Program-made: the position numbers and the translations under genes
The notes under the pieces: model-generated
Database searches by the model: none
What the model was told of the DNA's origin: nothing
The model's input: the letters and a program-made list of their open reading frames with translations, nothing else
Shown: piece by piece, positions 1 through 64,000 of the stretch
Position numbering within the stretch: the stretch's first letter is position 1
Layout of the letters: every line of letters starts with the position of its first letter
Source of the DNA: Naegleria gruberi
Lineage: Eukaryota
Length of the DNA stretch: 64,000 nt
Assembly (NCBI GenBank): GCA_000004985.1
Contig: GG738891.1
Direction: 5' to 3' (one strand)

Positions 1-10
1 GAATTTAGAA

Positions 11-1570
11 TTGAGTGAATTGAGAACGAATATCAAACAAACTTTTTGGAATTTTGTGCATGATTTTGAAAAGGATGAAGATAAATCCAAACCAAAAAAC
101 AAGCAATCCAACACTGTTAGGAGTAAGGAAGAACTCCTACTACCAGGATTCAGATTGATGGAACCAAGAGGCAAACAATTTGAACTTTTATTGAGAAATG
201 AATTACAAGAAAAGTCAAATACTCAGATTGTTTCAAAATTCGCCTACTTGAAAAGTATTTTAAAGAGAATTAAAAAGAAATCTAATTCTCCAAAGGTTAC
301 TGTCAATGATCCTTGGACCGTTGTTGAGGATTATGATGCCATTGAACATGTTCAATCAAGTTCGAGTACTCATTCTAACAATCCAGCATCTAGTCAAGAG
401 CTTGCTAAATCTGCCCTCAACTCTATCAAAATATTCATGAAGAGTCTTTTCAGGGATAACAGATTACTGACAGATATTCCACGATTGATTCAAAATGAAA
501 GATTCCACGTCTTGTCCTTCTACAAGAAGATTGAACGAATGTATCTCGAGTCAGATGAAATTTTCAGTCCATATGATGATTCATTTGTTTTCATTGAGGA
601 TGAGAGTGAGAAGGAGGATCCAAACAAGAGATTGTGTGGAAGAATATTTGTAATTTACACTGCTGATATGAGCGATTGTATTTCTAAAAACTACAAGAAG
701 GATGAAGAGGAAAGAGACTATGAGGAGGAGTATCTTTTATTCAAAACTAGACACTTGTACAATTTGTATCAATCTAGATTGAGTGCACTTGTGGTGAGTA
801 GTTGCATTCATGATGATCCACAGGATGAGAATGATTCTACCATGAATCAACAAGTTCTCTCTTGGACTATGAGGGACATGGAGAGAATTTCATTTGAGGC
901 CAATCATGGACAAGGCCCAGATTTTCATTTCCCATCCCTCAATGATCAAGTTTCCCAAATGAAAAGAGACATTAGAAGAAGGTTGAAGAGACAGGAGGCC
1001 ATTGATTTGGGCGAATATTATTTGACCAAACATTCAAATCTGAGTTATGCCAATTGCCTATTCCATATGGTTGCACAATTGGATTCCAAAAAGGAGCATA
1101 ATCTCGACGATTACAACAAGATTCTTCAAGCATACTCAAATATTATAGATGAATGTAGAAATATGGGTATTAGAAATTTATCTATTCAATTACCACTCTC
1201 ACTATCTTACAAACATCCTAAAATTGATGGAAATTTACCAAATGGAGATACTATTATATTGCAAATTAGGGATATTATGAAGATTTATTTAAAGAAACAG
1301 AAAGAATATGGATCATGGTTCCTCCCTAATCTATTCTTCTATTGTCCAAAGAATCCAAAACATTCATCAGGAGATTTCCAATGTCAGTGTCACTATTCCA
1401 TTCTCAAAACATCAGATGATATTTTACATGTTTCAGGTAGTGAAAATTCAGACAATCGCTATGAAGAAAGTCACAATGAGAATGATAATCTTCACAAGTA
1501 CATTGTTGAACCATTCTTCAAATCTTATTTGAATTCCAATATTCAATTACCACCTTCATGGATGCAATAA
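11..1570 (+). CDS. hypothetical protein, 519 aa; the frame is open to the window start so it is probably 5'-partial
   Basis: Long ORF from the track. No in-frame stop lies between position 2 and 11. Coding-like composition but no recognisable domain. Confidence 0.4.
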   Translation: MSELRTNIKQTFWNFVHDFEKDEDKSKPKNKQSNTVRSKEELLLPGFRLMEPRGKQFELLLRNELQEKSNTQIVSKFAYLKSILKRIKKKSNSPKVTVNDPWTVVEDYDAIEHVQSSSSTHSNNPASSQELAKSALNSIKIFMKSLFRDNRLLTDIPRLIQNERFHVLSFYKKIERMYLESDEIFSPYDDSFVFIEDESEKEDPNKRLCGRIFVIYTADMSDCISKNYKKDEEERDYEEEYLLFKTRHLYNLYQSRLSALVVSSCIHDDPQDENDSTMNQQVLSWTMRDMERISFEANHGQGPDFHFPSLNDQVSQMKRDIRRRLKRQEAIDLGEYYLTKHSNLSYANCLFHMVAQLDSKKEHNLDDYNKILQAYSNIIDECRNMGIRNLSIQLPLSLSYKHPKIDGNLPNGDTIILQIRDIMKIYLKKQKEYGSWFLPNLFFYCPKNPKHSSGDFQCQCHYSILKTSDDILHVSGSENSDNRYEESHNENDNLHKYIVEPFFKSYLNSNIQLPPSWMQ

Positions 1571-1663
1571 AACTTGAACAACGTTTGTTCTTAAAATATC
1601 TCATTAACTTTTTCATGTTAAATTGAAAAGTGTGTAAATGTACATTGTGAGTTAATATTTATT

Positions 1664-2728
1664 TTACAAATCATCATTAAATCTATCCAATCCAGCATCT
1701 TGATTTGAATGCATTGATGTAAACATGGATCTAATTGACTTTTTAGGTTTTGCTTGTTTAGAATTAGGATATCTCCATTCAGGATTCGGTTGATAAGTTT
1801 CAAAAGTTCTCAATACTTTTACCAAATGTTGAAAACACTCCTCAACATTCTTTCTAGTTTTTGCCGAAACATAATAAATCGGACATGATAATTTCAATTC
1901 ATTCTTGACAATCATTGAAATTGTCTTTTCTGGAATATGACTCATCAAATCACACTTATTTCCAACAATTACACATGGAAAATCCAAATTATCTAGAGTA
2001 GGACATGGCCTATATTTATCATTCTTTATCGATCTAATTTGCTCAATAAATGGTTGAAGTCTACGAAGTGATTCATCTGCTCGAGAAACATCAAAAACTA
2101 GAATAAATCCATAACATGATTGCATGTAGGATTGTCTTAGTGCCTAGTTTCGAATAGTTTCAATTGAAATAGATATGATTATAATCAGTCCATGAAATAT
2201 TATAATAATTGAGTAATACTATTTCAATATATATAGTTACCTTATAATCATCTGCATTACAATAAATTGTAAATAATTAGGATCATTATTATATTCGAAA
2301 GTATACTTACCTTGTCCGGCAGTATCAATAATTTCCATTTCCAAACTCAAATCATCATATTGTCTCTTTACATAAAAACTCGTTTCAATAGTTGGATCAT
2401 ACAACTATTAAATATTTAAATATTATTACAAAAATATTACAAAATATTGTAATTGGTAATATTGTTATATTCGAAAGTGATTATTTGAAAAGAAACCTAC
2501 ATCCTCTCCTTCAAATTTATTTTGTGTATACTGGATAGTCTTTTTTTCCGAAATACGTTTATTTCCACAACTTTCGAATAATTTATTGAACCTACCACCG
2601 ATGTTTTTCCAACTCCACCATCTCCAACCTAATTGTTATTATTATTCAGAATATATTTGATGATGAAAAATTAAAACACGTACGATGGCGACTTGGTAAA
2701 AATTTACATTGTCTTTGGTTTTTGGCAT
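1664..2728 (-). CDS. Ras-family small GTPase of about 233 aa, 6 exons, no C-terminal CAAX motif
   Basis: Exons on the minus strand: 2684..2728 (MPKTKDNVNFYQVAI), 2596..2628 (VGDGGVGKTSV), 2501..2539 (TIQYTQNKFEGED), 2311..2404 (LYDPTIETSF...IIDTAGQ), an 11-nt microexon 2241..2251 (DDYK), and 1664..2143 (ALRQSYMQSCYGFILVF...VGNKCDL...). Donors are GTACGT, GTAGGT, GTAGGT, GTAAGT and GTAACT. The P-loop GxxxxGKT, the Ras signature YDPTIE and the DTAGQ and NKCD motifs are all present. Confidence 0.75.
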
Positions 2729-3669
2729 TTTTTTTATAGTTTGGCAGATGACATGTTAAAAAGGAACGCGATTATGGCAACCAAAATAATCAGAATGGGA
2801 AGGTTCATCATATTGTAGTTAATTTTTCGTGATATTATATTGTACTTGTTTACAATAATACTATTTAATGTTATTGTAAACTATTGAATTGTGCGCGGGA
2901 GATGACCTTTCAATGGAAAGAATCTTATTTTGATTGATTAGAACTTCAATAGTTTTGTAGATCGTACACGTGTCTTGAAGTGAGGAGGTAGGTGTAGAAA
3001 CATTCAAATTGATTAGAAAGATATTCAGCTCAAAAAAAGACTTTGAGTTTCTGAATTGGCTATTTTTGAAAATTAATGAAAAACTGGTCATGTAGCTAAG
3101 GAGGAAAGCTTTAATCTTCAATGGAGCCCTGTTCATCAAGTAATCAAGTCATTTACATACAATGAAACTTCACTTTCTGATAGAAATTCGAAACTAGCTC
3201 AGTGATTGACTCTAGTTGTGTAGTCGTTATATCTCCATCAGTTCCATCAGTTATGGAACTTTTCAAAGCTGTCATTAATAGTACATCTCTTGCAACATGA
3301 ATTACAATGGTTCACTAAAAAGTTGAAATCATTTTACAATGACTATCTTTTGGCTTTTTTCTTTGAACAGTTCAACAATTTACAAACTTTTTCACAACTA
3401 CCAACACAGGTTGCCACATCAATTGATTCGGAATTCCAATTATTATTAATTTCACTACTTTCCAACTAACATTTCGCAATAGCAATAGGGCTAATTACCT
3501 GCGAGCTGTATTAACAAACACATCGTAGAATCGTACTTGATAGAGATTGTCCTCACCACATCGACTCTCACTTGACCACCAGATGAATTTGAATGATGAA
3601 ATGAGCATTGCTGCCTTGCACTTAATATCCATTATCGATAGTTGAAAGTAGTTGAAACGCTGTTGCTTA

Positions 3670-3805
3670 TTCTTCGCGCACTTGGAGCACTTGCGGTATA
3701 GCATCTAAGTGCGCCACTGCTTTCTGCTCAAGAGAGAATCTCCTAGTGCTGCAGCAAGGACGATGTTCGGCAATTTTTTTCCAAACTTAAGTGCGCCAAA
3801 GTCTT
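3670..3805. promoter_or_regulatory. cluster of GC-rich AAGTGCGC(C) motifs in the divergent Ras / ABC-transporter promoter region
   Basis: GCGCACTTGGAGCACTTGCGG, CTAAGTGCGCCACTGC and CTTAAGTGCGCCAAAG lie within 140 bp, 115-250 bp upstream of the ABC start codon. A TATA-like CTATATAAT sits at 3871..3879. Confidence 0.25.
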
Positions 3806-3918
3806 TCTCGAAAATAGATTCAAACAGAAAAAAAAAACAACGCCACATTTGTGTTGATATTATCTCATCTATATAATTGCTACTAGTTATTAGATAACAC
3901 CAAGAATAGAGAGAGAAA

Positions 3919-6059
3919 ATGGCTAGTGAAGTGAATATGTTGAGTGGCACATCGGTCGATTTGAATGATGAAAAGCCTTCGGATCACAAAGTACACGTAG
4001 AACCAGCACCACCACAGGCACAATCCCGAAATCCTTTCAAAAGACTTAAACAACGAAAAGAGAAGGCTAATTTGAAACATAATAGTGAAGAAATACCAGA
4101 TCCTAGGGACCCTAAAATTGGTTTTAAAGACCAAATGGTTCTATTCAAAATGTTTGGAGCAGCAAATTGGTTTTTAATCTTTTTGGGTAGTATTGGTGCT
4201 ATGGGGTAAGTAGTTTATAATGATATGATGATTCTAATGTATTTAGTGCTGGTGTTATTCCATTGACTTTCCAATTTGTTTTGGGAGATTTATTGAATTC
4301 TTTGGCTACTGCTTTTGCAGATCCTAATGCTTTGAGAGATAGTGTTAATACAATTGCTGCTAAATTTGCAGGTATTGCATTGGGTGCTTTGATTGCGAAT
4401 TTCATGATGCAATTCTTTTTGAACTGGGCTTCCGAACGTATTGCTGTTGCTTTAAGAGAAGGATATTTCAATGCTCTTACAGCTCAAGAAATGGCCTTTT
4501 TTGATATTAAGAAAGTTGGTACTCTTACTGTAGCACTCAGTGAGGATGTTGCCAAAATTCAAGATACTTATACTTTAAAGTTTGCCACATTTTTACAACA
4601 AATGACACAATCCGTAGTTGGTATTGTTCTTGCCTTTGTCAGTAGTTGGCAAATGAGTTTAGTCATGATTTCAACTTCACCATTGATGGTTGTGTTTGTT
4701 GGTGGTTTGTCACAAATGATTAAGTGGTTGACCAAAAAAACAAACGATGCCAATGAACACTCTGCTGCCATTGCTACAGAAATTATTTCTTCAATGAGAA
4801 CTGTTAGAAGTATGGCTGGTGAAATTAAAGAACAAAATAGATTTAAGGAAGATTTGAAGAAGGTTGGATTATTCGGTTTTTGGAAAGCAATGTTCCAAGG
4901 TTTAACATTTGGTTCAATTACCTTCATTCTTTGGGGTACTGTTGCTTTGGCATTTTGGGTAAGTAGTAGTATGCATTTATTTAATGATAACTGTTTATTA
5001 TTAGTATGGTGGTGGTTTGACTGTTGATAAAACTATCACTCTTGGTGATATGTTTAAGGTATTCGGTCTTATGCTTATGGGTGTTCTCGGTCTCTCCCAA
5101 GCAGGTACCTTCTTCCCAGATTTGAGTAAGGCAAGAATGAGTCAAGTTACTCTTTTGAAAGTTATTAGAAGAAGTCCAGAAATTCCATTCAAGGGTGGAA
5201 AGACTTTGGAAAATATTTCTGGTAATATTTCTATTAGAAATGTCGATTTTATCTATCCTTCTCGTCCAAATATTACTGTTTTGAAGAACTTCTCCCTTGA
5301 AATTACACCAGGTCAATCCGTAGCTCTTGTTGGTCCTTCAGGTTCTGGTAAATCAACCATTGTTGGTCTTGTTGAAAGATTTTACAATGCAAACTCTGGT
5401 CAAATCTACATTGATGGTGTTGATATTACTGAACTCGATCCAATGTGGCTTCACAGAAAGATTGGTATTGTTACTCAAGAACCAGTGCGTAAGTATCTTT
5501 TGTTTTTATGCAATTAACAATTTGGAAAATAGTTTTTGCTTGTAGTATTAGAGATAACATTGCCTATGCTGTTGGTGCCGAAAATGTTACACAAGAACAA
5601 ATTGAAGATGCTGCTAAAGCTGCCAACTGTCACAATTTCATTGTTGATCTCCCAGAAGGTTATAACACAATGTTAGGTGAAAAGGGTGTTTCATTATCAG
5701 GTGGTCAAAAGCAAAGAATTGCTATTGCTCGTGCCTTGTTGCAAAATCCATCTGTTCTTTTATTGGATGAAGCTACATCTGCATTGGATACTGAATCAGA
5801 AGCTCTCGTTCAAGCTGCTTTGGACCATTTAATGAAAGGACGTACTTCAATTTGTATTGCCCACAGACTTTCAACAGTTAAGAACTCTGACACCATTTGT
5901 GTTTTGGCTAAGGGTGTTTTGGTTGAAAAGGGTAAACATGAAGAATTGTTACAAATTGAAAATGGTGTTTACAAAAAGTTAGCTGAAAAGCAAATGATGT
6001 TTGGTAAATCAGAGAGTAAGATTGATTTGGAAGCAGTTATGGATATTATTGAAGAGTAA
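3919..6059 (+). CDS. ABC transporter B-family half-transporter (TMD-NBD), about 669 aa, 4 exons
   Basis: Exons 3919..4205, 4247..4958, 5005..5488 and 5533..6059, with GTAAGT donors and introns of 41, 46 and 44 nt. The transmembrane domain has 6 helices. The nucleotide-binding domain carries Walker [11 protein letters not shown]-loop QEPVLF, signature LSGGQKQR and Walker [12 protein letters not shown]. Confidence 0.85.
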
Positions 6060-6279
6060 ACAATTTTGATAGAGAACGATTGTAAATAAATATTACGAGT
6101 TATTTAATTCTTTTACAAACTCTGAAAATATTCCCATATTGAATGAACATGCAAATTGTGATTCATTTTATTCCACTGCCGTATTATAATATTGAAGACT
6201 ATTGTAAAAATAGCATTTACAATATACTACGTATTTCAAATACGCATTTGCTGGATTATGAAAATATTATTAAAAAAAA

Positions 6280-7458
6280 ATGTCATCACTCAATCATGAA
6301 CAACGATTTTCCCGAATTGAAAAATTATTCAAAAACTTAGCCTCTACCCACAATCCTTCCGGAGAAGAATCCAATCTCATGCTCGAGATTAAATCCTTTC
6401 TACTCGATCACCAATTGATTGACAATTCAAATAGTTGTCATGATAATTTCCTCCTCTTTGATACTCAAATTGGAATGATATTCAAATGTAGTACTTTCAA
6501 TGATGAGAATCAAAATTTCATTTCGGATGAAAATTCACCATCGATTTGTTTATTTGCTCATCTTGATAGTGATCACATTGAATTGGAACAAGAAAAATTG
6601 AAACAATTAATTTGGAGAAGAGATGAAAATCTTCTTTACTATTCAAATAATGAAGAAATTGTTGAGGTTGGACTTGATGATAAGAGTGGAATTTGTGTCA
6701 TTTTGGAAACCTTGTTGAGATTGAAAGAAATGAAGGGTATTAGAGTGAATGTTTATGTTTGTTTTTCAGTACAGGAAGAAACTGGACAGAAAGGAGTTAT
6801 GAGAATGGATCATTTGATGTTTAAATCAATGGTTGAGGATGGAGGAGTGGGTTGTGGAATTGCTGTTGATAGAATGACATATTATCATCCAGAAAATAAG
6901 AGACATTTAGTGGACGAATATTGCCGAATTCCATTGATACCCAACGATCAAAAAGACTCTTTCATGAATCAATTTAATAAGAGCAGTCAATTGGTGGAGG
7001 GATGCGACATTGATTTCATCCCAAGTGAAAATTGCAGTGATCTATTGGAATATAAAATCAAATTGGATTGTGAAATTATTGCACCAGAAATGTTAGAATC
7101 CTTAAACGCTCACGATGTTAAATTATTCGAAAAACTTTCAACTCTCTTAGAGAAATATGAAAATATCACGAGTGAAATTAAGAAAATTATGAATAACATT
7201 TCAGCAACGAGTAGAGTGAGTGGATTTAAAAGTCATCCAAGATTTACCAGATATCAACTGGCACATCAAATTAATTCATTGATTTACTCTGACAAGGTAT
7301 TGAAATTTTACAATGAAACATCATTGAAAAAGTATTTAAATGTTTCTTTTGTAAATTTGAGTTTGGATTATGATGACAGTTGTGGATTTGTTTCTTTGAA
7401 AGAATTGGATAATACAGCTGAAATTTTATTTGATTTTATTAGAAATTATCACCTTTAA
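6280..7458 (+). CDS. M42-family (TET/FrvX-like) aminopeptidase homolog, 392 aa. This is a prokaryote-type family.
   Basis: Single exon. Motifs AHLDSDH, LDDKSGI and SVQEETGQKGV match the M42 metal-binding motifs AHMDEIG, LDDRAG and VQEEVGxRGA. Confidence 0.5.
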   Translation: MSSLNHEQRFSRIEKLFKNLASTHNPSGEESNLMLEIKSFLLDHQLIDNSNSCHDNFLLFDTQIGMIFKCSTFNDENQNFISDENSPSICLFAHLDSDHIELEQEKLKQLIWRRDENLLYYSNNEEIVEVGLDDKSGICVILETLLRLKEMKGIRVNVYVCFSVQEETGQKGVMRMDHLMFKSMVEDGGVGCGIAVDRMTYYHPENKRHLVDEYCRIPLIPNDQKDSFMNQFNKSSQLVEGCDIDFIPSENCSDLLEYKIKLDCEIIAPEMLESLNAHDVKLFEKLSTLLEKYENITSEIKKIMNNISATSRVSGFKSHPRFTRYQLAHQINSLIYSDKVLKFYNETSLKKYLNVSFVNLSLDYDDSCGFVSLKELDNTAEILFDFIRNYHL

Positions 7459-7662
7459 AATTATTAATAAATTGATAGAATGCAAAACAATCCATTTATC
7501 ATTGTAATTTGAATACTAGTGCCATCTTCCTTGTGTTCATCAGGTATCCTTGATACATGATCTAAGACAATATTCTGAATTCTCAAATTGATAACTTACT
7601 GATCAGCCATCTTCATGATAAAATCTTTATTGATGGTTTTGAAACAACTTATTTTAAATAGC

Positions 7663-9558
7663 TCACTTGTATGAAATTTCTTTCATATCAAAGCTAGTAT
7701 TGATAAAGTCAATGATGTTCTTCTGAGTGTTTGTAATCAAGTGAGATTTACCTTGCATTGTGGTAATTCTAGATCTAAAGTCTCGTTCATCGAGTGATAA
7801 GTTCAGAATGGCATCTAAATTTAACAATAAATCAGAAGTATAGTCTTCCAAACGAGATAGATGGTCATTAAATAAATAACCATAGGTCTCTAACATTAAA
7901 AATTCCTTCTCTGACTTTTTGGTTGTGTTAAATTTGATTTTGAGTGTGTCAAATCCGAAATGAATGTAAGCAAATGCATAACATGAACGTAAGAGTCTTC
8001 TACATCTGTAGATATTTCTGAAAGAGTCGAGAAGGAATTTGAGATCCTTGGTTGGTCTAATATGGAAAAACTTTTCCTTATAATTTGCAATTTCGAGTCG
8101 ATAGTGACCTGTTCGTTTATGTTCCTCCAACCATTGATTGTGTCTTCTGTATAATGAGACGAATCTTCCATAAAGTTCTTCTGCTGCAGAGAATAATTTA
8201 ATATCTTCAGATGTTTTCACTGTCTTTGGAGCACAAACTGTTTCAGCATGAACGTAGGATGTATACTCTGAACCACACTATCGATGAAGAATCAAAACTA
8301 AACTCTCTTTGATGATGATACTTACAATATAACAAAATTCATGTCCACAAACACAATTAATGTGATTACATCCAACATCCTTAAATATAATTCTTTTACA
8401 CTTGTTACATTGTTGACTTGTTCTGTGAATAAACTCTTTCGATGCAAAATCATCCTGAGCAATAGTCAAGAATCTCTTATACACATCACATGAGCATGGG
8501 AAGTGAGGATCCTTATCACATTGGAAGCAACACTCTTCACCACACTTGCATTGAGCAATGTACAAACTTTCATCACATAGTTTCTTGATTGCATAGGGAC
8601 CATCACAGCCTGGATTAGGACACCACTTTAGTCTGTAACTTGAACCCACATATGAATCAATCTTTCTCTGGAAAAACTTTTCAAATAATTCCTTATCTTC
8701 CTTTGGATCCAATTGTGACAACATAAATGTCTCAGTAAGTGTAGTCTTACATGAATAGTCCATACACTTTACAGTATTATCATTCATTGCTGTTTTGACA
8801 TGATTGACAATATATTCCTTCCAACAAGTTCTACAGAAAACATGTCCACACATATCATATGCGTACAATGGAACATCATCTGAATAACAAGCATCACATG
8901 TGCCAATTGTTGAAGATGAACATGATTTTTTGAAATCTGGATTGAGTCCACACTTGGTTAATAAAGCATCCAATCCCAAATCACCATAATCTCTAATTAA
9001 TTTCTCTGTATTCCACTGATATTCCTTCAACATACATTCCACAAATACTTTACTCTTCAATTGAAGAGTTTCAGCTGCTGTCTTTACTTCTGCCTCTTGA
9101 TCTTGCAATAATTCCTTTGTATCAAGTACCTTGTACAATTCTCCTTTTGTTTTAAATTCCCTCGTCTTGACAACTTCTACAAAGGCAGATTCGTCCACTT
9201 GTTCACCAATATCATCATCAAAGTAATGTTCTTCTCCTACTATATCATCTTCATTGTATTCAATTTCCTCCTCCTCTTCATAATTTTCCTCTTCATGATC
9301 ATGATGATCACAACCACATTCCGGCGTCTCGTGCTCTTCTTCCTTCTCTTCATCATCAATTGAAGCTTCCAATAAATCACCATTCTCCTCACACATCTGA
9401 ATGACAGTCTCTATGGCAAGAGCCTCATCTAAATTACAATCCAAAACCACTTGATGGAGTGTTTGGAGGCTAATACTGGGAAAGAGTTCGTTCAATGAGA
9501 GAACGATTGCTTTTATTTTTTCCTTTCGTTTGTCCTTCTCGGATTGTTGTTGACTCAT
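7663..9558 (-). CDS. RBR (RING-IBR-RING) E3 ubiquitin ligase, ariadne-like, about 615 aa, 2 exons
   Basis: Exons 8326..9558 and 7663..8277 with a 48-nt GTAAGT...TAG intron. The splice joins EFCYI to CGSEYTSY. It has an N-terminal UBA/CUE-like helix, an acidic tract, a cysteine-rich RING1-IBR-RING2 region (CGHVFCRTCW...CGHEFCYIC) and a C-terminal ariadne-type domain. Confidence 0.75.
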
Positions 9559-9754
9559 TTTTTTATTTTGTTGATTTCTACGCTGTTTGTTTTCGAAATT
9601 GAAGTTGAGATGCTGAAAGTTCTTTGATAATGAAAAACAAACAAGAGTACTAAGTTACAAAAAAGGAAAACTTAAAAGGAAAGGGGACCAGTGGGAATCG
9701 AACCCACGGCCTCTCGCACCCAAAGCGAGAATCATACCACTAATTTTTATGAAA

Positions 9755-9815
9755 GGGATTTGTGAAGAAGGGATCTGTGAGGAAGGGATCCGTTACAAAA
9801 GGGATTCATTGAGAA
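9755..9815. repeat. Short-tandem-repeat array A, 4 copies of a 15-16 bp GGGATYYRTKNNRRAA unit, at one terminus of the insertion
   Basis: GGGATTTGTGAAGAA GGGATCTGTGAGGAA GGGATCCGTTACAAAA GGGATTCATTGAGAA, read directly from the sequence. Confidence 0.8.
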
Positions 9816-10247
9816 TGTGTTAGTTACTTTCGAATATTTAATTGAAATTTGATCTATATTAAAAAAAATTGCGGAAGGGGTAGTCTCTTTTTTGAAATTA
9901 ATAAAAATATACAATTTTGAAAATTAAAAATCAAGTTTTTTTATTGTTATTTGATGTTTGATTATTTTCTGTAAATTGATTAATTTCACATTTTCTATTA
10001 TGACAATAATGTGAATAATTAACACTTTTTGATGGTTTGTAATTTTGATTCATTTTCTTTTTTAAAATTTAATCTCATTCTAATTTTTAAAAATGTAATT
10101 GTTCATATTATTAAAATGTTATTTTTCTATTTACAATAAATTATTCTATCTCTCTTGAATATTTTTAATAATTGTAAATTTTCTAAAAAAAGGAAATAGA
10201 TAATATTCAATTAAATCCCTTCTAATTTTAAATTTTTTTTTGAGAAA

Positions 10248-10327
10248 GGGATTTGTGAGGAAGGGATTCATTGCAAAAGGGATCCGTTCTGAAAGGGATT
10301 CATTGAAAAATGGATTCATTATGGATG
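10248..10327. repeat. Short-tandem-repeat array B, 5 copies of the same unit, internal to the insertion
   Basis: GGGATTTGTGAGGAA GGGATTCATTGCAAAA GGGATCCGTTCTGAAA GGGATTCATTGAAAAA TGGATTCATTATGGATG. Confidence 0.8.
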
Positions 10328-10406
10328 TGATAGTTTCAAATTTTAATTAATAATATAAAATTAACACAATATTTATTCTATTTATATACATTTCTTTTTT
10401 TGGTAA

Positions 10407-10510
10407 TGGATTTCATTGCAAAAGGGATCCGTTAAAGAAGGGATTCATTACAGAAGGGATCTGTTACAAAAGGGATTCATTGTAAACGTGTTTCATTGAG
10501 AAAGTGTTTC
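10407..10510. repeat. Short-tandem-repeat array C, about 6 copies, at the other terminus of the insertion
   Basis: TGGATTTCATTGCAAAA GGGATCCGTTAAAGAA GGGATTCATTACAGAA GGGATCTGTTACAAAA GGGATTCATTGTAAAC GTGTTTCATTGAGAAA. It ends at the duplication junction. Confidence 0.8.
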
Positions 10511-10787
10511 TACCACTAGACCATGGTCCCTTACGTTTAAAATCCATTATATTTAAAATTGGTGCCTATAATACGGACTACATCTATTTTCCTTGTGTGA
10601 TTCATTACAAAAGGATGGCTATTCAAAACTTTAGAAGGTTACAATTTTAAATGTACTTTGCATGTTACTCACTATTTTTAGTGTCCCAATAGATTTCACT
10701 CACATTCTATTGAAGGTGTTGTGAAAAAAAAAGCACCAACAACCAATACCTTTACTAATCGCTCACTGCCAGCAGTTCATTACCAAC

Positions 10788-11789
10788 ATGTTTACCTTCG
10801 AAGACGAAGAAGCTGAACAAGGTTTTCCATTTGAAAACTCAACCCCAGAGCAAATTATTAACCATCTACAAACTCATGACCATCCTGAAACAATCATCAA
10901 TTCTCAACAAGTGCTTATCATGGCTGTTGAGAATTGTAAAGATTGTTATGAACAGGGAGAAGAGGAAGACTACGTGGAATGGTTCAAATTATGTGAATAT
11001 TTAACATCCAAAAGTGGAGTTAATATTAATGTTTGTAGATGTATTGAAGATGACTATGATTATCCATTATCAATTGCCATTGAATCGTGCGATTTAAAAT
11101 TGATAGAATTGATACTCTCTCATGGAGCTGATCCAAATAATGGAGCTGGTTTCAGATGTAGAAATGTAATGATTAACCTTGCAATTCAAGAAGGATCGAT
11201 GGATATTTTGAAATTATTGCTAAAATATGGAGCTGATGTCAACAAATTCAATACAGTGCATTGTGGAAGATTCTCTCCATGGAATTGTGCCTATTCGAAT
11301 CAAGAGTTTGAAATATTGGATTTTCTCCTAAATCTTCCAAATATTTCTCTAAAGAATTCAAGAATTTTTCATGAAGCTTCTGCGAATGGAGATGTGAAAA
11401 TGGTTGAATTATTAATTAAGAATCATTTTCCAATTTTGGATTTGAATCATGGTAATTATTCAACTCCATTATTTGAAGCATGTAAGGGACAATTCGTTGA
11501 AGTTGTGAAATTACTTGTTCCTCTGCCAGGAATTGACATTAATTTGGGAAGCTATTCTGGAAGAATGGAAACACCTTTACAAAATGCAATTCGAAATTCA
11601 AATATTGAAATTGTCAGTTTGCTAATTTCACACGGAGCCATATTTACAGAATCTGATAGTTTGGAAGCACATAATAATGCAGGTATCAATCTTTATCAAA
11701 TCAAACTTCAAACACAACCAGTTTCGCAACTTCAAAAATTGCTACATTCTAACCTTGCACTTTCTGACACCACATTCGAATATCAATAA
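10788..11789 (+). CDS. ankyrin-repeat protein, 333 aa
   Basis: Single ORF with tandem ankyrin motifs: LHxAxxxGxxxxVxxLLxxGAD occurs several times. Confidence 0.65.
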   Translation: MFTFEDEEAEQGFPFENSTPEQIINHLQTHDHPETIINSQQVLIMAVENCKDCYEQGEEEDYVEWFKLCEYLTSKSGVNINVCRCIEDDYDYPLSIAIESCDLKLIELILSHGADPNNGAGFRCRNVMINLAIQEGSMDILKLLLKYGADVNKFNTVHCGRFSPWNCAYSNQEFEILDFLLNLPNISLKNSRIFHEASANGDVKMVELLIKNHFPILDLNHGNYSTPLFEACKGQFVEVVKLLVPLPGIDINLGSYSGRMETPLQNAIRNSNIEIVSLLISHGAIFTESDSLEAHNNAGINLYQIKLQTQPVSQLQKLLHSNLALSDTTFEYQ

Positions 11790-11835
11790 GAAGCATTCAA
11801 TTTAGTGTAAATATCAATAAATCTTTTTATATAAA

Positions 11836-12624
11836 TCAAACACTAACTTCCTTAATATTTGAATCAATATTTCTCAATCTTACAACACCAGAAACACAAC
11901 AAACAGTACAACAAATAACTCCAATGCATGCAAATATAGAAAATATGATCAAGAATGGAAGAAAGTAACGACCATGTGAATTGGGGATGAAATTATATCC
12001 AGTTGTGAAGAAGGAAACATAAATAAATATAAATTCCCATACGAAAACCAACATTCCCAAACTTAGAAAAACAACATGCAACAATGAAAATCTTGCAGTT
12101 TTGGTTGAATTTTGTTTGGTGGATAAAACTCCAAAAACACCACTCAAAATCAACAAGATTGCATTCAATGCCAACAATGGGAATTTCACAAAACTGACAG
12201 CAGGTGCATTGTGTGGACTTCCATTCGGATAAGTTGATGATGAATAATAAATTGCTCCAGCAATTAAATCTGCAAGAAGAAACATGGTAATAATTGCAGT
12301 TCCAATGAATAAAAGAATGGAGCCAATTGCAATGACTTTGGTTGTCTTGGGATTTTCATCATTTGCATTGTAAGCATGTTGAGGTGGTGAGGAGGAAACA
12401 ATATTCGAATCAATATCCGAATGAATAAGTGATTCTTGTTGATAGAGAAGAGGAGCAGAACTCTTCTCATATGGTTGTTGTGGTTGTTGTTGTTGATAAC
12501 TAACAGTATTACCTTGAAGATGTGGATACATTTTTTTTTTGACTTGATTGACAAGATTTGCTTTTCGTGCAGTTGAATTTATTTCACCTTCTTTATAAAG
12601 AATTAAAAAACGTTCTAAACACAT
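11836..12624 (-). CDS. tetraspan membrane protein with a Gln/Pro-rich N-terminus. The true start is possibly the Met at 12531.
   Basis: ORF with 4 predicted transmembrane helices and a Cys-rich C-terminal helix. No catalytic motif. Confidence 0.45.
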   Translation of the reverse strand: MCLERFLILYKEGEINSTARKANLVNQVKKKMYPHLQGNTVSYQQQQPQQPYEKSSAPLLYQQESLIHSDIDSNIVSSSPPQHAYNANDENPKTTKVIAIGSILLFIGTAIITMFLLADLIAGAIYYSSSTYPNGSPHNAPAVSFVKFPLLALNAILLILSGVFGVLSTKQNSTKTARFSLLHVVFLSLGMLVFVWEFIFIYVSFFTTGYNFIPNSHGRYFLPFLIIFSIFACIGVICCTVCCVSGVVRLRNIDSNIKEVSV

Positions 12625-13712
12625 TCTGTGCTCCTTCTAATGTTCCAGCTAGAAAGTCAAGCAAGTTATTGTAAGTTCGTCCACTACAGCAAAGTTATGA
12701 GAAAAAGGCAATCAATAAAATATTGTGATTTTTGACCAATCAATTTTTGGCTGGATTTTGATCATGATATTAAAGCTGTGCACTACTACATAAAACTGAG
12801 ACCAGGTAGGAGTACACACAATACATCAAATCGTTCTAGATGATCTCTAGAATTTGATTTTTGATAGCGTGAGATTCTAGTAACTATAATTTTGGAATTT
12901 GAATTGTTTTTAAGAAAAAAGAATCATTTTGGCCCAGTTTCTTGCTGAAGGTGAGTTTGGATGAAGAGTTAGAAACACACTTATATACGTAATACTGGTT
13001 TTGTGAAGAGGAGTTTTTCGCTCTTATTGAAATTTTAGAAGATCTTGCAAGAAAATAGAACCACTTTGGAAAGGGCAAGTAAATTTTGAAATAATTGACA
13101 AGAGAACCATGAGAAATCTTCAGACGGTGGTTGAAAAAATTGTTTTCAAATTGAGTTCAAGATCATTAGAAAAAGAATCGAAATTTACCGTGAAGTGGAA
13201 CATTGAAAAGTGTTTTCTCATATCTGATACCCTCCTATTATCACAAGCTTTCTCATCAAGACATAATGCCCTAAATCTTATAAGATTGAAATTCCTCTTC
13301 AAAGTCATCAATCTATTTCAATAAATAACAATAAAAATGGTTAAACTCCAACATCATGGTGATAAAGATAGTGAACTTCCCGATTAATTCAAGTATTAAT
13401 TTAAATCTGCATTTTGTAATTGCACTACTATTCATCCCCTTTGTAAACTCTCAATACCCATCCTTCAACAAATCCCATTGAATTTGAATTTCCAATCAAC
13501 ACCTATTCTTTCAAGATCTCTAAATTGCAATCAGATTCACAAATTCCATGTCACTTCATCATCAACTTCATATGAATGAATTAAATTTTCAATAAATATT
13601 TGAAAATGCACAATTTTAAAATAAAGGCCTCTCCTCAAAAAAATATCTCAACACCTTTAAACGCCACACTCCCTAACCGAGCAATATTAGTAGTCATATA
13701 TAAAACAGCAAG

Positions 13713-14635
13713 ATGAGTTCTCTCCCAACAACTTTCCCTACTGAATTTTTACATTCTCACACTCAAGTTAAGAAGAAGGAAGAGGATGTAACTACAAGTT
13801 TGTTCTCAAAGAAAGCCGAAAAGGAAAAGGAAATTGCTACAGTCCAAAGATTGGTTTCCTATGTTAATAATTTTAAAACTCCATCAAAGCAACCATTTAT
13901 TATTGGTGTTTGTGGTGGTAGTGCTTCTGGTAAAACAACTGTCTGTAGAGAAATTGTCAAGAGTTTGTCCGATAAGAGAGTTGTCGTTGTTTCTCAAGAT
14001 AGTTTCTATAGAAATTTGAATGAAGAAGAACGTGAACTTGCCAGAAATAACGTTTATGATTTTGATCATCCAGGTATGTGCTCTTGATTGTCATCATTTT
14101 GAAAATTAATTTTTCAATAATTAGATGCTTTTGATTATGAAGCCTTTGAGGAAACAACCAGAGAATTGAAGGCTGGTAATCCTGTCGATATACCAGTTTA
14201 TGATTTCAAGACTCACTCTAGAACAACTGAAACTGAACCTGTTGAAGGTGCCGATGTCATCATTATTGAAGGTATTCTCATCTTCTTCACCAAGGAAATG
14301 AGAGAATTGATGGATATGAAGATTTTCGTTGATACCGATGCAGATGTTAGATTGGCCAGAAGAAGTATGTAATAATTAGTAATATTAATAGTAATTATAA
14401 TAATAATATTTAAATAGTTAGAAGAGATACAAAGGAAAGAGGACGTGATCTTGAAGGAGTTTTGCTTCAATATGAAAGATTTGTCAAGCCATCATTTGAT
14501 GATTACATTATGCCTACAAAGAAGTATGCTGATATTATCATTCCAAGAGGTGGTGCTAATACTGTTGCTATTGATTTGCTCACCCAACACATTCATCTCA
14601 AGTTGTTGGTTTTGAGTGATAGTGCTTCTAAATAA
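13713..14635 (+). CDS. uridine-cytidine kinase, about 272 aa, 3 exons
   Basis: Exons 13713..14073, 14125..14364 and 14418..14635 with GTATGT donors. The P-loop is [12 protein letters not shown]. The joins give FDHP to DAFDYEAF and DADVRLARR to [25 protein letters not shown]. It is collinear with UCK/udk proteins. Confidence 0.85.
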
Positions 14636-15216
14636 GTTTACAAAATTCTCATAATTATTTGAGAAAATGGAAAAGAATTCTTGTAAATAATTGTTTTAAT
14701 ATGAAATAAAAAATGACAAATTCAACAACTCCAAAACAACCCTACAGAAGAGGAAGAAATTTTTTCACTAGAGCACTGTTTCATCCGAATACTTATTATC
14801 TGGTGCAATATGGTGGTTTGCTCACAATTTCTTATTTGATTTTAATTAAAACAAATTGGAAAGAAGGAACAATATTTTATGATGTGAGTTTTTGAAGAAT
14901 GAATTAGTGTACAATAATAATATCGGAAATTGGATTTTAATATTCATCATCATCTATTATAATTTATTTAATTGAATGAAAATATTTTGATTGAATTTTT
15001 ATCGGATTTAATTTTGATTGAATGATGTATTTAAATATTTGGAAATATTAATAATATTAATAACAATATTGGAAAAAATATAGTTTAAACAATATTTACA
15101 AGAAAAGAGAAGAAATTTACTTTCAATGAGTGAGGAAGAAATTCAAAAACAAAAGGAACTTCTCAAATTATCCAAAGAATCTAAATAGCCAATTATTATT
15201 AAATTATTTAAATCAA

Positions 15217-16648
15217 TTATTTTACATAAACTCTCTTCAATCTAGGTAATAAAGCAGTTACAACTTCATAGTTAATAGTATTGGACCAGTGTGACACCAT
15301 TTCACATGTCACTTCCTTACCATCTTGTTCACCAATTAAGACTACTTCATCATTGATTTTAACTCTATCTACAACAGTTGGAGAAATTTTAACTACAAAT
15401 TGATCCATGCAAATTCTACCAACTATTGGACACTCTTCACCTCTAATTAATACGTGGGCCTTACCAGTATTAATTCTCTTGTATCCATCTCCATAACCAA
15501 CTGGGACTAATGCAAGGGTTTCGTCATCCTCTGCAACTGTATAGGTATTTCCGTATGAAACTGGTGATCCCTTTGGGAATTTTTGAACTCTTCCAAGGTG
15601 CGAAACAACAGTGAGAGCAGGTTTCAATTTGAATGGAAGTCTTGGATCATCTCTATCATTACTTGGTGAAAGTCCATAAATTGAAATACCTGGTCTAATC
15701 ATATCCATGTGCATTTCTGGGAAGAATAGAGTTCCAGCACTATTGCAACAATGGTAAGTGAGTGGCTTTTCAAAAACTCTTGAAACTTGATGATTTTCAA
15801 TCATTTTCTTCACCTCCATGAATTTATAAAATTGCTCTCTCGTATAGTCTGGGCTCATCTCATCAGCACTTGAAAAGTGTGTAAATACTCCTGTAATTTT
15901 GATTCTATTGTACAATTTCATTGGATTAATAGTGAACCATCTCAAGAAATTTTCCAATTTTTCAGGATGAGCTCCAAATCTTCCCATTCCAGTATCAACC
16001 TTCAAATGTACATTAATGGTTTTATCTTGTTTTTCACATTCTCTAAACAGAGTTTCAACAATTAATCTACTGCCTGAAATAGTTGGAGTTAAATTGTAAG
16101 TGACACATTCCTTCACCTCCTCTGGAATGGCATAACCCAACACTAGAATTTCAATATTTGCATTTTCCTTACTCAAATTACTACGAATTTTAACACCTTC
16201 CTTCACTCTATTTACTGCAAATTGTTTAATTGACAATTCATTGTAAAGTTCCCTGACAACTGGTGTATCTCCGTGTCCTATAATATCATGAAATCATGAA
16301 ATTGGATTCGTCGTATGAGTGAAATTGTCATCACATCCGAAATTAATTTTTTCATCATTAACAAATATACATCATGAGAATATTTTCAACATCATGATTA
16401 AATATATTCCGATCCATAATTTACCTACCATAGGCATTGGCTTTAACCACTGGCATTACGTGAATATCCTGATTGTAGTTTTTAGCAAAATTTACAGTAT
16501 TTTCCACATTTTCAGTGATATTCCTCAAATTCACAATCGCACACGAAGTTGATTGTAGTTTTCGTGGCACATTGGACAAGGTTGTTCCCAAATGTTTTAA
16601 CAAGTTGGATGTTGTTGTTCCTTGTTTCATCATTTTTTTTCTGAGCAA
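15217..16648 (-). CDS. alr: alanine racemase (PLP-dependent, bacterial type), about 426 aa, 2 exons, with an N-terminal extension of about 45 aa
   Basis: Exons 16429..16648 and 15217..16277. The 151-nt intron has a GTAGGT donor and splits the Gly codon of the PLP-binding motif VVKANAYG/HGD. The C-terminal domain has the ICMDQFVV motif typical of Alr. Confidence 0.75.
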
Positions 16649-17282
16649 ATTGTTTGTTTACTTTCTTAAATTTGGACAATTTGTGAAAAGTTACTTATCG
16701 AGAGAAGATGATTGTAATTGCATTAGATTGGCATTGTTAATAGTGTGAATATTAAATGTTTATTTCAATAGATGTATTTATGAAATTGACTAATTCATGT
16801 TCATGTGAAAATTTGTGAATTTTAGTAGAAAATTGACTCAGTCAAGAAGAATTACACTCGTGAGGGTTGCAATCCTCTCAATAATATGGCGAATTTCATT
16901 TCATATTGAACTTTCACAATATGTTCATTGTAATCAAGTAATTTAATATATTTAAAAATCTTAACATTCAATCCTTTCCCATCTCTCAATTTAATCCATC
17001 CTCATGTCCCTTCCAAATTCTCCTATAATTATTCATCTCAATATTCTAAACATTTTCCTCCTCCCTAAACAGCAATTGCTTCTTCCTGAACATTCACCCA
17101 ACAAACCAACAGCAACAACAACCATATGAAAGATCATCATCCTCACCACCACCAACCAAGCAACCTTATCAACAAACCAATCAAGTCATTCACCACCCAC
17201 TCTCTATCCAACCACCAAATATCACTTCTTATCAAAAGACAAAGAAAAACCAATTGCTCTTGAATTTTTAAATAGATAAAAA

Positions 17283-18983
17283 ATGTTGTCATCATCATCG
17301 GGTGCTGATAATAACAACAAAAGCAGTAATAATAATAATAATAATAGAATGGATAATAGTACTAATAGCAATTGTAGCAACAACAACAACAGTAGCAACA
17401 GTAGCAATAATGTTGGTTTGGGAGGTTCTGGTAGTGCTCTGAAGGGATCGGAGGAGAAGAAGAAACAACAGGCTCCTATTAAAATTCTCAAGAAGAATGA
17501 TTTTAGACAGGATAATGATGAAGAGTTTTCAATGAGTCCAAAGTTAGTTACGAGAGGAGTTTTATCAGTTAAAATTCCACCTGCTAATGTTAATAGTAAT
17601 AATGGATCTCCCCTCCCTTCATATAAGAAGAGTTCAGCCTCGCCTTCAGCATCTTCACCACCAGCATCAGAATTATCTAAAGCTTTAGTATCATCGGAAG
17701 ATCATGATGGTCAAAGTCCATCACCAACAACATCTTCTTCTTATGAGGAGCAAGGAATTGCTGAAAATCATTTTATATTTCTTCCGAATCATAATGAATT
17801 GTTTAATCACTTTGCATTAGATATTGGTGGATCACTTGTCAAGATGGTTTACATGTTACCTTTTAGTGATAATGAATTTATTTATCAAACTCAAGATTCT
17901 GAAAGTAATGAACTTGAAGCTTATTATCATCAAGCTGTTAGTAGTGATGATGAAGAGGTTGATGGACAATTATCCATAAAATCACTTCCTCCACAATCAC
18001 CATTAATCATTTCAAAGGATGTTGATCATTTTTATGAATCTGAAAATGGTGTTAAAAAGAGAGGTTCTAAACTTTGTTTTGCTAGATTCCAAACACAAGA
18101 TATTGAACAATGTTTGAGTTTAATTGAAAAGTTACTGAAATTAGATGAATCAATAACTGGTTCATCAGAAGCTCCTTGTATTAAACATATTAATGCTACT
18201 GGTGGAGGTGCATTCAAGTTTTCAGCACTATTGAAAAATAGATTTGGTTTTGAAGTTAACAAGCTAGATGAAATGGAATCATTGATTAAGGGGTTAAACT
18301 TTTTATTGTTAAATATTCCAAATGAATCATTTACATTCACAAAGGAAAAGAAGAGAGAATACCTTTCTTTCCATGACAAGTTACATACAGATATTTTCCC
18401 ATATTTAATTGTAAATATTGGAAGTGGTGTGAGTATTGTTAGAGTTGATGATGTTGGTAAATTTGAAAGAGTTTCGGGAAGCAGTATTGGTGGAGGTACC
18501 TTCTGGGGTTTATCAAAATTATTAACAGGTTGTAATTCATTTGAGGAATTGTTGAAATTAACCAAGACTGGTGACAACAAAAAGGTTGACATGTTAGTTG
18601 GTGATATTTACGGAAGAGATTATGAAAAAATTGGTTTGAATTCTGATATTATTGCTAGTAGTTTCGGTAAAATGATTCAGTACAAAGCTGGAGAAGGTGA
18701 AGAACCAAAAGATGCCGATCTTGCTAAATCTTTATTATTTATGATTTGTAACAATATTGGTCAAATTGCCTATCTTAATGCTCTCAGATTTGGCCTTAAA
18801 AGAATATTTTTTGCTGGTTACTTTATCAGAAATCACGATGTCACAATGCACTACATTTCCTATGCCATCAACTTTTGGTCTAGGGGTGAAATTTCTGCCA
18901 CTTTTTTGAGACATGAAGGTTATTTGGGAGCAATTGGTTCCTTCCTTTCATCTCCTCAAAAAGATTCAGAAAATTCTGAATAA
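17283..18983 (+). CDS. pantothenate kinase (eukaryotic type II PanK), 566 aa, with a poly-Asn/Ser N-terminal tract
   Basis: Single exon. HFALDIGGSLVKMVYM matches the PanK/fumble ATP-binding motif DIGGTLVKLVYF. An acetate/sugar-kinase fold is present throughout. Confidence 0.8.
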   Translation: MLSSSSGADNNNKSSNNNNNNRMDNSTNSNCSNNNNSSNSSNNVGLGGSGSALKGSEEKKKQQAPIKILKKNDFRQDNDEEFSMSPKLVTRGVLSVKIPPANVNSNNGSPLPSYKKSSASPSASSPPASELSKALVSSEDHDGQSPSPTTSSSYEEQGIAENHFIFLPNHNELFNHFALDIGGSLVKMVYMLPFSDNEFIYQTQDSESNELEAYYHQAVSSDDEEVDGQLSIKSLPPQSPLIISKDVDHFYESENGVKKRGSKLCFARFQTQDIEQCLSLIEKLLKLDESITGSSEAPCIKHINATGGGAFKFSALLKNRFGFEVNKLDEMESLIKGLNFLLLNIPNESFTFTKEKKREYLSFHDKLHTDIFPYLIVNIGSGVSIVRVDDVGKFERVSGSSIGGGTFWGLSKLLTGCNSFEELLKLTKTGDNKKVDMLVGDIYGRDYEKIGLNSDIIASSFGKMIQYKAGEGEEPKDADLAKSLLFMICNNIGQIAYLNALRFGLKRIFFAGYFIRNHDVTMHYISYAINFWSRGEISATFLRHEGYLGAIGSFLSSPQKDSENSE

Positions 18984-19038
18984 GCTGTAAATATGTATTG
19001 AATTGTATTAAAAGAAATATATTTATTAAATTTACAAT

Positions 19039-22000
19039 TTAAAAGTTCATTGTCATCTTTTTCTTAGGTTGTTTGGCAGCAACTTTCTTTTCTGTCTTGG
19101 CAACAGCTGCTTGTTGTTGTTGTTTTGCAAAATCTTGAATATCCAGTAAAACTGATGAAGGTAAGAGTTGTGAAGTGATTAAGGATTTGAATTGTTCTGG
19201 AGCAACTTTGGTCAATCTGTCAAAACATTGAACTCCAAGAAGGAAGAGTTTGGAAAGGGCATTATTCTTGGCAAATTTAGTTACTTTCACTAACATTGGT
19301 ACAATCATACTCAAATAGCTTTGAATACCTTGAGAAGGTGTATTCAATTCAGCCAAAAGTGAAAAACCAGCCAACAAAATATTGATTGCTGGAGGAGCAA
19401 TCTTATCTGCACCATTAACAACAAGAAGTCTCGATTCTGATGAAAGACTCAGAACAATTTCTTCAGCAATCTTCATAGAATAGAAAACTGAAAGTTTTGC
19501 AAGACCGTTTCTAGCCAAGAATAGAATACCATTCTGAATACCATAAAGTAAGTTGAAAACATTGTCAACTGATTTGGCTTGTTTGATTTGATCAGTTCCG
19601 TGAAGAATTTCAATGTCAGAAGTAATTGCCTTACGAATAGCTGAGACAACATTTTCATGGATTGAAACATCAGAACATAGAGATGAAGAAAGGAAAATAA
19701 ATAATAATTCAACTTCTGGATTGGTAATTAGCTTTCCAGAGGCAACTCTACCAATAATATTTTCAATAGAGGCACTGATTGCTACTTGCCAAATACTGAA
19801 TTTCTCTTCAGCAGAGATGGATTGATCTTTGGATTCACTTTCATTTCTCAATTTTTCGCTTACCTCAATTATGGCTGTTGTGGTATCTAGACCCATGTTT
19901 GATTTGGTGAATTGAATGACTCTACAGGTTGTGTACAACAAAGTTGGGACTACAGCACCAGTAATTGACAAGCCAAAGACTTTAACAATTGTTTTCAAGG
20001 ATTTCATACTATTAGCAATTAAAAGTTTTTGTTCCTTTTCCAATTCAAAAGATCCTAGTTCAAATTCACTGTCTTGTTTGAAGAGATATGGGAAATGAAG
20101 TCTCAATGGCTTTAAGCAAACTTCAGTACTGGTTGTCACAACTGCTTGAGCATTGACTTGATCACTTGAAACAAAGAGAGAAACATCTACACTACTCAAA
20201 ATCTTTTCCAAAAGTTCAAGGCATGCATTATGAAGTTGGAAATGTCTGACTCCTTGAATTTCAATCAATAGCAAGAATACTTCGAAAACTGCTCCAGGAG
20301 CATGGTGATGTTTTTGGAATTGTTTGGTGGCCATTATTTCACCAATAGCTTTAATACACTTGATAGCCTTATCCACATTTCTCTTGTCAGTTCCATATAA
20401 TCCAGAAATTGCAAGACCAATCAATAGAGAATCATTATAGTCAATATCTTCAGCTACAGCTTCAAGACCAGCCTTCTCCTTTGCAAGCGTAATACCATTC
20501 AAAACACTAGCATAAGCTTGCTTGTAGTAGTAGAGTACATTTCTTTCGGTACCTAAAGCAACATAGTAGAATCTGTTAAGATTTTCTTCAGCTTGTTCAT
20601 AAATTGGAGAATATTGATCAGAACTTGATCTGACCAAGATGTTGTCATCCTCTTCGTCTGTTACCACAATTGTCAAGTTGGCAAAATCTTGCAATAAAGT
20701 ATACCAACTAATAAATATATCCTTCATATTTGGTTTAAGGATTTCAATGAGTTCAGTGTTTTGAGTTTCTTGAGCAGCTACATAAATATCAGCAAGAGCA
20801 GCTAATACAGAAACCTTAATCATACAAGTAGTAACCTCACCGCCTGCATTAATAAATAACTTTTCATCAATAACATAATTTACAAGGTAGGAACACATTA
20901 TGGAAAGTAATTTGTTTTGATTTCTAAGCATCTTAGAAGGAATGATTATTGATGAAAGTTGACATGCAACATATACTAGTAGAGGCGAGTTGATTTGTGT
21001 GATAGTTTCACAAACAGCTGTTGTAAATCTAAGTGAATGTTGTTGAAGTAAAACTTCACATGGACTAACTGGATCAAGTACTTCTCCAAAGACATTGTTA
21101 ATATTAATCATTAACACAAGCCCAGCATGTTGAACTGAAATAGTTCCTTTGTTTGTTGCAATAGAACAAATATTGATTATTTTTTCCAAATGATTAACCA
21201 AACAATCCTTGTCAGTATTCTTTAGAGCAACAGCCGCATCAACATGATGTAACTCATCCTTGAGTGTTTCGATAAGTTGTTGTAAACACTTCATGGAGAA
21301 TACCTTTGTTTGCCAACTGAAGGCAACAACTACTGATTTTCTTTCAACAGGAGTATCATCCTTTTCATCAGTATCACTCAACATTACACTTTGACTCTTT
21401 TCTGCTTCTGCTATCTTAGTTTCTGAAGAAACAACTGTAAAAATCAAATTGACCCAATCCTTTGGTGGTATTAATTTGCTTGAAATTAAAGATAAAACAA
21501 TATTCTTAAAGTGATTTTCTTGGTTATTTCCAGAAACATAGCTATCATTTGAACTTTGCGAAAGTGATTGATAGGTGAGAGCTTGTGAAATACTAAAATC
21601 AATTGAATCAATGATTTGGAACAATTCTTCAGGTGAGAAGTATTTAGAAATAAGTTCTGGCCTTTGGTCACAAATAATCTTGATACATTGACCAATCTCG
21701 TTTTGTATGTTTTCTATGTACAATCTTTCCTTCTTTGTGGAGAGTACTTGCTTCAAATATTGAACAATCATTTCAAAATCAGAAATCATATATGGTGTAA
21801 AAATGATAGCTCTTTGCATCAGTCTAACAAATTCAATTAGTAATCCATCGGTAATATCCAATTCAGAGGTGGTTAAAGTGGCATTCATAATGTCAGTAAT
21901 AAAGTATTGGAAAATCTTATCGAATGGAAGATTTCTGAGTTGCAAAAGCTCTGGGCCCAAACCAATCAATGCTCGCATAATTTTACAAACTCCAGTCATA

Positions 22001-25000
22001 ATAGAGGTTGGAGAGTTTGGATTTTCAAAGAGAAGTAAGAACAAGTGTTGAATGATTGACTCAGTGTGAGGCACGAAGGCAACACCATTAGTCTCAATAG
22101 TCTGGTAAATTGATACGATTGAGCTCTTTTGAACGTCTTCTTCTATAATCTTTGAAAGAGCAAGCAAGAAGCTAACTGTTGATGGTAAGGAAGCTCTACT
22201 CTTAAGAGCACCAATGGCTCTATTGACTGAACCGAGAGCTAAAGCTAAACCAGATTTGAGGGCAATATTAGTAGTGAGGATCTTTTCCTGGCAACGCTTA
22301 ACAAGGTCATTGAGTAAAATATCTCCTATAAGTTTACCAAATGAGTGCATACATTCGGCAGCAGCAGCTCTCACAAATGAATCTGAAAACCCTAAAGCAG
22401 CATTCAGAATGGAATGTACTTGGGTGAAAAATTTGTGTTTCCTGTTTTCTTCAATATTTGTCTCTAAATTTCTGAGAATGCAATAAACAGAAGCAACAAC
22501 GTTACTGAAAATGCACAACCCAACATCGGCTGGTCCTGTTTCTTCATCAAGTCTACTTCTTAAAGGTGTTGATGATGGAGAGATGAAGTTATTGGCAAGA
22601 GCTGTTTTGATTTGTTGTACTAAATGTTCAATAATTTGGGTCTTGGAGTTTGGTTTGTGGTAAATAAATAATTTTCCTAACAATCTGATTGAGGAGTCAA
22701 CTAATCTGACAGCCAGTGATGGTAATTTCAAATAAATACTTTCAGAATAGAATAAATTAGAAATATTATCAAATAAAACACAAGCTGCATCTAAACTATC
22801 AACTGATATTGAGGTTACTTTGCTTTCGATTGCTTCCAATTTGACTTTAAGATCAACCATTGAATCAACAAGAGAAGTTCTAACTGGTACTGAATCTGTT
22901 GATGTAGCATCAGCCTCAGCAAATGCCATCTTGGTAACAAAATTGATGACGTGTCTATGTTGAGGTAATTGCAACTTGCTGTCAACAGATGGTACATATG
23001 CAAGCATTACTTCTGGAAGTTTTCCAATCAAGTTAAATAAATTCATCTTGAGTAATCTTATTGAGTATAACCCTATTGAAGTAGTAGATTTAAAGTTGGT
23101 AGGTAAACTAGAGAGCAACTCAATGGTGGAGGAAATATATCCGAAAATCAAGTTCATCTTTTCTGGTGTGAGTAAAGGAGCACAATTAGTAATAAAAACT
23201 TGCAATGAAAGAAGGCAGCAAGCTCTAGATCTGAGTCTATATGTAATAATTTCCTCCTTAGTTGTATAAGTAATAGGTTCTTCATACTTTCCACTCATTG
23301 TTTCATTCCATAATTCGAGAATCTTCTCTAAATTATTCTTTACCCAGTAATCATTGAGAGAAAGAACTGAACAGATAAGTATCCAACAAGATTCTTGTCT
23401 CTTCATAGATACATAAATATCATCAATATCTCGATGAGCTGCTTTACCAAGCAGACATGCTGTATCTAAAACAGCAGAGCACAAACTATGAGAAATAGTC
23501 AAGCTATGTTTGGCAGATACAGTAATTAACGCAGCCAAGGCACATGAATGTCCATGTAACGAATTAGCATAATTTTTGATATTTTCATCCCTCTTGGAAG
23601 CTGTTGCTAATTCACCATGATCAATTTGTACCATGTTCATCAAAGCACTAATTAGACCTGTTGAGTGTGATGGTAAAGCTTCCATGAGTTGCTTAATTGT
23701 CAATGCTCCAACATATCTCACATTTTCAGATGGATATTTAAGACTACATAAAATAGCATCCAAAATAGAATCTCTTTGTTTAGAAACACATTCTCCTAAA
23801 ACTCTACATAATTTTCCTATACAATATAGCACAGTTGTAAAACAACTCTCATTGGACAAAACTGTATGGCCAACAACTAATTGAACTAAATTTGATAGTA
23901 AAGAAAGTCTTCCTGCTTCTGTTAATCTATCAATAAGACCAATACTAATCATTTTAGTTACATAGGTTTGGGCATATTTCTTGTCATTGTTTGTAATGTT
24001 GTTTGAACTGATCGAGATGAGTCCTGTTAAATTTCTTACAATTGTATCCATATTGTTGATAATGACTTCCTCTGGGCATTTAGAGAAGAAATAAATGATA
24101 CATGATGAAATAGCTGCTCTGAGCTCTTTTGTTTGTCCAATTCTTGTGAAAGGTGCTGTAGCAACCATGATGGCATACAGACAAGTGTATTCTTTAGAAC
24201 GTTTGGCTGTACTTCTTGGAGTTGTTCCACCATCTTCATTACCTACGGAATCATAAACACCTGTGTCACTCATACATGATAGTAATAATTGTGCTGTGCT
24301 ATGACTAAACACTTCTCTAACTTCTTCATCCGTTTCCTCCATAGCTTTCAAAGAAATATTAAGAGAAGTTTCAAAGATTTTTAGATTAACATCCGAAGGT
24401 CTCGCATAATTGATAGCAACAGCAAGCATAAGTTGCCCACAAGCTACTTTCACTTGTTTGTTTGTTTCTTGTGTTCCTTTCATAATTAATTTCAAGTATT
24501 CAGTCCACTCATTCTTCACTCTCTTTTTAGAGTTTGCTACAAACTTTGTACATAATAATAACATTGATTCTTTCATCGGATCATCCTATAATAATCATCA
24601 AATATTAAATCCAAATAACAATAAAGTTATAACAATGTTTAAATAATTAATCAAATAATAAAGTATAATAACAATAAATCTATAATCTAACAATTAAAAA
24701 CAACTTACATTCAACTTCCACAATCGTGTAAAGAGGCCATTCATGATCAAATTAAATAAACTTGGAACAAGATGTGATTGTATCGAATAGGCCTCTCCGA
24801 GTATATCCAATAAACAGGAAATTTCGTTCAACTTTTGTGGATTTCTAGCAAGATTGGAGTGTTGTTCAAGTGATTGAATAATACGACTTGATCCGGATGG
24901 AATCAACGATGTTGGATTTATCCTATAAAATCTATTAAAACATCTACACAAAAGTCGTTTCGTGAGAGAAGGATTGCCAATATTTGTCAGAAAAGACACT

Positions 25001-25176
25001 GACTTTATCAATGTAACTTCAACATTCTTATCCAATTTATCATAACCAGTATTCTCCAAATAACCACACAAATCGGTGAATATCAGATAAATTTGTTGTT
25101 GTTGAGTACTATTTATCTTTTTGTTTTGTGAGGCAAGCGTACAAAACTGTGTTAGCTGAGAGAGACAGGCCTGCAT
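19039..25176 (-). CDS. large HEAT/ARM-repeat protein of about 2004 aa, possibly of the HEATR5/Laa1 class. 2 exons.
   Basis: Exons 24709..25176 and 19039..24585, joined across a 121-nt GTAAGT...TAG intron. The splice joins ...RLWKLN to DDPMKESML. Helical repeat composition throughout. The family assignment is tentative. Confidence 0.6.
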
Positions 25177-25435
25177 TTTTTATGATTTGAAATTGTCGTT
25201 GGATAATTTCCCTCTTCTCTCACCACTTATCACAAACAACAAACATATCATAAAAAAATTATTAAAAAAATATCAAATAATGAAACCTTAATCCCGAATA
25301 ATAATATTATTTCATTGTTTATGATGAAGACTTTGATTACATGACTGGTTTGTTGCAGAGACTGAAATCAAGAAATGAATATATTGCCAAGAAGTAGGAG
25401 GACTAAATTTAGTCATAATCATTCTTGCAATTTGT

Positions 25436-26998
25436 TTAATCAAATTTCCAACCAGAACTGAACATATTCTTGTAATTTCCTTCACTTTGAAAGATGCCAA
25501 AGGCCATATGATAAATACTATCAAGTATTTGAATTCTTTCTTTTCCAAAATCTGAGAATCTTCTTTTAAATTCATTCCATTCTAAATAATTAACCTTATT
25601 ATTGATAGATTTCAATCCAATCTTGAACAGTAAATATCTTGCCAATTTCATCTCTCCAATAATTTTTGTAATTCTGCACGGAATATTTGCTCCTAACTTG
25701 TATTGGAATGTGTTTATGACCTCATCCACTTTTTTACGGTCTTCTTCAGTTATTTGAGCAAATCTTTTTTCAAATTTCTCATCATTGTCATTCAATTCTT
25801 TCAAGTAAGCTCCAAGCTCCTCAGTTGATTTGAAATCATTAATGTCAATAAAAAGGCTTGAAGGAAAACCCCAATCCTTAATATTTTGAGCTCCTCTATA
25901 AATGATTAATAACTTGGCACCATTTTGAAGAGCTTTCACACCCTCAAAGAATTTCTCTGTAACGTAATCCTTTGAAATGGAATTCTCAGCAGCAAAATAG
26001 AATTTGCAATTATTCTCCAATTCAAATTGTTTTCCATCAGGGCCTTCTTGAGCATTTCTTCCACAACGTCCATACTGTCTTATTGGAATAAACTTGGATA
26101 ATGTGGTGAGAGTTTGATATCTTTCTTTTGCATAGGTTCCATCCTTGCAATTCGAAACAAAGGCACAAATTCCAGAATTTCCACTTCTTTTCTTTTTTCC
26201 AAAGAATGCACTCTTTGCCAACTCGATAGGATAATACAAATAATTTACCCAAACAGAGCAAGTTGACAAGTAACAAACGCTAATATCTGCAGTAGATTCA
26301 GAGAATCTCTTCATGGATTCAATATCTGAAACTGTTTGAGTGAGAGGTTGAATATTTTCATGAAGAACTGCCTCACTACACATAAAGATTGATAATCTTC
26401 TCATTCCTCTCCACATATTCTCACCATACAATTCATCAATTTTATGGGAACGAATCAAGCTTTGAGAACTTTCCAATTCTATAACTCTTTGAAATACTTC
26501 AATATTTCTCAATTCTTCCTCTTTTGTGCTGAGGAAGAATGGCTGAGAATATTCACACAACACTAAAACTGCATCCAAATTCAAACCTCTTTCTTTTGAT
26601 ACAATGTCAGCACTCTTATCTCCATATATTTTACTTGAATGTTGTCTAGTACATTTTGATGTATCAAAAGTTCTAAAATAGGAAAACATTGAATCACTTG
26701 TTGTCCAAGTATCTTGAAATCCTAACTTTGCCATGATTGGATCAGAAAATTTAGTATTTCCCAACATGTTATTTTCCAATTGTTTTCGGTACCATCCATA
26801 ACTTCCTTCGCTGTCTTGATATGGATTTGTTAATTGTAGAGCAATTGCTGTGAAAACATCGTGTGAAGGAAGGAAAATATTAGAAAGGAACCAAATTATT
26901 AAAACAGTAAAAATTATTATTCCATAGATCAAATGTTTCTTATTTCCAGTGATCTTTTTTAATAACAATTTAAATTTGTTGGTTTTGGCTTGTTTCAA
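25436..26998 (-). CDS. alpha-1,3-fucosyltransferase (glycosyltransferase family 10), 520 aa, type II membrane topology
   Basis: An N-terminal transmembrane anchor LIYGIIIFTVLIIWFL. The GT10 motif FYFAAENSISKDYVTEKFF matches FYLAFENS...DYVTEKFW. Confidence 0.7.
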   Translation of the reverse strand: MKQAKTNKFKLLLKKITGNKKHLIYGIIIFTVLIIWFLSNIFLPSHDVFTAIALQLTNPYQDSEGSYGWYRKQLENNMLGNTKFSDPIMAKLGFQDTWTTSDSMFSYFRTFDTSKCTRQHSSKIYGDKSADIVSKERGLNLDAVLVLCEYSQPFFLSTKEEELRNIEVFQRVIELESSQSLIRSHKIDELYGENMWRGMRRLSIFMCSEAVLHENIQPLTQTVSDIESMKRFSESTADISVCYLSTCSVWVNYLYYPIELAKSAFFGKKKRSGNSGICAFVSNCKDGTYAKERYQTLTTLSKFIPIRQYGRCGRNAQEGPDGKQFELENNCKFYFAAENSISKDYVTEKFFEGVKALQNGAKLLIIYRGAQNIKDWGFPSSLFIDINDFKSTEELGAYLKELNDNDEKFEKRFAQITEEDRKKVDEVINTFQYKLGANIPCRITKIIGEMKLARYLLFKIGLKSINNKVNYLEWNEFKRRFSDFGKERIQILDSIYHMAFGIFQSEGNYKNMFSSGWKFD

Positions 26999-27208
26999 GT
27001 CATGGAAGGAATGATCAGTACTTGGTTCGTGTGGTCTGCTTCTTCTGGTGAGGTTAGGAATAACACCACGATCTTAGTGAGTAGGAAGGTAACATTTTTT
27101 CACAACCTTTCAACTCTCTTTTGAAGTGTGACGCTGATAAAAGTCAAGACCGACTATTAAAAAGGAAATCGAGTTTAAAGAGCAAAATTCAAAATTAAAA
27201 TTGAGTGT

Positions 27209-29077
27209 TTAGTATTCAAAGCTTTGTACCAGGTTTTCTTCGTAAAGATCTTCCTCTTCTTCGAAACCATCAAACATTCTTCGAGAGTTAGATTCCTCAA
27301 TGTATTCATCCATTCCCACATTTACTGTACAAACTCTGCTGGGTATTGATTGTGAGACACTACTACTCTTATTGACATATTCCTCATCTTCTTCAGTTAA
27401 GCTGGCTAACATTGTGTTTCTTTCAATAAAACTGTCATGCTTTGATCTTTTTGGCTCCATATGGTCTTCATCCAACAGCACAATATCATCATCTTCAAAT
27501 AGTTGAGGATTATATCTCTTTTCTTCCTTAAATTTATAACTATTAATCGTCTTGATGCTCTTTCTTGGTGGGTATTGTAAGGAAAATTCTTCATTTGCAA
27601 TTTCTTCTTCCAGCTCATTGGATCCTTCTTCCTCTTCAATTTCCTCGTCACTAAAGTCTGTTTTTCCAAACAAGTCACTATTTGTATCCTCTTCATCTTC
27701 GTCTTCGTTATCCATTCCTCTAAATAACGTGTTCTTAGATGGTGTTGATCTAGAATCTTGTAACTTTACAGAGGTCAAACTCTTTTCCAGATTTGAGATG
27801 TTGTCATATGATTTTTGAATTGACTTTTTAGAGAAAGCTTCTGGAGGAGGCTGATAAAGAGGAGAATCGTCCAATTCATCGCCAATATCTTCCTCTGAAA
27901 TAATAATCATGTCATCATGAGAAGCAGAAGCTTGATAATGTTCTGGATGGTACTCTTCCTTTGGAGGTTTTTTTAAAATTCTTAATTCCTCTATTGAATA
28001 GTGTTGTGTGTCTTCTTCCAAAATATCGTCTTGTTCCTCTCTGTTTTCATACCTAGATATTTGAGAATCATTTGGGATATTGCTATGAGAAATTAATAGT
28101 ACATGATTTTGTTGCTTATTGGAGCTTCCTAGTTTGGATTGAACTTGACTCTTGTTGTTTTGTTTTGCAGTTTTGGTAATTGGTTTGGCTCCTTGCATGA
28201 CAAGAGCTTTGGAATTGGTTGGACTGGTGGTGTTTGGAGTTGTTATCATTCTTGGTAGAGCTGTTTGTGGTTTAGGTTCAGTTAGGAATGATGATTGGTC
28301 CAGTATCGATTCAGACATGTCAATATTGGTTGTGTTAGGTCTGTTTGAAGTTTTTGCCATTCTCCTTCCGAAGGCAATATGTGGTTTATCTTTTGATGTA
28401 TTCAATGGTTTCTCAATGGCGAGTGGTTTCTTCTTCAGAGCTAACTTTTCTTCTTCTGTCAGATATGAAGATGCATCTATCATGCATACGTTATTATCTC
28501 CCATATGTGTAAATGCCAATTTCTTCGGTATGAGTGCCTCCGTGACAGGATTCTGTCTTAGGGAGTATATTTTCCTTAACGTACAAGCTGGTCCAATACT
28601 AATCCTATCCATGCAATAGTACTCTTCCTTATCATTGAATGACATGGATGTCAGTTCTTGTAAATCAAAACATAAATTCATCCACTCTCCACTTTTTACA
28701 ACATCAGAAATTGGTATTTGCGTATGCAGTTGTGTCTTGGTAACAGTTTTAAAACTACTAGAGAAAATCAATCTCTTTTTGATTTGTTTTTTATCCCGAA
28801 TATGTATTTCTATTTGAAAAACTGATCCGATACAACATTGTAGTACTAAATATCGATGCATAATTTGTAGTGTTGATGTTGTCGATTTCGGAAGCTCAAT
28901 GTTCGTTGTATGAAAGGAACTTCCCTCAATACAAACAACAAACGATTTAACCTCTTTATCAAATTCTTTTTTTACCATCTTTGTATTCTTAATTGCAATA
29001 TTAGCAAGAGCACTCGATCCCTGAGTTGACAGCAATTCAATACTATCACCCGAACTTGAGGCAAGATTTGTCGACAT
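27209..29077 (-). CDS. CFAP20-domain (DUF667) protein with a long acidic/Ser-rich C-terminal extension, CFAP20DC-like, 622 aa
   Basis: The N-terminal 170 aa align with CFAP20/BUG22: FVVCIEGSSFHTTNIELP and YLVLQCCIGSVFQIEIHIRDKKQIKKRLIFSS. Confidence 0.6.
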   Translation of the reverse strand: MSTNLASSSGDSIELLSTQGSSALANIAIKNTKMVKKEFDKEVKSFVVCIEGSSFHTTNIELPKSTTSTLQIMHRYLVLQCCIGSVFQIEIHIRDKKQIKKRLIFSSSFKTVTKTQLHTQIPISDVVKSGEWMNLCFDLQELTSMSFNDKEEYYCMDRISIGPACTLRKIYSLRQNPVTEALIPKKLAFTHMGDNNVCMIDASSYLTEEEKLALKKKPLAIEKPLNTSKDKPHIAFGRRMAKTSNRPNTTNIDMSESILDQSSFLTEPKPQTALPRMITTPNTTSPTNSKALVMQGAKPITKTAKQNNKSQVQSKLGSSNKQQNHVLLISHSNIPNDSQISRYENREEQDDILEEDTQHYSIEELRILKKPPKEEYHPEHYQASASHDDMIIISEEDIGDELDDSPLYQPPPEAFSKKSIQKSYDNISNLEKSLTSVKLQDSRSTPSKNTLFRGMDNEDEDEEDTNSDLFGKTDFSDEEIEEEEGSNELEEEIANEEFSLQYPPRKSIKTINSYKFKEEKRYNPQLFEDDDIVLLDEDHMEPKRSKHDSFIERNTMLASLTEEDEEYVNKSSSVSQSIPSRVCTVNVGMDEYIEESNSRRMFDGFEEEEDLYEENLVQSFEY

Positions 29078-29479
29078 TTTTTATTCTTATTTTTAGATGA
29101 CAAACAGCCTCAATAGCAAACCTAAAAAAAACCGTAAATTCGCTTGATTGCTTGCGATTTTGATCATCATAACCTTCATGAAAAAATATATTAGAAAGTA
29201 AATATGGGAAATGAGAACACTGGAAGTGAAAAAAGCAATAAGGCAATTTTAAATAATAATAATAAATAATATTTAATATTAATGAACAAGTTTTCCCTCC
29301 ATCAAAAAAATGCCAGCAAAGAAAGTGAAGAGTAAAGACTCTACTACAACAACACAGCAACAACAGAGACATCCAAAACTAAGAAGAAGTCATCATCATC
29401 GAGTAGTAGTGCACCGAAAAAGTCTTCATCTTCGGGTAGTAGTGCTGCTACACCAAGTACTCCAACAATAGCATCGAAT

Positions 29480-30757
29480 GTGAATACAACATCAAAATCA
29501 TCATCAAAACAGGCATCAGCAACATCTTCTGTTGATTCTGTTCACAATTTATCATCATCTGTGGCTTCTCCTTCTCCCTCTGTAACAAAACCTAAAAAAA
29601 CAAGTAAGAAAACAAAAACTTCTTCATCTATAACTTCAGGCAGTGCTAGTAATTCTTCTGTTGCTGCTACAAGTGCTCCGATCATTCCACAAGCCTCTAT
29701 TCCTCCTTCCTCACAAATTGCAACCCCTGTAACTATAAATTATGCACAACAGGCAGTACCTCTGGCTTTTCCACCACAGTTTGCCAATAAGAATACCAAT
29801 CCTACACCACCATCAAATGTGGAGGTTCCATACTCGGAGGAAATCAGTAAAATGTTGATGGTATTTTGTTATACGAGCAGAATTGAGCCAAATGGAAATA
29901 GAATTATTGAAAGATATACTAGAAATCATTTAATTCAATTAATTTCAACAGCTTGTGAACAGATACAAAAATCAGCCACACAAACAGATAGTTCAATAAC
30001 TATTTCTCCAGATGACATTCTCTTCTTATTTAAAAATAATAGTCTAAAATTAGCTAGGATTGAAAATTTAATTAAAGTGAAGGAAATGAGGAAAAAGGAT
30101 GAAGAAAGTACATCAGAATCTGATCCAAAGAAGAGAAAACTTACAGCAATCCCATTATTAAAGGAAAAAAAGATTAAATATGATCCAATTTTAGAGATTG
30201 GACATTTTTCTGATGATGAGGATTTGGAAAATGAAAAATCAAGCTACGATCCTTTTGCCACATACATGCACGAAAAACGAAAGGCTGCTGATTTTTTAAC
30301 TAAATGTATGACAACAAATGAATATATGGAATTTACAAAGAATAGAGAGTCTGCAAACATGTTGACTAAGGGAACCAAAAAATTCAGACAATGGCTCGAC
30401 GTGTCGAACGATATCAAGATGAACGACCTTGTTTTAGAAATATTAGCAATGGAAGCTTTCGAAACTATTGGAATACTCTGTCAAGTAGCTCTCATAGTAG
30501 CTATCGATAGTCAAAATAGAAGAATATCACCATTCGAGGATGCTCTTTTCAAGTATGCTGGCTTACTGTCCGAGAGAGCCAGAAGGATGTACTCTCAACA
30601 TCCACAAGACCCGATAGACTTGGCCACTTCGAAACCAGTTCCAACTGTAAATAATAGTTTCCTTACTAATAATCACTTCCTTAGCGCAATCACCTTACTC
30701 CACCCACCAAGTTGCGGAAAACATTATAACCCTCTCAAATTTATTGTGAACATATAA
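29480..30757 (+). CDS. SPT3: SPT3-like SAGA subunit with tandem histone folds and a Ser/Thr-rich N-terminus, 425 aa
   Basis: EISKMLMVFCY...ISPDDILFLFKNNSLKLARIENLIKVK resembles the Spt3 N-terminal TAF13-like histone fold (EIQQMMF...ISPEDLIFLIRHDRAKVNRLRTYL). A second fold lies C-terminally. Confidence 0.5.
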   Translation: MNTTSKSSSKQASATSSVDSVHNLSSSVASPSPSVTKPKKTSKKTKTSSSITSGSASNSSVAATSAPIIPQASIPPSSQIATPVTINYAQQAVPLAFPPQFANKNTNPTPPSNVEVPYSEEISKMLMVFCYTSRIEPNGNRIIERYTRNHLIQLISTACEQIQKSATQTDSSITISPDDILFLFKNNSLKLARIENLIKVKEMRKKDEESTSESDPKKRKLTAIPLLKEKKIKYDPILEIGHFSDDEDLENEKSSYDPFATYMHEKRKAADFLTKCMTTNEYMEFTKNRESANMLTKGTKKFRQWLDVSNDIKMNDLVLEILAMEAFETIGILCQVALIVAIDSQNRRISPFEDALFKYAGLLSERARRMYSQHPQDPIDLATSKPVPTVNNSFLTNNHFLSAITLLHPPSCGKHYNPLKFIVNI

Positions 30758-31292
30758 ACCCATATTCTTTTGAAGCGACATCAACTTTGAGGTATTTCAG
30801 TTTCTAAACAAGTTTTCAATGAAAAATTGCTTATTATACAAAAGAACTTAATCCTTAATGATGCTTAATGATGGAATTTACAGTAAAACAGAAATTTCTT
30901 TCCAAATATATAATAATAGAGTATTGAACCTCTAATGAGCAGATATATATTACATTTAATATTCTTAATAAATAGTTTCATTATTTGTAATTTCTATTTT
31001 TTGTAATATTTTTGGAATATCACAATTATCACCATCATTCAAATAACATTTACTTTTTAATGAATGAATATTATTTGATTGAGGTGTTGTATCAGAAACT
31101 CCACCTATTGTGGATGAAGAGGAGTGACGAATTGTAATCAAATTGTTTGATCAGATTTTAACTGAAAATCATAGTGAAAGTTCGTATGATTGTTGTAATA
31201 ATGAGAGCGGTTACAATTGATCATCCACCAATGGATTGGAAGGAGGGTTTCACCGCAAATTTTGCTAACTCCTAAACTTTGAATGCACATAT

Positions 31293-33254
31293 TTGGAGAG
31301 ATTTTCAGCAAAAGAAAAAATGTTTACAAACGACTTACTGTTTGTTGCATTGTGTCTTGTTTTCGCTCTTTATGTTGGTCAATTTGTCCATGTGACTAAT
31401 GGCCAAAATTGTTCAGCATCAAGTTTAGTTTCGAATTTCGCTATTGATCAAGCTGCCAATGTTCAATGTCAAATTGGCTACGCTCCAGACAAACTTTCAT
31501 TACAATGTAGACCCTATGACACTGTATTCGATGAAAATTATGGTAAACTTTGTAATGTCTCAAGTGATTGTCAATTAAGTTTCGTTTGTAGTGAATTGTC
31601 AAAGATTTGCGTTCCTTCCAAAACCAGAAGATTAGGAGACGCATGTCTTGCAAGAGAAAGTTGTGTAGAGCCATTCAATTGTTTTAACGGAGTTTGTTCC
31701 ATTGTAAAGGAAAGCAGTGATAGAAAATTTGGTGAAAAGTGCAATTTCATTGATTATGCCAATAATACAAAGCACTTATGTAATCCTACCTTTGCATGTC
31801 TAGCTGTTTCTTATCCAATTTATCACTGTTTTGAAAGAATAGAATCTGATATTGGTGGATTTTGTGGTCAGAACTCAACTTCTTTCCAAAGTGGTTCTTG
31901 TAAAGTGGGAATGTGCAATGCCATAACTGAACAATGTGTTCCATATCTTACCAATGCAACAGAAGGTCAAGGTTGTGAAATTATGACACCAAATTCGTAT
32001 ACCACATGTGGTTCAAATTACGAGTGCAGATTAGGAACGTGCTATTTGAAAGTAGATGCAGGACTCGATGAAACATGCTTATATTACAATTCTACTTCAT
32101 ATACATTCGGGGTCTGTAGGGAAAAGCTAACATGTTCAGGTGGAAAGTGTATTGGATTGACAATTTCACCACTTGGTGGATATTGTGGTCAAAACTCAAC
32201 TGGAAGATATAACTGTGGCAATGGATACTGTTTCCTTGAAAAGTGTGTACCTTATGTGAGTTCTCTAATAGGAGGAAAGTGTGATGTAACTGATTCTGAA
32301 GGTTTTTTCACATGTAAGAATGATGGTACCTCACCATATTGTTTCAACAACATATGTAGGACAAGAGGAAAGTTGGGCGAAAGCTGTCAACACAAATCTG
32401 ATTCCTGTACCTCTCAATTAATTTGTAGGTCCATTGGAGGAGCTCCAAAAACATGTGAAAATTATGCACAAAAGAATGAAAACTGCTCATCCACTTCTGA
32501 TTGTGCTACTGGATTATTGTGCCTGTATTCAAAGTGCACTAATTTGAATGGAAAATCAGTGGGAGAGGCATGTTTCTCCAACTCTGAATGTGATTCTGGT
32601 TTGTGTTACAATAGCATTTGCTCACTGAATTACAATACCTCTTCATGCAGTACTGATTCTGATTGTAATATTTATGAAAATTCCAAGTGTTCCTGTGGTT
32701 CTGGAAGATCTTCATCAGATTCCACATTTGGAACTTGTGCTGGTTTGAAGAGATGCAATGTTTACCAACTCATTCTTGAAATCTGTCTTTCCAATTATGG
32801 AAGAGGAGCCTCTGTAACAACTATTTTTGACAGACACAGCTCCATTCACAAAGATTGTGCCAAAGAATTTTCTCAATATTATTCATGTTTGAGAATTGGA
32901 ATTAGTGAAGCAGGTAATGTTCAATCTCTTTCAATTTCTGGTTTAGATGTCAACACTCAAGTTAAAGATCCTGCAGTTGTCAAGATTGCCCAATGTAATG
33001 CCTTTTTAAGTCACCATCTGTCTGTTTGCTCTGGATTTGGTGATTGCATTGCTGATGGTGTTTGTAAATGTTATCCAGGATATACTGGAACTTATTGTCA
33101 AACAATTTACACACCTCAAAAATCATCAATTATTCCACCAACAAATTCAATTGGTGGGGAAAACCGCACTGCCCTACTATCTGAAGGAAAGAAGAATACC
33201 TATTCAAACTTGTTGTGGATTGTCTTAATTTCATTGATTTTTATTCCACATTAA
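31293..33254 (+). CDS. cysteine-rich type-I membrane or secreted protein, 653 aa, with a signal peptide, repeated CxxxC/EGF-like modules and a C-terminal transmembrane helix
   Basis: Hydrophobic N-terminus and many regularly spaced Cys residues. EGF-like CxCxxGxxGxxC lies near the C-terminus, followed by a terminal transmembrane helix LLWIVLISLIFIP. Confidence 0.55.
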   Translation: MERFSAKEKMFTNDLLFVALCLVFALYVGQFVHVTNGQNCSASSLVSNFAIDQAANVQCQIGYAPDKLSLQCRPYDTVFDENYGKLCNVSSDCQLSFVCSELSKICVPSKTRRLGDACLARESCVEPFNCFNGVCSIVKESSDRKFGEKCNFIDYANNTKHLCNPTFACLAVSYPIYHCFERIESDIGGFCGQNSTSFQSGSCKVGMCNAITEQCVPYLTNATEGQGCEIMTPNSYTTCGSNYECRLGTCYLKVDAGLDETCLYYNSTSYTFGVCREKLTCSGGKCIGLTISPLGGYCGQNSTGRYNCGNGYCFLEKCVPYVSSLIGGKCDVTDSEGFFTCKNDGTSPYCFNNICRTRGKLGESCQHKSDSCTSQLICRSIGGAPKTCENYAQKNENCSSTSDCATGLLCLYSKCTNLNGKSVGEACFSNSECDSGLCYNSICSLNYNTSSCSTDSDCNIYENSKCSCGSGRSSSDSTFGTCAGLKRCNVYQLILEICLSNYGRGASVTTIFDRHSSIHKDCAKEFSQYYSCLRIGISEAGNVQSLSISGLDVNTQVKDPAVVKIAQCNAFLSHHLSVCSGFGDCIADGVCKCYPGYTGTYCQTIYTPQKSSIIPPTNSIGGENRTALLSEGKKNTYSNLLWIVLISLIFIPH

Positions 33255-33390
33255 AAATATTCTACATCATCAAAAATTGTTTTCAGGAGTTCAATAATGT
33301 GATAGGTAATGAGGTCTTCAAAAAGCAACTGTCCAATCCGTAATAGAATATCTAAAGGTTGTATTCTACCTTGATGTCTAATAAATCATT

Positions 33391-34635
33391 TTGACGAGTA
33401 GTCTATTCTTGTCACAAAAATATTTACAACAAGAAATCAAAAAAAAAATGTTGATATTACTGATTAGAATTGCTTTGGTGGCACTAGTCTGTTTGTTATG
33501 TTTAAAATTCGGTATTGCTTCACCTTCATACTTGATCGCTCCATCAGTATTTATTATAGCTCTTGATTTGTTCTATCACGTTAATCAAGAAAGAGACGAA
33601 ACAAGACATGATGAAGATGAAATAGAAAATGAATCAGTTGATGATGATAAACTTATTCAACAAGTTATTACACAAGAAGAATCTCATCAACCTGAAACTA
33701 ATGTTGAAAATAGTTTAGACGCCAGTTTACCAACAGAAACTAGTGACCATCCATTGGAGGACTTTGAAGAGCCACCTGTCAATGTGTCAGATACAAATAA
33801 TGAAGATATAAAAGGTAAAGAAGAAATTGTTTCGTCAATTTCGTTGTTGGATCTGCAAGATGAGCCTTTACAGATTGTTGAGCAAATAACAGTCACACCA
33901 TTAAATCATGATGTTTCTTCTGAAGAAGAATCTAAAGAATTGCCATTCACCATTTCAAAGAAACTAAAAACTTCTATTGAATATTTAGAAGAGGAAGAAC
34001 TTCAAAAGATTGAAGCCAATGCTGAACACTTTGAAAAAGTTGACATTCTTTTGAAAACTGATCTGAATTTCATTGAAAGAGCTGTAAATGTTAATTGTAA
34101 TGTTTTAAAGTTGCTGAAGGAAGATGAACTTTTAACTGTTTTAGAAAGATATGAATACTTGTTTGCGCAACTTGACAACATATACCAGAAGAATGTAGAA
34201 TTTGTAAAGAAAGTGCTGGAAAGAAATCGCCAAGTTTACTTGTACTTAACAGATGTTGATACTATTGCACTATTGTTAGAGGAAGAAATTATTTCTGGAA
34301 GATCTTTGGATGATTTTGTCATAAGCTCCAACTTGCTAAAACGTGTCATTCTCAAGTTGACAAAAGATCCAAAATTTTACATTGATCACAGAAATGAAAT
34401 ATTATCTCTACTGGGTGGTGATCCGTGGTTACATAGATGTTTTTTCCCATTCATTAGTGATGATAAGGAAATTGTCATTGAAGCAGTAAGGGAGGATGGT
34501 TTCAATTTACAATATGCTTCTGATCGATTGAGAGGTGACAGAGATGTTATTATAGTAGCACTAAGGAACAATCGTTTAGCAAGAAATTTCATAAGAAGGG
34601 ATTTCTATGAAAAGTATGGAGAACCTTGCTTTTAA
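33391..34635 (+). CDS. membrane-anchored protein with an acidic region and C-terminal DUF4116-type repeats, 414 aa
   Basis: An N-terminal transmembrane helix and a D/E-rich tract. C-terminal repeats such as VREDGFNLQYASDRLRGDRDVIIVALRNN are typical of DUF4116. Confidence 0.45.
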   Translation: MTSSLFLSQKYLQQEIKKKMLILLIRIALVALVCLLCLKFGIASPSYLIAPSVFIIALDLFYHVNQERDETRHDEDEIENESVDDDKLIQQVITQEESHQPETNVENSLDASLPTETSDHPLEDFEEPPVNVSDTNNEDIKGKEEIVSSISLLDLQDEPLQIVEQITVTPLNHDVSSEEESKELPFTISKKLKTSIEYLEEEELQKIEANAEHFEKVDILLKTDLNFIERAVNVNCNVLKLLKEDELLTVLERYEYLFAQLDNIYQKNVEFVKKVLERNRQVYLYLTDVDTIALLLEEEIISGRSLDDFVISSNLLKRVILKLTKDPKFYIDHRNEILSLLGGDPWLHRCFFPFISDDKEIVIEAVREDGFNLQYASDRLRGDRDVIIVALRNNRLARNFIRRDFYEKYGEPCF

Positions 34636-34714
34636 TTGAAAACAAGAATAAATATAGCTAAATCAAACTCCCTTGAGATCCACTTTACACTAATCATAGA
34701 AATTGTGGAGCAAG

Positions 34715-37700
34715 TTAGTTCAGAAAGTAAGGAAGAGCTAACAAATCTGAAGCATTTGGTCGTTGATTTGCATCCTTTTGTAACATTTGTATCACAATTT
34801 CAATTAAATCATTCGAATATTCTCCATTAATTGATTCTTTCATTTGATTTGTTAGAATATTAACGGCACTTCCTGATTGATTTCCCAAGAGTAAATTACT
34901 TATCGAAGTTGAATAATCTCTTGTCATGATTTGGTAAATTGAAACACCCATTGAAAATATGTCAGTGTTAAATGAATAAGAACTTCCAAGAGCAATTTCA
35001 GGACTCATATCTTTACAATCTGGGTGTTAAATAGACCAATTATGTAAAAACTTACACAGTGGAGTTCCAACATAGGATTGACCTTTCATTTCTTGAAACT
35101 TTTTTGCCAATCCAAAATCTGCAATTACAATTTCAATTTTTTCTTTTGATAATTTCTTAATAAATATATTGGTTGGCTTAATATCTCTATAATTAACAAA
35201 AATATATCAAAAATTAAAGAATAATGTCTAACATACCTATGAATAATAGATAAAACATCATGAACATATTTCAGAGCACTCAAAGATTGTTTCAAAATTT
35301 GTTTCACAATTATTTCACTACAATTCTCTTTCAAAAATCTTGTCAAATCACCACATTCATAATAATCCATATCAATACAAAGTAAATTATCACTAGTAAT
35401 AAAGTAATCATTCACTTTGATAATATTTGGATGATTGATATTACTCAATTGAGATGCTTCTTTCATAATACTATTTAAATCTGTGAATGATTCAAATTTA
35501 ACAATTTTAACAGCTTTGATTTGATTTCCTTTCTTGGAATCGTTGGCTTTGAATACACTTCCAAATGCTCCTTGACCAATTCTTGTTATATTACTATATC
35601 TGGAAAACGTATCTTCGGTATCAGAAGTAACTGAACCCATCGATGATGAAATAATTCTTGATGATTCTGTTGGGAAATCTGATAATTCAATAATTTCAGT
35701 ATCTATTTTTGCAATTTCAACATTCTTATTCTTCTTTCTCTTTAACGATAACATGACTATTACAATAATAATTATTACAATAATTGTAATAATCAATAAA
35801 GTACCAACAATTGGTACTACAATAGAAATAATGAGAACAGTGGATGTGTCAACCGATGACGCCTTCTTAATTTGACAAAATTCTCCTTCAAAACCCTCAT
35901 TACATTTACAAGTATTGGTTTGGACACATTGTCCATTTCCATTACAAACATTTGAATTTGAAGAGAGAGTTCCATTACATTGTATAGGTTGACAATTACT
36001 TCCATAAAACCCTTCCAAACATACACAGGTATTATTCCATGAATTAAATGCTGAATTCTCACCACAAACTGGATAAATTTTTCGAATAAGTTTTCTGTTG
36101 TCAAACAAGAAAATTGAACCATCACTTTCCTCATATTCAACACTTGTTAAGAAGGAAACGAATGAAGTATACGTTCCTTTACCATCTCCATTGAATTTTG
36201 GATTTTCAAGTCTAACACCAGCAATATCCACAAGTAAACCTGTTTCTTTCTCATACATTCTAACAAGAGTACTGTCCAAAATAATGATATCACCATTTCT
36301 TTTTTGTTTCATAGCATAAATTTTTTCAAGCAAAGAGATACCAGCAGGCAGATTATTACCTGAATATCCACTATCTGAAGTTCCTGCAATTGTTCGCAAA
36401 TACAATTCATTTTCAGACATTATCTCAATTTTTTTAACACTAGTCGCAGTAGAGAAATAGATAGAACTTCCTTGAATTATAATATTGGTTATTGTACCAG
36501 GTTTTGTTTGATTAGTAATAGGTCCATCAGGTGAATCATTTCCGAATGTGAATTGGGCAACTCTTGTAATCATTTGAGTTGATATTTCATACTTCGCAAT
36601 GATAAAGAGAGTTGCTATAAATAAATCACCATTTGTTTCATTGACAGCTAGATAGGTATTACTTAATGGGAGAGTTGTATCAAGTCCCTTAACATTAAAA
36701 GTGAGAGTACCACATCCTTTTCCAATAATTCTTTCGAATTTCATTGTCTCTGGATCTATCCTTAATACTCTACACGCCTCCTTAACATAGATTTTCCTAT
36801 CAAAATTTGAAAATATCATAGAAGAAGCAACGTAACCTAAAGAGAGGAAATTAGGTTCATAAATATACGTATAAGGTACCATTATAGTACTTGGGCTCAA
36901 TGGGGTAGTAATACCTGTTTTTTCATCATATTTCTTCAATGATTTCGTATCTATAAAGTAAATTACCTTATTTAGCGGATCTCTTGCAAATGATGAAGCT
37001 ATTTGAATTCCAACACTTGGATTTAATCCAGCAATAGTTGAAATATTACCATTGGAAACTTGTGAAATGTAATTTGTACCTGTGAGCAATATTTTGGTTG
37101 GTTCATAACAATCGACTCTCTGAATTTGTCTGTAAAATACACATTTCACTATGTTTGAAGAATTTGTAAAATACTTACAATGCCGACTCCATTACTGGAA
37201 TATCTTCTCCACTATAACCAACAACTTCGAATGACGCATTGGAAATATTAATGCTATCCAAACCTGCAATTCTATTCAATGAAAAATTCTCAATATTCAA
37301 TTCGAATAATTTTGATGTCATTCCAATATAGAATTTACCTTCATAACAAGAAAAAAAAGTATAACCAGGTAAATCTCGACTGTACAATTGAAAAGATTGA
37401 TTACTATAATGAATAATTTCATAAAATGTTATTTGACCGTAGTATCCAAAGATAGAAGTACTGTTTGGATATCTATAATTGGGAATAACACAAAATCCAT
37501 AACTTGAAAAATATGATTTAAAAGGTATAATCGTTTGTTGATAAATCATGTTTTTGTAATAATGAAAATAACCATTAACATCTAATATATAAATTGATGA
37601 ATTAGCAAGAGAATTTCCAATTACAGAAATGGCTTCTCCATAATCTGATAATTGTGAAAAATTTCCATTTTCCATATTTAAATAGTACAGGCCTAAATTT

Positions 37701-39072
37701 GGACTAAGTTGTGATAAAATCAATAATTCACCGCTCTCAAGACAATGTAGTTCCCTTATTTGTTGTAAATAAATTCTTTGAGGAATATTTGAATAAGTTA
37801 AAAGTCTGTCACTTCCAAATACAGTAGTCATTTTTCCATTGGAAACTTTTCTAATAATATTTAATTTTTCAACAAAATAAAATTCATTCTTGTACATAAA
37901 AGGATAATTAACATTGCCAGTTTCATACATTTTCAAAGGTGAAATATTTTCACCATACGGATGATTAACTATTCCACCAGATAGAGTTGAAACCATTCTA
38001 TTTTGTAAATTAATCATTCTAAGACAATTATTCGACTTGTCAGCAATAATAATTGAATTCTGATACAGTAATAATGAAGATGGTTCATAAAATTTAATAT
38101 TCAATGAAGAATATTCTTCCAAATCACCTGAATATCCACTGCTGAATGAAGAACTTCCAATAAAGAGCTTAGTTTCACTTGATTTTGATAATTTCATTTG
38201 TAGAAAGTTGTTAGTTTGTGAGGAGGTGTAAATTTCTCCTTGTTCTGTAACAAATATTCCAAATCTTGACAAATTTAGTACTATTTCATAAAAAAGACTT
38301 ACAAATTAGATTGAGGTGAATTTTGATCAACTATTCTAAACTTTCCATTTTCATCAACTGATCTCACTCTATCAGCATCAGTAAAATAAACAATTTCATT
38401 CTTTCCATTCGAAACAACGTATAAACTCTTTGGTGAATTCAAAATCAATGAAGTTCCGTCCGCTCCGTCAATTTCCTGTTGAATTCCACTCAAATATCCA
38501 CCACCTGCAATGATTGAAAGTTTCTGTGTGGAAATTTCATACTTTTTAATGAGATTATTTCCAGTATCTGCAATGTAAATATTTCCGTTCTTTGTTACAA
38601 ACACTCCTTGTGGTTTGTTGAATGAATATTGAAGAGAAGAAACTAATTTAGTTGAATTCGAAACCATTCGAATCTTGTCATTTAAAGTATCTGCAATATA
38701 CAAGTCACCATTTAATGGATTTTGAGAAATTGAAGTTGGTGTATTAAATAGAGTTTTTAAATTTGAATAACCATCACCATTAAATCCACTCAACCCAAAT
38801 CCTGCATAAATTTCAACAATTGACATGTCGACTATTCTAAAAATCAAATGCCTTCCAACATCTGACACAAAAATATCATTGTTCAAACCAAGGCATAACC
38901 CTGTTGGTAATTGCATGTATGCATCCCGAATAGCAACTTTATCATAATTATTATTCACACCAGCCAATGTTTGAGTTTGAAAATATTCAACTTTTGACAG
39001 ACCATGGCAGCAGGAAGAAATTAATAAACATGTAAAAAAGATAAGAATCTCCTTGGTTGGCAGAGGTACCAT
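34715..39072 (-). CDS. receptor-type Ser/Thr kinase of about 1391 aa, 5 exons: signal peptide, multiple NHL-like beta-propeller repeats, an EGF-like module, one transmembrane helix and a NEK-like kinase domain
   Basis: Exons 38303..39072, 37179..38264, 35237..37129, 35056..35186 and 34715..35010. Introns are 38, 49, 50 and 45 nt with GTAAGT or GTATGT donors. The transmembrane helix is IISIVVPIVGTLLIITIIVIIIIVIV. Kinase motifs are GQGAFGSV, VAVK-like AVKIV, HRDIKPTNIF, DFGLAK and GTPLYMSPE, which is NEK-like. The GTPLY/MSPE join restores the motif. Confidence 0.7.
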
Positions 39073-39497
39073 GAATGTGTGTTGCGATGTTTTTTTGCGG
39101 TGTTATCTATCCACAACCTCCATTCCGGTCATGACCAATATTTACAAATTCAAAAAAAAATTTGATGGAAATAATATGATTGGTTGGTTTGGTCCGGTAC
39201 TGTGAGAACATGAAATAACTGATCAACTTCCATTACATAGGTTTTTGCTCATTCATTAGTTAAAAATCCACGAGTTCCTCTTTCAACTGTAAATTTCATT
39301 CTCTGTGAGCAACTTGCTTTCTTGTTATTGTTGTTCTTGAACGAAAATTCTCACAAATTTCTCGAGCTTTTTTCGGTGGCAAGCCTTTTCATATTTAAAC
39401 TGTTCTCCATCCCAACACAAGGTTCATCAAAATACATTTTTTTTAAATCTCATTTCCTAACTTGAATCAAGTTGACTGGATTTTACAATAAAAAATA

Positions 39498-41060
39498 ATG
39501 ATACCAAACAATCATCATACCCCAACAACAACAGTGAACAAAGATATCTCCTCCTCCGAGCAAGGACTTTATAGTCTTGGACCTAAAACACGATTAAAAG
39601 GTTTTCATAAATCACACTATTCTCCACAATTGTCAACCAGCAGCAAGCCTTCAATTATTCTTCCATCATCATCATCATCATCAGTGCTTATTAATTATGA
39701 TCCACATGATCGGGGAGAAGGCTCATCATCATCAGCACATAATATTACGAATACGAGTAGTAATACTACTCATTCATTGATTAATAATAATAATAATTTA
39801 ATTTTGGGAGATTGTGATGGAGAGGATCAACAGTGTTCAACATTATCAAATCAATCAACAATGATTTCCTCTTCGTTTGGAACTTCGTTTCTACTCTCTA
39901 ATGATTTGTTGAATAGAGTGGATGGATCAAACCGTTCCATTTACGAAATATCGAATCAATCGAGATATAATCCAAGGAATGTGGAAGATTTTGGGAAGAG
40001 TAAGATCTTGTTTCATAGAGCTTGTAAGGAGGGTTCTTTGAGGAAAGTTATTAGAATGTTGGATGACGATAATGGTTTGATAAATTCCAGATATGAGAAT
40101 GTCACTCCACTCTATGCATGTATTGAGGAGAATAGTTATGAGGTATTCAAAGAATTATTAGATAGAAAGGCAATTATTACAGAAGGATTTCTCGAAAAAG
40201 TCATTGAACGAAATGGAGAATCATGCACAAAGATTAGCTGTTTGTATTTGGCTATTCATTTGGGAAAATACACAATAGTGGAGGATTTAATGAGGAAAGC
40301 CAACTTTATGGATATCAATATTGGGAAAGTGGTCAAGAATAGACAATCTACTAAATTTAAGGAAACTCCATTGTTTTTGGCTGTTCGATTAGGAGATATC
40401 AAAATGATCAAGACACTTTTGAGCGACACTCGATTTTGGCCCCATTTCAATCTTGTACATAGTATGGTTTCAAAAAATTATGGAGACAGTATTTCCAATA
40501 CTATATTTCAAGCACTGTTTAGTATTGAGGGAAGGACATTTTTGGAAAGGGAGAGAAGGTCAAGAGATTGCTTTTTGGAAATTAAGAAAATGTACAACTC
40601 TATTGACCCACCAATTGCTTCGATTCAAGAAATTACCTCTGACATTAAGCCATTTTCTCTTTTGCATTTCAGTAGATGCTCCTATAGTGGAACGTCACTA
40701 AAAACCATCCACAGCCCTCTTTATTTGGCCATTATGAATGAAAATGATTACTTGACAAGAGAACTTGTGAGCTGCGTTCCAAACAAGCACTTTGGTGAAT
40801 TTGTTTCCAAGTCGAATGAAACCGAATCTTGCCTGTATTTGGCAATCTACAAACGAAGTATACATGTAATTATATATTTATTAAGAATTAATGCAGATAC
40901 ATTGGAAGATGTAGACAAGTTGCGAGAGTTTGCCAGTGGAGAAGGTATTCATCTTGACCATTACATCAAAGTAGCAAGATACTTTACTAATCGAATGTAT
41001 AATCTAGCTAAGGGGATTGTAGATCATTACTCTGATTTAGAAATAATTACTCAACAATAA
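39498..41060 (+). CDS. ankyrin-repeat protein with a Ser-rich N-terminal region, 520 aa
   Basis: Single ORF. ANK motifs include TPLYACIEE..., LYLAIHLGKYTIVEDLM and TPLFLAVRLGDIKMIKTLL. Confidence 0.6.
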   Translation: MIPNNHHTPTTTVNKDISSSEQGLYSLGPKTRLKGFHKSHYSPQLSTSSKPSIILPSSSSSSVLINYDPHDRGEGSSSSAHNITNTSSNTTHSLINNNNNLILGDCDGEDQQCSTLSNQSTMISSSFGTSFLLSNDLLNRVDGSNRSIYEISNQSRYNPRNVEDFGKSKILFHRACKEGSLRKVIRMLDDDNGLINSRYENVTPLYACIEENSYEVFKELLDRKAIITEGFLEKVIERNGESCTKISCLYLAIHLGKYTIVEDLMRKANFMDINIGKVVKNRQSTKFKETPLFLAVRLGDIKMIKTLLSDTRFWPHFNLVHSMVSKNYGDSISNTIFQALFSIEGRTFLERERRSRDCFLEIKKMYNSIDPPIASIQEITSDIKPFSLLHFSRCSYSGTSLKTIHSPLYLAIMNENDYLTRELVSCVPNKHFGEFVSKSNETESCLYLAIYKRSIHVIIYLLRINADTLEDVDKLREFASGEGIHLDHYIKVARYFTNRMYNLAKGIVDHYSDLEIITQQ

Positions 41061-41069
41061 GAAATCACA

Positions 41070-41354
41070 TTATTTATTTAATTTTACCTTATTCACTTCA
41101 ATTTCAAAGTTAAGAGCTCTTCCGCATCCATTACATTCATCTTCAACAATCAATATGTAAGCTTTATTAGCTTTGTCCTCATATAATAGCCAAGCATTCT
41201 GATTATAACACTCGTCACTACAATAAATCATTTCGTCTGGAAAAATCCAATCTTCTCCACATTTGCAACTCAACTCACCACAATCATCACAAGTGATTCT
41301 GAAAGAAGTTGCAACTGAACAAATTTTATCACAACCAGAACATTTAGGTTTCAT
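41070..41354 (-). CDS. small cysteine-rich protein (putative zinc-binding), 94 aa
   Basis: ORF with 14 Cys in CxxC spacing. No known domain recognised. Confidence 0.3.
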   Translation of the reverse strand: MKPKCSGCDKICSVATSFRITCDDCGELSCKCGEDWIFPDEMIYCSDECYNQNAWLLYEDKANKAYILIVEDECNGCGRALNFEIEVNKVKLNK

Positions 41355-41486
41355 TTTCTTATTTTTTTAGAATAAAGTTGGTGAGAATGATGAAAAGTTT
41401 GAATTGTGCTTGACAAATTAAGCACTTAAAGTGCTATAAGACCCTTTGTAAAATTAAATAAGCAATAACTGAAAATGATAAATAGT

Positions 41487-42620
41487 TTATAATAAATCAA
41501 GAATTTCATCTAAACCCTTAACAACTCTATCGTAATCATCTTCAAAGCCAACAGCCAATCTAATGAGAGTATTTCCATCCTTTTCTGTAGGCCATGGATC
41601 AGTTCTTGATAATTTACTTCCAAATGAAGTCTTGTGTTCAATAATTTTGACACGAGTCAAGACATCTAGAATTTGTGATTTGGTTCCCTTAACTTTGAAT
41701 GTGAAAACACTTGGCACTAAAACTTCATCATCAACTTTAGAGAAATACTTGGCAACTAAAGCATGAGTTGGATGAGTGGAAATAATAGGATGATTAATTT
41801 GCAATACCTTTGGATGTTTGCTCAAGTGTTCTGTGATTATTTTCTTAGTCAACTTGGAAGAGCTTTGAATTCTTGTATCGATATCTGACAAGTGTTGATG
41901 AACTAATTCACAATGGAGAGGAGAAACGTGATTTCCATTTACAATCATCCATTCTGAAATATTCTTCATTGAATTCTTTGATCTAGCCAAAACATATCCT
42001 CCAATACAAGTTCCAGCACTGTAATACTTTGTCATTGATGAAACAACATAATCAACTTGTTTCACACTAAAAGGATTGAAAATAGTTTCTGTCAACCAAG
42101 TATTATCCACAATTGTTGTCAATGACTTGGAAAGAGAACCCAATTTCTGAAGAATTGTAAAGTCAAATATTTTACCATTTGGATTAGAACATGCCTCAAT
42201 AAACAAGACATTCACTTGCTTTAGTAACTTTTCTTGAAATAAGGCAACAATCTTTTGTGGATAGGCCACGTCAACACTCACCAAATTAACATTTGTATAA
42301 TTCTTAGCTAACCAATTGAATAACCTAGGAGAATCACAATATAATTCATTGGAATAAATTAAATTGATTGGACCAAATTTGTTTTGCATCATAATACCAT
42401 GAAGTGTGGCACTAATCGACTGCATACCTGAGGCTGCAAGTTGGCAAGCCTTTGCATGAGGATCATGTCTTTTCATCAATAATTCTTGAAGTTGAATATT
42501 ATCGGGTGAGGATGATCGATTGTAGAAGAATTTCCCTTCCGATACTTCTCCGAGTACTAAATGTTCATCTTCAAATCGTTGATTCATGGCAACAGGTGTT
42601 GTGAGAGGTCTGCTTTGCAT
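41487..42620 (-). CDS. PLP-dependent Cys/Met-metabolism enzyme of the cystathionine gamma-synthase / beta-lyase / gamma-lyase family, 377 aa
   Basis: The Lys motif SSMTKYYSAG is of the SxTKY type. The C-terminal family signature LIRLAVGFEDDYDRVVKGLDEILDLL matches RLSVGIEDxDDL. Confidence 0.65.
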   Translation of the reverse strand: MQSRPLTTPVAMNQRFEDEHLVLGEVSEGKFFYNRSSSPDNIQLQELLMKRHDPHAKACQLAASGMQSISATLHGIMMQNKFGPINLIYSNELYCDSPRLFNWLAKNYTNVNLVSVDVAYPQKIVALFQEKLLKQVNVLFIEACSNPNGKIFDFTILQKLGSLSKSLTTIVDNTWLTETIFNPFSVKQVDYVVSSMTKYYSAGTCIGGYVLARSKNSMKNISEWMIVNGNHVSPLHCELVHQHLSDIDTRIQSSSKLTKKIITEHLSKHPKVLQINHPIISTHPTHALVAKYFSKVDDEVLVPSVFTFKVKGTKSQILDVLTRVKIIEHKTSFGSKLSRTDPWPTEKDGNTLIRLAVGFEDDYDRVVKGLDEILDLL

Positions 42621-42770
42621 TTTGTTTTGGTTATTATTTGGTGATGTGAGTGCAGCTAAATTATTTTTAAATGTTTACAATATTTCTCAAGTTTGAAATT
42701 GAAAGGATAAATGAGAAGAATAAAGGTTGAATATGAAGGATCATGATTGAGGATAATAAATAATTTAATT

Positions 42771-44041
42771 TTACATCATTGAAACGTCTCCATCAGCATC
42801 AGTTTGTAAGGTTTTGGAAATGTAGGATGCTAGGGAAAGTAACTGTAAAAATTCATCAGCTCCATCAATTAAACACTTATCACATTCGGATATTTTCAAT
42901 AGAATCTTACTTCTTTGAATATCATCCATTTTAACACAACAAGCTTCGCTCAATAAATATCGTCCAAGTTGGGTAATTATTTGATAGGCAGCAAAACCTT
43001 GCTTGATAATCTTATTCACACCACTACGTATCACACCTAGGTCAGTTTGTTGGGAAAGGGTTAAAATTTCTTCTATGATTTCATCTGGAACTAGACCAGA
43101 AATTTCAGCTATATGATTTTGTGAAATAGCATTACCAAACATTCTAGAGGCACTTTGTAATGTTGTGATGGCCTTTCTCAAATCTCCTTCAGAGTGACCT
43201 ACAATAGTATCCAAAACTTTTTCATCTTTAAGTGTTATTCCCTCCTGATTAGCAATATATTGTAATCTTTCTTTAAGTAATGAATACTCGAGTGGTTTAA
43301 ATCTGAATTTAGCACATCTTGATGTGATTGGATCAATAATACGACTCACATAGTTACAAATTAAACAGAATCTGGTGACATTAGAATAGGTTTCCATAGT
43401 TCTACGCAATGCAGATTGAGCATCTACAGTCATTGAGTCAGCTTCATCAAGAATAATAATTTTAAAAGGAGGACATGGATACTTTCCCTTTCCTGTTGGA
43501 TTTTCACTCACAGCTGTTTGAGCAAATGTTTTAACTTTAGTTCTAATAACATTGATACCTCTTTCATCACTCGCATTCAATTCCAATACTCTAGTTTTAT
43601 ATAATTCTGGTCCAAATAATTGTTTAGCAATAGCAGTTGCTGTACTTGTTTTACCATTACCAGGAGGTCCCTAAAATTTCATCCATTGTTAAATTTTGTT
43701 GATGATGAACATCTCCTGATACACTATTTACTTACATAGAAAAGCAAGTGAGGAAGATTGCCCACCTCCAAACTCTTCTTCAGAGCACTAACAACCTCTT
43801 CTTGGTGCACAACATCATCCACAGTCTTTGGACGGCTGAATTAATTTAAATTCCAATTTTTGTCGGAATCAATGATCATCACCACAATAAATATTTATCA
43901 TCAAAAACCAACAACACAATATTCACCAACAACACAATCATCATTATCATTTTAGAATCACAATAAGCACTCTCATCACACTAAAAAAAACACTGCTACA
44001 TACTACTTTTCAGTCCATGGTTGTTGTGATTTTTGATTCAT
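42771..44041 (-). CDS. RFC4: replication factor C small subunit, RFC4 ortholog, about 345 aa, 3 exons
   Basis: Exons 44004..44041 ([13 protein letters not shown]), 43736..43835 ([33 protein letters not shown]) and 42771..43670 ([10 protein letters not shown]...DEADSMT...SRC...). Donors are GTATGT and GTAAGT. The sequence is collinear with human RFC4 over PWVEKYRPK...LLFYGPPGTGKTST...[11 protein letters not shown]. Confidence 0.85.
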
Positions 44042-44103
44042 TTTTTTTAAATTTTTGGCGGCAAAACAATTAAACGGAAATTGCTTTTTATCACCCGCAA
44101 AAA
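44042..44103. promoter_or_regulatory. 62-bp divergent intergenic region shared by RFC4 (minus strand) and the LRR gene (plus strand). Putative bidirectional promoter.
   Basis: The start codons at 44041 (minus) and 44104 (plus) are separated by only 62 bp of A/T-rich sequence. Confidence 0.3.
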
Positions 44104-45903
44104 ATGAAAAGACATTCAAATGGCAATTCTGTTGGTTCTTCTACAACAGCAGAAGCCGAGGATAGCAGCATCATGATGCTTCGGGTTGATAATGATAATG
44201 ATGGAGAATCAATCAACAACACTGATGATCACTCTCATGGAGGACCAAAGTTGAAAAAGGTCAAATTGAATCGTGATGATTCTTTTGCAAATTTGAGTGT
44301 AAATATTATTGGTCGTATTATGGAGTATTATTCGTATTTTATGGAACATACATTTATTTTGAGAGATGCCAATAGTAGATTACTGTTAGATATTTATGCA
44401 ATCAAAAAATTGAACGATCAAAGACATGTCTTTCTTCTATTTCCAAGTATTGAATTGGAAATTTATGAATTTAGTTTTAATTTTGATTATTCATTTCCTA
44501 TGGATGTCAAACATCTAAAATTAATTGACAGAAGGCCATTATCACAGATAGAACACAAACCACAGGCTGCACTTTATCCAATTCACAAAATGCAACACTT
44601 GGAGACATTAGAAATATTTAGTAATATTCTACATGAAGGATTTATTCCTACCCTATCAACAGCCAAACATTTAAAATCCCTTTCACTTAAAAGTGTGTGT
44701 GAAATAACTTTGGATGGTCTCAGAACCATCTTGAAATCATGCCCTTCTCTACAGTGTCTTAGATTGGGAAACAAGGGTTTCGAGCTTGTAGATGACCATT
44801 TTTGCGAGGATATTATTGAACATCCAAATTTAAAGGAGTTACACTTGCCTTACCATAATATTTCAAGCAAGGGACTGGAGGATTTGATCAGTAATAGCAA
44901 AATTCACATACTTAACTTATCTGAAAATCAAGAAATTGAGGAAGCCGACATGTCCTGTCTTTCAAAGAGTGACAAGTTGACAGATTTGAATCTTTCTTAC
45001 AACAAACTAGGAGGAAAACAGATTAAGCAAATAGCCAAACATGGCAAGAGTGTAAAATATTTAAATTTATCAACTTTGAAAACAGAAATCAATCCTAAAT
45101 ATATTGGAAAATTATTACAGATGAATTTAGTTAATCTTTCGATTAGACATTTAAAACCAGTAATAATAGACTCGGCGATATTTGATATCAAGAGTAATTT
45201 ATCCAAGTTGGACATTTCTTTAACATGCGGAGACGAAAATACATCAGGAGATGATATTGCTATCAAAATTTCACAGAATTTCAGCAACTTGAATTTTTTA
45301 TCCATGAGAAGATGTTATCTGTCAGATAAATCAGCAATGGAGCTTGTTAAGATGCCATCTCTAAAACACCTAAATCTAAGCTTTAACAAGATTACAGATG
45401 ATACTATCAGACAATTCGTTAATCTAAACTCCTCTATTGAGACTTTCTATATCAATAATAACAGTCAATTAACAGCTAGTGGCTATAAATTGTTGGCTTA
45501 CCATCCTAATTTGAGCTGTCTCAGAATATCTGGAAAAATTGGAAATGACAGTATTATTCACTTACTGACTAATTCACATCAACTCAAGTTTTTACAAATT
45601 GAAGACTACAAAAGACTTTCCAATTTACCTTTCGAATTTTTGGAAAAGTGTCCTACTTTGGAACAATTATATATTTCAGGATGTTATGTATCAGATGAAG
45701 CTGCAGCCAATATTGCCATGAGCAGTGTTTATGATTTAGCAATAATTAATCCAAAACGAGGATATATTTCAAATTCTCTTCTCAAAATTCTTGCACAATC
45801 CAAAACTCTTCAAACAATTAGGTTAGCCTACGATAACGTACATGAATTGACAGAGGGCGTGAAAGATCTCAAATGTGGTGGAAAACAAGTTGTTTGGCAA
45901 TAA
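44104..45903 (+). CDS. leucine-rich-repeat protein (RNI/F-box-LRR-like), 599 aa
   Basis: Single ORF with about 15 LxxLxLxxN/C repeats. An N-terminal region resembles an F-box. Confidence 0.6.
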   Translation: MKRHSNGNSVGSSTTAEAEDSSIMMLRVDNDNDGESINNTDDHSHGGPKLKKVKLNRDDSFANLSVNIIGRIMEYYSYFMEHTFILRDANSRLLLDIYAIKKLNDQRHVFLLFPSIELEIYEFSFNFDYSFPMDVKHLKLIDRRPLSQIEHKPQAALYPIHKMQHLETLEIFSNILHEGFIPTLSTAKHLKSLSLKSVCEITLDGLRTILKSCPSLQCLRLGNKGFELVDDHFCEDIIEHPNLKELHLPYHNISSKGLEDLISNSKIHILNLSENQEIEEADMSCLSKSDKLTDLNLSYNKLGGKQIKQIAKHGKSVKYLNLSTLKTEINPKYIGKLLQMNLVNLSIRHLKPVIIDSAIFDIKSNLSKLDISLTCGDENTSGDDIAIKISQNFSNLNFLSMRRCYLSDKSAMELVKMPSLKHLNLSFNKITDDTIRQFVNLNSSIETFYINNNSQLTASGYKLLAYHPNLSCLRISGKIGNDSIIHLLTNSHQLKFLQIEDYKRLSNLPFEFLEKCPTLEQLYISGCYVSDEAAANIAMSSVYDLAIINPKRGYISNSLLKILAQSKTLQTIRLAYDNVHELTEGVKDLKCGGKQVVWQ

Positions 45904-45909
45904 ATATAT

Positions 45910-48627
45910 TTATTTCTTCTTTTCTGACTTTTCCTCAGAACCAGGAACAAGCTTGTAGGTATGGAGCTTGTCAAAAACGAGAGCAACTCTCTTTTTCAAC
46001 CTTGTTGTATCTGTTATCATTTCAATTTCTTGTTGAAGAGTTTTATCCTTAGGGTTCTTGGTTAAAACAGTGCTCAGCAATTGACCTAATCCGAAATCAA
46101 CTAACTCTTCCCAACCTGGTGATTCATCGTGCACATCAGAAACCCAGTGATTTTGTAAAACTTCCATTTCTTTGTCTTCCAAAGAAAGATTCAACTTCAT
46201 TAATAAATGCATTAATAAAGTTGCACAAGAAAGGTTTTGAGAAAGTTCTTTCAGATTGGTTTGAGTCTTTTCAATCTTCTTTGTTAGAGTCAGAATGTCA
46301 TCATAAGTCTTTTCAAACAAAATGTCCAAGCTATTGATTGAGGTTGGATTCTTATCCTTGTATCTGACCATTAAACGCCTTTGTATTGTTCTGAATTGAG
46401 CTGCCAGTTTGTCCAATTGCTCGTAATAAATTTGCAAACCAAGACGGTTCTTAAAGTGTTCGTCTATAATATCAAAGTATGGGTAGAATGGAAGATTTTC
46501 TGTACTTTCAATCTTAATTGGAGATTTATCATCTGACTGCAGGGCAACATTACAGGCCTTCAATCTTCTTGTTGTTTCTTTGGCGAGTAAATACATAGTT
46601 TCAAAATTGGCAGATTGAATTCTATATCTTCCTGCATTCTTTGATACTAAGAGAGTTGCATCTTTTCCATTAGCATATTGGAATGTTAAGATGTTTTCAC
46701 TCACTAAATTTTCAGTTTCAGTATCTCCCTGTGGTATCAAATCTTCAAACAATGTAGCAATTGGTATTGGGGATTTGTTAGTTTCTAAAGTGATTTTGTG
46801 AGTTGTAACTTTCTTAGCAGGAACAATATCTCCACACAATCCGAAAGGAAGCAAAAAGCTGCAGTTAGATACACGAGGCTGACCTGTTAAAGGATCATGG
46901 TAAATTGCACTAACAGAAGCCTCAAGAGTCTTTGGAGTGCATTCATTACCACCAAATACAGTTATTGGGAGAACATATGGTGTTCTTTGAGACCCAGCAT
47001 CTTGAAAGAGTAAGTTGCCTAATAATTTGAAAATACTTACTAAGGACACTAATGTAAGTGGTTGGTGCTATCACATAAAATGGTTTTTCCACACTCATAT
47101 TAATTGTAATATTTTCTAATTGGCATTCATCACCTGTAAAACCTATGTACAACTTGATGGTCACTCTCTTATTTTCAGTTCCAGTACTGAATGACTCAGG
47201 GTCAACACTAGTTGGTATTTGAGCTCTTATTACTAAACTTTCATTTGCTTCATCCTTTTGATTTCTCTTTGTTTTTCTTATGATTTGTTGAAGACGCTTG
47301 GTTTCTTCTTCCAAACGCTCATAATCAATATCTTTGTTTTCAAGAGTTGGAACAGAGTTCGAAATGGCTCCAGTACCAAGATAATTTAAAGCAAGGTTTC
47401 CTTCTTCATCCAAAGAAACAACCATACCCTTGATTCCATTAAAATTAGCAACTCTAATACTCACAGGGGAAGAATTGCACCCAGCTGCCCAAGCAAGCTT
47501 AGGATCAGAATAGATCATTATTGTCTTGTTGTGAGTTCCCAAAATCAAATTTTGTCTTTCAGCTTTGGATATAATTTAGATTTAATACCTATATGGTCAG
47601 TACTTACTAGGATCTGAGCTTGGTTTGTAGAGATCTACTGCACTAGGGAAATAGTCAAATCTCATTTGTGTCATTAATTCTCCATTTTCCTTGATACTGA
47701 ATAATGTTCGTTCTCCTATAACTAGAATTTCAGATTGACCTGCTGATAAATATTGACTATATCTTCCAACAAGAATGTCATAGACTTCTTCTCCAACATT
47801 TACAGTCCAATTTGCTTTTACCTTTTTTCCGTTTGTATTTTCTTTTTGATTCGATCCGGATGAGGCTGCCAACATTTGATATCTTTCAACATTAGACCAA
47901 TAATAAAACAGCCCTACTTACTTGTAAGCTTCAACTTCCATCGATGAATTAAATGTAACAAAACTGTCCATAGATTTGCTGTATGTTAATGGTCCAGGAA
48001 CTAAACTTGTTGACAAGAATCTTTGGAAAGTAAAGTGGTCTTGCTCAAAGAATGATAATTGGCCATCAAAAGATTGAATACAAATATAATCCTTTCCGAA
48101 AGCACCTCCAAAAGGGCCATAACAAAAGTTGTAAGATAATCTTTGAAGAGCATGTTCATAATACAAATGAAGTGTATAACCTTCCATAGAATTTGGATCT
48201 TGATCATTGCTTGAAACAAAAGACTCGGAGGCTTGTTTTACAATAGTATACACTGCAAACTTTTTAGGCATCAAAACACCAAGAGCATTATCCCTTGAAT
48301 TACTAGAATAAAATTCAAAGCTCAATCCTTGCCTCAACAACTCACAAAAACTTACGGAATAAATTTACCAATTTCAACTTGCAAAATTGGTGCTTCTAAT
48401 TGTTTTTCCAACAATAAATCAGTTGGATAAAAAGTGTTTTTCTGAGGTTTATAAATTCTGAGCATTCCAGATAAACTTCCTACAACAATTTTATCCAAAT
48501 AATTATCTTGACTAGAATTTGGGGGTCTCTCATTGTCTACATTTCCTATACAAAGAGAACCCTTATCAAATTCTTCATTCACTCCGCATTTAGTCGACCA
48601 CCATTCTCGAAGTTTAAAAAGGGACAT
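45910..48627 (-). CDS. BBS9: BBS9/PTHB1, BBSome subunit, about 846 aa, 5 exons
   Basis: Exons 48356..48627, 47922..48302, 47608..47882, 47041..47562 and 45910..47000. The first two use track coordinates, because the printed text is off by one base there. Introns are 53, 39, 45 and 40 nt. The N-terminus MSLFKLREWWST... matches human BBS9 MSLFKARDWWST. Collinear matches include VEIGKF, SFDGQLSFFEQDHFTFQRF, GERTLFSIKENGEL, RYRIQSANFE and FRTIQRRLMVRYKDK. Confidence 0.85.
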
Positions 48628-48821
48628 TTTTTTGTACTTGTATTGAGATTGTATATTTGAAAAAATTGGCGGGAAATTTTGTCTTTATGCCTCAAACCAA
48701 CCTTTTGAAAAGCTTGAAATTTTCATCATCCACAAAATTAATTACAATTCAATCATGTATTCATCATTGCAATTCTTCAATTATATGATAATGATAATTT
48801 ATTGTACAATAGTCACAAAAT

Positions 48822-51800
48822 TTAGTGGGTTTCCTCAGTTTGAGCAGTGGCAGCGCCAGGTTGTGTGGTTGGTTGTTGTGGTTCGACATATTCTTCGAAT
48901 TGGTGAGGTTCGAATGTCTTGACATAGGTAGTACGGATGAGTGGGTAAGGTAAAATTTCTTCAAAGAAACTGATATCCAAATGTTTGGATGTCTTGACAG
49001 TTCTATCAAGGAAAATGCAACAAGTATCGTATTGCTTTTCATAACCCTTAGTACCATTCATGTGGAGAAGAATCATGGCAGCAAACTCGGCGAATCTCTT
49101 GTAATCCTTTTCAAGTTCAGCAATCTTATTGGACTTGACACTGTGAACAGCTTGAATCAATCTGTGGAATGCAGTAATTGACAAGTGGGTATTGTTATAC
49201 CAACCTTCAAGATTGACATCATAGACGCTGTCCTTTTCTTTCCAAGTGGTATTGAGAATAGTGAGAGCAGCAAAGGCCAATGGTAAGACTTCCCAAACTT
49301 GAGATCTATCAACGAGTGGAGACAACTTCAATCTGAGAGGGTGATCAACATCAGAGAAACCACAATCAGTAGCCAAAGCGTCAATTGGAAGGAACTTGCC
49401 ATCACCATAATAATTTCTGGAATATTGTTCGTAAGCACTGTCAATGACATCATAAATAGCTGGGGCATTTCTTCTAACTGAAGATTGAAGAGCAGATTGT
49501 AAACATTGTCTGAATTCCAAAATACCACCAAGTTGAATGAGGAGTGGCATGAGTGTTTCGAGAGGAACAAGAGTTTGTCTGACCTTCTTATCCAAAACAA
49601 ACTTTTCATCATAGAGTTTGCTTTCAATATCCTTGAGGGCATTGTTGGCTTGGGACAAAACTTCTCTGATCTTTTCACTTCTTACATAAATTTCATCCAA
49701 CAAGGATTGATTCAAAGCTCTGAAACCATACGGACCAGTCAAGGTGATGAATGCCTTCAATTCATTGTAATCCAAGTAATTTTCAACATTGTAACTTTGA
49801 ATTGGAGTATTGGCAGTTGAGATGAAGGTTTGTCTGTTTGGATGGAAGAGAGTCTTATACTTTTGTGGATCTGAAACCAAATCAGTGAACCATTGTGAGT
49901 AGATTGAAATCAAGTTGGCTGGTTCTGTTGTTTGAACAACACCGAATGGTGAATCAACATAATTCAAATGCACAAAGTTATCCAAGAATGAGTTCAGAAC
50001 CAATTCTTCAGTATTGATATTGACACATTGTTCAATAATCTTTAAGGATGACATGAAAGAGTGTAATTCACTCAACAATTCTGATGGAGAAATGAACTTT
50101 GGAGTAAGAGCGTCATTCTTCATTTCCTTAGCTGTCAAATCAATAGTAGTGGCAATTCTCTTGATATACTCGGCAATGTATTCTTCGAGAACAGTTCTTA
50201 AGTATTCAACAGGGTAGAAAACATTGTCATACACAACGATTTCGTCGTATCTAGATAATGAGTACAACAATTGAGTGACATTTCTTTCCAAATCACGCAT
50301 ATCATTGATAGAATTATTTTCAAAGTGACTTTCGACACCTGGAACTGCTGGTTCTTCGATATATTGCTTGTTCTTACCATATCTACGGAGGATAGTTTGG
50401 GCAGCAACATCACCACCGATTTGATGAGTTAACATTCTGTAACCATGAGAACTGTTCAACAAATCAAGACCCTTTCTAATTCTGTCGACTAATTGTCCGA
50501 GCATTTGTTCAGCAAATTGAACTGATTGTTGACCAATTCTGTTTCTGAGGGATGGATTAAGTTGAGGGTGAATATTATCAGCATATGTGTTAAGAATTCT
50601 GATAAAAGCAGTCGAATACAAAGGTTGACTCTTTGAACCAATAAGACCTTCAGAGAAAATCTTATCAACATCAGCTCTGTAGAAGTACAATTGCTTGAGG
50701 GATCCCTTTTCGACCAATTCATCATATAAACCATCGACGTGCTTTGAGAATACAACAATCTTGGTCATGGTATTAAACAAGAGTGTCATTTCAGGCAATG
50801 TTTGTTTGAATTGATAACCGGACAGGAATGATTCAACTCTCTTCCAATTCAAACGCATGGCTTCAAAATCTTCACTATTTTGAATATCTGACATGATTGA
50901 TTCCATAATACCAGTAACTTTGGCAAGTTCAAGCTTGGCTTTATGTTCTTCGATCAATTGCCTGGCCTTATTATAATACAATCCACGAATAATCTTGAGA
51001 GAGTATTTTCTAATAACATCTCTGTGTTGCACACAAACGTACATCATTTCATCCATGAGGTAGATCATTTCACTAATCAAAGTTTCCTTAACTTCCTTGA
51101 ACTTCTTTTGAGCAGACTTTGGAACGTATCCATTGTGATGGAAATACCACATGATTTCATTTCTGGCCATTGAAATAGCAGCCAAAACCAAGTTGAATTT
51201 TGGTCCAAGCAAACCAGGTTGATCCTTCATCATGTTGAGCAAGGACTTTAATTGCAATCTGAGATAATTTCTCAATTCCTTGTGATAGTCATGACATTTT
51301 TCAGCAGCAATTTCTGCAAGTTCCTTCAATGATTTCTTTTCCTTTTTCAAATCTCCAAACTTTTTAATCATGACATATTCTTTGAAAGGATCGTGAATGT
51401 TGTAAACTTCATCACCGTAGAGTGGAATGACCAAGTTATTGGCCAAAACTCTTTGTAAGAGAATTTCATAACAACGAAGAGGAGCATCCTTGTCCTTCTT
51501 CTTGCTGACTACAACTGGTGTCATTCTTATTTGTTTTTCTGGGGCACGAGCAAGTGCATCAGGACAACAAGCATAAATAATAGCAACCCATTCTACGATA
51601 TCTTGATAACAATTCAAATACAAGTATGTTTCATCAACAGCAGGGAATGGAATTCTATCTGGTTCAGACAACATTTCCAAAGGTCTTTTAACATTCAAAC
51701 CACCAAAAGTACCTCTTTCAAATGCTGGAATGAGAGCAATGAGTGCTTTACCAATTTGATCTTGAATTGTGAACCATTTTTCTTGGAAACGAGGAATTGG

Positions 51801-52622
51801 ATCAGCAAAATCTTTAAACAATTGCCAAACTCGTTGAATGTTTGGTTCTGCTTGACCGTTCAATTTCAAATAACTCAAGTTTAACAAACAAACAATAAGT
51901 TCCTTGTCCTTAATTCTATTCAGCAACAAGATCAATTTCACATATCCAACCAACATTTGCAAATAATCATAACATGTTAAAAAGTTGACATCTTGTAAAA
52001 AATCAATATTGGCATTTGTAGACATTTCTAATATTGTTTGTTGAGCATGTTCTGTCCATTGTAACAATTCTTTAAATGTTAAATAAATTGGATGTACTTG
52101 ATTAAACAGTGTTGTCATGTTATTCAATGCCCAATCAAAGCCTTGAACCTTTTCCAATTCATCAATGGCAATATGTGGAGCATCTTTTAATAATTTAGCG
52201 AACATTTTCTTCATATCCACAGGAAGTGTGGACTTCATAATATCAGGTTTTAAATCATTATCACCAAGTTCATTCTTTATCGTATATAAACGTTGGAGGA
52301 GAGCCTCAGAATGTTGTTTTAAAACAAAAAGCTAAAATAGTTTTGTTTCGAATATATTTTGCATCAAGTAGTAGTGCAGGATAGCGTTTGATAAATAAAA
52401 ATTGAAGAGAGGAGGGATCATAGTTAGTATAAATTATTATGAATCAGAGAGTGATAAATCCATTCAATCCACACAGTGAAAAATAATTTTCATCATCATC
52501 ATTAGAATAATTAAAACGATTGTCGTTTAATACGAAATAAATTGTTGATCAACAATAGAATAATAATGTTAAAGAGGAGATGATGTGTTTGCTCTGCTTA
52601 CCTTCTCTGCTACCTTTGCCAT
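48822..52622 (-). CDS. NCKAP1: NCKAP1/NAP1/Hem, SCAR-WAVE complex subunit, about 1176 aa, 2 exons. The first exon is absent from the ORF track.
   Basis: A 21-nt exon 1 at 52602..52622 (MAKVAEK, GTAAGC donor), then a 270-nt intron 52332..52601, then exon 2 at 48822..52331. The join reads MAKVAEK LFVLKQHSEALLQRLYTIKNELG, against human [25 protein letters not shown]. Internal [30 protein letters not shown] matches human [30 protein letters not shown]. Confidence 0.85.
52432..52512 (-). ncRNA. candidate intronic box C/D snoRNA inside NCKAP1 intron 1
   Basis: On the minus strand: AATTATT cta ATGATGATGATGA (C box) ... TTTATCACTCT CTGA (D box) ttcat AATAATT. A 7-bp terminal stem flanks a 5' C box and a 3' D box about 60 nt apart. 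The host intron is about 5 times longer than typical introns here. Confidence 0.35.
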
Positions 52623-52815
52623 GGTGTGATTTACAGTGGTGTGTTGGAAATTTTTTTAGATAGAGAAGAAGGATTGACAAGTGATTGAATTGATTGGTCT
52701 GTTTCTGCTACGCGAAGATAAGCAAAACAGAGCACAGTAAAAACATGGCAAAAACTACAGTGAAGAGATCTAGACCTCAATTACTTATTAGCATGGTTGT
52801 TAAGGAATACACATT

Positions 52816-52821
52816 GAAAAA
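52816..52821 (-). terminator. Pol III terminator T-run immediately downstream of the 5S gene
   Basis: TTTTTT on the minus strand directly after ...CTGTAGTC. Confidence 0.5.
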
Positions 52822-52940
52822 AGACTACAGCACCACAGGTTCCCAAGTTGTCTCCAACCTCAGTACTGATGTGGCTCGACGATGCTTAACTTCTCAAATC
52901 GGACGGGATGAGGTGCATGAATCGTGATATGGCCGTAGCC
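52822..52940 (-). rRNA. 5S ribosomal RNA gene, about 119 nt, a single dispersed copy
   Basis: The reverse complement reads GGCTACGGCCATATCACGATTCATGCACCTCATCCCGTCCGATTTGAGAAGTTAAGCATCGTCGAGCCACATCAGTACTGAGGTTGGAGACAACTTGGGAACCTGTGGTGCTGTAGTC. It is collinear with vertebrate 5S, GTCTACGGCCATACC...GGGAGACCGCCTGGGAATACCGGGTGCTGTAGGC. The 5' and 3' ends pair and a T6 run follows. Confidence 0.9.
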
Positions 52941-53096
52941 AACAATTTGTTTGAATTTATAATTATTAAGGGCAAATTCACCAGTCAATATTGATAGAGA
53001 ATTATAAATAATACCACTCTAATTTTCAAAAACAAGAATGAACCTGTAATATTGCTATTATTTTGTAATAAGCTTATTTTTTAATAGATTTAAAAA

Positions 53097-53494
53097 ATGG
53101 ATCAAAGTGATGAGTAAGTAATTGATGAAAAATATTCTTGTTTAACTGATCATTTGGAATCAAATTATACACCAATTAATATTCTAATTATAATAATATT
53201 AAATATTGATTTATTTTGTATAGTTATTGTAATTTAGTAAATGCTATTCAATTATTGGAAAGACAAAAGGCTCAAGTGGAAAAGGATGTAAAGGAATTAC
53301 AGGAGAGACTCGCTCAGGAAAAGAAGGGAATGACCCTCTCCGAGCAATTACTAGTCTCGGAACAAGTTGTACAACAAGTTCCTAAAATTGATTTTGCTCT
53401 CTATCTTCAATTTTGCAAGGAACACAATGTGCACTTGGCAAAAGATGTTCAACAAGCTCTCGAAGCCTACATAAAGGAGGCCAAGAAGAAATAA
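53097..53494 (+). CDS. small coiled-coil protein of about 95 aa, 2 exons
   Basis: Exon 1 at 53097..53113 (MDQSD-, GTAAGT donor), a 110-nt intron, exon 2 at 53224..53494. The heptad pattern is coiled-coil-like. Function unknown. Confidence 0.3.
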
Positions 53495-53646
53495 TTATTT
53501 ATGATGTAAAACTGAGGAGAAAACAAATGATTACGAGGAGTGAGACAGTTCTTATTCATCAATTACTTAGTACGAAAGTGGAGCTGAATAAACACTCAAG
53601 CTCACATAATTTACAAAATTCACATATAGGTTTATTATTGAATTTA

Positions 53647-54411
53647 TTATTGGATAAGATTAAACTGTTTGAAAAGTTCAATGTATTCACCACCCAAATG
53701 ATTTGCCATATCAACAGCATTGGATTTGGATTCAGACTCAACTGAATTAGAATAGGCATCACAAACAATTCTATCATTCACACCATTTCCACATCCATAT
53801 TCCAAAAGTAATTTAACAGCTTCCAAATCCTCATTTTCTAAAGCTGCACAGATTGGTGATGTTGAAACGTTGGTAACATCTCTAGGCATATCACTTGAAT
53901 CATAATAGGTGCATGTGTAGCTTCTATTAATTTTAGGATCAGCACCTCTTTCCAAGAGAATTTTCATTGCTGTGTGATCCTTCTTTGTAACAGCTCCATA
54001 CAGACAAGTGGAAGAATCATTGCCATATCTTACAGTGGATGTATCATTCCTGGTGGCGTTAGGATTTACCTTAATTTCATCAAGCAAATATTTCATCACG
54101 TTATGATGACCTTTATCGAGTGCTCTACATAAGGCATCACCAGTGAAGCTATACTTATAGTAGGTATAGTATTTTTGTGTGGTAGGGTTATGATGCTCCT
54201 CACAGAGTTGTTTAGCTTTCACCGAGTCCAATTTTGAGAGAAGGGCTTTAAGGTTCTTCAGACAGGTAGTTTCATCGTCTGTCTTGTTGATGGTTTCATG
54301 TACGTTCTCAACAGTTACTTTCATTGTTTTTTTTAAGTTTTCTTCTACTAACCGTGGATGAGTAGATGAACTTGTTGCATCTCTCACTGAAATGGAATTA
54401 TTGAGGACCAA
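53647..54411 (-). CDS. ankyrin-repeat protein, 254 aa
   Basis: ANK motifs include ALDKGHHNVMKYLLDE, LYGAVTKKDHTAMKILLERGADP and ICAALENEDLEAVKLLLEYG. Confidence 0.55.
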   Translation of the reverse strand: MVLNNSISVRDATSSSTHPRLVEENLKKTMKVTVENVHETINKTDDETTCLKNLKALLSKLDSVKAKQLCEEHHNPTTQKYYTYYKYSFTGDALCRALDKGHHNVMKYLLDEIKVNPNATRNDTSTVRYGNDSSTCLYGAVTKKDHTAMKILLERGADPKINRSYTCTYYDSSDMPRDVTNVSTSPICAALENEDLEAVKLLLEYGCGNGVNDRIVCDAYSNSVESESKSNAVDMANHLGGEYIELFKQFNLIQ

Positions 54412-54425
54412 TTTTATAAAGTTTC

Positions 54426-55776
54426 TTAAGGTTGTTTATTAATACCCAATCGCTCTTCATTAGCTGGTAGAGATAGCATGCCAGCAGAAGGTGAAAGAGC
54501 AAACTTGTAAAATTTATACCCATACGAATTGTGTACCCAAAATGATTCGAAATGCTCATCCACATTAATGGATTGAACATTCTTATATTCTGAAATTCCT
54601 CTCATTGCATGCACACCAAGCGCATCTTGTTTATGAGTAGAAACTAATGGATACAGGTAGCTCAAAACATAATCCTTTTCTGAATAATAGTGATATACAT
54701 TTGATTTAGCCAGACCTTCAGTAAGAATATCTCTAGACTCTTCTTCTGAGATGGCAGGAGCACACAAATGTACTTCATCAGGTCTGTATTCATATGGCAG
54801 TAACTTTAGAGCCTCTACAAGCCAAGTTATTATCAAAAATAGAGATGCAACATACCTATCAAATGTTTGGCACCAAGTGAATGGGCTACTATTCTCAATT
54901 TACCATGTTTCATTCTGAGTAAGTGTAGTTCCTTACTGAGCACTAGTGCAAACTCTTTTGCATTCTGGTTAGCTTTCATGAATTCATAGTAGACCAAAGC
55001 TAGAGTTAATGAGACATCTGTCAATAAAATACCTGGCAAAGTATACAGAGATGCAGCTGAGAAAAGCAGCCTACTCTTTCTCAATGCATTAATCACGTTA
55101 ACTCCAGCGTAGGCCAATGTGGTGAATGGAATTGGAACGAATGAGAGTGGGTTGAATGTTTTCTTTTCAGATTCTTGCAATGATTGAAAATCTATTTGGT
55201 GGGGCAAGCGGCCGCTCTCCCATTGCCAAGCCATTGCGTGTGAACCCCAATTGTGTGACTATAAATTGAGATATTCCAAATAAATATAATAATATAAATG
55301 GAAAGTATGTTATTTTAGGTAATATAAATTATTAGAAATGTACTATAAAAACATACTTCTCTCAATGATAAAACCTCATGTGAATTTTTCCAAGATTGGA
55401 AATGAGAAACATCATTAGAAAGTGAAAAATCTCCATCAGCACTTTTAAATTGCTTAATTAAATGTGATGTCGAAGTGTGAGATCCTAAAAATCCTTTCAC
55501 ATAGACTGTCATTTCATAATCCGTATCATTTCTATCCAACAATGTAGGATTTTCCACAGAAAGTGGAAGTAACAAGGCTGTTGGTTGTTTGAATTCCTTA
55601 TCTTTAGTTTCCAATTTTCTCACCCATTCGGAAATTTGTTTTTCCAAAGAATTTTCCACTTGGTTCCAATTAAAAAAACTTCTTTGTTGACATCCATTCA
55701 TCAATAACTTGGCATGATTCCGATGTTGCCTCATTTTCAGAAGGGTTGAAAAACTCACTCTACCAAGTTGATGCAT
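54426..55776 (-). CDS. DUF726 / TMCO4-like alpha/beta-hydrolase-fold protein, about 403 aa, 3 exons
   Basis: Exons 55357..55776, 54856..55258 and 54426..54814, with introns of 98 and 41 nt and GTATGT donors. The nucleophile-elbow motif is AHSLGAKHLIG. A hydrophobic membrane segment lies in exon 2. Confidence 0.65.
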
Positions 55777-55824
55777 TTTTTTTAATTTTTAATTTAGTTT
55801 TTGATTGACTTTACAAAAATATTT

Positions 55825-57059
55825 TTACAGATTTTCTTCATTAATTAAATGATCCTTGAGTTGCTTATCAGATGGCAACTTTTTGTTCTTAGTAGTAGTG
55901 AATATGTAAATACCTCCACCAATAATAATGGCAATGATGAGAACGAGAGCTAATCCGAAAACAACTCCGACAACAATAAGCATGGTATTATCAGATGGTA
56001 TTTCTCTAAAGGTTGGAAGACTGAGTTCTGGATTATTAGAATCACACAAATCCAAAATTTGAGATGGACAATCAATAAATTTCAAATCCTTATCCAAACA
56101 GAATTTAACTTCCAACAAGACAGTTCCATTGAAACAATTAATACCTGGTCTTCCATATCCTGATGCCTTGAATGCATCTTTCACATAATCCATCTTGTAA
56201 GTTTTACTCTTTGAAGCATAAATAGCATTATTTTCCAAATTATCATAAATACTCTTCATTCTCTTTCTTAATGAAAGTGTTTGATAGAAATAATCATAAA
56301 CTGGACGAGAACTGAATTGAGGGAGTTGATAAGCGCATGTTCCATGTTTAGTATATTCATATCTCCAAAATAAGAATGTTTCATTCTTGTAATCTTTAAT
56401 TCATTAATTTCTTTCTATTTGATTTAATAATTCACTTACCATGCCAATAAACTTGCAATTCACTCTTCAATTCATCAATGAGAGAATAATCGAATTTAGG
56501 TGCCTGACATTCAGCTGGTCCAAATGTATCAACCAAATTTCTATTCACATAAATTTCACAACAATTTGAAAATTACTTACGTTGGCCACAAACCATGAAT
56601 TCTAAAATTGTTTCACAATTATTTCATTATACACCTCAATAATCGTATTCATAGAGTTTCCATTTGAAAACTTACGTAAAATCATTAACATATTCAGGAA
56701 TGTAGCATGGTTGAATTTTTTGACAAATACTTCCAGGCCATGAAAGTGCAAAAACCTTGAAAATTTTTAAAGCAGTCCAGAGAAAGCAGTTCATTTAAGT
56801 TGTGTGAAATATTCTAAAAACCTACAAATATATCAAAGGTTTCATTGGCATTAACTTGAATGGAGCGATGTTCGGGAATGGCCATTTCTTTCATTTGCAG
56901 AGTTACGGAACATTCAACATGGTAACCATTACTATTCCATTGTTGTGTGAAGAAAAGCAGAGAACAAAAAACGACAACCACTATAAATGATGATGGAAGA
57001 TGTCTGATGATTGTTGCAGAGCTGTTTGGTTGCATTTTTTTTGTGTTGGAATGGTTCAT
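55825..57059 (-). CDS. RNase T2-family ribonuclease with a signal peptide and a C-terminal transmembrane anchor, about 334 aa, 5 exons
   Basis: Exons 56826..57059, 56676..56755, 56581..56602, 56440..56540 and 55825..56393. CAS I is FTIHGLWP and CAS II is LFWRYEYTKHGTC. The N-terminal motif is FALSWPGSIC. The transmembrane helix is LIVVGVVFGLALVLIIAIIIGG. The printed sequence gives a 1-nt phase conflict at the junction of exons 3 and 4. Confidence 0.65.
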
Positions 57060-57210
57060 AATGGTACCTTCCCTTTGCGGATTTGTTTACCAGTTTGTGA
57101 AAGGTTGTTTGTTGAGTGCGAAGAGGAAGGTTATTGTAACATGACTCATTTGTACAATGGAATGGTGATGGATATTTATTTACACATAATTAGGATACAA
57201 TGAATGATTA

Positions 57211-58152
57211 TTATTTAGTCTTCTTATTGGCAGGTTGATTTGGTGGAGAAGCTTCTGGATTTGCTGGTCTTTTGAATGCTTGATTTGGTGAAGGTCTTTG
57301 GAAAACTGGTGGTGTCTGATTCTGAGAAGGATTAGAAGGTCTCTGGAAAACTGGTGTTTGATTTGTGGCAGATGTTGTAGTTTCTGGTTGGGGTGATTCT
57401 GGAATGGCAGATCCATCTAAATCTAGATCATCATCAATATTCAAACTTGATTCATTTTCTTCCTTGACATGAGTTGATCCAACTGTTTGACTATAATCAG
57501 CTGATGCAATAGATTCTAAATGTTGTTGAGTTGTATTAATAACAGGAAGAGAAGAGGAAGGAGATTGAGTTCCAAATGATTGTGAAAAATAAGGATTAGT
57601 TGGCTTTGGTTGATTTGTAGCTTGTCCAGGTTTCTTTAAAGTTGGCTTAGTGATTTGTTTGAGATGATCTCTATCATAAATTGTTAAACCTAGTGCATTA
57701 CCAAAATTTCTCAAAGCTCTCTTTAAACCATCACTAACTGCTGTCTTTTTTGCTTGTTCTATTGCAGCACCTCTTTGTTTTTGATTATCACTAGTACCAT
57801 ATCCGATATCTTCATGGAAAGATCCATCTTTCAAACTGACACGAATGATTGCAGAAACTCCACAATTAAATTTTCCTTGTTGTGTTTGTTCAACAAAATC
57901 GTTGGAAATTTCCATGATACTAGATGACCATCCATTAAATCCGAATGTTAAATTGGCCAATTCAATAGCTTTCCATGTTTCAATGTAGTGTACATTTTGA
58001 CCATTTGGTCCAGGACGTTTGGAAATTGCATCCGAATCTAACTTTTTTAATAATTCTCTCTGGAGAAAATCTCTTTCATTTATATCATAGTGAGTATTAC
58101 CAAACACACCAGTGTTGACTGTGGATTTTTCCTTCTTATCAGATTCCGACAT
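57211..58152 (-). CDS. RAD52: RAD52 homolog (DNA repair, single-strand annealing), 313 aa
   Basis: The N-terminal domain is collinear with human RAD52. VHYIETWKAIELANLTFGFNGWSSSI, GVSAIIRVSLKDGSFHEDIGYG and AVSDGLKRALRNFGNALG align with [47 protein letters not shown] and AVTDGLKRALRSFGNALG. Confidence 0.85.
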   Translation of the reverse strand: MSESDKKEKSTVNTGVFGNTHYDINERDFLQRELLKKLDSDAISKRPGPNGQNVHYIETWKAIELANLTFGFNGWSSSIMEISNDFVEQTQQGKFNCGVSAIIRVSLKDGSFHEDIGYGTSDNQKQRGAAIEQAKKTAVSDGLKRALRNFGNALGLTIYDRDHLKQITKPTLKKPGQATNQPKPTNPYFSQSFGTQSPSSSLPVINTTQQHLESIASADYSQTVGSTHVKEENESSLNIDDDLDLDGSAIPESPQPETTTSATNQTPVFQRPSNPSQNQTPPVFQRPSPNQAFKRPANPEASPPNQPANKKTK

Positions 58153-58354
58153 TGATGTTTTTTTAGTGGTGAGAGGAAAAGGCTTTGTTTTGTTTTTTTT
58201 TGATCCTAAAATTTTCTTCTTTTTTATGGATTCTTGTGCCAGCTCGAACTCGTTTTATTCCAGATAGAAGAAGAAAAAATTATTATATCCTATAATTATT
58301 ATTGATTTTTAATAACAACTGAGGTATTTTGTGGAATATCATATTTGAGATGGT

Positions 58355-59572
58355 TTATTTTGATTTTCTAGCATTCAATTTTTCTACAGCTGTTGAGAAA
58401 ACCTCATCCTTCTTCTTGTCATATTCTTCAAGAGTTGAGTCAATGGATTCAATTTCCTCACTTGTTAAATTACAATCTCTAGCTTTAAGCATTGCTGTAT
58501 AATTAGTTGCACAATGCTTAAACAGAGCATCTCTGATACTATTATTCTTTGTTGAATCAAAAACTGGTAAATCATCCACAACTTCCATCAATTTGTTTAA
58601 ATATCTACACATTACACTCCAATTTTGACCATTTTTCACTTCTGTTGTCTTTTCTGTCACACTCTTTTTGAATGAAGTCAACGTTGGTTTAACCCTCTTG
58701 AAGGCATAGTCGTCACGGTTAGTTCCATATTTTGCTCTTGGGAATGCTTTTTCAACATTTCTTCTTAATTGTTCCAAATCTTGAATAGCTCCATCCACAT
58801 CAGCATCAGGACATATAGTTAGAATATCTTGTTGAAGAGTATCATATTTTGAAGGGAATTTCTCTGGAAGTGTAGTAATTAATTGAATAAGCTCATCCTT
58901 TTCCAAAGATTTGAGCTTTTTACTCAAATCAACTTTAGGCTTTTTTGTGGCTGATGAAGGCTTGCTTGGTGTTTTCCTCTTCTTTGGTGTTTTTTCTTCT
59001 GCAGTCTCCGTCACTATCACAGATGAGCTAGTATTCGTAACAGTAAGTGGTTGTTGTTGCATTGGTTGTTGGTTAGAAGATGACAAATTATTGTTTTGTG
59101 CTTGCATGGAAGCTGTATTATTATTATTGGTATTATTATAGTTTGGTAATTGTATTGTTTGTGGAGTGAGTTGCTGATGTTGTGGAGTAGTAGTATTATT
59201 ATTCATGATATTATTATTGGGAAGAGATTTCTGAAGTCCTGCAAGATGTTGTTGCTGTTGTTGAAGCATTATATATTGATATTGATTCAATAACGCTTGC
59301 ACATTATTATTATTATTATTATTTGATAACAGGCTATTCAATAAATGTTGCTGAGCAGCACCAGCAGCAGAAGGATTGACCATGCCAAACAAATTACTTA
59401 AGGCTGCCGATGACGGAGTGGAGGGTGATTGTACATTAGAAGGGAGTGTTGCATTAGAAGAAGACGAAGGGTTCTTTTGATTGGAATTTCCGTTACTATT
59501 ATTCGTTGTTGTTGCTTGTTGAATGTAAGTTGGTGGTGAGGCGTTAACGAAAACAAAATTGTTGTTGGACAT
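58355..59572 (-). CDS. Asn/Gln-rich protein with a structured C-terminal domain, 405 aa. Function unknown.
   Basis: Long ORF with poly-N and poly-Q tracts and a basic KKRK stretch. It may be a nuclear regulator. Confidence 0.4.
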   Translation of the reverse strand: MSNNNFVFVNASPPTYIQQATTTNNSNGNSNQKNPSSSSNATLPSNVQSPSTPSSAALSNLFGMVNPSAAGAAQQHLLNSLLSNNNNNNNVQALLNQYQYIMLQQQQQHLAGLQKSLPNNNIMNNNTTTPQHQQLTPQTIQLPNYNNTNNNNTASMQAQNNNLSSSNQQPMQQQPLTVTNTSSSVIVTETAEEKTPKKRKTPSKPSSATKKPKVDLSKKLKSLEKDELIQLITTLPEKFPSKYDTLQQDILTICPDADVDGAIQDLEQLRRNVEKAFPRAKYGTNRDDYAFKRVKPTLTSFKKSVTEKTTEVKNGQNWSVMCRYLNKLMEVVDDLPVFDSTKNNSIRDALFKHCATNYTAMLKARDCNLTSEEIESIDSTLEEYDKKKDEVFSTAVEKLNARKSK

Positions 59573-59635
59573 TTTTTAATTACTTTGTTGGTGGTGAGTG
59601 GAAGATTGAAATGATATCATTTTCAAAGGGAATGT

Positions 59636-60306
59636 TTATTGTTGAATAACAACTACTGAAGAAGGATAGGAAGGTTGCTGTTGTGGAGTTGGTTTTGGCT
59701 TGGTTATCACTTGATAGTACATGAAGCCACTTATTGAACTAACTATTGCCAAGATGGCAATAAAGACTGACAAAATCAAGGCGAGAGTTGTGTGAGCATA
59801 GTTCAAACCAGGAGTAATTGCCCTGAACATGGTTAATCTAGAAGTATTATTAATAACAGAGTATCCATATTCTAATTGAAAATCAAATTATAAAATTAAT
59901 ATTACTACTTAATAATTGTCAATCATAGGAACCACCTACCTGTTAAAGCAATGAAGAAGAAACAAATACTAAGGAATGGTAATCCTATCATACATCCACA
60001 TACATTATACTGTAACAAGGCCTTTCTATTGCTATCATCCACAGTCTGATGAACTACACCAACAATTCCTGTAACTCCATAAGATAGTGTCAGGAAATTT
60101 AATCCAAACATTAGAACATCAGACATTCCATAACCAACCATTAAGTTTGAAAACCAAATAACACCCACGGTGAAATGGTAGAAAAACAAGAATAGTGAAA
60201 ATGCTGAAATAATTATGCTCGTCACCAGGTGGAATATCTTCTTGTGTTTATCTGTTATTTTGTCATTGATTGATGAGAGAGTGGCGAGAGGGTTCGTACT
60301 GCTCAT
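59636..60306 (-). CDS. small polytopic membrane protein (MS4A/CD20-like topology), 2 exons
   Basis: Exon 1 runs 59923..60306. After a GTAGGT donor, exon 2 ends at 59636. There are 4-5 predicted transmembrane helices. It is paralogous to the neighbouring gene at 60579..61452. Confidence 0.4.
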
Positions 60307-60578
60307 TGTTTTTCTTGTTGGTTGTTGTTTACAGTAAGTTGAGGCGCTTTGTGAATTGCTTGCACAAGTGATAATAGTATATGTGGCAATTCTTTCTTTT
60401 TATGACCAATTTTAGATTGATGCATTACTGTTACACAATTTTACCTTATAAATTTATTAAGGGAGCTTGTGCTGTGAGAGTGTGCTTGATTGTTTTCATT
60501 CACACAACACAAAAAACAAGAATCTTCATTCTTCTGAGCACAAAATCCCAAAAACTGTCACAACAAAAAACAACGAGA

Positions 60579-61452
60579 ATGCAAGCAGACGAACCTGTAC
60601 AACCAACAAATGTAGTTGTTGAAATACCAACAAATAACACGCCTCCATTTGTAATCACACCAACACCAACACCTTTTTACATTACCAATGAGCCTATGGT
60701 TGCTTCTGCTTCATTTTCCACACCAACAATTCCAACTAGCTTTCCAACACCAACACCTTATTACATTAACAATGCTTCTGCTTCATATGTCACTCCAACT
60801 GTAGCAACAACAACAGTTATCGTGGTTGAGCAAAAACCACCATCATCTCACTCACAATGGAAAATAGCTCACACTGTTCTCACCTCCATTCACCTAGTGT
60901 GGGTTATTGTTCAGGTTTTCTATCACTTTATTATGATGATTTCATTCTTCACAAGTGGAATTGCTGGATATGCTATCGCTGATTTGATCTTATTGTTGAT
61001 AAGCTTGTTTTATCTTGTTGTGGGAATAATTGGACTTGTTGTCATGTGGTTGCCATCAACAGCAATATCACCACTGGCTGCATTAAGATTATTGAAATTT
61101 AGCACCATGGCCAACGTGATGGGAACTCATTACATGACGTTCCTGTATTTGCTAATGTGGGTTACTGGTAAGTATTGAGCCTTGTTTTATTTTGACTATA
61201 ATGGAAAAACCAGAGTTTGCACATTCCCCAATTCTATTCTATGTCTTTACGGATATAATCTTTTCCAAAATTGATCCAAGAAGCGAATTGGGGTTACTTC
61301 ACCCTGGTATTTCAATAATTCCATTTGCTATCCATCTAGTGATAGCTGTTCTTATTAGTGTCACCTCAATCAATTTTTATCAAGTAATGGAACCAATTTA
61401 TAATGAAATGATTATCGTTAAGGGGAAACATGAGAAGAATATTCAACAATAA
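60579..61452 (+). CDS. small polytopic membrane protein, a paralog of the 59636..60306 gene, 2 exons, with a Pro/Thr-rich N-terminus
   Basis: Exons 60579..61167 and 61214..61452, with a GTAAGT donor and a 46-nt intron. The shared FYHF...GY(A/G)...(L/V)VG(I/V)(I/V)G(L/V)VV transmembrane core shows it is paralogous to the minus-strand neighbour. Confidence 0.4.
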
Positions 61453-61923
61453 ACTTAATTTTCAATAAACATGAAATTAATTGAATGGAAATTTAATAGA
61501 ATGTTTTATTTAAATTCAACAGTGGTGTAACAAATGATCATTGAAGCAGCATACGGCCTCTATTTATTAGAGAATGCTTGTACTCAAATAATTACCAGTG
61601 GTTCTTGTTGGTGATTCCCCCTCACAACAACATTCCTTATTGTTTTCTTGACTAATTCAGAGCTATAACGGATTGATTAATGGTATCTATGGGAGAACGA
61701 CAATATAACAATGAGGAAAATGTTGAAATAATAATTACTGTTATTTATAATAAATTATTAGTGGGGAGTAAGGTTTTTCAACGACTATTCAGTCATTACA
61801 TTATGAACCTTATTTTGTTTTGTTTTTCTTCAATTATTGTATTAATATTAACAATTGAATATCTCGCAGGGTATGTACATGTTAAATAGCTCTTTCGAGA
61901 TTAAATTTGTAAAAGGAATTTGT

Positions 61924-62331
61924 TTAAGGAACATCTCTCCTTCTGTGTGGATGATGCTGTGCAGAAGGAGGCCTTAGCAGGGAATCAAGAGAGGAATATG
62001 ATGGATTAGAACGTGTCTCTTTTAACGACTGTAGAGAACCCCTGAAGTATCTGGAATCAATTTCATTCGGTTTAAATCGTGATGGAGCAACATCCACCAC
62101 AATGCTTGGTATTGAAGTGCTCTTGACCATTGATGGTCTTCTCATCACCTTGCTACTCTTGGAAAATAAGCTTGATGATGATGAATTGAGGGATACTATT
62201 GATGTTCGTTTTCTAGAGCCAGCTTCATAGGTTTTAGCTCTATCACCAAACACTATCTGGTTTTGATTTTCAACATGATCTTGTTTCTCGTTCTCAATAA
62301 TGTGAAGACAAGTGCTTCCACAAAGGCCCAT
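61924..62331 (-). CDS. small protein with an N-terminal MGLCGS motif (predicted N-myristoylation/palmitoylation). Ser-rich.
   Basis: An ORF in the track. The internal Met at 62331 gives MGLCGSTC. No other domain recognised. Confidence 0.3.
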   Translation of the reverse strand: MGLCGSTCLHIIENEKQDHVENQNQIVFGDRAKTYEAGSRKRTSIVSLNSSSSSLFSKSSKVMRRPSMVKSTSIPSIVVDVAPSRFKPNEIDSRYFRGSLQSLKETRSNPSYSSLDSLLRPPSAQHHPHRRRDVP

Positions 62332-63176
62332 CTTGATGTTTTTTTGATTGTTGTTGAGGAAATGTTGTGCACACATCCTGATGTAGTTAAAACATTAGAT
62401 CATCTAAGAGAGGGACTTCCTCACCCCATCGTATTTTGCTTGCGCCAAATGAAGACTAAATAAGGACGAATTCAACTTACCACATCCAAAAGCGTGTCAA
62501 GTCTTGGAATGGTTAGAAAATTACATGAAATGGCAACCACAGCGTAGCACATCTAATCCTGTTTAAGACCATTGCCCCTATTGATGTATCCTTAAATTGT
62601 TACCGTTAACACTTGCCTTAATGAATCATATTCTGTAATCAACCAGTAAATGAAAATCAATGTATCAACATTAAAAGAAATCTAAAAATCTCAAGTGAAA
62701 GGAATTTCTCTCCTTCCAGATTCCAATTCCTTTGTTTTCCAAATTACATCACAACAATGCCAATAACGTTTATTCACCGTAATCCTAAGAATCATTATCA
62801 AATATCGGCAAAACAAACGAATAAAGAAAATCTACAACCTTAAGAATCCAAATTTTCGAGGTTTGTTTTAACTGTACCTTATTACTTAATTATTGAAAGT
62901 TCATTCGTTGATAACAAACACTTTCACTGGCGCTACTCACTACACCTTTGTTAATTGAATAACATGCTATATATAATCAATAGAACAACTTTTGATTTTA
63001 GTTGAAAACTGATTCTATGAAATCCTTGTCTTCCTTAATTTCACTATTTTTTTTGTTAAAATTTGTACTGGTTGAAATATTGTTGTAACAAGATTGGCGC
63101 CAAAAAATCAAGATATTATCACCTCAAAAGTGTTCGTTAGAGATCCTCTCTCAATTTCCTTTCAATTTTAAAAAAA

Positions 63177-64000
63177 ATGAACGAACTGGTTGGGGCAACC
63201 GCTGCGTTACTCTATCCGATAACCCCAACAACAACGTCATCGGCCGGCAATGTTGCCCTGGATGATGATCATTATAATTTATTTTCGGAGAGTGTTAATT
63301 TTGTATTGATGAATATTTCAAATAATTCAACAAATGGAACAGTAACAGAAACACAACCAATCGATTTATTCTTTTCTTTGAGTTTGGGATTAACAGTTGT
63401 TTGTGGATTGTTGTTTTCTTATCTTATTTTGAGACATTATACAAAGCATTCACCATTATCTTGGTTTTTATACATCCCTCTCGTACTTACATTCTCTCTC
63501 CTTTTCACATCAGTTTGCATGGTCTGTATTGATTTGGCTGCTGCTAGGTCTGTTGATATGTCATCGGCTAAAACCGATGCCAATAGAGCACTAGAAATTG
63601 CTTGGCGTGTTATTTATTGGACCTGTTTCGTTTTGGCTCAGGTTTTACTCCCACTTTTCAAGGGATACCAATTTACAGGTGAATTTAAGGGCATCTTTAA
63701 ACTCTTGAAATCAATTGTTATGAATTTATTGACCATTTCTGTAATGTTAGGCATTGGTGTTGCTGGTTTAGCAGGATTTTTGATTTATATTGCGGTAGTG
63801 GATGATATCAAAAATGTGACATTTAACATGCTTCTTGGTTTGGCTCTTTCATTGTCCAACCTTGTAGGTCTGTCTCTATTGATTACTTTACTCGGATATG
63901 GTATTGTTGTGTTACCAAGAACATTGTGGGAAATCTCTAACGATCAAAGACAACTCAGAATGTATGAATTCAAAACTGTTGGACTCTTGGAAAACCTCAA
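63177..64000 (+). CDS. LMBR1-domain (LMBR1/LIMR-like) polytopic membrane protein. 3'-partial, it runs off the window end.
   Basis: ATG at 63177 (MNELVGATAALLYPI...). The reading frame is open to position 64000. There are multiple transmembrane helices, and ...LLPLFKGYQF... is typical of LMBR1-like proteins. Confidence 0.5.
   Translation, partial: MNELVGATAALLYPITPTTTSSAGNVALDDDHYNLFSESVNFVLMNISNNSTNGTVTETQPIDLFFSLSLGLTVVCGLLFSYLILRHYTKHSPLSWFLYIPLVLTFSLLFTSVCMVCIDLAAARSVDMSSAKTDANRALEIAWRVIYWTCFVLAQVLLPLFKGYQFTGEFKGIFKLLKSIVMNLLTISVMLGIGVAGLAGFLIYIAVVDDIKNVTFNMLLGLALSLSNLVGLSLLITLLGYGIVVLPRTLWEISNDQRQLRMYEFKTVGLLENL

Follow-up and report, generated by a model that had tools for sequence, protein, structure and literature searches.

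The minus strand at 52822..52940 of the window, the 64-kb stretch of Naegleria gruberi DNA analyzed here, very likely holds a genuine nuclear 5S rRNA gene of strain NEG-M, which belongs to a dispersed family and, judged from its sequence, is probably active. The copy is an ordinary family member and already known, as both the number of N. gruberi 5S genes and their dispersed positions were published in 2012 (Feng et al. 2012, PLoS One 7:e36878, PMC3369914). The gene, its associated elements and the adjoining reading frames are as follows.

52822..52940, minus strand: complete 5S rRNA gene, 119 nt (Rfam RF00001, fold, covariation)
52919..52920, minus strand: derived TC dinucleotide at RNA positions 21-22 (window copy only)
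52877..52891, minus strand: box A of the internal control region, +50..+64, AGTTAAGCATCGTCG (exact and unique consensus match at the canonical position)
52844..52861, minus strand: box C-like element, +80..+97, GAGGTTGGAGACAACTTG (best consensus match, canonical position)
52954..52969, minus strand: upstream A/T-rich TATA-like element TTAATAATTATAAATT, -29..-14 (direct reading and regular expression)
52817..52822, minus strand: T6 run, RNA polymerase III terminator signal (direct reading, GTC-TTTTTT-CAATG)
52694..52927, plus strand: mechanical ORF of 77 aa with a TTG start, no gene (bacterial-code ORF finder)
52602..52622, minus strand: likely NCKAP1/Nap1 exon 1, 21 nt, ATGGCAAAGGTAGCAGAGAAG, encoding MAKVAEK (orthologue N termini)
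52332..52601, minus strand: likely NCKAP1 intron, 270 nt, GT-AG (splice model)
48822..52331, minus strand: NCKAP1/Nap1 exon 2, with the stop codon at 48822 (Pfam Nckap1, 1054.9 bits)

A scan of the whole 64-kb window at the Rfam gathering thresholds returned one match only, RF00001 (5S_rRNA) at 52822..52940 on the minus strand. The first-pass annotation had called a complete 5S rRNA at this position, and the covariance search bears it out with a score well above threshold (100.3 bits against a gathering value of 38, E 1e-20) and an alignment that runs from model position 1 to 120 of 120 with no truncation. The minus-strand read is GGCTACGGCCATATCACGATTCATGCACCTCATCCCGTCCGATTTGAGAAGTTAAGCATCGTCGAGCCACATCAGTACTGAGGTTGGAGACAACTTGGGAACCTGTGGTGCTGTAGTCT, followed by TTTTTC, and every motif that had been quoted in support of the call is found in it (ACGGCCATA, CCCGTCCGAT, GAAGTTAAGC, GTCGAGCC, AGTACTG, GGAGAC...CTTGGGAA and GGTGCTGTAG). 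When the 119-nt RNA is folded, the minimum-free-energy and the centroid structures both take the canonical form, in which helix I, helices II-III and helices IV-V meet at a three-way junction. For an alignment of 11 copies (the window copy and 10 related ones), RNAalifold gives a consensus with 39 pairs, 17 of which show compensatory changes, meaning that both sides have changed with pairing kept in at least one sequence of the alignment. Loop A (CCAUA), loop C (CCCGUCCGAU) and loop E (AGUAC...GGGAAC) are all present in the window copy and vary little or not at all within the alignment of 11. Neither Rfam nor blastn at word size 7, with the gene and its flanks as query, detected a further 5S copy or fragment in the 64-kb window, ARAGORN found no tRNA genes in the window, and a permissive Rfam search of 51800..54000 for a linked SL RNA, snRNA or tRNA gave only sub-threshold chance matches.

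Promoter-like elements and a terminator signal, by which such a gene could be transcribed, are present. The box A consensus that is matched exactly is the one used by Feng et al. 2012; the box C-like element has 2 mismatches among the specified consensus positions, and the very degenerate intermediate-element consensus gives 10 matches, none of them at +67. Within the TATA-like element, TATAAA occupies -21..-16 (52956..52961). The A/T-rich stretch at -29..-14 is unchanged in the orthologous contig L005, a metagenome contig (ENA ERZ929261) that is 98.7% identical to window 48513..53106 (4.6 kb) and has a 5S gene (98.8 bits) in the corresponding position. Comparable upstream elements are seen in the Naegleria-like environmental copy L012 (AATTATAGAATT at -25..-14) and in Willaertia (TATTTAAAT at about -32), and a TATA box has been reported for N. 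gruberi 5S genes, along with TFIIIB and TFIIIC subunits and no recognizable TFIIIA (Feng et al. 2012, PMC3369914). At the other end of the gene, the six Ts read at 52822..52817 agree with the Pol III terminator that had been proposed there, the first T (52822) doubling as the last modelled base of the RNA. Of the 14 other retrieved copies, 12 have a run of at least three Ts that begins with the last modelled base or with the one that follows it, the exceptions being L020 and the truncated L004.

At genes of type 1, Pol III starts transcription once TFIIIC and TFIIIB have assembled on the internal and upstream elements. By this scheme, Pol III would read the 5S gene from a type-1 internal promoter made up of box A and the box C-like element, probably helped by the TATA-like element at -29..-14. 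Transcription would start at the G at 52940 and terminate in the T6 run at 52822..52817, and the RNA, as would be expected of the product of such a gene, would bind uL18 (L5) and join the central protuberance of the 60S subunit.

Two further short motifs lie outside these elements. At about -40, 5' of the TATA-like element, GAATTTG (window 52973-52979), GAAATTTG or AAATTCG is found in the window copy, L012 and L003; as it recurs in three Naegleria/Willaertia-type copies with independent flanks, the motif may be an upstream promoter element, three sequences being too few for a firmer statement. On the minus strand at 52750-52760, 70 nt past the 3' end of the 5S gene, CTGTAGTTTTT is a near-repeat of the 3'-terminal CTGTAGTCTTT plus T5. 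It may be a second, reserve terminator or a coincidence, as short repeats of such quality in two copies are expected by chance.

The genome-wide 5S complement is available from Table S1 of Feng et al. 2012, which lists 279 putative N. gruberi 5S genes on 117 scaffolds (PMC3369914). Over all 279 coordinates, the median gap between neighbors on the same scaffold is 33.9 kb; 161 of the 162 gaps exceed 1 kb, 1 is below 1 kb and 32 are below 5 kb. Table 1 of the same paper (PMC3369914) scores N. gruberi 5S as 'tandem arrangement: yes'. Contrary to that entry, the published coordinates describe a dispersed family with some loose clusters, which amounts to a correction of the literature. No tandem 5S array, with head-to-tail repeats every few hundred bases, is present in the window, which has a single copy in 64 kb. 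With a genome size of about 41 Mb, 279 copies would give about 0.4 expected 5S copies per 64-kb window, and one copy is therefore unremarkable. A lone 5S gene had been thought informative about rDNA organization; dispersal is, however, the rule here, and because it was already tabulated (279 copies, 117 scaffolds, PMC3369914) the window copy adds nothing new on that subject.

The copy itself can probably be equated with Table S1 entry R33762 (scaffold_47:244821-244937) on the basis of a coincidence in coordinates: the entry corresponds to window position 52822 plus 192,000, within 1 nt at the start, and is the only one of the 279 whose offset from the window coordinate is a multiple of 16 or 32 kb. 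The other entry on scaffold_47 (166483) falls outside a window starting at scaffold base 192001, in agreement with the single match. In the similarity column of Table S1, R33762 stands at 0.733 and the largest class at 0.75. Identity to a human 5S sequence is 0.708 for the window copy and 0.717 for L005, against 0.733 and 0.75 in the table, and the query of Feng et al. was therefore a different sequence. A value of 0.733 in place of 0.75 corresponds to two fewer matches and would fit two derived positions, though the identities to human 5S do not reproduce the metric of the table.

In its surroundings, the window has the character of a protein-coding region, with 30-36% G+C, long ORFs and occasional short introns. 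An exact-sequence look-up showed seven window ORFs, which flank the 5S gene on both sides, to be identical to annotated N. gruberi proteins, all of them encoded on a single contig of 339,217 bp. Among them are EFC40592.1, EFC40593.1, EFC40595.1, EFC40657.1, EFC40659.1 and EFC40599.1, and the Rad52-like EFC40667.1 / XP_002673411.1 (strain NEG-M) lies across the 5S gene from the other identical proteins. The 1138-aa ORF adjoining the 5S gene encodes Nck-associated protein 1 (NCKAP1), its best named relatives being those of N. fowleri (83% identity) and Willaertia magna (71% identity). The homology search with NCKAP1 returned no N. gruberi protein from NCBI, though the neighboring genes are annotated; the deposited annotation may lack this gene model or contain a wrong one. 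The true model likely has the 21-nt exon 1 and the 270-nt intron listed above, as the spliced coding sequence is in frame (1176 aa) and its N terminus, MAKVAEKLFVLKQHSEALLQRLYTIK..., agrees with those of the N. fowleri (MSKIAEKLYVLRQHS...) and W. magna (MAKVAEKLFILKQHS...) orthologues.

The 5S gene is followed on its own strand by NCKAP1, with about 195-200 bp between the 5S terminator and the NCKAP1 start codon. Upstream, the nearest supported coding region belongs to a minus-strand ankyrin-repeat ORF whose end is at 53647, about 700 bp away, and no match to 18S, 5.8S or any other rRNA, 28S included, was found by Rfam in the window. The position that had been described for the gene, between protein genes and outside any array or rDNA unit, is thus the one that it occupies. 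That a catalogued 5S copy stands in the NCKAP1 5' flank means little beyond annotation. Positions 52602-52623, which include exon 1 (ATGGCAAAGGTAGCAGAGAAG), form an imperfect inverted repeat of 22 nt (73% complementary) with 52744-52765, probably by chance; the partner of exon 1 in this repeat, ATGGCAAAAACTACAGTGAAG, begins the Met version of the antisense ORF.

That ORF, on the plus strand at 52694..52927, is spurious, as had been supposed; its frame results from translating the strand opposite the 5S gene and the NCKAP1 5' region. It covers the antisense of the conserved RNA over 52822..52927 (106 of its 234 nt), and its remaining nucleotides are the complement of the NCKAP1 5' flank. The chance that it is a real protein gene overlapping the RNA gene is negligible: the frame is open for 77 codons, but it starts with TTG in a eukaryote, has no Pfam match, and in its two Met-start versions is absent from a collection of about 15 billion predicted proteins. 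In addition, the counterpart in the 98.7%-identical L005 contig is ruined by frameshifting indels and three stop codons. A mechanical ORF track applied to a eukaryotic window has in this case led to a false protein call antisense to an RNA gene.

Outside the L005 ortholog, the 5S gene is not a fixed neighbor of NCKAP1. No 5S lies within 10 kb of NCKAP1 in N. fowleri (L001, L002) and none lies upstream of NCKAP1 in L007, a Naegleria-like contig; as the W. magna 5S is found downstream of PTHB1 instead, syntenic conservation of a 5S near NCKAP1 was rejected. Two homeologous or allelic W. magna contigs, L003 and L004, each carry one 5S between PTHB1 and the next gene, and with about 1 copy per 150 kb its presence near NCKAP1 is compatible with chance. 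The L003 copy (16820-16938) is intact at 107.3 bits, and the L004 copy (16778-16892) is rearranged and shortened at its 3' end (115 nt, 83.8 bits), being a single dispersed copy caught decaying. The W. magna slot that corresponds to the 5S slot of N. gruberi is taken by a tRNA-Gly(GCC) gene that lies on the other strand, about 270 bp ahead of the NCKAP1 start (L003:9663-9733, L004:9666-9736). No Pol III gene was found in the NCKAP1 upstream slot of N. fowleri or L007, and the sharing of this slot by a 5S gene in N. gruberi and a tRNA-Gly gene in W. magna may be coincidence.

A scan of JGI metagenomes with a 27-nt invariant stretch gave 13 contigs with one 5S each and unrelated flanks. Eight VFQM/VFQO contigs (L008, L009, L011, L013, L014, L017, L018, L019) carry dispersed 5S paralogues of a single eukaryote, again with unrelated flanks, which differ by compensatory changes in helix II: GCGTAG/CTGCGC, GTGTAG/CTGCAC and GCATAG/CTGTGC.

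The sequence of the window copy departs from its relatives at RNA positions 21-22, where TC replaces the GA seen in the L005 ortholog, L012, Willaertia and the environmental copies; the majority N. gruberi 5S sequence is inferred, as the one metagenome scan gave 1 Naegleria-like copy (L012) and 12 from other eukaryotes. The pair 21-57, which closes helix II, is G-C in 10 of the 11 aligned copies and U-C in the window copy only, and the Rfam alignment marks the pair broken by U21 as non-standard. The change sits outside box A and box C. The score of the window copy is 6 bits lower than that of L012 (106.3 bits), the environmental sequence nearest to it, and the L005 copy has a derived change of its own, C6 to A, which breaks one helix I pair. 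Between the window and L005, the 5S gene differs by 3 substitutions in 119 nt (2.5%), the upstream flank by 5 in 166 (about 3.0%), the downstream flank up to the NCKAP1 ATG by 3 in 199 (1.5%) and the NCKAP1 ORF by 0.29%, with the reservation that L005 is a short-read metagenome assembly whose 5S could in principle be contaminated by paralogous reads. As the substitution rate of the gene is similar to that of its flanks and far above that of the adjacent coding sequence, there is little detectable constraint on this copy. With so few events, the comparison shows only that the window copy is not measurably more constrained than spacer; low constraint would be expected for one of 279 copies and would be compatible with early decay too.

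These observations raise the question of whether the copy is a pseudogene that has fallen silent or is decaying, drifting as a redundant member of the family and no longer serving the ribosome. The two-base change that is unique among 11 copies and costs G21-C57, the different derived change that breaks a helix I pair in the orthologous L005 copy, and a between-strain substitution density no lower in the gene than in its flanks are what such a reading would lead one to expect, as is the place of the matching Table S1 entry in the 0.733 similarity class and not in the 0.75 majority class. Single copies do decay, as is seen in one of the two W. magna copies (83.8 vs 107.3 bits). Against this, the window copy is full-length, its 100.3 bits come close to three times the gathering value, and it loses one of about 39 pairs with its fold the same; no changed position falls in box A, the box C region, the TATA-like element or the terminator, all of which are intact, and three substitutions are too few for measuring constraint. 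A pseudogene is thus unlikely. The first-pass annotation had allowed that this copy would be a pseudogene if it were not expressed while abundant tandem arrays elsewhere differed in sequence; a derived difference that breaks one helix II pair was indeed found, in partial agreement with that condition, but it is too mild for that verdict. From the loss of the U21 pair, the copy may be under weak constraint or in early decay, and a genuine, probably active gene remains the preferred reading.

Of the more far-reaching readings, it is very doubtful that a Pol III gene upstream of NCKAP1 acts as a boundary or promoter-proximal element, or that the U21-C22 variant is expressed and contributes to ribosome heterogeneity, the observations not going beyond coincidence. 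That the copy arose by retroposition, or is a SINE-like mobile element derived from 5S, is scarcely credible. The dispersal of the family would suit such an origin, as would a weak 16-nt direct repeat (81% identical) whose two copies lie 58 nt past the gene and 87 nt before it; however, two-copy short repeats of that quality are expected by chance, and the repeat is not a convincing target-site duplication. The copy moreover lacks a poly(A) or A-rich tail and an appended non-5S body, there are no other fragments in the window, and the upstream TATA-like element, which an RNA retrocopy would lack, has been kept. No empty-site allele with precise boundaries and a duplicated target site was found in another N. 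gruberi strain.

As a dispersed gene of its own, the window copy shares with the N. gruberi family a putative internal control region, the upstream TATA box and the T-run terminator, and is likewise unlinked to the 18S-5.8S-28S unit (PMC3369914); the TC at 21-22 sets it apart from the closest relatives retrieved. In comparison to vertebrate (Xenopus or human) somatic 5S, the RNA is collinear, with 85 of about 120 positions the same as in a human 5S sequence, the coordinates of box A and box C are the same, and a T-run terminator is found in both. Vertebrate 5S genes depend on TFIIIA, whereas no TFIIIA is reported for N. gruberi (PMC3369914) and a TATA-like element lies upstream of the window gene. 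The vertebrate genes also stand in head-to-tail arrays, in contrast to the solitary gene of the window.

Dispersed 5S genes are found in Neurospora crassa and Schizosaccharomyces pombe too. In Acanthamoeba castellanii, about 100 dispersed copies are spread across most chromosomes (PMC9528979). As in Naegleria, the 5S genes of these three organisms occur singly among protein genes, each with its own promoter and terminator. The 18S, 5.8S and 28S genes of Naegleria are present only on a 14-kb circular extrachromosomal element in thousands of copies (PMC5805870), which leaves 5S as the only kind of rRNA gene on Naegleria chromosomes. The view that there are no rRNA genes in Naegleria chromosomal DNA is thus true only for 18S, 5.8S and 28S, with 5S as the overlooked exception (cf. 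PMC5805870). Naegleria differs from A. castellanii, N. crassa and S. pombe in belonging to a separate lineage, the Heterolobosea, and in keeping its large rRNA genes off the chromosomes.
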